Shown here: positions 1 through 64,000 of the stretch, piece by piece
Numbering within the stretch: position 1 is the first letter of the stretch
Layout of the letters: each line of letters opens with the position of its first letter
Assembly (NCBI RefSeq): GCF_056746865.1
Contig: NZ_CM163382.1
Length of the DNA: 64,000 nucleotides
Reading direction: 5' to 3' (one strand)
Program-made: the position numbers and the translations under genes
The notes under the pieces: generated by a model
Told to the model about the DNA's origin: nothing
Database searches by the model: none
What the model saw: the letters and a program-made list of their open reading frames with translations, nothing else

Positions 1-253
1 TGGCGTCAAGCACTCTGACTGCATGCGTTAAAAATTGTTCGCCGGGTAAGGTAAGTTGCGCCCCCTGACGACCACGCTCAAACAAGCGAGCGCCCGTCAG
101 CTGCTCCAGTTCATTCAATGTCTTAGAGAGCGCAGGTTGACTCAAATTAAGGGTTTCAGCCGCGCGCCCCAAAGTTCCTTGTTGTGCGACAGCTACGAAT
201 GTATGAAGGTGGCGCAAACGGATGCGCTGACTAAACAGACTATTTTTTTCCAT
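1..253 (-). CDS. ydcI: LysR-family transcriptional regulator, N-terminal HTH part (gene continues beyond window start)
   Basis: Minus-strand translation from ATG at 253 gives MEKNSLFSQRIRLRHLHTFVAVAQQGTLGRAAETLNLSQPALSKTLNELEQL..., a typical LysR HTH; divergent from ydcJ as in K-12. Confidence 0.75.
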   Translation of the reverse strand, partial: MEKNSLFSQRIRLRHLHTFVAVAQQGTLGRAAETLNLSQPALSKTLNELEQLTGARLFERGRQGAQLTLPGEQFLTHAVRVLDA

Positions 254-469
254 AAGCGATGTTAAAAACGAAGCGGTGTCGCTGACAAGTGAAGTTGTTT
301 GATTATGATAACTTGATTGCAAAATATTATTAACAATTAAAGCAATTATGTTACAGCAAAATGGATAATATTGATGTTTTCGCGGCGAGATCACAGTTTG
401 TAAATTCTTCCCGCCGGAGTGAATGCGGTTACCTACACTCCAGATTACTGACCACTGGAGGCAGACACT

Positions 470-1813
470 ATGGCGAACAGCATCACGGCGGATGAGATTC
501 GGGAACAGTTTTCGCAGGCAATGTCAGCCATGTACCAGCAAGAAGTTCCGCAGTACGGCACGCTGCTGGAACTGGTAGCTGATGTGAATCTGGCTGTGCT
601 GGAAAACAATCCTCAACTGCACGAAAAAATGGTAAATGCAGACGAGCTGGCGCGACTGAATGTTGAACGTCATGGGGCGATTCGTGTTGGGACTGCACAA
701 GAGCTTGCTACTCTTCGGCGGATGTTTGCCATTATGGGGATGTACCCGGTGAGCTATTACGATCTCTCGCAGGCGGGGGTGCCGGTACATTCGACAGCAT
801 TTCGGCCCATTGATGATGCTTCTCTGGCGCGTAATCCCTTCCGCGTTTTTACTTCATTACTCCGCCTTGAGCTTATCGAGAACGAAATTTTGCGCCAGAA
901 AGCGGCGGAGATTCTGCGTCAGCGCGATATCTTCACCCCACGTTGTCGACAACTGTTAGAGGAATATGAGCAGCGGCGCGGTTTTAACGAAACACAGGCA
1001 CAGGAGTTTGTGCAGGAAGCCCTGGAAACGTTTCGTTGGCACCAGTCAGCAACGGTAGATGAAGAAACCTATCGCGCCTTGCACAACGAACATCGGTTGA
1101 TTGCTGATGTGGTCTGTTTTCCTGGATGCCATATCAACCACCTGACGCCACGTACGCTGGATATTGACCGGGTGCAGTCGATGATGCCTGAATGCGGGAT
1201 TGAACCCAAAATTCTGATCGAAGGGCCGCCGCGCCGCGAGGTACCTATTTTACTACGCCAGACCAGCTTTAAAGCACTGGAAGAGACGGTGTTGTTTGCA
1301 GGGCAGAAACAGGGTACGCATACCGCGCGCTTTGGTGAAATAGAGCAGCGTGGTGTGGCATTAACGCCGAAAGGGCGACAACTGTATGATGATCTTCTGC
1401 GTAACGCTGGAACCGGGCAGGATAATCTCACTCACCAAATGCATTTACAGGAAACCTTCCGCACTTTTCCTGACAGTGAGTTTTTAATGCGTCAGCAAGG
1501 GTTGGCATGGTTCCGGTACCGTCTGACGCCTTCAGGTGAGGCGCATCGTCAGGCGATTCATCCCGGAGACGATCCACAGCCCTTAATTGAACGTGGTTGG
1601 GTAGTGGCGCAACCCATTACCTATGAAGATTTCTTGCCCGTTAGCGCGGCGGGGATCTTCCAGTCAAATCTGGGTAATGAAACGCAGGCACGCAATCACG
1701 GTAATGCCAGTCGCGAGGCATTTGAGCAGGCGTTGGGTTGTCCGGTTTTGGATGAGTTCCAGCTTTATCAGGAAGCGGAAGAACGCAGTAAACGTCGCTG
1801 TGGTTTGCTTTAA
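470..1813 (+). CDS. ydcJ: DUF1338-family protein YdcJ
   Basis: 447-aa ORF with ATG start; sequence and position match the K-12 gene from memory. Confidence 0.85.
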   Translation: MANSITADEIREQFSQAMSAMYQQEVPQYGTLLELVADVNLAVLENNPQLHEKMVNADELARLNVERHGAIRVGTAQELATLRRMFAIMGMYPVSYYDLSQAGVPVHSTAFRPIDDASLARNPFRVFTSLLRLELIENEILRQKAAEILRQRDIFTPRCRQLLEEYEQRRGFNETQAQEFVQEALETFRWHQSATVDEETYRALHNEHRLIADVVCFPGCHINHLTPRTLDIDRVQSMMPECGIEPKILIEGPPRREVPILLRQTSFKALEETVLFAGQKQGTHTARFGEIEQRGVALTPKGRQLYDDLLRNAGTGQDNLTHQMHLQETFRTFPDSEFLMRQQGLAWFRYRLTPSGEAHRQAIHPGDDPQPLIERGWVVAQPITYEDFLPVSAAGIFQSNLGNETQARNHGNASREAFEQALGCPVLDEFQLYQEAEERSKRRCGLL

Positions 1814-2037
1814 ATTCTGACCATCCGCCTTTGCAAAAATTTGCCTGATTTTACAAACGAATCAGGCTCATCCCATCGACATAAAAAAATTGCCGATTTA
1901 TGCATATTCTCTCAGTTCAACAATTGGATTATTAATAAATATTGTCTAGAGTGAGCGGTCATAAATAAGCACTTTCTTGCCGCTGAAAACGACCAGCGCG
2001 GGACCATTCACAACACCAGAAGGACTCACTTTCAGGT

Positions 2038-3693
2038 ATGGATCGTAGACGATTTATTAAAGGTTCAATGGCTATGGCCGCCGTGTGCGGTACCAGCGGC
2101 ATTGCTTCTCTTTTTTCTCAGGCGGCATTCGCGGCAGATTCTGATATTGCCGACGGGCAAACCCAACGTTTTGACTTCTCCATTCTACAGTCAATGGCGC
2201 ACGACTTAGCGCAAACAGCGTGGCGTGGTGCGCCGCGTCCGTTACCTGACACTCTGGCGACAATGACGCCGCAGGCTTATAACAGTATTCAATACGACGC
2301 CGAAAAATCGCTCTGGCATAACGTTGAGAACCGTCAACTGGACGCTCAGTTCTTCCATATGGGAATGGGATTCCGTCGCCGCGTTCGTATGTTTTCTGTA
2401 GATCCAGCAACACATCTGGCGCGTGAAATTCACTTTCGCCCGGAGTTGTTCAAATACAACGATGCGGGTGTTGATACCAAACAATTAGAAGGGCAAAGTG
2501 ATCTCGGTTTTGCCGGTTTTCGCGTGTTTAAAGCCCCCGAACTGGCGCGCCGTGATGTCGTATCATTCCTCGGCGCGAGTTATTTCCGCGCGGTTGATGA
2601 TACATATCAATACGGTTTGTCGGCTCGCGGCCTGGCGATCGACACTTACACCGACAGTAAAGAAGAGTTCCCCGACTTTACCGCCTTCTGGTTTGATACG
2701 GTAAAACCGGGGGCAACCACCTTTACCGTTTATGCGTTGCTCGATAGCGCCAGCATTACTGGTGCCTATAAGTTCACTATCCATTGCGAGAAAAGTCAGG
2801 TGATTATGGATGTGGAAAATCACCTGTATGCGCGCAAAGACATTAAACAGCTGGGCATTGCGCCGATGACCAGTATGTTCAGCTGCGGTACTAATGAACG
2901 TCGGATGTGCGACACCATTCATCCGCAAATCCATGACTCTGATCGTTTGTCCATGTGGCGGGGTAACGGCGAGTGGATTTGTCGTCCGCTGAACAATCCA
3001 CAAAAATTGCAGTTCAATGCTTACACCGACAACAACCCGAAAGGGTTTGGTTTATTGCAACTGGATCGTGATTTCTCCCATTATCAGGACATTATGGGCT
3101 GGTATAACAAACGCCCAAGTCTGTGGGTGGAGCCGCGTAACAAGTGGGGTAAGGGCACCATCGGCCTGATGGAAATCCCAACTACGGGTGAAACGCTGGA
3201 TAACATTGTCTGCTTCTGGCAGCCAGAAAAAGCTGTAAAAGCGGGTGATGAGTTTGCATTCCAGTATCGTCTGTACTGGAGTGCGCAACCGCCTGTTCAT
3301 TGCCCATTAGCGCGCGTTATGGCGACGCGTACCGGCATGGGTGGTTTCCCGGAAGGTTGGGCGCCAGGTGAACACTATCCCGAAAAATGGGCGCGTCGTT
3401 TTGCCGTCGATTTCGTTGGTGGTGATCTGAAAGCTGCCGCGCCAAAAGGCATTGAGCCGGTGATTACGCTTTCCAGTGGGGAAGCGAAGCAAATCGAAAT
3501 TCTCTATATTGAACCCATTGATGGTTATCGTATTCAGTTTGACTGGTATCCGACTTCGGACTCCACTGATCCGGTCGATATGCGGATGTATCTGCGTTGT
3601 CAGGGCGACGCTATCAGTGAAACATGGCTGTATCAGTATTTCCCGCCAGCGCCGGATAAACGTCAGTATGTTGACGACCGCGTGATGAGTTAA
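2038..3693 (+). CDS. opgD: Glucans biosynthesis protein D (periplasmic, Tat signal)
   Basis: 551-aa ORF; N-terminus [32 protein letters not shown] has a twin-arginine motif; matches OpgD/MdoD. Confidence 0.9.
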
Positions 3694-3705
3694 TCGTTTT
3701 TTCTT

Positions 3706-3736
3706 CGGCACCTTCTTCGGGAGGTGCCGTCTGGTT
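3706..3736 (+). terminator. Hairpin downstream of opgD (cggcacct / aggtgccg stem), weak T tail
   Basis: 8-bp inverted repeat read directly in sequence, followed by tctggtt. Confidence 0.35.
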
Positions 3737-3832
3737 AAACACGATCCCGCTCGCATTTTTCCCTAAGTTAAATGAGTAATCTGATAGTGTGTATTTCAGA
3801 TACACCTTGTCAGCCACTAACAGGGAGTGCGT

Positions 3833-4057
3833 ATGTTTCCAGAATACCGAGATTTAATATCCCGTCTGAAAAACGAAAATCCTCGCTTTATGTCCTTGTT
3901 CGATAAACACAATAAACTTGATCATGAAATTGCCAGAAAGGAAGGTTCCGACGGTCGAGGGTACAATGCGGAAGTGGTCCGCATGAAAAAACAAAAGTTA
4001 CAGTTAAAAGATGAGATGCTCAAAATCCTGCAGCAGGAGAGCGTCAAAGAGGTGTAA
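3833..4057 (+). CDS. ydcH: DUF465 small protein YdcH
   Basis: Track ORF starts at GTG 3827; ATG at 3833 gives MFPEYRDLISRLKNENPRF..., 74 aa. Confidence 0.8.
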   Translation: MFPEYRDLISRLKNENPRFMSLFDKHNKLDHEIARKEGSDGRGYNAEVVRMKKQKLQLKDEMLKILQQESVKEV

Positions 4058-4065
4058 ACTTTCCT

Positions 4066-4090
4066 AAGCCGCCAGCCAGGCGGCTTTTTT
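4066..4090 (+). terminator. Rho-independent terminator after ydcH
   Basis: aagccgcc-agcca-ggcggctt stem-loop followed by a T run. Confidence 0.65.
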
Positions 4091-4119
4091 AACAACTGCA
4101 TGGATTGACTGGAGATAAG

Positions 4120-4659
4120 ATGACTGAAACGATAAAAGTAAGCGAATCACTTGAATTACATGCTGTTGCAGAAAATCACGTCACTCCTCTTTATCAGTTA
4201 ATCTGTAAAAATAAAACCTGGTTACAGCAGTCGCTAAACTGGCCGCAGTTTGTTCAAAGTGAAGAGGACACGCGAAAAACGGTGCAGGGCAATGTAATGT
4301 TGCATCAACGCGGATATGCCAAAATGTTCATGATTTTCAAAGAAGATGAACTTATCGGCGTTATCTCGTTTAATCGTATTGAACCACTGAATAAAACCGC
4401 TGAAATCGGCTACTGGCTGGACGAATCTCATCAGGGGCAGGGGATCATTTCTCAGGCGCTGCAGGCATTGATTCATCATTACGCCCAGTCTGGTGAACTT
4501 AGACGCTTCGTGATCAAATGTCGGGTGGACAATGCGCAAAGCAACCAGGTCGCTTTGCGTAATGGTTTTATCCTTGAAGGTTGCCTGAAACAGGCTGAGT
4601 TCCTGAATGATGCCTATGATGATGTGAACTTATACGCGCTTATTATCGATTCACAATAA
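4120..4659 (+). CDS. rimL: Ribosomal-protein-serine N-acetyltransferase (GNAT)
   Basis: Track ORF begins at TTG 4105; ATG at 4120 preceded by a ggag SD gives [28 protein letters not shown]..., 179 aa. Confidence 0.85.
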
Positions 4660-5631
4660 CCCTGCCAGTGGCGTTCGAGTAATGCGTTCCTCGCCGTTAA
4701 TGACTTTTGGACCACGGACATGAACCGTGTCGCCATCAAAGGCTTCAACGACGGCGTGGTCGGTTAACTCCACATGGTTTTCAATTATCACCGCACCTGT
4801 AATACGGCTCTCACCTTGTATGACAACGTGCTCGTCGAGCAGAATCGGTCCGCCACATACCACGGCATTTCCGCCAATCAAGACATGATGTTTTAACACA
4901 CAATTACCTTCCACAATGGCATATTCCGCCACCTGCGAACTGTAATGAATCGTCGGAATGGCATCTTCTTCTATGCCAGCTTTCACCTGCGCGTGACCGT
5001 AGACTTTAGCGCAATCGCATAGCCAGACGTTGTTCTCTTCATTACCTTCAACGCTGGCAAAATCAAAAACTTCGGCGCGATGTTCAATAAAAGCATACCG
5101 GACGACGGCATCGCCATAAATTTGTGCCTGGTGGACAATACGCGAGGCGCTAACCCTTGCGCGATCATAAATTTGGAGCAGGAGTTGATGGTCGGGCGTT
5201 AAGCCTTGTGCGGCGACGATCATAGAATGTTGATCAATTAAGGCGTGACCAAATATTCTACATTGCCCGTAAACTAATGAGTCATGAATGGTGACACTGT
5301 CACTTATATATGCACCCTGGCTGATTTCACTATTATCGATCCAGACGTTATCCGTTGCGTAAACCTCTCCCCACAGCACGCTGGTGCCGGTGATACGCGT
5401 ATTACCGGAAATCACCGTTCCGCCGAACGCAATAGCATTCTGGTCGTAAATCCAGCAATTTCCTTCCTGTGCTAACACCGTTTCGCGATCGATCCAGCCG
5501 CCAGCGGTTCCTGCTATCACATCGTTAAAATCGCTAATGGCGATAATCTGCCGTAATAACACATTTTTTTTAGTGCCATCTTCCTGATAACTAAAGGCTC
5601 GCTGTTCTTCACTTAGACGATATTTGCGCAT
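4651..5631 (-). CDS. ydcK: Hexapeptide-repeat (left-handed beta-helix) protein YdcK
   Basis: 326-aa ORF, ATG start, repeated G-x-A/V-x-I patterns; convergent with rimL. Confidence 0.85.
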
Positions 5632-5754
5632 AGCGTTTTCCCACAGGTGACTTACTATAACCGTAGCAAATTCTGCGGCTCTGGCTATGCTCGAGAAAAT
5701 TCCATAAAATGCATTTCAAATATACTTTATAAATTAAACAAAATGAGTAAGAAG

Positions 5755-6747
5755 ATGCAGAGCGATAAAGTGCTCAATTTGCCGGCAGGCTACTTTGGTA
5801 TTGTGTTGGGGACGATAGGGATGGGATTTGCCTGGCGCTATGCCAGCCAGGTTTGGCAGGTCAGCCACTGGTTAGGGGATGGGCTAGTGATTCTGGCGAT
5901 GATCATCTGGGGATTATTGACTAGCGCATTTATTACCCGACTCATACGCTTTCCGCATAGCGTGCTGGCGGAAGTTCGCCATCCAGTGATGAGCAGTTTT
6001 GTGAGTTTGTTTCCGGCAACGACGATGCTGGTGGCGATTGGTTTTGTTCCGTGGTTTCGCCCACTGGCGGTGTGCCTGTTCAGTTTTGGTGTCGTGGTTC
6101 AGTTGGCTTATGCCGCCTGGCAAACTGCGGGATTATGGCGCGGATCTCATCCTGAAGAAGCTACCACGCCTGGACTGTATCTGCCGACAGTTGCCAACAA
6201 CTTTATCAGCGCAATGGCCTGTGGTGCATTGGGCTACACCGACGCCGGTCTGGTGTTTTTAGGCGCAGGCGTTTTCTCATGGTTAAGCCTGGAACCGGTG
6301 ATCTTGCAGCGACTGCGCAGTTCGGGAGAATTACCCACGGCGCTGCGGACATCACTCGGCATTCAGCTCGCTCCTGCGCTGGTGGCCTGTAGTGCCTGGC
6401 TGAGCGTCAACGGCGGCGAGGGTGACACGCTGGCGAAAATGCTTTTCGGTTATGGGCTGCTGCAACTGCTGTTTATGCTACGTCTGATGCCATGGTATCT
6501 CTCCCAGCCATTTAATGCTTCATTCTGGAGTTTCTCGTTCGGCGTATCTGCACTGGCAACCACCGGTTTGCATCTGGGGAGTGGCAGCGATAATGGATTT
6601 TTCCATACGCTGGCGGTGCCGCTGTTTATCTTTACCAATTTTATAATTGCAATACTGCTCATCCGTACTTTCGCGCTTCTGATGCAGGGGAAATTGTTAA
6701 TCAGAACCGAGCGCGCCGTTTTAATGAAAGCTGAGGACAAAGAATGA
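5755..6747 (+). CDS. tehA: Tellurite resistance protein TehA (TDT-family membrane transporter)
   Basis: Internal ATG at 5755 gives [31 protein letters not shown]..., 330 aa; the track ORF (5647) is a 5' over-extension. Confidence 0.9.
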
Positions 6748-7337
6748 TCATTCGTGACGAAAACTATTTTACTGATAAGTATGAATTAACCCGCACACAC
6801 TCTGAAGTACTGGAAGCGGTGAAAGTGGTTAAACCCGGTAAAACGCTGGATCTGGGCTGTGGCAATGGTCGTAACAGTCTTTACCTGGCAGCCAATGGTT
6901 ATGAAGTTGACGCATGGGATAAAAATGCCATGAGTATCGCCAACGTCGAGCGCATTAAATCCATTGAAAATCTGGATAATTTACACACTCGGGTCGTTGA
7001 TCTGAATAACCTTACGTTTGATGGGCAATACGATTTTATTCTTTCGACTGTGGTGCTGATGTTCCTTGAGGCTAAAACCATCCCAGGGCTGATTGCCAAT
7101 ATGCAACGTTGCACTAAACCTGGCGGTTACAACCTGATTGTGGCGGCGATGGATACCGCTGATTATCCATGTACCGTCGGCTTCCCGTTTGCCTTCAAAG
7201 AGGGAGAATTACGTCGATATTACGAAGGCTGGGAGATGGTGAAATACAATGAAGACGTCGGCGAGCTGCACCGCACCGACGCCAACGGTAATCGTATTAA
7301 ACTGCGTTTCGCCACGATGCTGGCACGTAAAAAATGA
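6744..7337 (+). CDS. tehB: Tellurite methyltransferase TehB (SAM-dependent)
   Basis: 197-aa ORF overlapping the tehA stop by 4 nt; [18 protein letters not shown]-binding motif. Confidence 0.9.
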
Positions 7338-7638
7338 CCCGCTAAGAACAAGGCGCGTGATAATTCCCCCGCTGAGATGGTTTACTGTTCTTCTTTTCGG
7401 TAAGCATAATTTTTATCGAATGGATGTGAAATTAATCACAGTAGTCGAAGTTTTTTAGCAGCTTAACTTACTGAAATTTAACTACTGATGATTGACTTAG
7501 CCCCTTTTTCGGCATTGACTATGTCGTCTGAAAAGGGGCTGAAAAATTTATTTTCACCAACACTTTTTTTGCCACAACACGAAGCGGCGCTTTTTGCTAT
7601 AACTTAGAAAGTAATATAATCATCTCAGGAAACTATTC

Positions 7639-8307
7639 ATGCGTACCACATCAATTGCGAAAGTTGCAGCTTTATGCGGCTTGTTGGCTCTGTCTGGTTG
7701 TGCCTCTAAAATCACCCAGCCAGATAAATATTCTGGTTTTTTAAACAATTACTCTGATTTAAAAGAAACAACCTCAGCAACAGGTAAACCTGTTTTACGT
7801 TGGGTAGACCCGAGTTTTGATCAAAGCAAATATGACAGCATCGTCTGGAACCCAGTCACTTATTATCCGGTACCGAAACCATCTACCCAGGTAGGGCAGA
7901 AAGTTCTGGATAAAATTTTGAGTTATACCAACACCGAAATGAAAGAAGCGATTGCGCAGCGTAAACCACTGGTTACCACCGCTGGGCCGCGTAGTCTGAT
8001 TTTCCGTGGGGCCATTACCGGTGTTGATACCAGCAAAGAAGGGCTGCAATTCTATGAAGTGGTTCCTGTCGCATTAGTGGTCGCGGGGACGCAAATGGCG
8101 ACGGGCCACCGTACCATGGATACTCGCCTCTATTTTGAAGGTGAGCTGATTGATGCAGCTACTAATAAACCGGTTATCAAAGTCGTTCGTCAGGGCGAAG
8201 GTAAAGACCTGAATAACGAAAGTACGCCAATGGCTTTCGAAAATATTAAACAAGTTATTGATGACATGGCGACCGATGCCACTATGTTTGACGTTAACAA
8301 AAAGTAA
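7639..8307 (+). CDS. ydcL: Putative lipoprotein YdcL
   Basis: 222-aa ORF; signal peptide with lipobox (LALSGC). Confidence 0.85.
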   Translation: MRTTSIAKVAALCGLLALSGCASKITQPDKYSGFLNNYSDLKETTSATGKPVLRWVDPSFDQSKYDSIVWNPVTYYPVPKPSTQVGQKVLDKILSYTNTEMKEAIAQRKPLVTTAGPRSLIFRGAITGVDTSKEGLQFYEVVPVALVVAGTQMATGHRTMDTRLYFEGELIDAATNKPVIKVVRQGEGKDLNNESTPMAFENIKQVIDDMATDATMFDVNKK

Positions 8308-8315
8308 TTCCAGCT

Positions 8316-8341
8316 GCGCCATCGTAAGATGGCGCTTTTTA
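8316..8341. terminator. Bidirectional rho-independent terminator between ydcL and ydcO
   Basis: gcgccatc-gtaa-gatggcgc stem-loop followed by TTTTT. Confidence 0.7.
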
Positions 8342-9514
8342 TTATCGGTTTCTGTGAGCGATTAAATTCAACACCACGTAACAAACGCCTCCGGCAATTA
8401 ATCCCCAGAACGCAGAACCAATCCCGACCAGCGTCAATCCACTTGCCGTTACCAGAAATGCCACCACCGCCGCGTCGCGCTCACGCTCATTATGCAGCGC
8501 CTGATACAAACTGCCGCCAATGGTACTCAACAGCGCCAGACCTGCCAGCATCTGGATCCAACTTACGGGCAGGGCAGCCATCATCCCGGTAATAGCACTA
8601 CCAAAAAGACCTGCGAGCAAATAAAAAATGCCTGCAACGGCAGCTGCCAGCCAACGTTGATCTTTATCCGGATGCGCTTCCGGGCTTTGACAAATAGCCG
8701 CGGTGATTGCCGCAATACCGACGGAATAAACGCCGAAAGGGGAAAAAACAAGCGCCAGCAATCCAGTAAACACAATCAACGGCGAAACAGGAGCCGAATA
8801 CCCGGCAGCTTTCATTGCTGCGATACCCGGTGCGTTTTGCGATGCCATCGTCACCAGAAAAAGGGGGAGTGCAACGCTCAGACTGTGAGCAAACGAAAAA
8901 TCAGGGGTAATATAAGTGGGGAGAACGGGGTTAAAGACAACATCATTTGTGACAACGTCACCTTGCGCCATAACGATCACGATCCCAATAATCATCGCGG
9001 CAATTACCGCATAGCGCGGCGCAACGGCCCTGGTTGCCAGCCATACCAGCAACATACTGCCACACAACGTAAATTGACCATCCAGACTGGCAAACGCCTG
9101 TAAACCAAAGCGTAATAAAATCCCGGCAAGCATTGCCGCCGCAAGCGAGTGCGGAATAATGCGCATCAGACGAGCAAAGAGTCCCGTTATGCCGCAGAGG
9201 ACTATTAACGCGTTGGTGACAATAAAAACGCCGATGGCTTCGTTAAGTGTTAATCCCTGTAATCCGGTGACCAACAAAGCCGCGCCAGGCGTTGACCATG
9301 CGGTGAGAACAGGTACGCGATACCATAATGTCAGAGCCAGCGTACTGACGCCCATTGCCAGCCCCAGCGCCGTCATCCAGCCAGAGATTTGTGCAGTGGT
9401 GGCTCCGGCGACAATCGCTGCTTGCCAGATTATTGCCGCTGAACTGGCGTAGCCAATTAATACCGCCAGAAACCCCGCCAGTAGCGTGGGTGGAGGAATA
9501 GAAAACAGACGCAT
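8342..9514 (-). CDS. ydcO: BenE-family membrane transporter YdcO
   Basis: Polytopic membrane protein; ATG at 9514 (MRLFSIPPPTLLAGFLAVLIGY...) chosen over the longer track ORF. Confidence 0.85.
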   Translation of the reverse strand: MRLFSIPPPTLLAGFLAVLIGYASSAAIIWQAAIVAGATTAQISGWMTALGLAMGVSTLALTLWYRVPVLTAWSTPGAALLVTGLQGLTLNEAIGVFIVTNALIVLCGITGLFARLMRIIPHSLAAAMLAGILLRFGLQAFASLDGQFTLCGSMLLVWLATRAVAPRYAVIAAMIIGIVIVMAQGDVVTNDVVFNPVLPTYITPDFSFAHSLSVALPLFLVTMASQNAPGIAAMKAAGYSAPVSPLIVFTGLLALVFSPFGVYSVGIAAITAAICQSPEAHPDKDQRWLAAAVAGIFYLLAGLFGSAITGMMAALPVSWIQMLAGLALLSTIGGSLYQALHNERERDAAVVAFLVTASGLTLVGIGSAFWGLIAGGVCYVVLNLIAHRNR

Positions 9515-9605
9515 AGTCACCTCGTGCGTTATAACGTACAGGTACCGTAGCATTTGTCCGTTATAACGCACAAGTGATAAACTTCCGTTTTGCCGGAGGA
9601 GTCGC

Positions 9606-10142
9606 ATGGAAAATCTCGCTCGCTTTTTATCCACCACACTTAAACAACTACGTCAGCAGCGCGGCTGGAGTCTTTCGCGACTGGCAGAAGCGACGGGCGT
9701 TTCTAAAGCGATGTTAGGGCAGATTGAGCGTAATGAATCCAGCCCGACGGTCGCGACATTATGGAAAATTGCCACCGGGTTGAACGTGCCATTTTCAACA
9801 TTTATTTCTCCGCCGCAGTCCGCTACGCCTTCAGTTTATGATCCACAACGGCAGGCGATGGTGATCACTTCGCTGTTTCCTTATGATCCACAACTCTGCT
9901 TTGAACACTTCTCGATTCAGATGGCACCCGGTGCAATAAGCGAATCGACGCCCCATGAAAAGGGGGTAATCGAACATGTCGTCGTCATTGATGGACAACT
10001 TGATCTGTGCGTTGATGGTGAATGGCAGAGCCTTAATTGTGGAGAAGGCGCTCGATTTGCTGCAGACGTCACGCATGTCTATCGTAATGGAGGGGAGCAA
10101 ACCGTACATTTTCATTCACTCATCCATTACCCGCGCAGTTAA
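9606..10142 (+). CDS. ydcN: XRE-family HTH regulator with C-terminal cupin domain
   Basis: 178-aa ORF, ggagga SD; HTH LSRLAEATGVSKAMLGQIERNESSPT; divergent from ydcO. Confidence 0.85.
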   Translation: MENLARFLSTTLKQLRQQRGWSLSRLAEATGVSKAMLGQIERNESSPTVATLWKIATGLNVPFSTFISPPQSATPSVYDPQRQAMVITSLFPYDPQLCFEHFSIQMAPGAISESTPHEKGVIEHVVVIDGQLDLCVDGEWQSLNCGEGARFAADVTHVYRNGGEQTVHFHSLIHYPRS

Positions 10143-10214
10143 GCGGGAAAACTATTTCGCAACGTCGCGCTTGTGGCTAAAATAGCCGCCATTTTTCAGC
10201 TACTGGATAAGAAA

Positions 10215-12176
10215 GTGACCGTATCTTCTCATCGTCTTGAACTGTTAAGTCCGGCACGCGATGCCGCCATTGCCCGCGAAGCTATTTTGCACGGTGCCGA
10301 TGCTGTTTATATCGGCGGCCCTGGTTTTGGTGCCCGTCATAATGCCAGTAATAGCCTGAAAGATATTGCCGAGCTGGTGCCGTTTGCCCATCGTTATGGT
10401 GCAAAAATTTTCGTCACGCTTAACACAATTTTGCATGATGATGAGCTGGAACCCGCGCAACGGCTGATTACTGACCTCTACCAGACCGGCGTCGACGCGC
10501 TGATTGTTCAGGATATGGGGATTCTGGAACTTGATATTCCGCCGATTGAACTGCACGCCAGTACGCAGTGCGATATTCGCACAGTAGAAAAAGCGAAGTT
10601 CCTCTCTGATGTTGGCTTCACGCAGATTGTGCTGGCGCGAGAGCTGAATCTTGAGCAGATCCGCGCGATTCACCAGGCCACGGACGCGACCATTGAATTC
10701 TTTATTCATGGGGCACTGTGCGTGGCCTATTCGGGTCAGTGCTATATTTCTCATGCGCAAACAGGGCGTAGCGCCAACCGTGGCGATTGCTCGCAGGCAT
10801 GCCGTTTGCCATACACATTGAAAGACGATCAGGGGCGGGTGGTTTCCTATGAAAAACATCTGCTGTCGATGAAAGATAACGATCAGACTGCCAACCTCGG
10901 CGCGCTGATTGATGCTGGCGTACGCTCCTTCAAGATTGAAGGGCGTTACAAAGATATGAGCTACGTGAAGAATATCACCGCCCATTATCGCCAGATGCTG
11001 GATGCCATTATTGAAGAACGTGTCGATCTGACGCGTGCTTCATCAGGTCGTACTGAACATTTCTTTGTTCCATCGACGGAAAAGACTTTCCACCGTGGTA
11101 GCACAGATTATTTTGTGAATGCCCGTAAAGGCGATATTGGCGCGTTCGATTCGCCGAAATTTATCGGCCTGCCGGTGGGTGAAGTATTGAAAGTGGCGAA
11201 AGATCATCTCGATGTTGCCGTTTCCGAACCACTGGCAAATGGCGATGGCCTGAACGTGATGATTAAACGTGAAGTCGTCGGCTTTCGTGCCAATACGGTC
11301 GAGAAAACCGGAGAAAATCAGTACCGCGTCTGGCCCAATGAAATGCCAGCAGAGTTGCACAAAATTCGCCCGCATCACCCACTAAACCGTAATCTTGATC
11401 ATAACTGGCAGCAGGCACTGACAAAAACCTCCAGCGAACGTCGGGTGGCGGTAGACATTGAACTGGGCGGCTGGCAGGAACAACTGATTCTGACCCTCAC
11501 CAGTGAAGAGGGTGTCAGCATCACGCATACGCTGGACGGGCAGTTCGACGAAGCCAATAACGCCGAAAAAGCAATGAACAATCTAAAGGATGGTCTGGCA
11601 AAACTGGGGCAAACCATCTATTACGCCCGCGATGTGCAAATTAATTTGCCGGGTGCGCTGTTTGTACCAAACAGTCTGTTAAACCAGTTCCGCCGTGAAG
11701 CCGCCGACATGCTGGATGCTGCACGTCTTGCCGGTTACCAGCGGGGCAGCCGTAAACCGGTTGCTGATCCTGCGCCGATTTATCCGCAAACGCATCTGAG
11801 TTTCCTCGCGAACGTATACAACCAGAAAGCGCGTGAATTTTATCATCGCTACGGTGTGCAGCTGATTGACGCGGCGTATGAGGCACATGAAGAGAAGGGC
11901 GAAGTCCCGGTGATGATCACTAAGCATTGTCTGCGCTTTGCCTTTAATCTGTGCCCGAAACAGGCGAAAGGCAATATCAAAAGCTGGAAGGCGACGCCAA
12001 TGCAACTGGTTAACGGCGATGAAGTATTAACGCTAAAGTTTGATTGCCGCCCATGCGAGATGCACGTCATCGGCAAAATTAAAAATCACATTCTGAAAAT
12101 GCCGTTACCGGGAAGTGTTGTCGCCTCCGTAAGTCCGGATGAGCTGCTGAAAACATTGCCGAAGCGAAAAGGGTAA
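10215..12176 (+). CDS. ydcP: Peptidase U32-family protein YdcP
   Basis: Long ORF; probable GTG start at 10215 (VTVSSHRLELLSPARD...), alternative GTG at 10173. Confidence 0.8.
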   Translation: MTVSSHRLELLSPARDAAIAREAILHGADAVYIGGPGFGARHNASNSLKDIAELVPFAHRYGAKIFVTLNTILHDDELEPAQRLITDLYQTGVDALIVQDMGILELDIPPIELHASTQCDIRTVEKAKFLSDVGFTQIVLARELNLEQIRAIHQATDATIEFFIHGALCVAYSGQCYISHAQTGRSANRGDCSQACRLPYTLKDDQGRVVSYEKHLLSMKDNDQTANLGALIDAGVRSFKIEGRYKDMSYVKNITAHYRQMLDAIIEERVDLTRASSGRTEHFFVPSTEKTFHRGSTDYFVNARKGDIGAFDSPKFIGLPVGEVLKVAKDHLDVAVSEPLANGDGLNVMIKREVVGFRANTVEKTGENQYRVWPNEMPAELHKIRPHHPLNRNLDHNWQQALTKTSSERRVAVDIELGGWQEQLILTLTSEEGVSITHTLDGQFDEANNAEKAMNNLKDGLAKLGQTIYYARDVQINLPGALFVPNSLLNQFRREAADMLDAARLAGYQRGSRKPVADPAPIYPQTHLSFLANVYNQKAREFYHRYGVQLIDAAYEAHEEKGEVPVMITKHCLRFAFNLCPKQAKGNIKSWKATPMQLVNGDEVLTLKFDCRPCEMHVIGKIKNHILKMPLPGSVVASVSPDELLKTLPKRKG

Positions 12177-12228
12177 AACGCCAGTTTTCTGGTTACTCAC
12201 AACTTATTGAATCTGCATGATATTGTTG

Positions 12229-12257
12229 GCCGGGTAAGGCGTCACGCCGCATCCGGC
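12229..12257. repeat. REP palindromic unit
   Basis: gccgggtaaggcgtcacgccgcatccggc matches the E. coli REP consensus. Confidence 0.6.
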
Positions 12258-12267
12258 AATAAATGAC

Positions 12268-12498
12268 TCAACGTTGTCCCGCTTCTGGTTTGCGCGATTT
12301 TTGCCAGTAAAAATGCTCGCGCAAACCTTCCGCCGACTCTTCCGCCACAGCACGCAATTCATCGCTGTCCGCTTCATGACGCAGCTGATGATCCACATTC
12401 TTTACCCACACAAATTCATGTCCTTTGTGCCCTGCCATGAGTTGTCCTGAGAACAGCGCACACGTTAATAAGACAACCGATAACGCCTTCGTAAACAT
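12268..12498 (-). CDS. yncJ: Small secreted protein YncJ (DUF2554)
   Basis: 76-aa ORF with N-terminal signal peptide MFTKALSVVLLTCALFSGQLMA. Confidence 0.8.
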   Translation of the reverse strand: MFTKALSVVLLTCALFSGQLMAGHKGHEFVWVKNVDHQLRHEADSDELRAVAEESAEGLREHFYWQKSRKPEAGQR

Positions 12499-12719
12499 CC
12501 TGCCACCTTTTTCTTACCTTTTGCCGCTATGATGCCGATCGTTTCTTGAGGTTATTATTCAGTTTTGCAAATTAGCGCAAAGAAATTATGGAATCTTCCT
12601 TCCTGATTTTGCATTGCATTCTGCCGTTGCGGCGATTTAGTGCTATTTTCGAGCAAATTACACACATAGGTAAACACTAATGTTTACTTTGTTGATATAC
12701 TCAGCGGCAGGGAGGCGAT

Positions 12720-12896
12720 GTGAAACAAAGCGAGTTCAGACGTTGGCTCGAATCTCAGGGCGTCGATGTGGCGAATGGCAGCAACCATTTGAAACTCAGG
12801 TTTCAAGGGCGACGCAGTGTCATGCCGCGTCACCCCAGTGATGAGATAAAAGAACCATTGCGTAAAGCAATCCTGAAGCAACTCGGTTTGAGTTAA
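12720..12896 (+). CDS. hicA: HicA toxin (mRNA interferase), GTG start
   Basis: Not in the ORF track (58 aa); GTG at 12720 gives VKQSEFRRWLESQGVDVANGSNHLKLRFQGRRSVMPRHPSDEIKEPLRKAILKQLGLS, immediately upstream of hicB. Confidence 0.8.
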   Translation: MKQSEFRRWLESQGVDVANGSNHLKLRFQGRRSVMPRHPSDEIKEPLRKAILKQLGLS

Positions 12897-12920
12897 TCGC
12901 CAATTAAAAAGGTTAATGAC

Positions 12921-13358
<438 letters not shown>

Positions 13359-13436
13359 TTACAGTTAACGAAAAGTTGTCATTTTTAACAACTGATATAG
13401 ACTGCCGAATCATCTGCACATAATTACGATTCGATA

Positions 13437-14843
13437 ATGAAAAAATACCAGCAGCTTGCAGAACAATTACGCGAGCAGATTGCGTCGGGTATCTGGCAAC
13501 CTGGCGATCGTTTGCCTTCGTTGCGTGACCAGGTGGCGCTTTCTGGCATGAGCTTTATGACTGTCAGCCATGCCTATCAGTTGCTCGAAAGTCAGGGATA
13601 TATTATCGCGCGACCGCAGTCGGGTTATTACGTTGCGCCACAGGCAATAAAAATGCCGAAAGCGCCAGTCATTCCAGTCACACGAGATGAAGCAGTCGAT
13701 ATCAACACCTATATTTTTGATATGTTGCAGGCCAGTCGCGATCCGTCGGTAGTTCCGTTTGCCTCGGCCTTTCCCGACCCGCGACTTTTCCCCCTCCAAC
13801 AACTAAACCGCTCGCTGGCGCAGGTAAGCAAAACCGCCACGGCGATGAGCGTGATTGAAAACTTACCGCCAGGAAACGCAGAACTGCGTCAGGCTATTGC
13901 TCGTCGCTATGCCTTACAGGGCATCACTATTTCTCCTGATGAAATTGTCATTACCGCCGGGGCGTTAGAGGCATTAAACCTCAGTTTACAAGCGGTCACT
14001 GAACCGGGCGATTGGGTGATAGTTGAGAATCCTTGTTTCTACGGCGCGTTGCAGGCGCTGGAGCGGTTACGGCTGAAGGCGTTATCGGTGGCGACGGACG
14101 TTAAAGAAGGGATTGATCTCAAGGCGCTGGAACTGGCGTTGCAGGAGTATCCGGTGAAAGCGTGCTGGCTGATGACTAATAGCCAGAATCCACTCGGATT
14201 TACCTTAACGCCGCAGAAAAAAGCGCGGCTGGTAGCGTTGCTCAATCAGTACAACGTAACGCTGATTGAAGATGACGTTTACAGCGAACTTTATTTTGGA
14301 CGGGAAAAACCGCTGCCTGCGAAAGCGTGGGATCACCACGATGGTGTTTTGCATTGCTCTTCGTTTTCGAAATGTCTGGTGCCTGGTTTTCGTATTGGTT
14401 GGGTCGCCGCCGGAAAACATGCACGTAAAATTCAACGCTTGCAGTTGATGAGTACGCTTTCCACCAGCTCACCGATGCAGCTTGCGCTGGTGGATTACCT
14501 TTCCACGCGCCGATACGACGCCCATCTTCGTCGCTTGCGTCGCCAGCTTGCGGAGCGTAAACAACGTGCCTGGCAGGCACTGCTGCGTTATCTGCCTGCG
14601 GAAGTGAAAATTCATCATAATGACAGCGGTTATTTTCTCTGGCTGGAACTCCCCGCGCCGTTAGATGCGGGCGAATTAAGCCTGGCGGCACTGACGCATC
14701 ATATCAGTATTGCGCCGGGTAAAATGTTTTCTACCGGTGAAAACTGGTCACGTTTTTTCCGTTTTAATACCGCGTGGCAGTGGGGAGAACGTGAAGAACA
14801 GGCGGTTAAACAATTAGGCAAACTTATTCAAGAACGGCTGTAA
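13437..14843 (+). CDS. ydcR: MocR/GntR-family regulator (HTH fused to aminotransferase-like domain)
   Basis: 468-aa ORF; N-terminal GntR HTH and PLP-aminotransferase-like C-terminal domain. Confidence 0.85.
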   Translation: MKKYQQLAEQLREQIASGIWQPGDRLPSLRDQVALSGMSFMTVSHAYQLLESQGYIIARPQSGYYVAPQAIKMPKAPVIPVTRDEAVDINTYIFDMLQASRDPSVVPFASAFPDPRLFPLQQLNRSLAQVSKTATAMSVIENLPPGNAELRQAIARRYALQGITISPDEIVITAGALEALNLSLQAVTEPGDWVIVENPCFYGALQALERLRLKALSVATDVKEGIDLKALELALQEYPVKACWLMTNSQNPLGFTLTPQKKARLVALLNQYNVTLIEDDVYSELYFGREKPLPAKAWDHHDGVLHCSSFSKCLVPGFRIGWVAAGKHARKIQRLQLMSTLSTSSPMQLALVDYLSTRRYDAHLRRLRRQLAERKQRAWQALLRYLPAEVKIHHNDSGYFLWLELPAPLDAGELSLAALTHHISIAPGKMFSTGENWSRFFRFNTAWQWGEREEQAVKQLGKLIQERL

Positions 14844-15087
14844 TAGCGTTTAATTAAATTCCTCTCAGGTTGGGTAATATGAATTTCGAATAGCAGTCAT
14901 ATTTCCTAACTCCTTGTCTATACTCCAGAAGATAACCTTACAGACGGCATAATGCGCGGTAGCTCACAACCTGATTAAATTTTCTCAGGGGCGAAGGTGT
15001 GCCTGCTAGCCGCCGTCTATGGTTAAACAAGGAGATATTTTTACGGCACGGCGGCTGAACAATTAATTACGACAGGAGTAAGACTTT

Positions 15088-16233
15088 ATGAGCAAGACAT
15101 TTGCCCGCAGCAGCCTGTGTGCGCTCACCATGACAATAATGACCGCTCACGCCGCCGAACCACCTACCAATTTAGATAAACCGGAAGGGCGACTGGATAT
15201 TATCGCCTGGCCGGGATACATCGAACGCGGACAAACTGATAAACAATACGACTGGGTAACGCAATTCGAAAAAGAGACAGGCTGCGCGGTGAATGTTAAA
15301 ACCGCCGCGACTTCCGATGAAATGGTCAGTCTGATGGCCAAAGGGGGTTACGATCTGGTTACGGCATCCGGCGATGCCTCGCTGCGCCTGATTATGGGCA
15401 AACGCGTGCAGCCGATTAATACCGCCTTGATTCCCAACTGGAAAGCGCTCGATCCGCGCGTGGTTAAAGGCGACTGGTTTAACGTTGGCGGCAAAGTTTA
15501 CGGCACACCTTACCAATGGGGGCCGAACCTGCTGATGTACAACACTAAAACCTTCCCGACGCCGCCGGATAGCTGGCAAGTGGTTTTTGTTGAGCAGAAT
15601 CTGCCGGACGGCAAGAGCAATAAAGGCCGCGTTCAGGCTTATGATGGCCCTATCTACATTGCGGACGCTGCGTTGTTCGTTAAAGCCACTCAGCCGCAGT
15701 TGGGCATCAGCGATCCGTATCAACTCACCGAAGAACAGTATCAGGCGGTGTTGAAAGTGCTGCGCGATCAACATAGTTTGATCCATCGCTACTGGCATGA
15801 CACTACCGTGCAAATGAGCGATTTCAAAAACGAGGGTGTGGTTGCTTCCAGTGCCTGGCCCTATCAGGCCAACGCCCTGAAAGCCGAAGGCCAGCCTGTC
15901 GCGACCGTATTCCCGAAAGAGGGCGTTACCGGTTGGGCTGACACCACCATGCTACATAGTGAAGCGAAACATCCGGTTTGCGCCTACAAATGGATGAACT
16001 GGTCATTAACGCCAAAAGTGCAGGGCGATGTGGCGGCCTGGTTTGGCTCGTTACCGGTAGTGCCGGAAGGGTGTAAAGCCAGTCCGTTATTAGGCGAAAA
16101 AGGTTGTGAAACCAACGGTTTTAACTATTTCGATAAAATCGCCTTCTGGAAAACGCCTATAGCAGAAGGGGGCAAGTTTGTTCCCTACAGTCGCTGGACG
16201 CAGGATTACATTGCCATTATGGGCGGTCGCTAA
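15088..16233 (+). CDS. ydcS: ABC transporter periplasmic substrate-binding protein
   Basis: 381-aa ORF with signal peptide; first gene of a ydcSTUV-patD cluster. Confidence 0.9.
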   Translation: MSKTFARSSLCALTMTIMTAHAAEPPTNLDKPEGRLDIIAWPGYIERGQTDKQYDWVTQFEKETGCAVNVKTAATSDEMVSLMAKGGYDLVTASGDASLRLIMGKRVQPINTALIPNWKALDPRVVKGDWFNVGGKVYGTPYQWGPNLLMYNTKTFPTPPDSWQVVFVEQNLPDGKSNKGRVQAYDGPIYIADAALFVKATQPQLGISDPYQLTEEQYQAVLKVLRDQHSLIHRYWHDTTVQMSDFKNEGVVASSAWPYQANALKAEGQPVATVFPKEGVTGWADTTMLHSEAKHPVCAYKWMNWSLTPKVQGDVAAWFGSLPVVPEGCKASPLLGEKGCETNGFNYFDKIAFWKTPIAEGGKFVPYSRWTQDYIAIMGGR

Positions 16234-16250
16234 CTTCGCTGGGGTGCTTT

Positions 16251-17264
16251 ATGACGTACGCAGTGGAGTTTGACAACGTCTCGCGGTTGTACGGTGACGT
16301 GCGCGCAGTAGATGGCGTCAGTATTGCGATAAAAGATGGTGAGTTCTTCTCTATGCTGGGGCCGTCCGGCTCCGGCAAAACTACCTGCCTGCGCCTGATT
16401 GCTGGCTTCGAACAGCTTTCTGGCGGGGCTATCTCTATCTTTGGTAAACCCGCCAGCAATCTGCCACCGTGGGAGCGGGACGTGAATACTGTCTTCCAGG
16501 ACTACGCGCTATTTCCGCATATGTCGATTCTTGACAATGTCGCCTATGGGCTGATGGTCAAAGGCGTGAATAAAAAGCAGCGGCACGCAATGGCGCAAGA
16601 GGCGCTGGAGAAAGTGGCGTTGGGGTTTGTACAGCAACGTAAACCGTCACAACTTTCTGGTGGTCAGCGCCAGCGGGTTGCTATCGCCAGAGCATTGGTG
16701 AATGAACCGCGCGTATTGCTGTTGGATGAACCGCTCGGCGCACTGGATCTCAAATTGCGTGAGCAGATGCAGCTGGAACTGAAAAAACTGCAACAATCTC
16801 TCGGTATCACTTTTATCTTCGTTACCCACGATCAGGGCGAAGCGTTATCGATGTCCGATCGTGTGGCGGTTTTCAATAATGGACGCATTGAGCAGGTCGA
16901 TTCCCCGCGCGATCTCTATATGCGCCCGCGCACGCCGTTTGTTGCCGGGTTCGTTGGTACATCGAATGTTTTTGATGGACTGATGGCAGAGAAACTTTGT
17001 GGCATGACGGGAAGCTTCGCCCTGCGACCGGAACATATCCGCCTCAACACCCCTGGTGAACTGCAGGCCAATGGCACGATCCAGGCGGTGCAATATCAGG
17101 GCGCGGCAACTCGTTTTGAACTGAGACTGAACGGCGGTGAAAAACTGCTTGTGAGTCAGGCCAATATGACAGGCGAAGAACTGCCTGCCACGCTCACGCC
17201 CGGACAACAAGTGATGGTTTCCTGGTCGCGTGATGTGATGGTGCCGCTGGTTGAGGAGAGGTGA
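16251..17264 (+). CDS. ydcT: ABC transporter ATP-binding protein
   Basis: Walker A GPSGSGKTT, signature LSGGQRQR, Walker B LLLDEP. Confidence 0.9.
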   Translation: MTYAVEFDNVSRLYGDVRAVDGVSIAIKDGEFFSMLGPSGSGKTTCLRLIAGFEQLSGGAISIFGKPASNLPPWERDVNTVFQDYALFPHMSILDNVAYGLMVKGVNKKQRHAMAQEALEKVALGFVQQRKPSQLSGGQRQRVAIARALVNEPRVLLLDEPLGALDLKLREQMQLELKKLQQSLGITFIFVTHDQGEALSMSDRVAVFNNGRIEQVDSPRDLYMRPRTPFVAGFVGTSNVFDGLMAEKLCGMTGSFALRPEHIRLNTPGELQANGTIQAVQYQGAATRFELRLNGGEKLLVSQANMTGEELPATLTPGQQVMVSWSRDVMVPLVEER

Positions 17265-18206
17265 ATGGCGATGAACGTATTGCAATCACCTTCACGTCCA
17301 GGAGTTGGAAAGATATCCGGCTTTTTCTGGCGAAAACCAGGACTGGGGCTGTTTTTGTTGCTGCTTGGCCCGCTAATGTGGTTTGGCATTGTCTATTTCG
17401 GCTCGCTGCTAACGCTGTTATGGCAGGGCTTTTATACTTTTGACGATTTCACCATGTCGGTAACGCCGGAACTGACGCTGGCGAATATCCGTGCGCTGTT
17501 TAATCCGGCGAATTACGACATCATTCTCCGCACGCTGATTATGGCTGTGGCAGTCACTATCGCCAGCGCCATTCTGGCTTTTCCAATGGCGTGGTATATG
17601 GCGCGCTATACCAGCGGGAAAATGAAAGCGTTTTTTTATATCGCGGTAATGTTGCCGATGTGGGCGAGCTACATTGTTAAAGCCTATGCCTGGACGTTAT
17701 TGCTGGCGAAAGATGGTGTGGCGCAGTGGTTTTTACAACATCTGGGGCTGGAACCACTGCTGACAGCGTTCCTTACATTACCAGCGGTGGGCGGTAACAC
17801 GCTGTCAACTTCCGGGCTGGGGCGCTTTCTGGTGTTTCTCTATATCTGGCTGCCGTTCATGATCCTGCCCGTGCAGGCGGCGCTTGAGCGTTTGCCGCCG
17901 TCATTGTTGCAGGCGTCGGCTGATCTTGGCGCACGTCCACGGCAAACCTTTCGCTATGTGGTACTGCCGCTGGCAATCCCGGGTATTGCCGCTGGCTCTA
18001 TCTTTACCTTTTCACTCACACTGGGCGATTTTATCGTCCCGCAGCTGGTTGGCCCTCCAGGATATTTTATCGGCAATATGGTTTATTCCCAGCAGGGAGC
18101 GATTGGCAATATGCCGATGGCGGCGGCATTCACCCTGGTGCCGATTGTTCTCATCGCACTGTACCTGGCGTTCGTGAAACGTCTGGGAGCGTTCGATGCA
18201 CTCTGA
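17265..18206 (+). CDS. ydcU: ABC transporter permease
   Basis: 313-aa polytopic membrane protein, start adjacent to the ydcT stop. Confidence 0.9.
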
Positions 18207-18990
18207 ACGCGCACCGTTTTTCCTCAAACTGGCGGCCTGGGGCGGCGTGGTTTTCCTACATTTTCCCATTCTGATTATCGCCGCCTATGCGTTTAACACT
18301 GAAGATGCGGCGTTTAGTTTTCCACCGCAAGGCCTGACGCTGCGCTGGTTTAGCGTGGCAGCACAGCGCAGTGATATTCTTGAGGCTGTGACACTGTCAC
18401 TTAAAGTGGCGGTGCTGGCGACATTAATTGCGCTGGTGTTAGGGACGCTGGCCGCTGCCGCGCTGTGGCGACGAGACTTTTTCGGCAAAAACGCCATTTC
18501 GCTGTTACTGCTGCTGCCCATTGCGCTGCCGGGTATTGTCACTGGTCTGGCGCTATTAACCGCCTTTAAAACCATCGATCTGGAGCCGGGATTTTTCACC
18601 ATCGTGGTCGGTCATGCGACTTTTTGCGTAGTGGTGGTGTTTAACAATGTCATCGCCCGTTTTCGCCGCACCTCGTGCAGTCTGGTTGAGGCGTCAATGG
18701 ATCTTGGGGCCAATGGCTGGCAAACCTTCCGCTACGTAGTGTTGCCGAATCTCAGTTCGGCGCTACTGGCAGGAGGAATGCTGGCGTTTGCCTTGTCGTT
18801 CGATGAAATCATCGTGACGACCTTTACGGCAGGTCATGAACGAACGTTACCGTTGTGGTTGCTCAATCAGCTTGGGCGACCGCGTGATGTACCGGTAACC
18901 AACGTGGTGGCACTGCTGGTTATGTTGGTAACAACCTTGCCGATCCTGGGAGCCTGGTGGCTAACCCGCGAAGGCGACAATGGTCAATAA
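18196..18990 (+). CDS. ydcV: ABC transporter permease
   Basis: 264-aa membrane protein overlapping the ydcU end. Confidence 0.9.
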
Positions 18991-19011
18991 CCACTGATAC
19001 AGGAATATGCT

Positions 19012-20436
19012 ATGCAACATAAGTTACTGATTAACGGAGAACTGGTTAGCGGCGAAGGGGAGAAACAGCCTGTCTATAATCCGGCAACGGGGGAAGTTTT
19101 ACTGGAGATTGCCGAGGCATCTGCAGAGCAGGTCGATGCCGCTGTTCGTGCAGCAGATGCAGCATTTGCCGAATGGGGGCAAACCACGCCGAAAGCGCGT
19201 GCGGAATGCCTGCTGAAACTGGCGGATGTAATCGAAGAAAATGGTCAAGTTTTTGCCGAACTGGAGTCCCGTAACTGTGGCAAACCGCTGCATAGTGCGT
19301 TCAATGATGAAATTCCGGCGATTGTCGATGTCTTTCGCTTTTTCGCCGGAGCAGCTCGCTGCCTGAATGGTCTGGCGGCAGGTGAATATCTTGAAGGTCA
19401 TACTTCGATGATCCGTCGCGATCCGTTGGGGGTCGTGGCTTCGATCGCACCGTGGAATTATCCGCTGATGATGGCTGCGTGGAAACTGGCTCCGGCGCTG
19501 GCGGCAGGGAATTGCGTAGTGCTCAAACCATCAGAAATTACCCCGCTGACAGCGTTGAAGTTGGCAGAGCTGGCGAAAGATATCTTCCCAGCTGGCGTGA
19601 TTAACGTGCTGTTTGGCAGAGGCAAAACGGTGGGCGATCCGCTGACCGGACATCCCAAAGTACGGATGGTGTCACTGACGGGCTCTATCGCCACTGGGGA
19701 ACACATCATCAGCCATACCGCGCCGTCCATAAAGCTTACTCATATGGAACTTGGAGGCAAAGCGCCAGTGATAGTTTTTGATGATGCGGATATTGAAGCG
19801 GTGGTCGAAGGTGTACGTACTTTTGGCTATTACAATGCCGGACAGGATTGTACTGCGGCTTGTCGGATCTACGCGCAAAAAGGTATTTACGATACGCTGG
19901 TGGAAAAACTCGGTGCTGCAGTGGCAACGTTAAAATCTGGTGCGCCGGATGACGAGTCTACGGAGCTTGGACCTTTAAGCTCACTGGCGCATCTCGATCG
20001 CGTCAGCAAAGCAGTAGAAGAGGCGAAAGCGACAGGGCACATCAAAGTGATCACTGGCGGTGAAAAGCGCAAGGGTAATGGCTATTACTATGCGCCGACG
20101 CTACTGGCTGGCGCATTACAGGACGATGCCATCGTGCAAAAAGAGGTATTTGGTCCGGTAGTGAGTGTTACGCTCTTTGACAATGAAGAACAGGTGGTAA
20201 ACTGGGCAAATGACAGCCAGTACGGACTTGCATCCTCGGTATGGACGAAAGATGTGGGCAGGGCGCATCGCGTCAGCGCACGGCTACAATATGGTTGTAC
20301 CTGGGTCAATACCCATTTCATGCTGGTAAGTGAAATGCCGCACGGTGGGCAGAAACTTTCTGGTTACGGCAAGGATATGTCACTTTATGGGCTGGAGGAT
20401 TACACCGTCGTCCGCCACGTCATGGTTAAACATTAA
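19012..20436 (+). CDS. patD: Gamma-aminobutyraldehyde dehydrogenase (aldehyde dehydrogenase family)
   Basis: 474-aa ORF with ALDH motifs (catalytic Cys context GQDCTAA, ELGGKAP). Confidence 0.9.
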
Positions 20437-20446
20437 GTTAAATGTT

Positions 20447-20478
20447 AGTGGCTGTTATAGGGCGGCCACTATCGTTTT
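20447..20478 (+). terminator. Possible terminator hairpin after patD
   Basis: agtggc ... gccact inverted repeat followed by atcgtttt. Confidence 0.3.
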
Positions 20479-20658
20479 AGGTTCTGAGTGTAATGGTGAT
20501 TAAGTATCAGAATGATTACATTAATAACTAGCGGAAAAATTAGGCAGTTATTATGATCTAAATGTATGTTGGTGATTTTTCATCCTGTCATAGTTGATTC
20601 GCATAAGGCTTTAGAGTATCGTTATTAACCTAATAATTTATAAGTAGAAGTATTAACA

Positions 20659-21468
20659 ATGAAAGTTCAATTGTATAAATTCACGGAAGATAAAAATAAA
20701 ACCCTTACCTTCAGGTGGACGAAAAAACACTTTGAGTTTTGTATGGATAATAAAATCTTTTTAAATCATAAGGGGAAGAAGTCGTATAAAGAAAGAAATT
20801 TATTTCTTTTCTCAAAAGGTGACAAGATAACAATTGAAGATAATGTTATTGCTGAAGAATATTCAACAATGCCTGTAAAAAATTTCTCCAGTGTCGGCGC
20901 TTTTTCATTCCCGACCTGTCATTTTACAGGGAATATACATATAGGTCGATTTTGTAGTATTGCATCAAATGTAAAAATAATGGGAGGAAATCATCCTTTG
21001 AATCGTTTTACTACTCACATGATGACTTATAACGGTGAATTTGATAAGTTTGCTAAGAGTGAGTTTGAACGTAGCTGGACATTGAAACCATTCATTACCA
21101 AACCTGAAAATCCGATTATAGGAAATGATGTCTGGATAGGAAATGATGTTGTACTGAAAGGTGGCATCGCAATAGGTGATGGTGCTGTTATTGCTGCCAA
21201 TTCCGTTGTTACCAAAGATGTGCCCCCATATGCCATAGTTGCAGGAGTTCCTGCAAAAATAATCAGATTTAGATTTGATTCAAATGTTATTGATGAATTG
21301 TTGAGAATAAAGTGGTGGAATTATAATTACTCAGATCTTCCGGATAATAACAAATGTGATGATATAAATTATTTTGTTGAAGAGATGAATCGATTGATAT
21401 CAAATGGAAATATTCAAGAGATGGACTATAAAAAATTCAATCTTTCTGAGATATTTAGAGACCTATAA
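20659..21468 (+). CDS. Hexapeptide-repeat acetyltransferase, XAT/Vat (streptogramin A / xenobiotic acetyltransferase)-like
   Basis: 269-aa ORF in a low-GC islet; IGRFCSIASNVKIMGGNHPLNRFTTH and IGNDVWIGNDVVLKGGIAIGDGAVIAANSVV resemble XAT-family motifs. Confidence 0.65.
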   Translation: MKVQLYKFTEDKNKTLTFRWTKKHFEFCMDNKIFLNHKGKKSYKERNLFLFSKGDKITIEDNVIAEEYSTMPVKNFSSVGAFSFPTCHFTGNIHIGRFCSIASNVKIMGGNHPLNRFTTHMMTYNGEFDKFAKSEFERSWTLKPFITKPENPIIGNDVWIGNDVVLKGGIAIGDGAVIAANSVVTKDVPPYAIVAGVPAKIIRFRFDSNVIDELLRIKWWNYNYSDLPDNNKCDDINYFVEEMNRLISNGNIQEMDYKKFNLSEIFRDL

Positions 21469-21869
21469 TTATCTGTTCTGCATGATAAATGGGCAAGATA
21501 ACCAGTTCGGGGTTTGCAATTTCAATGGGACAGCGTCATCAAGGAGGTTGCAATCATCCTGCCATGCATATACTTTACGCCATCTTTTTATATTTACTTT
21601 ATTCCCTGAAAGTATAAAGCATTTATAGACTCCCGCGCGTCTAAAGTATTGATGATAGAAAAATGTGAAAACAAGGTTCCCTTTGAATCAGTAAGCTGTC
21701 TGTATAGACGACAGGAGGGGGATGTTTTCTACTTATTTCAATGTAGATGTCAGGAAAAAGAAGTAAATATTAAGGATAATGTTGTAAACCTGGAGAGTAT
21801 GAGATGATCTTGCGTACTGTCAGAGCACTGATTTCTCTGACAGTACGTGCTGCGTGCAAAATCACTACA

Positions 21870-21965
21870 TCAAATAAACCAGCCAAATCTCATAGAGATA
21901 AGAGTAAACAAACCAACAGCAGCAAAGACATTTATCAGTACTACAGTTCTACTGGAAACATTCAT
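21870..21965 (-). CDS. yncL: 31-aa small hydrophobic protein, YncL-like
   Basis: Minus-strand ATG at 21965 with aggtgg SD gives MNVSSRTVVLINVFAAVGLFTLISMRFGWFI; resembles the K-12 small membrane protein YncL from memory. Confidence 0.5.
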   Translation of the reverse strand: MNVSSRTVVLINVFAAVGLFTLISMRFGWFI

Positions 21966-22159
21966 TTTTGCCACCTTTTATCATTGCCCCTATGTGTATA
22001 GTACGGGTTAAGAAAATCCGCAATAATACTCATTCTGAAGATGGATAAGGGCAAGTTGCTGTTTGATGATTTTTTCTCAAACTGGTGAAAAAACTTGATG
22101 CACGTCAAAAAATGACGCATATTTGCGCGCGTTTTATTCATCTGGCTGGACGCCCGTAC

Positions 22160-22333
22160 ATGTCTCTCTATCAACACATGCTTGTTTTTTATGCGGTTAT
22201 GGCAGCAATCGCATTTCTTATCACCTGGTTTCTTTCTCACGATAAGAAACGCATCCGTTTCTTAAGCGCCTTTCTGGTGGGGGCAACATGGCCGATGAGT
22301 TTCCCGGTGGCGCTGTTGTTTTCACTGTTTTAA
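22160..22333 (+). CDS. ortT: Orphan toxin OrtT (small membrane protein)
   Basis: ATG at 22160 gives MSLYQHMLVFYAVMAAIAFLITWFLSHDKKRIRFLSAFLVGATWPMSFPVALLFSLF, 57 aa. Confidence 0.75.
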   Translation: MSLYQHMLVFYAVMAAIAFLITWFLSHDKKRIRFLSAFLVGATWPMSFPVALLFSLF

Positions 22334-22418
22334 ATCTTACTCACTGGCTTGACGGCACCACACAGACTTATATCATTTGGATGAATCGATAAATTTCACA
22401 AGTGGCTAAGGAGAAAGT

Positions 22419-22652
22419 ATGTCGCATCTGGATGAAGTCATCGCGCGCGTGGATGCCGCGATTGAAGAGAGCGTCATTGCCCATATGAACGAATTATTAA
22501 TCGCCCTGAGCGATGACGCGGAGTTAAGTCGGGAAGATCGCTATACCCAGCAGCAGCGTTTGCGCACCGCTATTGCTCATCATGGTCGCAAGCATAAAGA
22601 AGATATGGAAGCGCGCCACGAACAGTTAACCAAAGGCGGTACCATCCTCTGA
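22419..22652 (+). CDS. ydcY: Small protein YdcY
   Basis: 77-aa ORF with SD; position matches K-12 order. Confidence 0.8.
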   Translation: MSHLDEVIARVDAAIEESVIAHMNELLIALSDDAELSREDRYTQQQRLRTAIAHHGRKHKEDMEARHEQLTKGGTIL

Positions 22653-23102
22653 TTAAAATGAGCGTCTGGCCACCAGCCAGGCGCCAACCACAAGTAAAAT
22701 TGCGCCACAAATTGGGCCGATCAACGCCCGAAGTGGTACGCCATGGCTGCGGAAGATATCCAGCACCAGACCGCCAATCAGCTGGCTGGCGACCAGTACT
22801 GCAATAGTTGTTGCCGCTCCCACATTCTGATATCCGCTGATACTGGCGAAGACAAAAAACGATCCAAGCAAGCCAGGTATAAGTGTCCACCAGCGCACGC
22901 TGGACACCAGTTCACCAAACCCCTCCATACCTTGTTTAAACCACAAAATAGAAACGAACAGCACAATTCCTACCAAAGAGTTCAGCAACATGGCGATGAG
23001 AATGGTAGAGGAGCTCTGGGTGATGCGCACCATCAGCGTGTTTTGCACCACCAGACCAATTCCGGCGGCAATCAAAAAAGCAAGGGTAAGCGACTGATTC
23101 AT
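22653..23102 (-). CDS. ydcZ: Inner membrane protein YdcZ (DMT-like)
   Basis: 149-aa hydrophobic ORF, start overlapping the mnaT stop. Confidence 0.85.
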   Translation of the reverse strand: MNQSLTLAFLIAAGIGLVVQNTLMVRITQSSSTILIAMLLNSLVGIVLFVSILWFKQGMEGFGELVSSVRWWTLIPGLLGSFFVFASISGYQNVGAATTIAVLVASQLIGGLVLDIFRSHGVPLRALIGPICGAILLVVGAWLVARRSF

Positions 23103-23617
23103 CCAATCGCGTCCGGTTCAGTGCGCTCGTCGAGTTGCAACTGCATAAATGTCAGATCCAGCCAGCGCCCAAATTTAGTGCCTACCTGCGGCATTTGCGC
23201 GGTGACGACAAATCCCAGCGACTGGTGGAGATGCAGCGAAGCCTGATTTTGCGATTCGATCCCCGCGACCATGACATGCTTCCCGCAATCCCGCGCTTCA
23301 TCAATCAATCGGCTTAACAATTTACGCCCCAGACCTTTGCCCTGATGATCGGGATGGACATAAACCGAATGTTCCACGGTATGGCGAAAACCATCGAAAC
23401 TACGCCAGTCGCCAAACGAGGCATATCCTGTAACGACGCCATCTTCTTCACTCACCAGCACCGGATAACCTGCTATGGTCCGCGCTTCAAACCAGGCAAT
23501 GCGGTTATCTGCATCCACCGTTTGGTCATTCCAGATAGCCGCCGTATACAACACGGCGTGGTTATAAATTTCCGCAATGGCAGCACAGTCGGCTTTGCGG
23601 GCAAAACGGATGGACAT
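23099..23617 (-). CDS. mnaT: GNAT N-acetyltransferase (methionine derivative acetyltransferase)
   Basis: 172-aa ORF with GNAT motif QGKGLGRKLLSRLIDEAR. Confidence 0.85.
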   Translation of the reverse strand: MSIRFARKADCAAIAEIYNHAVLYTAAIWNDQTVDADNRIAWFEARTIAGYPVLVSEEDGVVTGYASFGDWRSFDGFRHTVEHSVYVHPDHQGKGLGRKLLSRLIDEARDCGKHVMVAGIESQNQASLHLHQSLGFVVTAQMPQVGTKFGRWLDLTFMQLQLDERTEPDAIG

Positions 23618-23797
23618 GTCTGGCCTCGATTAAATAATGATGATGACGTTATCAATACTATCGAAAACAGCCCGAAGCAACGGATTCCTCGATGAAATTA
23701 TTGCGTGTTGCAGAGGGGATGTGACGGCTGCAAACAAAACCAATCCCGTGAGCCTGCTACTATTGATCGATTCATGCCAAAAGCACAGGAGAGCATT

Positions 23798-24835
23798 ATG
23801 GGGCAACAAAAACAGCGTAATCGACGTTGGGTTCTGGCCTCGCGTCCGCATGGCGCGCCGGTTCCGGAGAATTTCCGTCTTGAAGAAGATGATATCGCCA
23901 CACCGGGTGAGGGACAGGTGTTACTGCGCACAGTTTATTTGTCACTGGACCCGTATATGCGTGGACGTATGAGCGATGAGCCATCTTATTCACCGCCGGT
24001 TGATATTGGCGGCGTGATGGTCGGCGGCACGGTGAGCCGTGTCGTGGAGTCGAATCATCCTGATTATCAGCCTGGCGACTGGGTGCTGGGCTACAGTGGA
24101 TGGCAGGACTATGACATATCCAGTGGTGATGATCTGGTGAAACTTGGCGATCATCCGCAAAATCCATCGTGGTCGCTGGGTGTGCTGGGGATGCCAGGCT
24201 TTACCGCTTATATGGGGCTGCTGGATATCGGTCAGCCCAAAGAGGGCGAAACGCTGGTGGTAGCTGCGGCGACAGGACCAGTGGGGGCGACGGTGGGTCA
24301 AATCGGCAAACTTAAAGGTTGCAGGGTGGTGGGGATAGCCGGTGGCGCGGAAAAATGCCGCCATGCTACCGAGGTGTTAGGCTTTGATGTTTGTCTTGAC
24401 CATCACGCGGATGATTTTGCCGAACAACTGGCGAAAGCGTGCCCAAAAGGCGTTGATATCTATTATGAAAACGTGGGCGGTAAAGTATTTGATGCGGTGC
24501 TACCGTTACTTAATACATCTGCGCGCATTCCCGTCTGCGGCTTAGTGAGCAGCTATAACGCTACAGAGCTACCACCCGGCCCGGATCGTTTACCTCTGCT
24601 GATGGCTACGGTGCTGAAAAAACGTATTCGCTTGCAAGGATTTATTATCGCTCAGGATTATGGTCACCGCATCCATGAGTTTCAGAAGGAGATGGGGCAA
24701 TGGGTGAAAGAGGATAAAATCCACTACCGCGAAGAAATTACTGACGGTTTAGAGAATGCGCCACAGACATTTATCGGCCTGCTGAAGGGTAAAAACTTCG
24801 GCAAAGTGGTGATCCGCGTGGCGGGTGATGATTAA
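23798..24835 (+). CDS. curA: NADPH-dependent curcumin / enone reductase (MDR family)
   Basis: ATG at 23798 with aggagag SD gives MGQQKQRNRRWVLASRPHGAP..., 345 aa. Confidence 0.9.
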   Translation: MGQQKQRNRRWVLASRPHGAPVPENFRLEEDDIATPGEGQVLLRTVYLSLDPYMRGRMSDEPSYSPPVDIGGVMVGGTVSRVVESNHPDYQPGDWVLGYSGWQDYDISSGDDLVKLGDHPQNPSWSLGVLGMPGFTAYMGLLDIGQPKEGETLVVAAATGPVGATVGQIGKLKGCRVVGIAGGAEKCRHATEVLGFDVCLDHHADDFAEQLAKACPKGVDIYYENVGGKVFDAVLPLLNTSARIPVCGLVSSYNATELPPGPDRLPLLMATVLKKRIRLQGFIIAQDYGHRIHEFQKEMGQWVKEDKIHYREEITDGLENAPQTFIGLLKGKNFGKVVIRVAGDD

Positions 24836-25032
24836 AGATACGACGGCGGCGTAAGCCGCCATAAAAATCCAGGCAAAAAGCTTATTTTCAGCTTTAATTA
24901 ACTAACCACGTCATTGTTCTGCTGCTAATAACAACAAAGGTGAGTGGTTTATGATTATTCACTTTAATACCCCAGGTGAACTCCTTCTGCCATGCAGGCA
25001 GGGTTGGACAGAAAACACGCGAAGGAATTAAA

Positions 25033-25698
25033 ATGCCTGGAACGGAAAAAATGAAACATGTCAGTTTGACTCTGCAGGTTGAGAATGACCTGAAACATCA
25101 GCTTAGTATTGGCGCACTAAAACCTGGCGCACGCCTGATTACTAAAAATCTGGCGGAGCAATTAGGTATGAGTATTACACCTGTGCGTGAAGCATTATTA
25201 CGTCTGGTTTCGGTGAATGCGCTTTCTGTCGCACCAGCGCAAGCATTTACAGTTCCGGAAGTGGGGAAACGTCAATTAGACGAAATCAATCGGATCCGCT
25301 ACGAGCTGGAATTAATGGCAGTTACTCTGGCTGTTGAAAACCTCACCCCGCAAGACCTGGCGGAACTCGAGGAATTGCTCGAGAAATTACAGCAGGCGCA
25401 AGAAAAGGGCGACATGGAACAAATCATTAATGCGAACAGGCTATTTCGCTTAGCGATTTATCATCGTTCAAATATGCCCATCCTGTGTGAGATGATTGAG
25501 CAACTGTGGGTCAGGATGGGACCTGGTTTACATTATCTCTATGAAGCGATTAATCCAGCGGAATTACGGGAGCGTATAGAAAACTATCGTCTATTACTCG
25601 CCGCGTTAAAAGCAAAAGACAAAGAGGGATGCAGACATTGTCTTGCTGAAATTATGCAACAAAATATTGCTATTTTATACCAGCAATACAATCGTTAA
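25033..25698 (+). CDS. mcbR: GntR-family transcriptional regulator McbR
   Basis: ATG at 25033 with gaagga SD, 221 aa; GntR/FadR-type HTH. Confidence 0.85.
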   Translation: MPGTEKMKHVSLTLQVENDLKHQLSIGALKPGARLITKNLAEQLGMSITPVREALLRLVSVNALSVAPAQAFTVPEVGKRQLDEINRIRYELELMAVTLAVENLTPQDLAELEELLEKLQQAQEKGDMEQIINANRLFRLAIYHRSNMPILCEMIEQLWVRMGPGLHYLYEAINPAELRERIENYRLLLAALKAKDKEGCRHCLAEIMQQNIAILYQQYNR

Positions 25699-25733
25699 AG
25701 TAAATGCCCGGCAAATACCGGGCATCAAGGTAA

Positions 25734-27836
25734 TTACTCAAATCGCCATGCAATATTCATGCCGACACCATAATTTCGCCCGGGCGCAGGTTCGTAATAT
25801 CGCCCGTTTGACTCATTGACAATGACAGAACCAACGTATTCTTTATCGAATAAATTATCGACACGACCAAATAAATCCACAGTTAAATTGTGGTAATTGT
25901 ATTTATACCCGGTGAATAAGCCGACGAGAGTATAAGACGGCGCTTTGGCCGTATTTTCATCATCTGCCATAATATCGCCCATATAACGCGCTTCCGTACC
26001 TGCATACCAGCCATCCTCCGGTACATAACCTATCGACGCAAAGCCCATATTACGGGCGATCCCTGGCATCCGATTACCGTTACAATCCTGTTCATTGCAA
26101 ACATTGCTGCGATAGGTCGCATCGAGCCAGGTCCAGGACGCTTTTACACGAAAATCTCCCGCGAAACGTTGATCCCATGCCAGCTCAGCGGCTTGACGAC
26201 GGGTCTTTCCGGCATTTTTGTAAGTCGTACGCCCACCGCTACTGCTATCGACAACAATTTCATCATCGGTGTCGGTCTGGAACAATGCGAGACTAAGCAG
26301 CCCATCACCAATACGCGTTTTACTGCCGATCTCAATTGTATCGTTGGTGGATGGTTTTAAACCAAAGTTCATACCGCTTTGACCGTCAGCACGATAAGAC
26401 AGCTCATTAATCGTCGGCGTTTCAAAACCTCGCCCGGCTGCCAGATAGATATTCCAGGCATCGGTCATTGCATATTTTAACGAACCGGCAGGTAGCCATT
26501 TGTGATAACTGGCATCACCGCTGTCATCGCCGTTACCCGGAGTAACGTAATGGTCGTTGGAATCAAACCATACGGAGCTGTAGCGCACGCCAGCATCCAG
26601 CGACAGTTTTTCGCTCAGCTGCCACTGTGTCTGCAAATAGGGATCGACGTTCCACATCAGATTGCGTTCGTCACGGCGCAACTCACCTTTTTGCCCGTAT
26701 TCCGGCACGCCGCTATTCAGGCGGAAGTTATTGTAGCCTTTGCGATTTTCACTCATGTTTTCGTAGTTCAGGCCGGTAGTGAACGTGAGCGGAACGCCCA
26801 GCTCGCCACGGTGTGTCCAGCGGCTGTCTATCCCCTGATAATGGCGTTGCAGAGTAATCACGCCGCCCGCATGCGACGGGTTAAGTTGTGGTGCCATCGG
26901 GATTGACTGGTACTGGGTCGTTTCTCGCTCCCCGGCATACATCATCACACTCATATCATCTTGTGCGCTCAGGCTACGTTCATAGCGCAACCCAGCCTGA
27001 GTTTGCTTGATGGTTTTTCGCGTGTCGTACTGTTCAGCGCGTGGCGCTTGTTGCGGATTCGCCTTCCATTCTGCTTCGGTTAGCCCACCTGGGTCATCTG
27101 CTTTGATATCCACACTATTGAAAATCAGGCTTAATTTGCTGGCGTCATCAATGCGTACGCCCAGTTTGGCATTGGCTAAATTTTTCTGTGCGCCACTATG
27201 ATCACGATAGCCGTGGGTCGTAAAGCGCGTGGTTGAGACGGTGTAATCGACATCGCCAGGCTGAGTGCCGTCGCCCATTGCGCCTGTTGCTTTCAGCCCA
27301 TAGCGCCAGCTGCCAAAACTGCCGTAGTAACTACTGGCTTCAATGGTTGGTGGCTGTTGTCCGGTCTGGGTGATGACATTCATTACACCGCCAGACGCGT
27401 TGCCATACAGAGCAGAGAAGGGGCCGCGCAGCACTTCCACATTTTGTACACTGCTTAAATCGATGTTGGATGTTTGCCCTTGTCCGTCGGGCATGGTGGC
27501 GGGAATACCGTCCACATACAGGCGAATACCGCGAATTCCGTAAGTGGAGCGGGAGCCAAATCCGCGAATCGACAGCTGTAAATCTTGCGCATAGTTCTGC
27601 CGGTTTTGTACCTGCAAACCAGGCACGCTGGTCAGTGATTCGGACAAGTTAATGCGCGGTGTTGCCAGGCGCATCTCCTCGCCATCCACCACGCTCACGG
27701 CTGCTGGGGTATCCAGTTCTGAAACCACCTGCGGTGCGGCACTGACAATCATGGTCTGTTCATCAGCGGCAAAAACAACGGGGGAAAGGACAAGCAGTGC
27801 GGGCAAAACGGTCTGTCGGACGGAAAAAATCTTCAT
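25734..27836 (-). CDS. yncD: TonB-dependent outer membrane receptor
   Basis: ATG at 27836 gives a signal peptide (MKIFSVRQTVLPALLVLSPVVFA); C-terminal aromatic residue (..AWRFE) typical of TonB-dependent barrels; 700 aa. Confidence 0.9.
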   Translation of the reverse strand: MKIFSVRQTVLPALLVLSPVVFAADEQTMIVSAAPQVVSELDTPAAVSVVDGEEMRLATPRINLSESLTSVPGLQVQNRQNYAQDLQLSIRGFGSRSTYGIRGIRLYVDGIPATMPDGQGQTSNIDLSSVQNVEVLRGPFSALYGNASGGVMNVITQTGQQPPTIEASSYYGSFGSWRYGLKATGAMGDGTQPGDVDYTVSTTRFTTHGYRDHSGAQKNLANAKLGVRIDDASKLSLIFNSVDIKADDPGGLTEAEWKANPQQAPRAEQYDTRKTIKQTQAGLRYERSLSAQDDMSVMMYAGERETTQYQSIPMAPQLNPSHAGGVITLQRHYQGIDSRWTHRGELGVPLTFTTGLNYENMSENRKGYNNFRLNSGVPEYGQKGELRRDERNLMWNVDPYLQTQWQLSEKLSLDAGVRYSSVWFDSNDHYVTPGNGDDSGDASYHKWLPAGSLKYAMTDAWNIYLAAGRGFETPTINELSYRADGQSGMNFGLKPSTNDTIEIGSKTRIGDGLLSLALFQTDTDDEIVVDSSSGGRTTYKNAGKTRRQAAELAWDQRFAGDFRVKASWTWLDATYRSNVCNEQDCNGNRMPGIARNMGFASIGYVPEDGWYAGTEARYMGDIMADDENTAKAPSYTLVGLFTGYKYNYHNLTVDLFGRVDNLFDKEYVGSVIVNESNGRYYEPAPGRNYGVGMNIAWRFE

Positions 27837-28077
27837 GAAAAAAGCCAGGTTAAGAATGGGAAAACGCCGCCATGGTAATAAAATTGTAAATATATGGAAA
27901 ACGAAACGGCACGATACGTTAAGTAATTGAGAAAATTGTAGTCGTAACGGCAAGAAATGCTCCACATTTGAGAAAATAATGATTACCATTCCCATTTATA
28001 ACAAGAGCGTAACGATGATTACGCTTAGCGAAGCATTGTGAAGCAGCAAAAATATCGGTTCATCAAAGGGAGTCGTC

Positions 28078-29139
28078 ATGCATTTACGTCATCTGTTTTC
28101 ATCGCGCCTGCGTGGTTCATTACTGTTAGGTTCATTGCTTGTTGCTTCATCATTCAGTACGCAGGCTGCAGAAGAAATGCTGCGTAAAGCGGTAGGTAAA
28201 GGTGCCTACGAAATGGCTTATAGCCAGCAGGAGAACGCGCTGTGGCTCGCCACTTCGCAAAGCCGCAAACTGGATAAAGGCGGCGTGGTTTATCGTCTTG
28301 ATCCGGTTACTCTGGAAGTGACGCAGGCGATCCATAACGATCTCAAGCCGTTTGGTGCCACCATCAATAACACGACTCAGACGTTGTGGTTTGGTAACAC
28401 TGTAAACAGCGCGGTCACGGCGATAGATGCCAAAACGGGCGAAGTGAAAGGCCGTCTGGTGCTGGATGATCGTAAGCGCACGGAAGAGGTGCGCCCGCTG
28501 CAACCGCGTGAGCTGGTAGCTGATGATGCCACGAACACCGTTTACATCAGTGGTATTGGTAAAGAGAGCGTGATTTGGGTCGTTGATGGCGAGAATATCA
28601 AACTGAAAACCGCCATCCAGAACACCGGTAAAATGAGTACCGGTCTGGCGCTGGATAGCAAAGGCAAACGTCTTTACACCACTAACGCTGACGGCGAATT
28701 GATTACCATCGACACCGCCGACAATAAAATCCTCAGCCGTAAAAAGCTGCTGGATGACGGCAAAGAGCACTTCTTTATCAACATTAGCCTTGATACCGCC
28801 AGGCAGCGTGCATTTATCACCGATTCTAAAGCCGCAGAAGTGTTAGTGGTCGATACCCGTAATGGCAATATTCTGGCGAAGGTTGCGGCACCGGAATCAC
28901 TGGCTGTGCTGTTTAACCCGGCGCGTAATGAAGCCTACGTAACGCATCGTCAGGCAGGTAAAGTCAGTGTGATTGACGCGAAAAGCTATAAAGTGGTGAA
29001 AACGTTCGATACGCCGACTCATCCGAACAGCCTGGCGCTGTCTGCCGATGGCAAAACGCTGTATGTCAGTGTGAAACAAAAATCCACTAAACAGCAGGAA
29101 GCTACCCAGCCGGACGATGTGATTCGTATTGCGCTGTAA
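28078..29139 (+). CDS. yncE: Periplasmic beta-propeller protein YncE
   Basis: 353-aa ORF with signal peptide. Confidence 0.85.
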   Translation: MHLRHLFSSRLRGSLLLGSLLVASSFSTQAAEEMLRKAVGKGAYEMAYSQQENALWLATSQSRKLDKGGVVYRLDPVTLEVTQAIHNDLKPFGATINNTTQTLWFGNTVNSAVTAIDAKTGEVKGRLVLDDRKRTEEVRPLQPRELVADDATNTVYISGIGKESVIWVVDGENIKLKTAIQNTGKMSTGLALDSKGKRLYTTNADGELITIDTADNKILSRKKLLDDGKEHFFINISLDTARQRAFITDSKAAEVLVVDTRNGNILAKVAAPESLAVLFNPARNEAYVTHRQAGKVSVIDAKSYKVVKTFDTPTHPNSLALSADGKTLYVSVKQKSTKQQEATQPDDVIRIAL

Positions 29140-29222
29140 TAGATATGGCGAGGGTGAAAACGGAGAGACTTGCCTGACTTTTATCACGCCGTATCCGGTA
29201 CCTTCGTCAGTAATTTGAATTT

Positions 29223-29247
29223 GCCCGGCACGTAGCCGGGCAATTTT
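29223..29247. terminator. Hairpin between convergent yncE and ansP
   Basis: gcccggc-acgta-gccgggc stem-loop followed by aatttt. Confidence 0.5.
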
Positions 29248-29251
29248 GCAA

Positions 29252-30751
29252 TTAACTCGCCGTTTCAGGCTTAAACACAATTTCCTGTTGTTCTTCATCT
29301 TCCTCGACGACTGGCGCAGTGCTGTGAATTTCAGCAACGCGTTTGCGCACACCAAACCAGCCTATAACCAGCAGAATACCGATAATCGGCAGCGCCGCGA
29401 TGGTATAAGTCCCGTTCGGGTAATCGAACGCCATCAGCACCAGGACGCTCAGCAAAAACAGTAATGTCAGCCAGGAAGTGAAGGGCGCGCCAGGCAGTTT
29501 AAAACTCACATCCGCGGCTTTGCCTTCTTTAATCGCTTTACGCAGGCGCATCTGGCACACGATGATAAACGCCCATGAGGCGATGATTCCCAGCGACGCG
29601 AAGTTCAACACAATCTCAAATACGCGCGACGGCACCAGATAGTTGAGGAATACGCCGACGACATACACAACCAGTGTCGCCAGAATCCCGGCATACGGCA
29701 CATGCTGACGACTCATTTTCGCCATAAAACTCGGTGCGGAACCGCCCATCGCCATTGAGCGCAGAATACGTCCGGTGCAGTACAGACCTGAGTTCAGGCT
29801 GGAGAGGGCAGCGGTCAGCACCACAATGTTCATAATGCTGCCGATATATGGCACACCCAGTTTAGAGAAAAACGTCACGAACGGACTTTGCCCCGCCTGA
29901 TATGCGCTCCACGGCAATAACATAACCAGCAACACCACGGAGCCGACGTAAAACAGGCCAATACGCCAAATCACACTGTTAATCGCTTTAGGCACCATGG
30001 TCTGCGGATCTTTACATTCTCCGGCAGCTGTACCCACCATTTCAATGGAGGCAAAAGCAAACACTACGCCCTGAATCAACACCAGCGCAGGCAGCAAACC
30101 GTGGGGGAAGAAGCCGCCATTATCGGTAATTAAATGAAAACCAGTGGTGTTGCCATCCAGCGGCTGACCACTACCGAGGAACACTGTACCCACGACCAAA
30201 AAGGTCACAATGGCGAGCACTTTAATAAGCGCAAACCAGAACTCCATCTCGGCAAACCATTTCACACCGATCATATTCATGGTGCCAACGATGGTCAGCG
30301 CAGCGAGCGCAAAGACCCACTGCGGCACGCCGCCAAACGCACCCCAGTAATGCATATACAGAGCGACGGCGGTAATATCGACAATCCCCGTCATCGCCCA
30401 GTTGATGAAGTACATCCAGCCTGCAACGTAAGCGGCTTTCTCTCCTAAAAACTCACGGGCATAAGAGACAAAACTGCCACTGGAAGGGCGGTGTAGCACC
30501 AGCTCACCCAATGCACGCAGAATAAAAAATGAAAACAGGCCGCAGATTAAATAGACCAGTGCCAGTGCTGGCCCCGCCATTTGCAGTCGGGCTCCCGCGC
30601 CTAAAAACAAACCCGTACCAATCGCGCCGCCAATGGCGATCATCTGTACCTGGCGATTGCCCATCGCTTTGTGATACCCCTCTTCGTGGGCATTAAGCCA
30701 GCGGCGTTTCGCGGCGTGCTGATCTGAAGTGTCGGTGTCGTGTTTACTCAT
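29252..30751 (-). CDS. ansP: L-asparagine permease (APC family)
   Basis: ATG at 30751 gives MSKHDTDTSDQHAAKRRWLNAHEEGYHKAM..., 499 aa, polytopic. Confidence 0.9.
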   Translation of the reverse strand: MSKHDTDTSDQHAAKRRWLNAHEEGYHKAMGNRQVQMIAIGGAIGTGLFLGAGARLQMAGPALALVYLICGLFSFFILRALGELVLHRPSSGSFVSYAREFLGEKAAYVAGWMYFINWAMTGIVDITAVALYMHYWGAFGGVPQWVFALAALTIVGTMNMIGVKWFAEMEFWFALIKVLAIVTFLVVGTVFLGSGQPLDGNTTGFHLITDNGGFFPHGLLPALVLIQGVVFAFASIEMVGTAAGECKDPQTMVPKAINSVIWRIGLFYVGSVVLLVMLLPWSAYQAGQSPFVTFFSKLGVPYIGSIMNIVVLTAALSSLNSGLYCTGRILRSMAMGGSAPSFMAKMSRQHVPYAGILATLVVYVVGVFLNYLVPSRVFEIVLNFASLGIIASWAFIIVCQMRLRKAIKEGKAADVSFKLPGAPFTSWLTLLFLLSVLVLMAFDYPNGTYTIAALPIIGILLVIGWFGVRKRVAEIHSTAPVVEEDEEQQEIVFKPETAS

Positions 30752-31017
30752 TGCTCTCCCTGATTGCTTTAATGAAAAAGTCATATAAGTTGCCATGAAC
30801 AATGTTTATTCATCCTGGCGATGATAGTTATCACCATTATTCTTTATGGGTATAAAACTATCGGCGCAGCATCCTACCCGTTATCGATAAACGATGCAAA
30901 ACATCCCCTTACAATCCTGAAGGGGAATAATACAACTGACGAAAAAATGACAAATCCTTTTGCTGGTTAACCTGTGTACTGTCCTACACTTAATCTTTAA
31001 AAGATTGTGAGGGGCAT

Positions 31018-31635
31018 ATGATTAAGGTGTATGGCGTACCCGGATGGGGCTCTACAATCAGTGAGCTGATGCTAACACTGGCTGATATTCCTTATCAGTT
31101 CGTTGATGTCAGTGGTTTTGACCACGAGGGAACCTCACGCGAGTTATTGAAAACCCTGAACCCGTTGTGTCAGATTCCGACACTGGCGCTGGAAAATGAC
31201 GAGATTATGACGGAGACAGCGGCGATTGCATTGATGGTTCTCGATCGTCGCCCGGACCTTGCGCCACCGGTTGGGCGCGCCGAACGTCAGCAGTTTCAAC
31301 GGCTATTGGTCTGGCTGGTTGCTAATGTCTATCCAACATTCACTTTCGCCGATTACCCTGAGCGTTGGGCTCCTGACGCACCCGAACAGTTAAAGAATAA
31401 TGTTATTGAATATCGTAAATCGCTTTATATCTGGCTGAATTCACAATTGACCGCTGAACCTTATGCCTTTGGCGAGCAACTAACGCTGGTGGACTGTTAT
31501 CTCTGCACCATGCGCACATGGGGGCCGGGGCATGAATGGTTTCACGATAATGCGCAGAATATCAGCGCGATCGCTGAAGCTGTATGTCAGTTACCGAAAT
31601 TACAAGAAGTATTAAAAAGGAATGTCATTATTTAA
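31018..31635 (+). CDS. yncG: Glutathione S-transferase homolog
   Basis: 205-aa ORF with GST-like fold signature. Confidence 0.85.
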   Translation: MIKVYGVPGWGSTISELMLTLADIPYQFVDVSGFDHEGTSRELLKTLNPLCQIPTLALENDEIMTETAAIALMVLDRRPDLAPPVGRAERQQFQRLLVWLVANVYPTFTFADYPERWAPDAPEQLKNNVIEYRKSLYIWLNSQLTAEPYAFGEQLTLVDCYLCTMRTWGPGHEWFHDNAQNISAIAEAVCQLPKLQEVLKRNVII

Positions 31636-32174
31636 CAATAATGCCGGAGGTTAATGTTAATGAATCACTGGCGTAATTAACTGGATATCCATTTGTTTGC
31701 TATGAATAGTAATTAAAGTTGGTACAACTATTTATATGATTGATGTAATTTCGTTTTTTATATGAAATATCAATTTAATATAATCCGAAAATAAAACATC
31801 TTTTCGCATGTAGAGAAACATGTCGATATGATAGTGCAGTGCAGATCATGTCATCAGGGTAGGGCGGTAGCGTATTTAATCAGGGAAAGATTACGCAACG
31901 CTGCTTTTTTGTATTGAACGATTCGCATTTTATGTTTAAAAATTGCGATATTCCTTATTTCCTGAAGCTGTTTTTATTGCTTATACATGATCAAATACTC
32001 CTTACATAATTAAGGAGAACAAAATGGAACTTAATACACGCCAACAATTTGTATTACTTAAATAGACCAGTGAAGGTACGCATCAGAACATCCGGTGAAG
32101 TGATTAATATTTCGTTGAATATTTCTCCCGATTTTTGAAACCTGCTGCTGTAGAAATTCTGAACAGGAGGAATT

Positions 32175-32459
32175 ATGCCTTTAGCAGCCAAACTCACCGA
32201 CAAAGGCACCCAGCACGACGGTTATTACGAGACCGTCATCACCGCCGGGTCATCCACCGTCTTTATCGATGGTCTTCCCGCAGCCCGTCAGGGAGATCCG
32301 CTGACGCCGCATGCTAAACCGAAGCATCCCCCTCATCCCCGTAAAATCGCCAGAGGTTCTTCAACCGTCTTTATTGACGGCCTGCCCGCCGCCAGAAGCG
32401 GTGATGCTGTTGACTGCGGCGGCGTGGTTATTGGTGGCGGTACGGTAAATATAGGCTGA
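32175..32459 (+). CDS. PAAR-repeat protein (T6SS spike tip)
   Basis: 94-aa ORF with aggagg SD; duplicated GSSTVFIDGLPAAR(Q/S)GD motif. Confidence 0.75.
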   Translation: MPLAAKLTDKGTQHDGYYETVITAGSSTVFIDGLPAARQGDPLTPHAKPKHPPHPRKIARGSSTVFIDGLPAARSGDAVDCGGVVIGGGTVNIG

Positions 32460-32477
32460 TATGTCTGAGAGGTATTT

Positions 32478-34883
32478 ATGTCCTTAAAAGGTCTTCGCTT
32501 TACGCTGGAGGTTGACGGCCAGGAGCCGGACACCTTTGCAGTGGTGAATTTCAGGTTAATCCAGAACCAGTCATATCCGTTTGTGATGAGTGTGGATGTT
32601 GCCAGCGACTCTTTTATGCAGACGGCGGAGATGCTGCTGGAGAAGAAGGCGACACTGACCATCTGGCAGGGCGCAGTGGCGCAGCGTTATGTCACCGGCG
32701 TGGTGGCGGGTTTTGGCATGCAGGAGAATAACGGCTGGCAGATGCGTTATCACCTGCGTATTGAGCCGCCGTTATGGCGGTGCGGGCTGCGGCAGAACTT
32801 TCGTATCTTCCAGCAGCAGGATATCCGGACGATATCGGCCACGTTACTGAACGAGAACGGCGTCACGGAGTGGACGCCGCTGTTTTATGAGGACCATCCG
32901 GCGCGGGAGTTCTGTGTCCAGTACGGGGAGTCGGACCTGGCGTTTCTGTCCCGGCTATGGGCGGAGGAGGGTCTTTTCTTCTTTGAGCGGTTTGCGGCGG
33001 ACAGTCCGGAGCAGAAGCTGACGCTGTGCGACGATGTGGCGGGGCTGTCACAGGCGGGGGAGTTTCCGTTTAACCCGGACACATCGGCAGGAGCGGAGAC
33101 GGAGTGTGTCAGTATGTTCCGTTATGAGGCGCATGTCCGCCCGTCATCGGTGCAGAGCCAGGATTACACCTTTAAGGTGCCGGACTGGCCGGGGATGTAT
33201 GAGCAGCAGGGTGAGAACCTGAACGGACAGCTGGAGCAGTATGAGATATTTGATTATCCGGGAAGGTACAAGGATGAACAGCACGGCAAGGATTTCACGC
33301 TGTACCAGATGGAGAGCCTGCGCAGTGATGCGGAAAAGGCCACAGGGCAGAGTAATTCGCCGAAGCTGTGGCCGGGAACGCGGTTTATGCTGACGGGGCA
33401 TCCGCAGAAGATGCTGAACCGTGAATGGCAGGTGGTACAGAGCATACTGTCAGGAAACCAGCCGCAGGCGCTGCACGGCAGCCAGGGAAAGGGAACCACG
33501 CTGGGCAATCAGTTAGAGGTGATACCGGCGGACCGGACGTGGCGTCCACGGCTGCAAAACAAACCGAAGGTGGACGGGCCACAGAGCGCCATTGTCACCG
33601 GTCCTGCGGGAGAGGAAATCTTCTGCGACGAACACGGACGTGTGCGAGTGCAGTTTCACTGGGACAGGTATAACCCGGCAACGGAGGCGAGTTCATGCTG
33701 GGTGAGGGTGTCGCAGGCGTGGGCGGGGCCGGGGTTCGGTAACCTGGCGATACCACGGGTGGGTCAGGAGGTGATAGTGGACTTCCTGAACGGCGACCCG
33801 GACCAGCCGATAATCATGGGGCGGACGTACCATGAGGACAACCGTTCGCCGGGCGACCTGCCGGGAACGAAGACGCAGATGACCATCCGGTCAAAAACCT
33901 ATAAAGGAAGCGGATTTAACGAGCTGCGGTTTGAAGACGCCACCAGTAATGAGCAGGTGTATATCCATGCCCAGAAGAACATGGATACGGAGGTGCTCAA
34001 CGACCGGACAACGGATGTGAAACATGACCATACGGAAACCATCGGGAACGACCAGAAGATAACGGTGGTGAAGGGGCAGACGGTTCAGGTCGGGACCAGA
34101 AAAGAAGGGGGCCACGACCAGAGTATCACGGTGGCGAACGACCGGTGCATCACGGTACGTAATGACCAGACGCTGCAGGTGACGAATGACCGGACGGTGA
34201 GCGTGAGTAATGATGACGGCCTGTACGTCAGAAATGACCGTAAAGTGACGGTGGAAGGGAAGCAGGAGCATAAGACGACGGGGAACCATATCAGTCTGGT
34301 GGAGGGAAAGCACAGCCTGGTGGTGAAGGGGGACCTGGCGAGGAAGGTGAGTGGCGCGCTGGGGATAAAGGTGGACGGGGATATCGTGCTGGAGAGCAGC
34401 AGCCGGATAAGCCTGAAGGTGAGTGGCTCGTTTGTGGTCATCCATTCAGGGGGCGTGGACATCGTCGGGCCGAAAATCAATCTCAATAGCGGCGGTAGTC
34501 CGGGGACGCCGGTGCCGGCGCTGCAACCGGCGGTGCTGAAGACACTGGGGGATGAGAAGAGTGGTGATGGCAGTGATTCCGGAGAAGAAAATGAAGACTC
34601 TGGAGGGAACTGCGTGACCGGAAGTGGTGGTGATGATCGAGGTGACGATGAGGATGAACCTGAAAAATATACTCTCCAGTTCCATTTTACAGACGATGAC
34701 GGGATACCGTATTCAGAAACCCGCTACATTGCCTTCTTTGAGGATGGCACGCAGACCCGCGGAGAAACGGATGAAGAGGGGTATACAGAGCGTTTTTTTG
34801 TATCTAGCAAACATGAAATTAAAGTGAAGTTGTTATTTGCGAATGATGATTTTCTCTCAATGGAAGGACACTATGGACGATAA
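32478..34883 (+). CDS. vgrG: VgrG (type VI secretion spike protein) with C-terminal extension
   Basis: 801-aa ORF: gp27/gp5-like N-terminal part, beta-helix repeats (ITVANDRCITVRNDQTLQVTNDRTVSVSNDDGLYVRNDRKVTV), acidic Gly/Asp/Glu linker, then a ~70-aa C-terminal domain. Confidence 0.9.
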   Translation: MSLKGLRFTLEVDGQEPDTFAVVNFRLIQNQSYPFVMSVDVASDSFMQTAEMLLEKKATLTIWQGAVAQRYVTGVVAGFGMQENNGWQMRYHLRIEPPLWRCGLRQNFRIFQQQDIRTISATLLNENGVTEWTPLFYEDHPAREFCVQYGESDLAFLSRLWAEEGLFFFERFAADSPEQKLTLCDDVAGLSQAGEFPFNPDTSAGAETECVSMFRYEAHVRPSSVQSQDYTFKVPDWPGMYEQQGENLNGQLEQYEIFDYPGRYKDEQHGKDFTLYQMESLRSDAEKATGQSNSPKLWPGTRFMLTGHPQKMLNREWQVVQSILSGNQPQALHGSQGKGTTLGNQLEVIPADRTWRPRLQNKPKVDGPQSAIVTGPAGEEIFCDEHGRVRVQFHWDRYNPATEASSCWVRVSQAWAGPGFGNLAIPRVGQEVIVDFLNGDPDQPIIMGRTYHEDNRSPGDLPGTKTQMTIRSKTYKGSGFNELRFEDATSNEQVYIHAQKNMDTEVLNDRTTDVKHDHTETIGNDQKITVVKGQTVQVGTRKEGGHDQSITVANDRCITVRNDQTLQVTNDRTVSVSNDDGLYVRNDRKVTVEGKQEHKTTGNHISLVEGKHSLVVKGDLARKVSGALGIKVDGDIVLESSSRISLKVSGSFVVIHSGGVDIVGPKINLNSGGSPGTPVPALQPAVLKTLGDEKSGDGSDSGEENEDSGGNCVTGSGGDDRGDDEDEPEKYTLQFHFTDDDGIPYSETRYIAFFEDGTQTRGETDEEGYTERFFVSSKHEIKVKLLFANDDFLSMEGHYGR

Positions 34884-35664
34884 TAATCAAACTTCTGGAC
34901 AACCAAAGCCAGAGCCAGAAGAATGTGTGAAAGAGCAAAAAATAACTGATCATTTTAAAATAATGATTGATAAGGCTCGTAAGGCACAAAAGTTGGTTTT
35001 GATAAAAAGAGCAGATGATCTTTTGAGATGGGGAGCACAGGAGGAATATGATTTCAGTAAGATCTTTGGTGTTAAAGGAAATAAGGAGGTTAATATAAGA
35101 AAATATGGACATAATACAGGTAGGCGCATGAATGCTAGATTTCTTATGATGGATGGTGTGAGAAGATTAATGATTATAGCTAATGATTTAACAATGAGCA
35201 GTTTTATAAATTATACAGGTTGTAATGAATTTGCAGCATTCGTCAGCCCAAGTAAGGATATGCCCTATATAATTAACATAGGCGCAAAATTTGAGTATAG
35301 AGATGGCAAAAAAAATCCAGTAACGGGAAAGGATTCTCATGTTGCTACTTTATGTCATGAAATGTCTCATATTCAGTGGTATTATGGGGATAATAAAAAA
35401 GGTGGTATGTGGTCACAGGATTATACAACTACTGATAAATATTCAACGTGCAAAGAGGATGAAGTTTCATATGACGAACATATCCGTATTGCAACTAAAC
35501 TGATCTCTAAACAAAAAGATCAAATATTCGAGAATGCATATAACATAGAAAGATATTTTGAAATAAGATTAATTGAAAGTGAGATAGACTCGATTAATGA
35601 TGAAATATTAAGCAATTCAGTTAAGAAAAAAATAGCGGAATTAGAAAAAGCACTTCTCCATTAA
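34873..35664 (+). CDS. Candidate VgrG cargo effector with HExxH (zincin-like) motif
   Basis: ATG overlaps the vgrG stop (ATGGACGATAA); 263 aa; HEMSH at nt 35356-35370; GC content drops sharply at the vgrG stop. Confidence 0.55.
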   Translation: MDDNNQTSGQPKPEPEECVKEQKITDHFKIMIDKARKAQKLVLIKRADDLLRWGAQEEYDFSKIFGVKGNKEVNIRKYGHNTGRRMNARFLMMDGVRRLMIIANDLTMSSFINYTGCNEFAAFVSPSKDMPYIINIGAKFEYRDGKKNPVTGKDSHVATLCHEMSHIQWYYGDNKKGGMWSQDYTTTDKYSTCKEDEVSYDEHIRIATKLISKQKDQIFENAYNIERYFEIRLIESEIDSINDEILSNSVKKKIAELEKALLH

Positions 35665-35716
35665 CTAATAAGTCGAGAAATATATTAATGCTGCAAGCTA
35701 TAAAAAAATCATAATA

Positions 35717-36346
35717 ATGACAATCGTAAATATTATATTTTTCTATTCCTTTCAATCGACTGCGGATGAAATGGTTTTAATAAAAAAATACGGGTTTGGG
35801 CTTGAGAGAGATATCAAAGGAAGGCCATTAATTTATCCTATCGAAAATTATGATGAGTGTAAGAAAAAATGCAATCATATGAATTATATAGCGGATGTCA
35901 ATGCTCAATTAGCTATGAGTAAAAAAAACAACAGGATTTTTGCTAACATAACCTTTACTAACAATAGCTCTACCACGTATTTTTTTTCTAAATATTACCT
36001 ACCTATGAAAGTAAAAGATGGAAAAGGAGATGAATATGATGCGATATGCAAAAAACCATTCAGAATCAACTCTGGGAATATCACGTTGGACTACTTAGGT
36101 GGTTCATGTCCTTTTGAAATTAATACGAATCCTGAACGGTGGAATACTATTAAACCAGGTCGTAGTTTTTTGTTGAGTATAACCTTAAATGATATGTATG
36201 CCTTTATACCAGGAGATAATTATTATTTTATAAAATCATCTGGCTATAAATTTGTTAATGACAAGTGGTTTACACTCAAATCAATCAATAATATTTTTCT
36301 TTATTTTTTAAATTTAAAAATTAATTGTGCTGATGATTTTTTTTGA
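35717..36346 (+). CDS. Hypothetical protein, candidate immunity partner (ends at a T8 tract)
   Basis: 209-aa AT-rich ORF directly downstream of the effector candidate; stop lies in a T8 homopolymer; downstream ORF 36327-36509 is in the +1 frame. Confidence 0.4.
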   Translation: MTIVNIIFFYSFQSTADEMVLIKKYGFGLERDIKGRPLIYPIENYDECKKKCNHMNYIADVNAQLAMSKKNNRIFANITFTNNSSTTYFFSKYYLPMKVKDGKGDEYDAICKKPFRINSGNITLDYLGGSCPFEINTNPERWNTIKPGRSFLLSITLNDMYAFIPGDNYYFIKSSGYKFVNDKWFTLKSINNIFLYFLNLKINCADDFF

Positions 36347-36528
36347 TATTAATAATTTTACTACATGTGATAATTTGTTATTAGATGAAAAAAAATACTT
36401 TTTTATTAATCAGTTATGGGCAATTGAGGATGAAAAAAATTCTATTTACGTCACCCCTGATGAAATTTCTATAAGTATAGACGGCGATAACTTAAAGTTG
36501 CCATATTAGGAATCTGTGAAAGAACAAG

Positions 36529-37017
36529 GTGCGCCGCTTTTTTGTACTAAATAATTCGCATTTTAGTCACGGCAGAGAAGAAATCCATCTTCATATTGTT
36601 TGCGATGTCCCTGATGAACTTATTGATTTCACGTTTGAATGGAAAGGTCAGAAGAAATTATGCGTGGCAGTCTCCTTTTGGTCAATAATAGCAGAACAAA
36701 AGAAAGAGCCAGAAATGACGGTCAGATATTATATCAGTTCTGCTGATTTAACCGCAAAAAAGTTCGCCACAGCGATACGAAATCACTGGCACGTGGAGAA
36801 TAAGCTGCACTGGCGTCTGGACGTGGTAATGAACGAAGACGACTGCAAAATAAGAAGAGGAAACGCCGCAGAATTATTTTCAGGGATACGGCACATCGCT
36901 ATTAATATTTTAACGAATGATAAGGTATTCAAGGCAGGGTTAAGACGCAAGATGCGAAAAGCAGCTATGGACAGAGACTACCTCGCGTCAGTCCTTGCGG
37001 GGAGCGGGCTTTCGTAA
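36529..37017 (+). pseudogene. H-repeat-associated (ISAs1-family transposase) 3' remnant
   Basis: Translation ...[44 protein letters not shown]...[22 protein letters not shown] resembles the C-terminus of H-rpt proteins; no N-terminal half present. Confidence 0.7.
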
Positions 37018-37125
37018 TCTTGCCCTGGCGATCGAATAGCGCAGATGACGGTGCTCTAAATTTGAATCTAATAAGCCGGTGTTATTTTTCATCCACTATT
37101 AAAATCTTGACACAACGAGGCAACA

Positions 37126-37686
37126 ATGAAAAAAAGCAAAAAAATTAAAACAATGAACCATCAAAATAATAGCGGGATACAAAATCAACCAGACTATCAC
37201 ATCGAAATAGAAAGAAAAAATATGGTAAGATTGCTTGATGAACGTATTGATAAAGTTTACGGTTCATTGCTAGGACCAATGAAAAAGAAAAATATAGATA
37301 AAATACGTCATTTTACACTTGATGTAATGGTGTTTATTCTTGACACGAACCCTCGTGTTTGTAATAAATTATCCAGGGAAATAATATCTTTAGCGCAAAA
37401 TACCTTCATTGAAAAAAACGTTAATTTTTCAACTTTTAATAATGAACAGCATAGAATAAGGGAGTATATGAATGAAGGTGGTGGAATACGATGGTTTACA
37501 TGGGATAACCCCGAGATATCTTTTGTTCGTGCATCTTTTGGCCTTTTTGTCAAAATGGAAACAAAAGGTGATCATGAACATACACTAAGTGACACATTTC
37601 TTCAGATTGTTGAGTGTGTTAATTTAAATATAGGACTTATTGCAAAAGATGAACTGGTAAAAATCATCAATAAACACTTTATGTAA
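37126..37686 (+). CDS. Hypothetical protein (AT-rich orphan ORF)
   Basis: 186-aa ORF, ATG with acgagg SD, low GC; no motif recognised. Confidence 0.45.
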   Translation: MKKSKKIKTMNHQNNSGIQNQPDYHIEIERKNMVRLLDERIDKVYGSLLGPMKKKNIDKIRHFTLDVMVFILDTNPRVCNKLSREIISLAQNTFIEKNVNFSTFNNEQHRIREYMNEGGGIRWFTWDNPEISFVRASFGLFVKMETKGDHEHTLSDTFLQIVECVNLNIGLIAKDELVKIINKHFM

Positions 37687-38045
37687 AAATATACTTCTGT
37701 ATGAAGTTATAATAATACAGTGAAAATCATCAAATTATTAATTAATGATGCTCTTTGTTATTATTTACTTTTTACAATTGAATCAGGGGTTTTATTTTCT
37801 GTAGTAAAGTTGTATTTTTGCTAAAGGTGATAAAGTACAGGTGTTTATATTAAATTAGAACTCCCCTTAATTATCATAAATACAAAGAGGTGAAAACATG
37901 CGGGGGTGTTTTCGTTAAATAATACCATGGTGAATTAATAACATGCTATCAGTGATATACATATTTTCTCTAACAAAGTTTTAGTAAAATTACGCGTAGT
38001 AAGAAGATTCCGCCAAAGATTCCATATAATAATATTAAGGTTGTT

Positions 38046-38681
38046 ATGAATAAAGGTAATAGATTACAACAGTTAGAAGATGCGTGTCGTGATATTATTA
38101 AAATTAACATGTGGTATGAACTCCCCGATTATGTATTTTTTTCAATATCTGACACCATCGATGGGACGAGTGATGAATTCGCAATAAATGTGTATAAAAA
38201 TATCGATAAAAGTCTTCTTGAAATATTATTGCATCCATCTGTTTTACTGTCAGTTGTTGAGTCCTTACAAAGTAATACTATAGCTGAGTATATCGTGAAA
38301 TTGTCTGAAATAGAGATGAATTATGACGACTTGCTAATATCGGATGTTAAATCATGTCTTTTTATCAACTATGGATTCAATAACAGTGAATCGGTTGCGC
38401 TATTTAATAAGATTTACCGCGAATTAAAAGATATTGTAAAATCATCAAGAGTACATATAGATCATGAGAAAGATATTTTTGATGGCCTTAATCAAATCTT
38501 GGCTTTTTCCGATAATAATAAACATGAGTATTTTTTATATATAAAGGCATATTGGCTCAGTTTATACTTTTGTGAAATTTCACAGAACGTGAGAGAAAGA
38601 GATAAGTTGTCATTTTATTATAATGAATTTTCTGTCCGATTTCCTAATGTTGTCCTATATCCGTCATGCTACAAATTGTAA
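38046..38681 (+). CDS. Hypothetical protein (AT-rich orphan ORF)
   Basis: 211-aa ORF, ATG start, low GC; no motif recognised. Confidence 0.45.
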   Translation: MNKGNRLQQLEDACRDIIKINMWYELPDYVFFSISDTIDGTSDEFAINVYKNIDKSLLEILLHPSVLLSVVESLQSNTIAEYIVKLSEIEMNYDDLLISDVKSCLFINYGFNNSESVALFNKIYRELKDIVKSSRVHIDHEKDIFDGLNQILAFSDNNKHEYFLYIKAYWLSLYFCEISQNVRERDKLSFYYNEFSVRFPNVVLYPSCYKL

Positions 38682-38806
38682 GGCTTGGCACCTGAAATTC
38701 ATTGTTAATTCGAGACGCTTGATTGTCCACTATATCAAAACAGTCATACCTCGGAATTTTCTCGCATTAGTCCATACGGTATTCAATATTCGCAACTGTG
38801 CCCTGA

Positions 38807-39007
38807 AATAAAAAACTGCAAAACTGCTTTTTCTTGACCTGTCCCAATCACGCAAGACTACTTTTAGTAGAGACCTCCAGCTATGTCGATTTTAGTGCCG
38901 CCCGCGCATTTTATACAAAACAGGGCTTTATTAATGAAGCTATAATACGCAATTACTATGATGTTGGTGAGGATAAATTAATCTTCACTAAAAATATGCA
39001 ATCGTGA
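38807..39007 (+). pseudogene. 3' remnant of a GNAT acetyltransferase gene
   Basis: Open frame without start encodes ...YVDFSAARAFYTKQGFINEAIIRNYYDVGEDKLIFTKNMQS; A-x-x-FY-x-K-x-GF is the classic GNAT C-terminal motif. Confidence 0.4.
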
Positions 39008-39073
39008 GATAAAATATGCTTTTAACTCATATTGAAACATTGCTTAAGCAACTTGGTTGCTGCATATGATTCT

Positions 39074-39643
39074 TTAGCCCGCGGTGACTCGCTTGCCGCT
39101 GGTAACAAACGTGCCAGCACCTAAGTGATGTAGTTTATTGAGTTTATCATCATCAAACTGCCAGCGGCCTTCGACAAATACCCGTGCGTCTGCCGCTGCT
39201 GATACCACCTCGCCAAACAGCGTGTCGTATTTTTCTTGCGCGGAAGTCGCAGGTAGCAAGCGGCACTCCATCCACGCCAGACATTTTTCCTCGACCAGAG
39301 GCAAACCAAGTACCGGACCTTTCACTACTGGAATGCCGTAGCAATTAAATTTATCTTCTTCACGACCCGACACACTTCCCACCGCCCACGTCCAGTTAGT
39401 TGCTGCAACGCCCGGGATAACGATGCCAAATTTACCGTTACGTTCAATCAACTCCCTGGTCCATGTCGATTTATCTACCACGATCGCAACACGTGGCGGT
39501 TCAAACTCTACCGGCATCGACCAGGCCGCAGCCATCACATTACGTCGCTGTGATTTTTCATCAAAAGTTGTTATCAAAATAGTTGGGCCATGATTTAACA
39601 GACGGCTGGCATGGTGTAATTCGACAGGGATGAATCGGCTCAC
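39074..39643 (-). CDS. yddH: Flavin reductase-like domain protein
   Basis: 189-aa ORF with ATG start; flavin-reductase-like fold by sequence. Confidence 0.85.
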   Translation of the reverse strand: MSRFIPVELHHASRLLNHGPTILITTFDEKSQRRNVMAAAWSMPVEFEPPRVAIVVDKSTWTRELIERNGKFGIVIPGVAATNWTWAVGSVSGREEDKFNCYGIPVVKGPVLGLPLVEEKCLAWMECRLLPATSAQEKYDTLFGEVVSAAADARVFVEGRWQFDDDKLNKLHHLGAGTFVTSGKRVTAG

Positions 39644-39817
39644 GGTATCGCCTCGCTAAGAAGGGGGTTTTAAAAGCGTAGCTCGTAACGCTATAAGTAA
39701 CGAAATTAACGGGATTGGCGATTTGCGAACGTGATGCATGTCCGCGATCGCACAAAATAGCCGGTGCGGCGTCTATTCCAGGTTATAAGTTGAGAAAACC
39801 ACTAAGGGAAACGCCTG

Positions 39818-40663
39818 ATGACGCCCATTCTGAATCATTATTTTGCCCGTATTAACTGGTCGGGAGCTGCTGCGGTCAATATTGATACGCTGCGTGCATT
39901 GCACCTGAAACACAATTGCACCATTCCATTCGAAAACCTCGACGTTTTGCTGCCAAGGGAAATACAGCTTGATGATCAATCGCTGGAAGAGAAACTGGTG
40001 ACAGCCCGTCGTGGTGGTTACTGTTTTGAGCAGAATGGCGTGTTTGAGCGGGTGTTACGCGAGCTGGGGTTTAACGTTCGCAGCTTGTTAGGGCGCGTAG
40101 TGTTATCAAATCCGCCAGCATTACCGCCGCGCACCCATCGTTTGTTGTTGGTGGAACTGGAAGGGGAAAAATGGATTGCTGATGTCGGTTTCGGTGGACA
40201 GACGCTAACCGCGCCGATTCGTTTAGTTCCCGATCTCGTGCAGATCACGCCACACGGAGAGTATCGGTTGTTACAGGAGGGTGATGATTGGGTGTTGCAG
40301 TTTAATCATCATCAGCACTGGCAGTCGATGTACCGTTTTGATCTCTGCGAGCAGCAACAAAGCGATTATGTAATGGGCAATTTCTGGTCTGCGCACTGGC
40401 CGCAGTCGCATTTTCGCCATCATTTGCTGATGTGCCGCCATTTGCCGGACGGCGGCAAGCTGACACTGACCAATTTTCATTTTACCCATTATGAAAATGG
40501 GCACGCGGTGGAGCAGCGAAATCTACCAGATGTGGCGTCGTTATATGCCGTGATGCAGGAACAGTTTGGTCTGGGCGTAGATGATGCGAAACATGGCTTT
40601 ACTGTGGATGAGTTAGCGATGGTGATGGCGGCGTTTGATACGCACCCGGAGGCGGGAAAATAA
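39818..40663 (+). CDS. nhoA: Arylamine N-acetyltransferase (N-hydroxyarylamine O-acetyltransferase)
   Basis: 281-aa ORF; catalytic Cys in RGGYCFEQN context. Confidence 0.9.
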   Translation: MTPILNHYFARINWSGAAAVNIDTLRALHLKHNCTIPFENLDVLLPREIQLDDQSLEEKLVTARRGGYCFEQNGVFERVLRELGFNVRSLLGRVVLSNPPALPPRTHRLLLVELEGEKWIADVGFGGQTLTAPIRLVPDLVQITPHGEYRLLQEGDDWVLQFNHHQHWQSMYRFDLCEQQQSDYVMGNFWSAHWPQSHFRHHLLMCRHLPDGGKLTLTNFHFTHYENGHAVEQRNLPDVASLYAVMQEQFGLGVDDAKHGFTVDELAMVMAAFDTHPEAGK

Positions 40664-40743
40664 TTTATGTCAGGTTGCCGGATGCGGCGTAATGAACTGC
40701 ACCCCAAATGTTGGACATAATCTGACATCTGAAGGTGCAGTTT

Positions 40744-41265
40744 ATGAAACATTCATTTGAAGTAAAACTTGCCGCTGTAAATCATTACCTGGCTGGTCAT
40801 GCAGGCATCATTTCTACGGTAAAACTCTTTCAACTTTCTCACACCAGCCTCTCACACTGGATTAATCTTTTTCTTCTTCACGGTCCTCGGGCACTGGATT
40901 GCAGACACAAGCGTAGCTATTCTCCTGAAGATAAACTTTGCGTGGTTCTTTATGCTCTCGGGCATTCTGAGTCTCTACCCCGGGTAGCTGCCCGGTTTAA
41001 CATTCCCAGCCACAACACGGTTAAAAACTGGATAAAAGGCTACCGCAAATCTGGTAATGAGGCCTTTATCAGGCGCAGGAAGGAGAAAAGCATGACCCGT
41101 TCTGATGATACCCATGAAAACGAGGCAAACATGACGCCGGAAGAGATGAAGAATGAGCTGCGTTATCTTCGCGCAGAAAATGCATATCTGAAAGCCATGC
41201 AGGAGCATCTCCTGGAAAAAAAGCGCCAGGAGCTGGAGAAAAAACGAAAGTCATCCGGAGCCTGA
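40744..41265 (+). CDS. IS3-family transposase OrfA (HTH)
   Basis: ATG at 40744 with gaaggtg SD; ends shortly after the slippery heptamer A_AAA_AAG at 41217-41223. Confidence 0.8.
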   Translation: MKHSFEVKLAAVNHYLAGHAGIISTVKLFQLSHTSLSHWINLFLLHGPRALDCRHKRSYSPEDKLCVVLYALGHSESLPRVAARFNIPSHNTVKNWIKGYRKSGNEAFIRRRKEKSMTRSDDTHENEANMTPEEMKNELRYLRAENAYLKAMQEHLLEKKRQELEKKRKSSGA

Positions 41266-41369
41266 GGTGCGGACACTGCCAGTCTGACCTGTTAAAGGCT
41301 GCAGGGCTGGCCAGAAGCACGCTGTACTACCAGCTGTCACTGCAGAAGGCTAAGGACAAGTATGCTGAT

Positions 41370-42124
<755 letters not shown>

Positions 42125-42172
42125 AAACGCCTTATCCGGCATACATAGACCTGATAAGCGAAGCGCATCAGG
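42125..42172. repeat. REP palindromic units (right half of the interrupted REP plus an adjacent REP)
   Basis: aaacgccttatccggc...gacctgataagcgaagcgcatcaggc. Confidence 0.6.
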
Positions 42173-42180
42173 CAACGGTT

Positions 42181-43074
42181 TCAGAATTCAATTGCCCATT
42201 CGGCATGAAACAAAATCACCGCTGTGCCAGAAATGGTGACTTTCTCCGGTTGGTTATTGCGAATTGTCACCGTCACTTCAATCACGCCGTCACGCCCCAA
42301 TGCGCGCCCCTGATGGCCTTTAACATGCAACACGTTGCCATCGTGGGGCAATACGTTGTGATGTACCAACCATGCACCCATCGGGCCATTGGCATTGCCA
42401 GTCACCGGATCTTCCACAATACCAATCGCAGGCGAGAACATGCGACCATCGGTTTCATTTTTGCCTGGGCGGATCTGGAACGGGAAGAAACCATTGCAGC
42501 CAATCTGTTTGCTGATAGCGGTCAGCGCAGCAAGATCAGGCGAAAGGGCGTCGATATCCACTTCTGGTTTCAGTGGGATCATCACTTTTGAGTGTCCTGT
42601 GGTTGCCACCTGAATTGGCAAGCCTGACAAAATATCGTCCTCAGTGAGATGAAGCGCGTTGATAATCGCTGCACGTGTTTCACCTTCCAGCGGTGGCTCA
42701 AAGCCCGGCGTACCTTGTTCCAGCGAAATACGATAATCATCGTTGTGATTTTCGATAGTCACGCGATGTTTTCCTGACAGTGACGTTTGCCAGACCGTGC
42801 AATTTCCTAAACCTAACACCTTCGCACGTACATAGTGCGCAGCTACTGTCGCGTGACCACAAATCGGCACTTCAACTGTTGGCGTAAAGTAGCGGATGCG
42901 CACATCGCTGTCGTCGCTGTGCAGCAGAAAAGCAGTTTCCGAATGACCTAATTCGCGGGCGATAAGCTGCATTTGCGCTTCACTGAGATTATCGGCGGGG
43001 AAAACAACACCGGCAGAATTGCCGCGAAACGGTTGTGAGGTAAAAGCATCGACGTGGTACACCTGCGGTTTCAT
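42181..43074 (-). CDS. yddE: PhzF-family isomerase-like protein
   Basis: 297-aa ORF with ATG start. Confidence 0.9.
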   Translation of the reverse strand: MKPQVYHVDAFTSQPFRGNSAGVVFPADNLSEAQMQLIARELGHSETAFLLHSDDSDVRIRYFTPTVEVPICGHATVAAHYVRAKVLGLGNCTVWQTSLSGKHRVTIENHNDDYRISLEQGTPGFEPPLEGETRAAIINALHLTEDDILSGLPIQVATTGHSKVMIPLKPEVDIDALSPDLAALTAISKQIGCNGFFPFQIRPGKNETDGRMFSPAIGIVEDPVTGNANGPMGAWLVHHNVLPHDGNVLHVKGHQGRALGRDGVIEVTVTIRNNQPEKVTISGTAVILFHAEWAIEF

Positions 43075-43152
43075 TAACGTTCTCCTGTGGCTGGAGAACT
43101 ATCATAGCCTGCAAGTGGCCGGAGAGCGAAGGGCTATCCGGCCAGGGTGAAA

Positions 43153-43833
43153 TTATCGCCGCGAGCGCACAATCTGATACCGACGAGTAAAGTACTCAAA
43201 CGGCGCGCTCCACACATGCACCAGTCGGGTGAACGGGAAGAGCAGGAAGATGGTCATTCCCAACACCAGATGCAGGCGGAAAACGAACGCTACGCCGTTA
43301 AGCATTTCTGACGATCCACCACGGAAAGTGACAATGCTTTGCGCCCAACCCACCAGCTTCATCATTTCGCTACCATCAGGATACTGTGCTGAAAACGGTA
43401 TGGTACTTAGCCCCAGCAGACACTGAATCAGCAAAATGCTCATGATGATAATATCCGGCGTAGTGGAAGTGGCACGCACGCGCTGATTAGTCAGCCTGCG
43501 CCACAGCAGTCCTGCGCCGCCAATCAACGTCAATACACCGCAAATACCACCGAGCACCATCGCCATCTGCTGTTTTACCGCCACCGGCAGAAACCACGCG
43601 TACATCCAGTGCGGCGTTAACATGCCGAACAGGTGCCCGAAGAAAATCCCCAAAATGCCGATATGGAACAGATTCGACCATATCACCATCCCGCGTTTAT
43701 CGAGCATCTGACTCGAGGAGGCGCGCCAGGTATACTGCCCGTAGTCGTAGCGCAGCCAGCTGCCGAGGAAAAACACTGTCGCACAAATGTACGGGTAGAT
43801 ATCATAAAAAAAGACGTTCAGATACTGAATCAT
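43153..43833 (-). CDS. narV: Respiratory nitrate reductase 2 gamma subunit (cytochrome b)
   Basis: 226-aa membrane protein; start overlaps narW stop (ATGA). Confidence 0.9.
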
Positions 43834-44525
43834 TTCCCACCTCCCGCACTGATGTCGACATACTGCGGCGCGACATCCTGGCTAAAGCGTCGCTGATATT
43901 GATTAAGCGGCGAGCTGTCACACGCCGTGGCGTTATCTTCAATAAACTTCACCTGTTCCTCTTCCCACACCGCATCCAGTGCCTGGCGGGTGTCATCGCG
44001 CTCCTCACTGTTCACCTGTTTTGTGACACTGTCACTTGAAAGTGTACTTCCTGCCAGTTGCAACAGGGTGTCAAATAACGCGTACCACGGTGCCTCGCGT
44101 TGTTTTAAGCGTCCGCCAAGCAGGGCGAGGATCGGCGCAACGTTGAGCAAGCCTTCTTTCGCCTGATCGTCCGGCAGTACGCTTAAGTACTCCAGATACA
44201 GCGGTAGATAATCGGGCAGTTCTCGACAATCCAACTGCAGGCCGACCTTTTCATACTCCGCCAGCAGGTCCACCATTGCCTGGCCGCGATCGCGGGACTC
44301 GGCATGAACATGTTCGAACAGCAGCAGCGATGTGGTACGTCCACGGTCAAACACTTCGCACCATTCGGCCTGTTTATCCAGCAGCGGCGCGTTAAGCAGG
44401 TTGCGGGTAAAATCCGTAAGCATCGGTGCGTCGCGGCGGATCAACGCCAGCGCGTCCTCCTTACATTCCCATAACAGCTCGTCCGGATACTCCATCAACA
44501 GGCCGATCACTTTGAGGATCTGCAT
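43830..44525 (-). CDS. narW: Nitrate reductase 2 assembly chaperone (NarJ-like)
   Basis: 231-aa ORF between narY and narV. Confidence 0.9.
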
Positions 44526-46069
44526 TATTCGCCCTCCGCTTTGTCGCGTACTTCGGTGATGTTGATGGCATCGATACGGCTACTGTTGAACAGGTTGAAT
44601 TTGCTGTCCGAGCCGTGGCAACCGTCGCCAAAGGTAAAACCGCAGCCATTGCGTTCTGCGAAGGCATCGCCCGCCATTTCCCGATGACTGGTTGGAATGA
44701 CAAAACGGTCTTCATAGTTGGCAATGGCGAGGTAGCGATACATCTCTTCGACCTGGGCGACGCTCAGGCCTACTTCGTCAATGGCGCGGGTATCGGTAAC
44801 GCCTTCCACGGTTTGTGAACGCATATAGTGGCGCATCGCCATCATCCGTTTTAGCGCCCGCAGTACCGGACCGGTATCGCCGGCACTTAACATATTGGCG
44901 AGATATTGCACAGGAATACGCAGGCTCTCGATGGCTGGCAGCACGCCTTCGCTTTTCGGCAAACCGCCCGCATCTGCGTAGGACTGAATCGGTGACAGCG
45001 GAGGAACGTACCAGACCATCGGCAGGGTGCGGTATTCAGGGTGCAGCGGTAGCGCCAGTTTCCAGTCCATCGCCATTTTGTAGACTGGCGAACGCTGGGC
45101 AGCTTCAATCACGTTTTGTGGAATACCTTGTTTCAGGGCTTCCTCGATCACTGAGGGATCGTGTGGATCGAGGAATACTTCGCACTGGCGTTCATAGAGG
45201 TCAACTTCACGCTCGGTGCTCGCCGCTTCCTCGATGCGGTCAGCGTCGTAAAGCAGCACGCCCAGATACCGGATGCGACCCACGCAGGTTTCTGAGCACA
45301 CGGTGGGTTGGCCTGACTCAATTCGTGGGTAACAGAAGATACATTTTTCTGACTTGCCGCTTTTCCAGTTGAAGTAGATTTTTTTGTACGGACAACCGCT
45401 AATGCACAAACGCCAGCCACGGCATTTATCCTGATCGATCAGCACAATGCCGTCTTCTTCGCGTTTGTAGATAGCGCCGCTTGGGCAGGTCGCCACGCAA
45501 CTGGGATTGAGGCAGTGTTCGCACAAGCGCGGCAGGTACATCATGAAGGTGTTTTCAAACTGCCCGTACATCTCCTTTTGCATGGCCTCGAAGTTGCGGT
45601 CACGGGCGCGTTTTTCGAATTCGCCGCCCAACAATTCTTCCCAGTTTGGCCCCCAGATCACTTTGTCCATCCGTTTGCCGTCAATCAGTGAACGCGGACG
45701 AGCAGTAGGGATATGTTTGCCTTCCGGTGCGCTATGCAAATGTTCGTAGTCGAAAGTGAAAGGTTCGTAGTAATCATCAATCTGCGGCACCACCGGGTTA
45801 GCGAAGATTTTGGTTATTACGCCCATCTTGCTGCCCAGACGCGGGCGGATCTTGCCATTCACATCACGCACCCAGCCGCCTTGCCACTCTTCCTGATCTT
45901 CCCAGTTTTTCGGATAACCAATGCCCGGTTTGGTTTCGACGTTGTTAAACCATGCGTACTCCATGCCTTCGCGTCCGGTCCAGACGTTTTTACAGGTCAC
46001 CGAACAGGTATGGCAGCCGATACATTTATCGAGGTTAAGCACCATGCCGACTTGCGAACGTATTTTCAT
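44525..46069 (-). CDS. narY: Respiratory nitrate reductase 2 beta subunit (Fe-S)
   Basis: 514 aa with ferredoxin-type Cys clusters (CIGCHTCSVTC, CEHCLNPSCVATCP). Confidence 0.9.
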   Translation of the reverse strand: MKIRSQVGMVLNLDKCIGCHTCSVTCKNVWTGREGMEYAWFNNVETKPGIGYPKNWEDQEEWQGGWVRDVNGKIRPRLGSKMGVITKIFANPVVPQIDDYYEPFTFDYEHLHSAPEGKHIPTARPRSLIDGKRMDKVIWGPNWEELLGGEFEKRARDRNFEAMQKEMYGQFENTFMMYLPRLCEHCLNPSCVATCPSGAIYKREEDGIVLIDQDKCRGWRLCISGCPYKKIYFNWKSGKSEKCIFCYPRIESGQPTVCSETCVGRIRYLGVLLYDADRIEEAASTEREVDLYERQCEVFLDPHDPSVIEEALKQGIPQNVIEAAQRSPVYKMAMDWKLALPLHPEYRTLPMVWYVPPLSPIQSYADAGGLPKSEGVLPAIESLRIPVQYLANMLSAGDTGPVLRALKRMMAMRHYMRSQTVEGVTDTRAIDEVGLSVAQVEEMYRYLAIANYEDRFVIPTSHREMAGDAFAERNGCGFTFGDGCHGSDSKFNLFNSSRIDAINITEVRDKAEGE

Positions 46070-49000
46070 TTTTTCGCCTCCTGTACCTGATCGCGACCTT
46101 CATCATCCAGCCAGTTAACGTTCTTCATCTTGCGGATCATGATGAATTCGTCGCGGTTCGAGCCGACGGTGCCGTAGTAGTTAAAGCCCCAGGCCAGCTG
46201 CGCGTAACCGCCAATCATATGCGTTGGTTTCGGACAAACGCGGGTGACCGAGTTATGAATGCCGCCGCGCATGCCAGTTACTTCCGAACCAGGAATATTC
46301 ATAATGCGTTCCTGGGCGTGATACATCATGGTCATACCCGGCGGTACACGTTGGCTGACCACCGCGCGGGCAGTCAGCGCGCCGTTGGCGTTAAACACTT
46401 CCACCCAGTCGTTATCGACAATGGTCAGTTCACGGGCATCGGTTTCGCTGATCCAGACAATTGGTCCACCGCGAGAGAGCGTCAGCATTAGCAGGTTTTC
46501 ACTGTAGGTTGAGTGAATGCCCCATTTCTGGTGCGGCGTCAGGAAGTTAAGTGCTTTTTCCGGGAAGCCGTTTGGCGGTATCTGGCGCATTTCACTGACG
46601 CTACGGGTGTCGATAGGCGGGCGATAAGCCACCAGGCTTTCACCAAAAGCACGCATCCACGGATGATCCTGATAAAGCTGCTGGCGTCCCGACAGCGTGC
46701 GCCACGGAATTAACTCATGAACGTTGGTGTATCCCGCGTTATAGGAGACGTGATCGCTTTCCAGACCAGACCATGTGGGGCTGGAGATAATTTTACGTGG
46801 CTGCGCCTGAATATCGCGAAAGCGAATCTTCTCGTCCTCTTTGTGCAGCGCCAGATGGGTATGTTCGCGTCCGGTGATCTCGCCCAGCGCCTGCCACGCT
46901 TTGACTGCAACATGACCGTTGGTTTCCGGTGCCAGCGCCAGAATCACTTCTGATGCGTCAATGGCGGTGTCAATCAGCGGACGCCCCTGTGCTGGGCCTT
47001 CACGCTTGGTGTAGTTGAGTTTGCCGAGGAAATCGATTTCATCCTGGGTATTCCACGAAATCCCTTTACCGCCGTTGCCAAGTTTGTCCATCAATGGCCC
47101 GAGCGAGGTAAAGCGTTCATAGGTAGCAGGGTAGTCGCGTTCCACCGCCACAATATTGGGCGCAGTTTTACCTGGAATCAGATCGCATTCGCCTTTGCGC
47201 CAGTCGAGCACTTCACACGGCTGTGAGAGTTCTGCCGGAGAGTCATGCAGCAGTGGTTGTAATACCACGTCGGTTTCTTTGCCAAGATGGCCCACGCACG
47301 CTTGCGAAAAGGCTTTGGCAATACCTTTGTAGATTTCCCAGTCGCTGCGTGATTCCCACGCCGGATCGACCGCCGCAGATAGGGGATGAATAAACGGATG
47401 CATATCCGAGGTGTTCATATCGTCTTTTTCGTACCAGGTGGCGGTGGGCAGAACGATATCGGAGAACAGGCAGGTACTGGACATACGGAAGTCGAGCGTC
47501 ACCAGCAGGTCGAGCTTGCCTTCAATCGCCGCAGTTTGCCACTCGACTTCTTCTGGTTTGATCCCGTCGCTGGCACCGAGTTCCTGACCCTGAATCCCAC
47601 TTTCGGTTCCCAGCAGATACTTCTGCATATACTCGTGGCCTTTGCCGGAGGAGCCAAGCAGGTTAGAACGCCAGACAAACAAATTACGCGGATGATTGCT
47701 GCCGCTATCTGGTTGTTCGCAGGCCATGCGTAAATCGCCCGAATTCAGCGCCTGGGCGGTAAATTCTGTGGGGGATAATCCGGCCTTGTCGGCTTCAGCT
47801 TTAATCCCGAGCGGGTTACGCCCCAGCTGCGGCGCAGAAGGTAGCCAGCCCATACGTTCGGCACGAACGTTGAAATCAATCAGATGACCGCTGTACTTAC
47901 TGGCATCGGCGAGCGGTGAAAGTAACTCCTGAGCAGAGACTTTTTCATAGCGCCATTGGCTGGAATGATTGTAGAAAAACGAGGTGCTGTTCATCTGGCG
48001 CGGTGGTCGGTTCCAATCGAGCGCAAAGGCCAGCGGCAACCAGCCGGTTTGCGGGCGCAGTTTTTCCTGACCGACATAGTGTGCCCAGCCGCCACCGCTT
48101 TGCCCGACACAACCGCAGAAGATCAGCATGTTGATCATTCCCCGGTAGTTCATGTCCATGTGGTACCAGTGGTTAACACCTGCGCCGAGGATAATCATCG
48201 AGCGTCCATGCGTTTTATGGGCAGTATCGGCAAATTCACGAGCGATGGTTTCAATATACTGGCGCGGCACACCGGTAATTTGCTCACCCCAGGCTGGGGT
48301 GTACGGTTTGATTTCAGCGTAATCTTTCGCGCTGTTTTCATCTTCCAGCCCGCGATCGAGGCCGTAATTCGCCAGTACCAAATCATAAACGCTGACCACC
48401 GGACAGGTGCTGCCATCGGCTAATGTCAGGTTTTTAACGGGTAATTGACGCACCAGGACAGGATTGTTTTTTACGCTGCGAAAATGCGGATTTTCAATGC
48501 CGCCAAAGTAGGGGAAGGCCACGCCTGCAACGGCATCATGTTGACCGAGCAGAGTTAACGACAATTCGGTTTCCGTACCGGCGGCAATGGATTCAAGATT
48601 CCATTTGCCTTTTTCTCCCCAGCGAAAACCAATCGAACCGTTCGGCACCACCAGTTCACCTGCGGTATTAACCGCCACGGTTTTCCACTGCGGATTGTTG
48701 CTTTCGCCCAGTCCATTCACCAGGTCAGATGCGCGGACCATGCGCCCGGGAACGTAGCTGCCGTCGTCGCGAGGTTCCAGCATTACCAGCATCGGCATGT
48801 CGCTGTAGCGGCGGCAGTAGTTGATAAAATAATCGCTGGGATTATCGAGATGAAACTCTTTTAAAATGACATGGCCCATTGCCATCGCCAGGGCGCTATC
48901 AGTGCCTTGTTTCGGTGCCAGCCACTGGTCGCACAATTTGGCCACTTCAGAGTAGTCAGGGGTAATGGCGATGGTTTTAGTGCCTTTGTAGCGTACTTCG

Positions 49001-49806
49001 GTAAAGAAGTGGGCGTCCGGCGTACGTGTCTGAGGTACGTTAGACCCCCAGGCGATGATGTAGCTGGAGTTATACCAGTCGGCAGATTCTGGCACGTCGG
49101 TTTGCTCGCCCCAGGTCATCGGCGAGGCAGGCGGCAGGTCGCAATACCAGTCATAGAAACTTAAACAGGTGCCACCTAACAGCGACAGATAACGTGTTCC
49201 GGCGGCGTAAGAAACCATCGACATCGCCGGGATCGGCGAGAAACCGGCAACGCGATCCGGGCCGTAAGTTTTGATGGTCCAGACGTTAGCGGCAGCAATC
49301 AGCTGATTTAGCTCCTGCCAGTTAGAGCGGATAAAGCCGCCGCGTCCACGTACTTGTTTGTAGCTCAGGCACTTTTGCGGATCGTTCATAATCGATGCCC
49401 ACGCCAGTACCGGATCGCTGTGTTGCTTGAGGGCTTCGCGCCACAGTTCAATCAGTCGTTTACGAATGAGCGGGTATTTCAGACGGTTAGCGCTGTAGAG
49501 ATACCAGGAGTAACTTGCGCCACGCGGGCAGCCGCGAGGTTCATGATTGGGCAGGTCAGGGCGAGTGCGCGGGTAGTCGGTCTGTTGGATTTCCCAGGTC
49601 ACCAGACCATTTTTAACGTAGATTTTCCAGCTACAGGAGCCTGTACAGTTAACACCGTGGGTGGAACGCACGATTTTGTCGAACTGCCAACGCTGGCGAT
49701 AGCTGTCCTCCCAGTCGCGGTTGCTATGCATCACCTGTCCGTGACCATCGGCAAAGGTTTCGCCCTTTTGTTTGAAGTAGCGAAAGCGATCCAAAAGTTT
49801 ACTCAT
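46066..49806 (-). CDS. narZ: Respiratory nitrate reductase 2 alpha subunit (molybdopterin)
   Basis: ATG at 49806 gives MSKLLDRFRYFKQKGETFADGHGQ..., 1246 aa; the track ORF is a 5' over-extension. Confidence 0.9.
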   Translation of the reverse strand: MSKLLDRFRYFKQKGETFADGHGQVMHSNRDWEDSYRQRWQFDKIVRSTHGVNCTGSCSWKIYVKNGLVTWEIQQTDYPRTRPDLPNHEPRGCPRGASYSWYLYSANRLKYPLIRKRLIELWREALKQHSDPVLAWASIMNDPQKCLSYKQVRGRGGFIRSNWQELNQLIAAANVWTIKTYGPDRVAGFSPIPAMSMVSYAAGTRYLSLLGGTCLSFYDWYCDLPPASPMTWGEQTDVPESADWYNSSYIIAWGSNVPQTRTPDAHFFTEVRYKGTKTIAITPDYSEVAKLCDQWLAPKQGTDSALAMAMGHVILKEFHLDNPSDYFINYCRRYSDMPMLVMLEPRDDGSYVPGRMVRASDLVNGLGESNNPQWKTVAVNTAGELVVPNGSIGFRWGEKGKWNLESIAAGTETELSLTLLGQHDAVAGVAFPYFGGIENPHFRSVKNNPVLVRQLPVKNLTLADGSTCPVVSVYDLVLANYGLDRGLEDENSAKDYAEIKPYTPAWGEQITGVPRQYIETIAREFADTAHKTHGRSMIILGAGVNHWYHMDMNYRGMINMLIFCGCVGQSGGGWAHYVGQEKLRPQTGWLPLAFALDWNRPPRQMNSTSFFYNHSSQWRYEKVSAQELLSPLADASKYSGHLIDFNVRAERMGWLPSAPQLGRNPLGIKAEADKAGLSPTEFTAQALNSGDLRMACEQPDSGSNHPRNLFVWRSNLLGSSGKGHEYMQKYLLGTESGIQGQELGASDGIKPEEVEWQTAAIEGKLDLLVTLDFRMSSTCLFSDIVLPTATWYEKDDMNTSDMHPFIHPLSAAVDPAWESRSDWEIYKGIAKAFSQACVGHLGKETDVVLQPLLHDSPAELSQPCEVLDWRKGECDLIPGKTAPNIVAVERDYPATYERFTSLGPLMDKLGNGGKGISWNTQDEIDFLGKLNYTKREGPAQGRPLIDTAIDASEVILALAPETNGHVAVKAWQALGEITGREHTHLALHKEDEKIRFRDIQAQPRKIISSPTWSGLESDHVSYNAGYTNVHELIPWRTLSGRQQLYQDHPWMRAFGESLVAYRPPIDTRSVSEMRQIPPNGFPEKALNFLTPHQKWGIHSTYSENLLMLTLSRGGPIVWISETDARELTIVDNDWVEVFNANGALTARAVVSQRVPPGMTMMYHAQERIMNIPGSEVTGMRGGIHNSVTRVCPKPTHMIGGYAQLAWGFNYYGTVGSNRDEFIMIRKMKNVNWLDDEGRDQVQEAKK

Positions 49807-49844
49807 GACATAACTCCTGCTCCAGGAATGAATTGGGATCTGAT

Positions 49845-49892
49845 GCCTTGTCGGATGCGACACGGTTGTAGCCTGATAAGACGTGTCTGGCA
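49845..49892. repeat. REP-like palindromic element between narU and narZ
   Basis: ...gtagcctgataagacg... resembles REP consensus variants. Confidence 0.45.
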
Positions 49893-49900
49893 TCGATCTC

Positions 49901-51289
49901 TTATTTTTGGCTGAACTTCCGCCGACCATAAACCAGCCAGGTCAGCAGCACACAAACGATGTAGAAGATTAAAAACACTTTCATCGCGCCTACCGGAGAG
50001 CCGGTCATATTGAGCGACATGCCAAACGCCTGCGGAATGAAAAAGCCGCCCACTGCGCCAATGGCTGAGATAAAGCCCAGAGCCGCCGCCGTTTCGGTGA
50101 CGGCTTCTCTCTGAGCTTGCTCATCACTACCGCCTTTCATCTTCACCCGATAAATGGTTATCTGGCGAAAGATGACGGCGATCATCTGGAAAGTAGAACC
50201 ACTTCCCAGACCTGCGGTCAGAAACAACCCCATAAATACGGCGTAAAATGCGATGAAATTACCGGAGCCTGTGCCCGGTAAGGTAAGGAACAGCAGGGCG
50301 CTGAAAATCGCCATAAAAATGAAGTTGATCAACGTCACCCGCACGCCGCCGAATTTATCGGAAATAGCACCACCAACCGACCGCGCGATGGCACCAATAA
50401 ATGGGCCAAAGAACGCCAGGCGCAGAATATTCACATCAGGGAACTGAGTTTTCGCCAGCATGGCAAAACCCGCAGAAAAACCGATAAACGAACCGAAGGT
50501 GGCAAGGTAAAGCAGGCTCAGCAGCCAGAGATGCAGGCGTTGTAACACTGGCAGCTGGTCGGCAATTGACGCGCGTGAACTGGCGATATCATTCATCCCT
50601 GACCAGGCGGCGATCGTGGCAATCGCCAGTAATGGCACCCAAATCCATGCGGCATTCGCCAGCGACATCACCGAACCGTCGGCCTGCGGTACGCCATTGA
50701 CGCCGAGAAAGGCAAATACGGGTATAAAAATGACCAGCGGTGCAACCAGCTGCATCACACTTACACCTAAGTTTCCTAATCCGCCATTAATCCCAAGTGC
50801 GCTCCCTTGTTTGGCTTTTGGGAAGAAGAAACTGATATTGCCCATGCTCGAAGCAAAGTTCGCACCTGCAAAACCGCATAGCAAAGCGATAACGATAAAT
50901 ATCCCAAAAGGAGTATTCGGATTCTGCACGGCAATTCCGAGCCAGACGCAAGGAATAATCAGGATTGCAGTACTAAAAACCGTCCATCGGCGTCCACCAA
51001 ATATAGGCACCATAAAGGAGTAGGGAACACGCAATAATGCGCCAGAAACGGAGGGTAATGCGGTTAATAAAAAGAGTTGATCGGTAGTGAAATTAAAACC
51101 GATTTTATTGAGATTAACAGTAACTGCGCTAAATAGCATCCAGACACAGAAGGCAAGAAGTAGACAACTGACTGATATCCAGAGGTTTCTTCGTGCAATA
51201 TGTTTTCCTTTATTTTCCCAGAAGGCCGGATTTTCTGGTTTCCAGTCGCGCAAAAGATAACGACTAGTTTTCTCATTTTGCAGTGCCAT
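49901..51289 (-). CDS. narU: Nitrate/nitrite transporter (MFS, NarK family)
   Basis: ATG at 51289 gives MALQNEKTSRYLLRDWKPENPAFW..., 462 aa. Confidence 0.9.
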   Translation of the reverse strand: MALQNEKTSRYLLRDWKPENPAFWENKGKHIARRNLWISVSCLLLAFCVWMLFSAVTVNLNKIGFNFTTDQLFLLTALPSVSGALLRVPYSFMVPIFGGRRWTVFSTAILIIPCVWLGIAVQNPNTPFGIFIVIALLCGFAGANFASSMGNISFFFPKAKQGSALGINGGLGNLGVSVMQLVAPLVIFIPVFAFLGVNGVPQADGSVMSLANAAWIWVPLLAIATIAAWSGMNDIASSRASIADQLPVLQRLHLWLLSLLYLATFGSFIGFSAGFAMLAKTQFPDVNILRLAFFGPFIGAIARSVGGAISDKFGGVRVTLINFIFMAIFSALLFLTLPGTGSGNFIAFYAVFMGLFLTAGLGSGSTFQMIAVIFRQITIYRVKMKGGSDEQAQREAVTETAAALGFISAIGAVGGFFIPQAFGMSLNMTGSPVGAMKVFLIFYIVCVLLTWLVYGRRKFSQK

Positions 51290-51600
51290 ATTGTTCCTCA
51301 CATGTACACATTGGTAATGAAAAAAAGACAAAACAGGAGGTAAGGCGCAATAGCCAGTTATTAGAATTAAGGATGAATTAGGTGAAGTGCTGATTGAAAG
51401 AATAGATAAGAAAGCGTAACCGCGGGGGCAGAATGGGGATTAAACAGACAGATATGTGTTACTAAATGTAACTAACAAGCTAACCATTAAACGGATGTTA
51501 AGCTATGTATGCATGTCATGATCCAACCCTTCAGATGATGAATCCAAAGGGTTTATATTTTCAACAAGACCAGACACTTATAGAATTAGTGATGATTTAT

Positions 51601-52857
51601 TCACTGAAAAGGCCATGAGCTGGAGGAAAACGATCTGTCCAGAAAGTCTATCGGTTCCTCTCTTATCGCCTCATTGTAATAATCGTTATTACAGTAAGTA
51701 TTGTTTATTTCATCTAATGTCATATTTTTAATTTTTATATTCATCTGATTTACAACTTCTTCTGTTTTATAAGTGTGTATATTATATGGGGTATATGCTT
51801 CTTTAATAGTATAGTGAAACAATTCGTTATCCACATCTACTCCTTCAGAGTGAATTTCAAATGCACCAGGCGAAAGAATTGCCAGGCCAGTATTAAGCTT
51901 AAGTGCTGGGGAAAATAAATTAAATAACATGAGCTGCATAGTAGGGCAATTGTTCTTCCCAGAAACATTTAAAAAATTTAAGTTTTTGCTCTGTTTTATT
52001 ATGGGGAATAAAGTTCCAATATCGGACGTATTCTTAGTGTCAATGCGGGTTATTTTATTATTGTCCAGCCTTAAACTTTTGATAGATGAAAGATAAGTCA
52101 GGAAATGAAGGTTTATTTTTTCCAACTGATTGTTCGCAGCGTTTAATGTCTGAATATTGCAGAAGTTGCTAAAGAATATTTTAATTTCAGAAAGCAAGTT
52201 GTTGTTGATAAGTAACGTATTCAAGTTGGGAAATAAGGTATTATGTAAACTTGTTAGTTTATTATGGGATAGATCCAGAAGTAAGAGTTCATCTTTATTT
52301 CCTGCAACAATATCAGTTAATTGATTGTGGCTGAGATTCAGGTACTGCAGCCTTTCGCAACATTCTAATTGCACAAACTCTAGTTGATTATGTGCCGCAC
52401 TAAAATAAGTAATTGATGAAAGCCTATCTATATCAATATTTCTGAGAGAATTATTATTCATAGATATATGTGTAATGCTTACATTTCTACCTTGAGGAAA
52501 ATTTATTGACTCAAGAGCATTACTATTCAGACTAAGGTTGATGAGTCTATCGTAGGTGGTTGCATCAAAATGTTTGAGTTGGTTCTCATCAAGATTGATA
52601 GAGGTGAAGTTTTGCAGTCCTGGTGGTTGAGTAGTTAAATTAAGCCCTGATAAATCAATATTATTCTGTTTCGACAAAAAAGCACAATTTATCCTTTTAG
52701 CGGCTTCGTTTCGGCATTCCGGACGATGGATTTCACCTGTAAGTATGCGTTCTGCTTTCCATTGATTTAATTCGAGCATCCAGTTAAGTTCATTTTTTTC
52801 TGGATGTTGCTGTATGGATTGTGGATTTATTTTATTAAATATTGAAGGGAATTTCAT
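51601..52857 (-). CDS. Leucine-rich repeat protein (intact; K-12 yddJ position)
   Basis: ATG at 52857 with ggag SD (the longer track ORF starts at GTG 52896); tandem ~20-22 residue LRRs (LxxLxLxxNxL); low GC. Confidence 0.7.
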   Translation of the reverse strand: MKFPSIFNKINPQSIQQHPEKNELNWMLELNQWKAERILTGEIHRPECRNEAAKRINCAFLSKQNNIDLSGLNLTTQPPGLQNFTSINLDENQLKHFDATTYDRLINLSLNSNALESINFPQGRNVSITHISMNNNSLRNIDIDRLSSITYFSAAHNQLEFVQLECCERLQYLNLSHNQLTDIVAGNKDELLLLDLSHNKLTSLHNTLFPNLNTLLINNNLLSEIKIFFSNFCNIQTLNAANNQLEKINLHFLTYLSSIKSLRLDNNKITRIDTKNTSDIGTLFPIIKQSKNLNFLNVSGKNNCPTMQLMLFNLFSPALKLNTGLAILSPGAFEIHSEGVDVDNELFHYTIKEAYTPYNIHTYKTEEVVNQMNIKIKNMTLDEINNTYCNNDYYNEAIREEPIDFLDRSFSSSSWPFQ

Positions 52858-52918
52858 AACTGCTCCGTAGTAATACTTTCTTTTCTGATTTATCACCCTT
52901 GATAAATCAGGATGTGTT

Positions 52919-64000: not shown

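Follow-up and report, generated by a model that had tools for sequence, protein, structure and literature searches.

A transposase remnant in a T6SS effector island of Escherichia coli is very probably an inactive, internally deleted H-repeat orthologous to H-rptE

The ORF at positions 36529-37017 of the window, by which we mean the whole 64-kb stretch of DNA analysed here, encodes little more than the C-terminal end of a transposase, and this raises the question of what element it once belonged to, how the remainder was lost, and whether it marks the edge of a genomic island. This DNA is a piece of E. coli chromosome that reaches from ydcI to maeA and, over 25 kb, matches strain 2017C-4173W12 with 99.98% identity; the remnant sits between yncG on one side and yddH-nhoA on the other. 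The same interval in K-12 contains yncH, rhsE (a pseudogene), ydcD, yncI (another pseudogene), ydcC (which encodes the H-repeat transposase), and pptA. In the window, the order of genes is PAAR, VgrG, a peptidase named as M35, and a low-GC hypothetical, followed by the remnant, two more low-GC hypotheticals, and a GNAT fragment (Table 1). Here, the original prediction of a remodelled rhsE locus is borne out: with yncG on the left and yddH-nhoA on the right, a PAAR-VgrG-M35-like peptidase-hypothetical module stands in place of rhsE-ydcD-yncI, and K-12 rhsE, ydcD, and yncI have no match in the searched interval 30000-41500. Rather than lying downstream of an Rhs core or tip at the RhsE site, the remnant follows this module. 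The variable region spans 31634-39039 when compared with K-12, and 31881-39039 when compared with XJ5.2 (whose shared left core reaches 31880), with core sequence back at 39040. The G+C content is 0.27-0.34 on either side of the remnant and 0.42-0.43 inside it, and the core level of about 0.5 is regained only near 39000. No Rfam family reached its gathering score in 30000-42500.

Some further features of the window are recorded here in passing. An IS3-family element (IS1397 by PGAP, with a programmed frameshift) lies at about 40744-42092 between nhoA and yddE, where K-12 is without it. By the annotation of the near-identical reference strain, a gene for a CatB-related O-acetyltransferase is found at about 20658-21467, between patD and yncL. 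In addition, a 37-bp block at 31839-31875 (GTGCAGATCATGTCATCAGGGTAGGGCGGTAGCGTAT) is kept in K-12 some 270 bp upstream of rhsE, with the DNA on either side of it differing between the two strains. As a candidate for a repeated attachment site this block was rejected, the 51-bp query 31830-31880 giving one match per genome in the 390 genomes with a match.

For identification of the encoded protein, K-12 YdcC (378 residues) was used as a tblastn query, and its residues 226-378 matched window positions 36556-37014 with 94% identity (144 of 153 residues; E = 1e-91). All other matches in the six frames of the 64 kb had E > 2, and none gave the N-terminal half, which had been called missing from the outset. 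True homology to YdcC begins at residue 229, corresponding to position 830 of the element, and so exactly 150 codons are left (229-378, again at 94% identity), much as predicted for an ISAs1-type H-repeat remnant of about that length whose truncation point was to be mapped on a full-length protein. Moreover, the NCBIfam model NF033564 (ISAs1 family transposase) was matched with 117.3 bits against a cut-off of 70, though only at profile positions 201-314 of 314, that is, in its last third. Similarly, Pfam DDE_Tnp_1 was matched only at profile positions 139-200 of 200 and DDE_Tnp_1_assoc was not matched, while full-length K-12 YdcC has DDE_Tnp_1_assoc together with the whole DDE domain. By these profiles, the ORF is what remains of an ISAs1 family member and not a functional one. 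In the 99.98%-identical genome, PGAP labels 36556-37017 as 'ISAs1 family transposase, incomplete, missing N-terminus'.

The start of the ORF is equally telling. Its first 9-10 codons are non-native, and its GTG lies within the terminal sequence of the element and is out of frame in three other strains, where T7 is found in place of T6, which agrees with the predicted lack of a proper start. The 150 codons themselves are open in the four strains inspected. A full-length ORF hidden behind an upstream frameshift, the finding that could have overturned the prediction, is not there: 35676-36513 is an unrelated low-GC gene that is 98% conserved in HM670. Around the remnant, consensus scans for promoter and terminator signals gave counts within the range of shuffled controls.

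We took the ends of the element from the 1291-bp block common to the K-12 copies H-rptB (yhhI) and H-rptE (ydcC), which are 97.9% identical over it; the H-repeat is reportedly 1,291 bp long, in agreement with this block. Measured in this way, the window copy is 514 bp long, compared with a unit of about 1.3 kb (1291 bp in K-12), and is made up of two end pieces fused to each other. Missing are positions 53-829 (777 bp), comprising the leader, the RBS, the ATG, and codons 1-228, and the junction, GCATTTTA/GTCACGG, shows a microhomology of at most 1 bp. Of the recombination or deletion that had been proposed at the truncation point, the deletion stands, though not a junction with foreign DNA, since positions 1-52 are retained and fused to position 830. 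The right part is 95.0% identical in nucleotides to K-12 H-rptE and ends in an intact right inverted repeat, the last 25 nt being identical to the K-12 copies. At the other end, positions 26-52 are 96% identical to H-rptE, and positions 1-25 are in exact register with other left ends. The left inverted repeat is degenerate (CTGTGAAAGAACAAGG... compared with the canonical CAGGGAAAGATCATCA...), with only about 13 of these 25 bp matching H-rptB and CTGTG in place of the canonical CAGGG. Positions 3-10 read GGGAAAGA in RM12761 and HM670, and the left repeats by copy are CTGTGAAAGA (window), CTGGGAAAGA (RM12761), ATGGGAAAGA (HM670), and CAGGGAAAGA (canonical). Since the first 25 bp differ from canonical ISEc1, the assignment of the extreme left terminus rests on this register and on the better-preserved GGGAAAGA elsewhere. 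No direct repeat that could be a target-site duplication flanks 36514 and 37027, the right flank here being a rearranged one, and direct repeats are also absent around the three full-length copies inspected; for the ISAs1 family, target-site duplications of 8-10 bp have been reported. An 18-nt likeness between the M35 gene (at 34921) and the left end of the remnant was set aside as chance-level for a region of this size by a rough estimate.

Table 1. Coordinates of the H-repeat remnant, its parts, and the features around it in the window
Feature	Position	Strand	Basis or remark
Mechanical ORF, pseudogene	36529-37017	+	GTG start inside the left end of the element; 162 aa
Probable internally deleted H-repeat (ISEc1-type, ISAs1 family), 514 bp	36514-37027	+	Positions 1-52 + 830-1291 of 1291; blastn map, MAFFT alignment
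Retained left end, positions 1-52	36514-36565	+	Includes degenerate left inverted repeat
Deletion junction	36565-36566	+	...GCATTTTA/GTCACGGCAG...; alignment
Retained right part, positions 830-1291	36566-37027	+	Codons 229-378; stop 37015-37017; right inverted repeat 37003-37027
PAAR	32175-32459	+	ORF list, PGAP name
VgrG	32478-34883	+	ORF list, PGAP name
M35-like peptidase, HExxH motif (CHEMSH)	34873-35664	+	PGAP name; Pfam M35 weak, E = 0.002, below gathering score
Low-GC hypothetical, split by homopolymer frameshift	35717-36346 + 36327-36509	+	Frame comparison with HM670
Low-GC non-core segment, 2 kb	37028-39039	+	Abuts right end of the element; no K-12 counterpart; replaces pptA
Two low-GC hypothetical genes	37126-37686, 38046-38681	+	No Pfam or NCBIfam family
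Second H-repeat fragment, positions 1-155	31881-32034	+	Left inverted repeat CAGGGAAAGATTACGCAACGC, leader, RBS, ATG + 3.7 codons (ATG GAA CTT AA)

All genome counts refer to a set of 5426 complete E. coli genomes. Of these, 220 carry the deletion junction, and because 218 of the 220 have the same left flank, it is confined to one locus, with no sign of mobility. Comparison between strains, also called for at the outset, revealed that behind this shared junction there are three different right flanks, all starting at 37028. In O145:H28 strain RM12761, the same remnant is followed by the right flank of K-12 ydcC and an intact pptA (98.1% identity over 3.5 kb), which makes the remnant the orthologue of H-rptE. 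In FDAARGOS_144, its right end is fused to pptA at a point within that gene (K-12 position 10224 of locus L002), and in the window and 175 genomes it is joined to the 2-kb low-GC segment. The XJ5.2 locus, with neither T6SS genes nor an H-repeat, contains this same segment, at 92.7% identity from window position 37056 onward. Thus, four locus types were seen, and the three that carry the remnant each have their own right flank; these part ways directly after the shared G that follows ...CTTGCCCTG. The point of rearrangement is the right end of the element and not its truncated 5' side. The remnant is the last element before the core genes in the RM12761 and FDAARGOS_144 types. In the window, though, it is followed by 2 kb of non-core low-GC DNA, and its proposed role as an island boundary does not hold there; it is instead an internal boundary between modules of the island.

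The peptidase gene overlaps the end of VgrG by 11 bp and encodes a likely T6SS effector, for which the low-GC gene behind it might possibly be the immunity gene. Homopolymers in the latter vary by strain (an A run near 35700, and T8 compared with T7 at 36335-36345), and if read through, this gene would end at 36509, just 4 bp before the left end of the H-repeat. On the other side, pptA is reduced in the window to its last 36 bp (39040-39075), and the GNAT acetyltransferase is present as a 3' fragment (ORF 38834-39007) that is complete in XJ5.2 (10939-11406 of locus L007), with 464 bp more. The FDAARGOS_144 type deserves a separate mention. In three genomes, a full-length 1291-bp H-repeat (6976-8266 of locus L005 in FDAARGOS_144) interrupts the M35-like peptidase gene, and ahead of it lie another VgrG C-terminus and three further genes. 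There, the 3' part of the old peptidase gene, the hypothetical gene, and the deleted H-repeat persist downstream as a displaced module.

Taking these observations together, we regard it as very probable that the remnant is an inactive, non-autonomous, internally deleted H-repeat of the ISEc1 type in the ISAs1 family, orthologous to K-12 H-rptE (ydcC). HM670 is instructive here, as it agrees with the window in its left flank (98.3%) and in its variant of the left end, yet its element runs on to position 66, continues with positions 621-783, and then stops. This indicates that an element reaching past the junction of the window was once present at the same site and decayed by different deletions in each lineage. 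An uninterrupted copy in the context of the window was found in none of the 5426 genomes when searched with a synthetic query (the window flanks with the K-12 interior), and the three best matches to this query were built differently, having the same remnant preceded at 1.2 kb by a full-length copy. As no full-length copy occurs at the exact site, the ancestor is a reconstructed one. Accepting this, a roughly full-length element would first have come to lie 4 bp past the stop codon that closes the PAAR-VgrG-effector module. Positions 53-829 were next lost, probably by an illegitimate deletion, along with the leader, RBS, start codon, DDE_Tnp_1_assoc, and the first two-thirds of the DDE domain, leaving the termini and the 150 C-terminal codons. 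Finally, the DNA to the right would have been swapped or deleted exactly at the right end of the element, by lineage, as in the three flanks described above. This may have involved the element end with a transposase acting in trans, or plain illegitimate recombination, and in the window the right end came to adjoin a 2-kb segment known otherwise from loci that have no H-repeat.

Alternatively, the junction might be a fusion of two copies in the same orientation, made by a deletion that began at position 53 of the first, ended at position 829 of the second farther downstream, and took with it the DNA between them. Tandem H-repeats do occur at this locus in K-12, where yncI adjoins ydcC, and in FDAARGOS_144 a full-length copy lies 1.2 kb upstream of the remnant, interrupting the M35 gene at the equivalent of window position 35324. 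Moreover, the left 25 bp of the remnant represent a different sequence type from its ISEc1-like rest. Nonetheless, we think such a fusion unlikely, given that the HM670 arrangement is most simply read as one element decaying in place, and that a second copy is not required by any of the observations.

A second H-repeat fragment is found in the window, its left end (31881) and that of the remnant (36514) having been returned as a direct repeat in a repeat search. Positions 26-155 of this fragment are 93.8% identical to K-12 H-rptE, and its left inverted repeat is well preserved. It stops 140 bp upstream of PAAR, and this arrangement of fragment and PAAR is found in 686 of the 5426 genomes. It also leaves a mini-ORF of 13 codons (MELNTRQQFVLLK, then a stop). 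In principle, its leader might drive PAAR-VgrG; promoter and terminator signals around the fragment were within the range of shuffled controls. Its left repeat (31881-31905) and the right repeat of the remnant (37003-37027) make up a 25-nt inverted pair, 80% complementary and 5.1 kb apart, that brackets the whole PAAR-VgrG-peptidase-hypothetical cassette. Conceivably, 31881-37027 (5147 bp) is, or has been, a composite mobile unit bounded by H-repeats, for the delivery of T6SS effector cassettes, and homology to the T6SS-free XJ5.2 does end at 31880 and resume 28 bp past the right repeat. However, there is no target duplication, only the one locus, and no observed transposition of H-repeats (PMC3032704), and a search for the precise empty site (a synthetic join of 31731-31880 and 37028-37177, at coverage of at least 80%) gave no hit among the 5426 genomes. 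We accordingly look on such a unit as very unlikely.

Returning to the internally deleted H-repeat as the preferred reading, we considered whether its 150 codons have been kept for a purpose, as with Tn5 Inh, a shortened transposase that poisons its full-length counterpart. By this analogy, the truncated protein would be expressed and retained as a regulator. The codons being open in four strains is compatible with it, as are the differences between strains, which are mostly synonymous (15 synonymous and 7 non-synonymous codons between the window and RM12761), against the expectation for free decay. Exchange with intact copies accounts for such a bias equally well, and recombination or gene conversion with these would fit the observation that the remnants do not group apart from intact copies, the RM12761 remnant being only 8 nt from YdcC. 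In contrast, the private changes of the window lineage number 6 synonymous and 5 non-synonymous (including R267W and L257Q), some of them non-conservative; among the six copies compared, and with counts this small, this lineage has the most lineage-specific non-synonymous changes. With the native leader, RBS, and ATG deleted, the one start codon upstream, a GTG, shifted out of frame in other strains, and the promoter scan at chance level, a regulatory role strikes us as highly improbable. Scarcely more credible is that the 514-bp element, in the manner of a MITE, is still mobilised through its termini by intact ISEc1 copies elsewhere in the genome, for although both termini are kept, the right repeat is intact, and about four more H-repeat matches are found in the host genome, the left repeat is degenerate, no target duplication is seen, 218 of the 220 junction genomes share one left flank with no new insertions, and a published genome paper (PMC3032704) states that transposition of H-repeats has not been observed.

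Set beside known systems, the remnant shares with H-rptE (ydcC, b1460; K-12 RhsE) 95-96% nucleotide identity in the retained parts, an identical right inverted repeat, and a place in the same yncG...yddH interval. Unlike H-rptE, it is without 777 internal bp (leader, start, codons 1-228, DDE_Tnp_1_assoc, and most of DDE), its left 25 bp are divergent, and its neighbours are a VgrG effector module on the left rather than rhsE-ydcD-yncI and a 2-kb foreign segment on the right rather than pptA. Like yncI, the K-12 pseudogene next to ydcC, it is a decayed ISAs1-type element at the downstream end of a polymorphic-toxin locus, though yncI belongs to a distinct subfamily (about 67% identical) and was broken by point lesions, not by one clean internal deletion. 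With MITE-like IS derivatives it has in common two termini around a shortened interior devoid of coding competence, but it is single-copy at its one locus, with a degenerate left repeat, no target duplication, and no evidence of mobilisation. Partial H-repeats of RhsC are reportedly on record as well. The remnant is an ordinary one, decayed H-repeats beside Rhs/VgrG toxin loci being a classic feature of E. coli, and PGAP flags it as a pseudogene.

Most likely, the remnant today does nothing by itself, and is a scar that provides a stretch of repeated homology where two modules of a hypervariable T6SS effector island meet. It matters little on its own account and serves mainly as a marker: the junction, present in 220 genomes, and the three right flanks offer landmarks for working out how effector modules came to be stacked, displaced, and exchanged at the yncG-yddH hotspot. 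Here, the pattern suggests that the ends of H-repeats are preferred breakpoints in the swapping of modules at this site.

Follow-up and report, generated by a model that had tools for sequence, protein, structure and literature searches.

Background

Members of the PptA / 4-oxalocrotonate tautomerase family are encoded by short ORFs (approximately 60-77 aa) that begin Met-Pro and carry a catalytic Pro1. In Escherichia coli K-12, pptA (ydcE) is 234 bp long, lies tail-to-tail with the flavin reductase family gene yddH and overlaps its stop codon by 4 nt, as the original prediction had correctly stated in placing the two genes side by side. The same gene bounds Rhs locus 6, which extends from yncG to pptA and is described, in the passages of Jackson et al. 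2009 (PMC2935791) that concern it, as a hypervariable Rhs/T6SS islet where C-terminal displacement occurs and orphan modules accumulate.

Other E. coli strains have a different occupant next to yddH. The strain PT62 was found through megablast matches extending farther left among 5,426 complete E. coli genomes, and its layout is orf186, orf211, a spacer, an intact GNAT gene and yddH. The GNAT gene is convergent on yddH and encodes a protein of 155 aa (WP_040063150.1) annotated as 'GNAT family N-acetyltransferase'. This block occupies the same chromosomal slot as pptA in K-12, but pptA is unrelated to GNAT in sequence and fold.

The stretch of DNA analysed here, called the window throughout, is 64 kb long. 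From 38650 to 39200 it is 100% identical by megablast to E. coli CFSAN061770 (NZ_CP023142.1). The order of features in that genome is a T6SS VgrG, an M35 peptidase, a hypothetical ORF, an ISAs1 transposase fragment and a 186-aa ORF, followed by a 211-aa ORF, an unannotated gap, yddH, nhoA, IS1397, yddE and narI with the rest of the nar operon. The gap very probably holds a non-functional 3' stub of an accessory GNAT N-acetyltransferase gene, the 5' end of which was lost by a 466-bp deletion. The features of this part of the window are as follows.

38046..38681, plus strand, 211-aa hypothetical ORF (orf211, WP_001032567.1), 30% GC
38682..38848, plus strand, spacer 3' of orf211, collinear with PT62 up to the junction
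38848..38849, no strand, deletion junction, breakpoints mapped by script and by alignment
38849..39007, plus strand, GNAT N-acetyltransferase 3' remnant, from alignment to the intact PT62 gene (L004:6057-6524)
39016..39069, plus strand, candidate diverged relic of the pptA 3' end (last ~17 codons), inside the spacer 39008-39073
39074..39643, minus strand, yddH, flavin reductase family gene (PF01613, E 1e-21), annotated in all compared genomes

Extent and identity of the GNAT remnant

The frame running from 38807 to 39004 translates as NKKLQNCFFLTCPNHARLLLVETSSYVDFSAARAFYTKQGFINEAIIRNYYDVGEDKLIFTKNMQS (66 aa) and terminates at a TGA codon (39005-39007). The open frame and its peptide with a GNAT C-terminal motif are present as originally described, and the homologous DNA, 38849-39007, corresponds to codons 104-155 plus the stop codon of a 155-codon GNAT gene. 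Residues 16-66 of the peptide are identical to residues 105-155 of the PT62 protein at 47 of 51 positions (92%, E 1e-34) and to a Salmonella homologue at 41 of 51 (E 2e-29). The interval initially proposed, 38807-39073, contains the remnant but is too wide. Positions 38807-38848 are spacer unrelated to GNAT and open in frame by chance, and these last 42 nt of the spacer 38682-38848 are the source of the 38807 start. Positions 39008-39073 are likewise not GNAT, being a spacer of 66 bp that separates the stop codons of GNAT and yddH.

The window remnant shares with WP_040063150.1 its position by yddH and its neighbour orf211, but is reduced to 52 of the 155 codons, those at the 3' end, the deletion having taken the start, motif A and the spacer upstream. 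Motif A of GNAT enzymes (Q/R-x-x-G-x-G/A, beta4-alpha3) is the loop that binds the pyrophosphate of acetyl-CoA. In the intact protein it is QRQGVG, residues 84-89, which fall within the deleted nucleotides 1-309, and the loop is absent from the window. The remnant retains alpha4 and the last C-terminal strands. Motif B / alpha4 (A-x-x-[FL]Y-x-K-x-GF) is present as ARAFYTKQGF at approximately 38900-38929, and in the intact homologue this region aligns to the PF13508 profile as far as 83/84.

The 66-aa fragment matches no Pfam family at E <= 1 and scores only 21 bits against TIGR01575, the RimI model. Since the fragment has no Pfam match, the family assignment was made via the intact homologue, and the fragment can be regarded as GNAT by descent and not as a GNAT domain in itself. 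Upstream of the remnant there are stops in all three frames, and neither an intact start nor an N-terminal GNAT half is found in frame. The sole start codon in the remnant frame is a TTG at 38834, which gives a 57-aa ORF (38834-39007). In CFSAN061770, the 100%-identical genome, the interval from the 211-aa ORF to yddH carries no PGAP annotation. The remnant has 37% GC and the intact GNAT gene 41%, compared with 51% for yddH and nhoA, which fits membership of an AT-rich accessory block.

Intact homologues and their neighbours

The intact PT62 protein scores above the gathering cutoffs of PF13508 (34.9 bits; cutoff 27) and PF00583 (29 bits; cutoff 20.7), so that the identification of a GNAT 3' remnant made in the original prediction is borne out by both alignment and profile. 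More than 60 full-length homologues of ~155 aa occur in Salmonella, Enterobacter, Phytobacter, Kluyvera, Citrobacter, Serratia and Aeromonas. The closest solved relative is PDB 2r7h, a putative D-alanine N-acetyltransferase, which aligns over the full length (E 1e-13); the RimI structures 5isv and 2cnm are distant (E 4e-4 to 1e-3). RimI itself was considered as an identity for the intact homologue and rejected, as it scores 33 bits against TIGR01575 (ribosomal protein S18-alanine N-acetyltransferase), which has an equivalog cutoff of 86 bits. The lost gene is, as judged by its sequence, an accessory, AT-rich small GNAT whose best named relatives are of the RimI type.

GNAT toxins of the TacT/AtaT/KacT type are preceded by a small DUF1778/RHH antitoxin gene. 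The upstream neighbour in the window, orf211, matches no Pfam family, and in Salmonella and Phytobacter the GNAT gene has unrelated neighbours, among which no antitoxin-like Pfam match was seen. Together with best named relatives that resemble RimI and not TacT/AtaT, this speaks against a toxin of that type. A conserved partner gene was sought in other genera and none was found, the Salmonella gene being on an integrase island and the Phytobacter gene adjacent to an IS and MarR. As the neighbours differ between genera, the context yields no functional clue. In Salmonella enterica (L010/L011, 2739-5468) the homologue (76% aa identity) is carried on a phage-integrase island, where it follows four small ORFs (170, 166, 149 and 138 aa) with no Pfam match and precedes a DUF3987 protein, a layout that recalls an orphan or immunity-gene array.

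The 466-bp deletion

PT62 and the window remain collinear to the left and right of a single gap of 466 bp (L004 5900-6365), made up of 157 bp of upstream spacer and nucleotides 1-309 of the GNAT gene. The two sequences share the spacer up to ...CCTGTC(G/C)CAAT, after which PT62 continues for 157 bp more before its intact gene. The window rejoins GNAT at codon 104, a CAC (His) that is the same in the Salmonella homologue. An identical junction sequence is found in four other genomes (L001, L007, L008 and L009, the last being PCN033). PCN033 shares the junction despite a different upstream structure, in which an intact ISAs1 element (ydcC) truncates its 211-aa ORF. Examination of the junction found no IS end, inverted-repeat scar, long direct repeat or convincing microhomology, and the deletion probably arose by illegitimate recombination. 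A CAAT repeat was considered as microhomology at the junction and rejected, because its use would require an extra 4-nt loss.

A single deletion in the window's lineage, within the minority haplotype that carries GNAT, very probably ran from the spacer downstream of orf211 to GNAT codon 103. It took the upstream spacer, in which any promoter and ribosome-binding site presumably lay, together with the start codon and the QRQGVG loop. The leftover alpha4 and last strands would not bind acetyl-CoA and would not be translated from a normal start, and the remnant is predicted to be neither expressed nor functional. The remnant DNA is identical at 154 of 156 nt to the allele of E. coli L016, a full-length-type allele with a K127* nonsense change; its frame is open because of this near-identity, which argues for a recent deletion and not for selection.

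Two markers were compared in this interval: orf211, either intact or truncated by ISAs1 at aa 130, and GNAT, either full-length or deleted for 466 bp. The regions used were the following.

L009 (PCN033), 4540-5235
L016, 843-1793
window, 38046-39007

All four combinations occur or are implied: intact with deleted in the window, truncated with deleted in PCN033, truncated with full-length in L016 and intact with full-length in PT62. Such a four-gamete pattern points to recombination within ~1 kb or to recurrent events.

Alternative origins of the truncation

Insertion sequences are frequent at this locus, and an ISAs1-family element in or beside the GNAT gene might have caused an adjacent deletion, or recombination between ISAs1 copies might have removed the 5' part. 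ISAs1 copies or fragments are present in the window (36529-37017) and, as an intact ydcC, beside the truncated orf211 of both PCN033 and L016, while ISEc1 truncates pptA in L005. Two junction types were seen to the left of GCAAGACTACTTTTAGTAG, that of the window and one fused to an IS. The IS-fused type, in L015, joins the N-terminus of an ISAs1 transposase to the same remnant no more than 3 nt from the window breakpoint. However, the window junction carries no IS sequence or inverted-repeat scar and both of its sides are collinear with PT62, and L015, a metagenome assembly, is most simply explained as a secondary deletion of a PCN033-like arrangement. We consider an ISAs1-mediated origin improbable, and favour the simple 466-bp deletion.

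Some details of these elements may be recorded here. At L015 1597-2160 there is a chimeric ORF of 187 aa in which the N-terminal ~133 aa of the ISAs1 transposase are in frame with the GNAT remnant. The join shares a C at window position 38851; a secondary deletion is its probable origin, and an assembly artefact a possible one. The fragment at 36529-37017 of the window is the C-terminal part of an ISAs1-family (H-repeat/YdcC-like) transposase, annotated as a pseudogene by PGAP, and stands between the VgrG-M35 module and the orf186/orf211 block.

The original prediction proposed that the 5' part of the gene had been replaced by an AT-rich orphan module. In such a model orf211 with its flanking DNA would have entered a resident GNAT gene, either by insertion or by recombination across it. 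The DNA left of the junction is indeed AT-rich (30% GC in orf211 and 39.5% in the spacer), and the passages on Rhs locus 6 in PMC2935791 describe the islet as one known for C-terminal displacement and orphan modules. Against this, the best-matching records annotated as GNAT have a gene of intact length, and in PT62, the one inspected, orf211 and the same spacer lie directly upstream of it. On its left flank the window stays collinear with PT62 as far as the breakpoint. Compared with PT62 it has lost 466 bp and gained no foreign DNA, and the GNAT gene is itself AT-rich and part of the same block. The replacement is contradicted by these comparisons and is very improbable. The 211-aa protein, which matches no Pfam family, is 93% identical (aa) to its PT62 counterpart (L004:5102-5764), and orf211 is best regarded as an ancestral neighbour, lying upstream of the GNAT gene, and not as an invader. 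Further upstream, orf186 is intact in the window (37126-37686) and split by a frameshift into two overlapping ORFs in PT62 (L004 4183-4744); PT62 combines an intact GNAT with a damaged orf186, and the window shows the reverse.

Absence of pptA and a candidate relic

No PptA-like ORF is found in the 64-kb window, in agreement with the original prediction. The best tblastn match to K-12 PptA has an E value of 5.8, and among ORFs of at least 40 aa between 36000 and 39100 a single one begins Met-Pro, a 42-aa frame at 37020 that is unrelated to PptA. Alignment to K-12 likewise found no identical sequence at the position of the remnant, with K-12 homology to the window beginning exactly at the yddH stop, 39074.

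The spacer between the GNAT and yddH stops contains a feature that was overlooked in the original prediction. Read in the pptA frame, 39016-39069 gives MLLTHIETLLKQLGCCI compared with ...APQMEALIKKPGYSM for PptA, and the position of the stop is identical. Nucleotide identity to the pptA 3' end is ~70% over ~53 columns, as counted on the alignment. Global alignment gave z = 4.5 against the allele of strain 1-62, with 0 of 2000 shuffles scoring as high, and z = 3.2 against K-12 pptA. Megablast matches run from yddH into the pptA gene of many strains, beginning at window position 39040. The relic was visible in anchored alignment only; searching the window by blastn with the pptA DNA of K-12 (word size 7) did not recover it. 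Descent of this segment from the 3' end of pptA is moderately supported by these comparisons, and the likeness could partly reflect constraint on the 3' flank of yddH.

Strains with an intact GNAT gene carry the same relic-bearing spacer, so that the relic is a feature of the GNAT haplotype as a whole. Two alternative haplotypes occur in E. coli directly to the left of yddH, the common one with pptA and a minority one with the AT-rich orf186-orf211-GNAT block. In an ancestor, the block may have displaced most of the pptA gene, sparing ~50 nt at its 3' end. The direction of change was probably from pptA to GNAT, as indicated by a short alignment. A separate truncation of pptA is seen in L005 (WP4-W18-ESBL-08, 3854-5064), where an intact ISEc1 (ydcC) abuts a 63-nt pptA tail.

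Distribution and decay of the GNAT gene

Across the 5,426 complete E. coli genomes, pptA is present over at least 80% of its length in 4,082 and as a partial match in ~570 more (L005 is an example). The GNAT locus is found in 660 (about 12%), an alternative haplotype to pptA that had not been noticed in the first reading of this DNA. The sum of the pptA (4,653) and GNAT (660) counts is less than 5,426, which is compatible with mutual exclusion of the alleles, though no proof of it. The locus is full-length in ~433 genomes, most of them disrupted as in CFT073 and Nissle, and reduced to the 3' remnant in ~227, this last figure counting genomes whose match begins at the breakpoint and which cover at least 80% of a query laid across the junction. 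Among the best 40 matching records 17 are annotated as GNAT, one such allele being the 126-aa K127* form.

The allele of the phylogroup-B2-type strains CFT073, Nissle 1917 and ATCC 25922 (L002, FDAARGOS_1302, 5696-6165) is matched by 416 records at >= 99% identity. Its reading frame is broken by a W72* change (TGG to TGA) and by the loss of 1 nt from an A-run; instead of a pseudogene, the RefSeq annotation has a hypothetical protein limited to the first 71 aa (WP_000470661.1). This is the same gene at the same locus and is also a pseudogene, yet it is full length, whereas the window allele has lost its 5' two-thirds outright. With the K127* change of L016 and the ISAs1-linked truncation on the L015 metagenome scaffold, at least four different inactivating lesions are known (W72* plus frameshift, K127*, the 466-bp deletion and the ISAs1-linked form), which suggests that the GNAT gene is dispensable in E. 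coli. The remnants of the window and PCN033 differ by three non-synonymous changes, one synonymous change and a changed stop codon, a pattern consistent with no constraint over what are very few sites.

Retention of the stub for a function of its own, either as the GNAT tail and pptA relic together forming the convergent 3' partner of yddH (antisense, excludon or terminator) or as a 57-aa micro-protein, is very improbable, although it would, if true, account for ~227 genomes keeping exactly this stub. Between 38600 and 39200 a promoter and terminator scan detected no terminator and a single weak promoter-like site, on the minus strand, a yield not above that of shuffled sequence, and 38500-39800 has no Rfam match at E <= 1. 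The narrower proposal, that the 57-aa TTG ORF or its transcript is kept as a small protein or as a convergent 'excludon' modulating yddH, is extremely improbable, since the 52 open codons with their in-frame TTG are explained by the recent deletion, no Shine-Dalgarno sequence is apparent before the TTG at 38834 (bases read by eye), the plus strand has no promoter-like site, PGAP calls no gene, changes between lineages are mostly non-synonymous and the intact gene is repeatedly inactivated elsewhere, even though pptA-yddH is listed among the convergent overlapping transcript pairs of K-12 in the relevant passage of PMC12288877.

The right flank

Convergent with the remnant, yddH serves as the conserved anchor on the right-hand side of the variable region. 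It is unusually polymorphic, being 91-94% identical in nucleotide sequence to six other E. coli alleles, and the adjacent nhoA is 96-99% identical. A 100-bp stretch of yddH (39474-39573) is only 82-84% identical to all six alleles, which suggests a mosaic or a recombination patch. Between nhoA and yddE an IS3-family element, IS1397, is inserted at 40735-42092, and this insertion is absent from K-12, PT62 and the B2-type FDAARGOS_1302.

Significance

The finding is of a kind already known, and the GNAT-for-pptA alternative is visible in RefSeq annotation; the passages on this locus in PMC2935791 and PMC12288877 contain no prior description of it. For a hypervariable effector/immunity islet, an accessory gene found truncated at the margin is expected biology, and the remnant is a case of ordinary gene decay at the boundary of a known Rhs/T6SS islet. 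The analysis tidies the annotation of one junction of the yncG-pptA variable islet, and in ~227 RefSeq genomes it would allow the GNAT pseudogene remnant, at present unannotated, to be flagged along with the pptA relic. It also documents pptA and an accessory GNAT block as alternative occupants of the slot beside yddH, which is a small caution for pan-genome studies and for analyses of pptA presence and absence.
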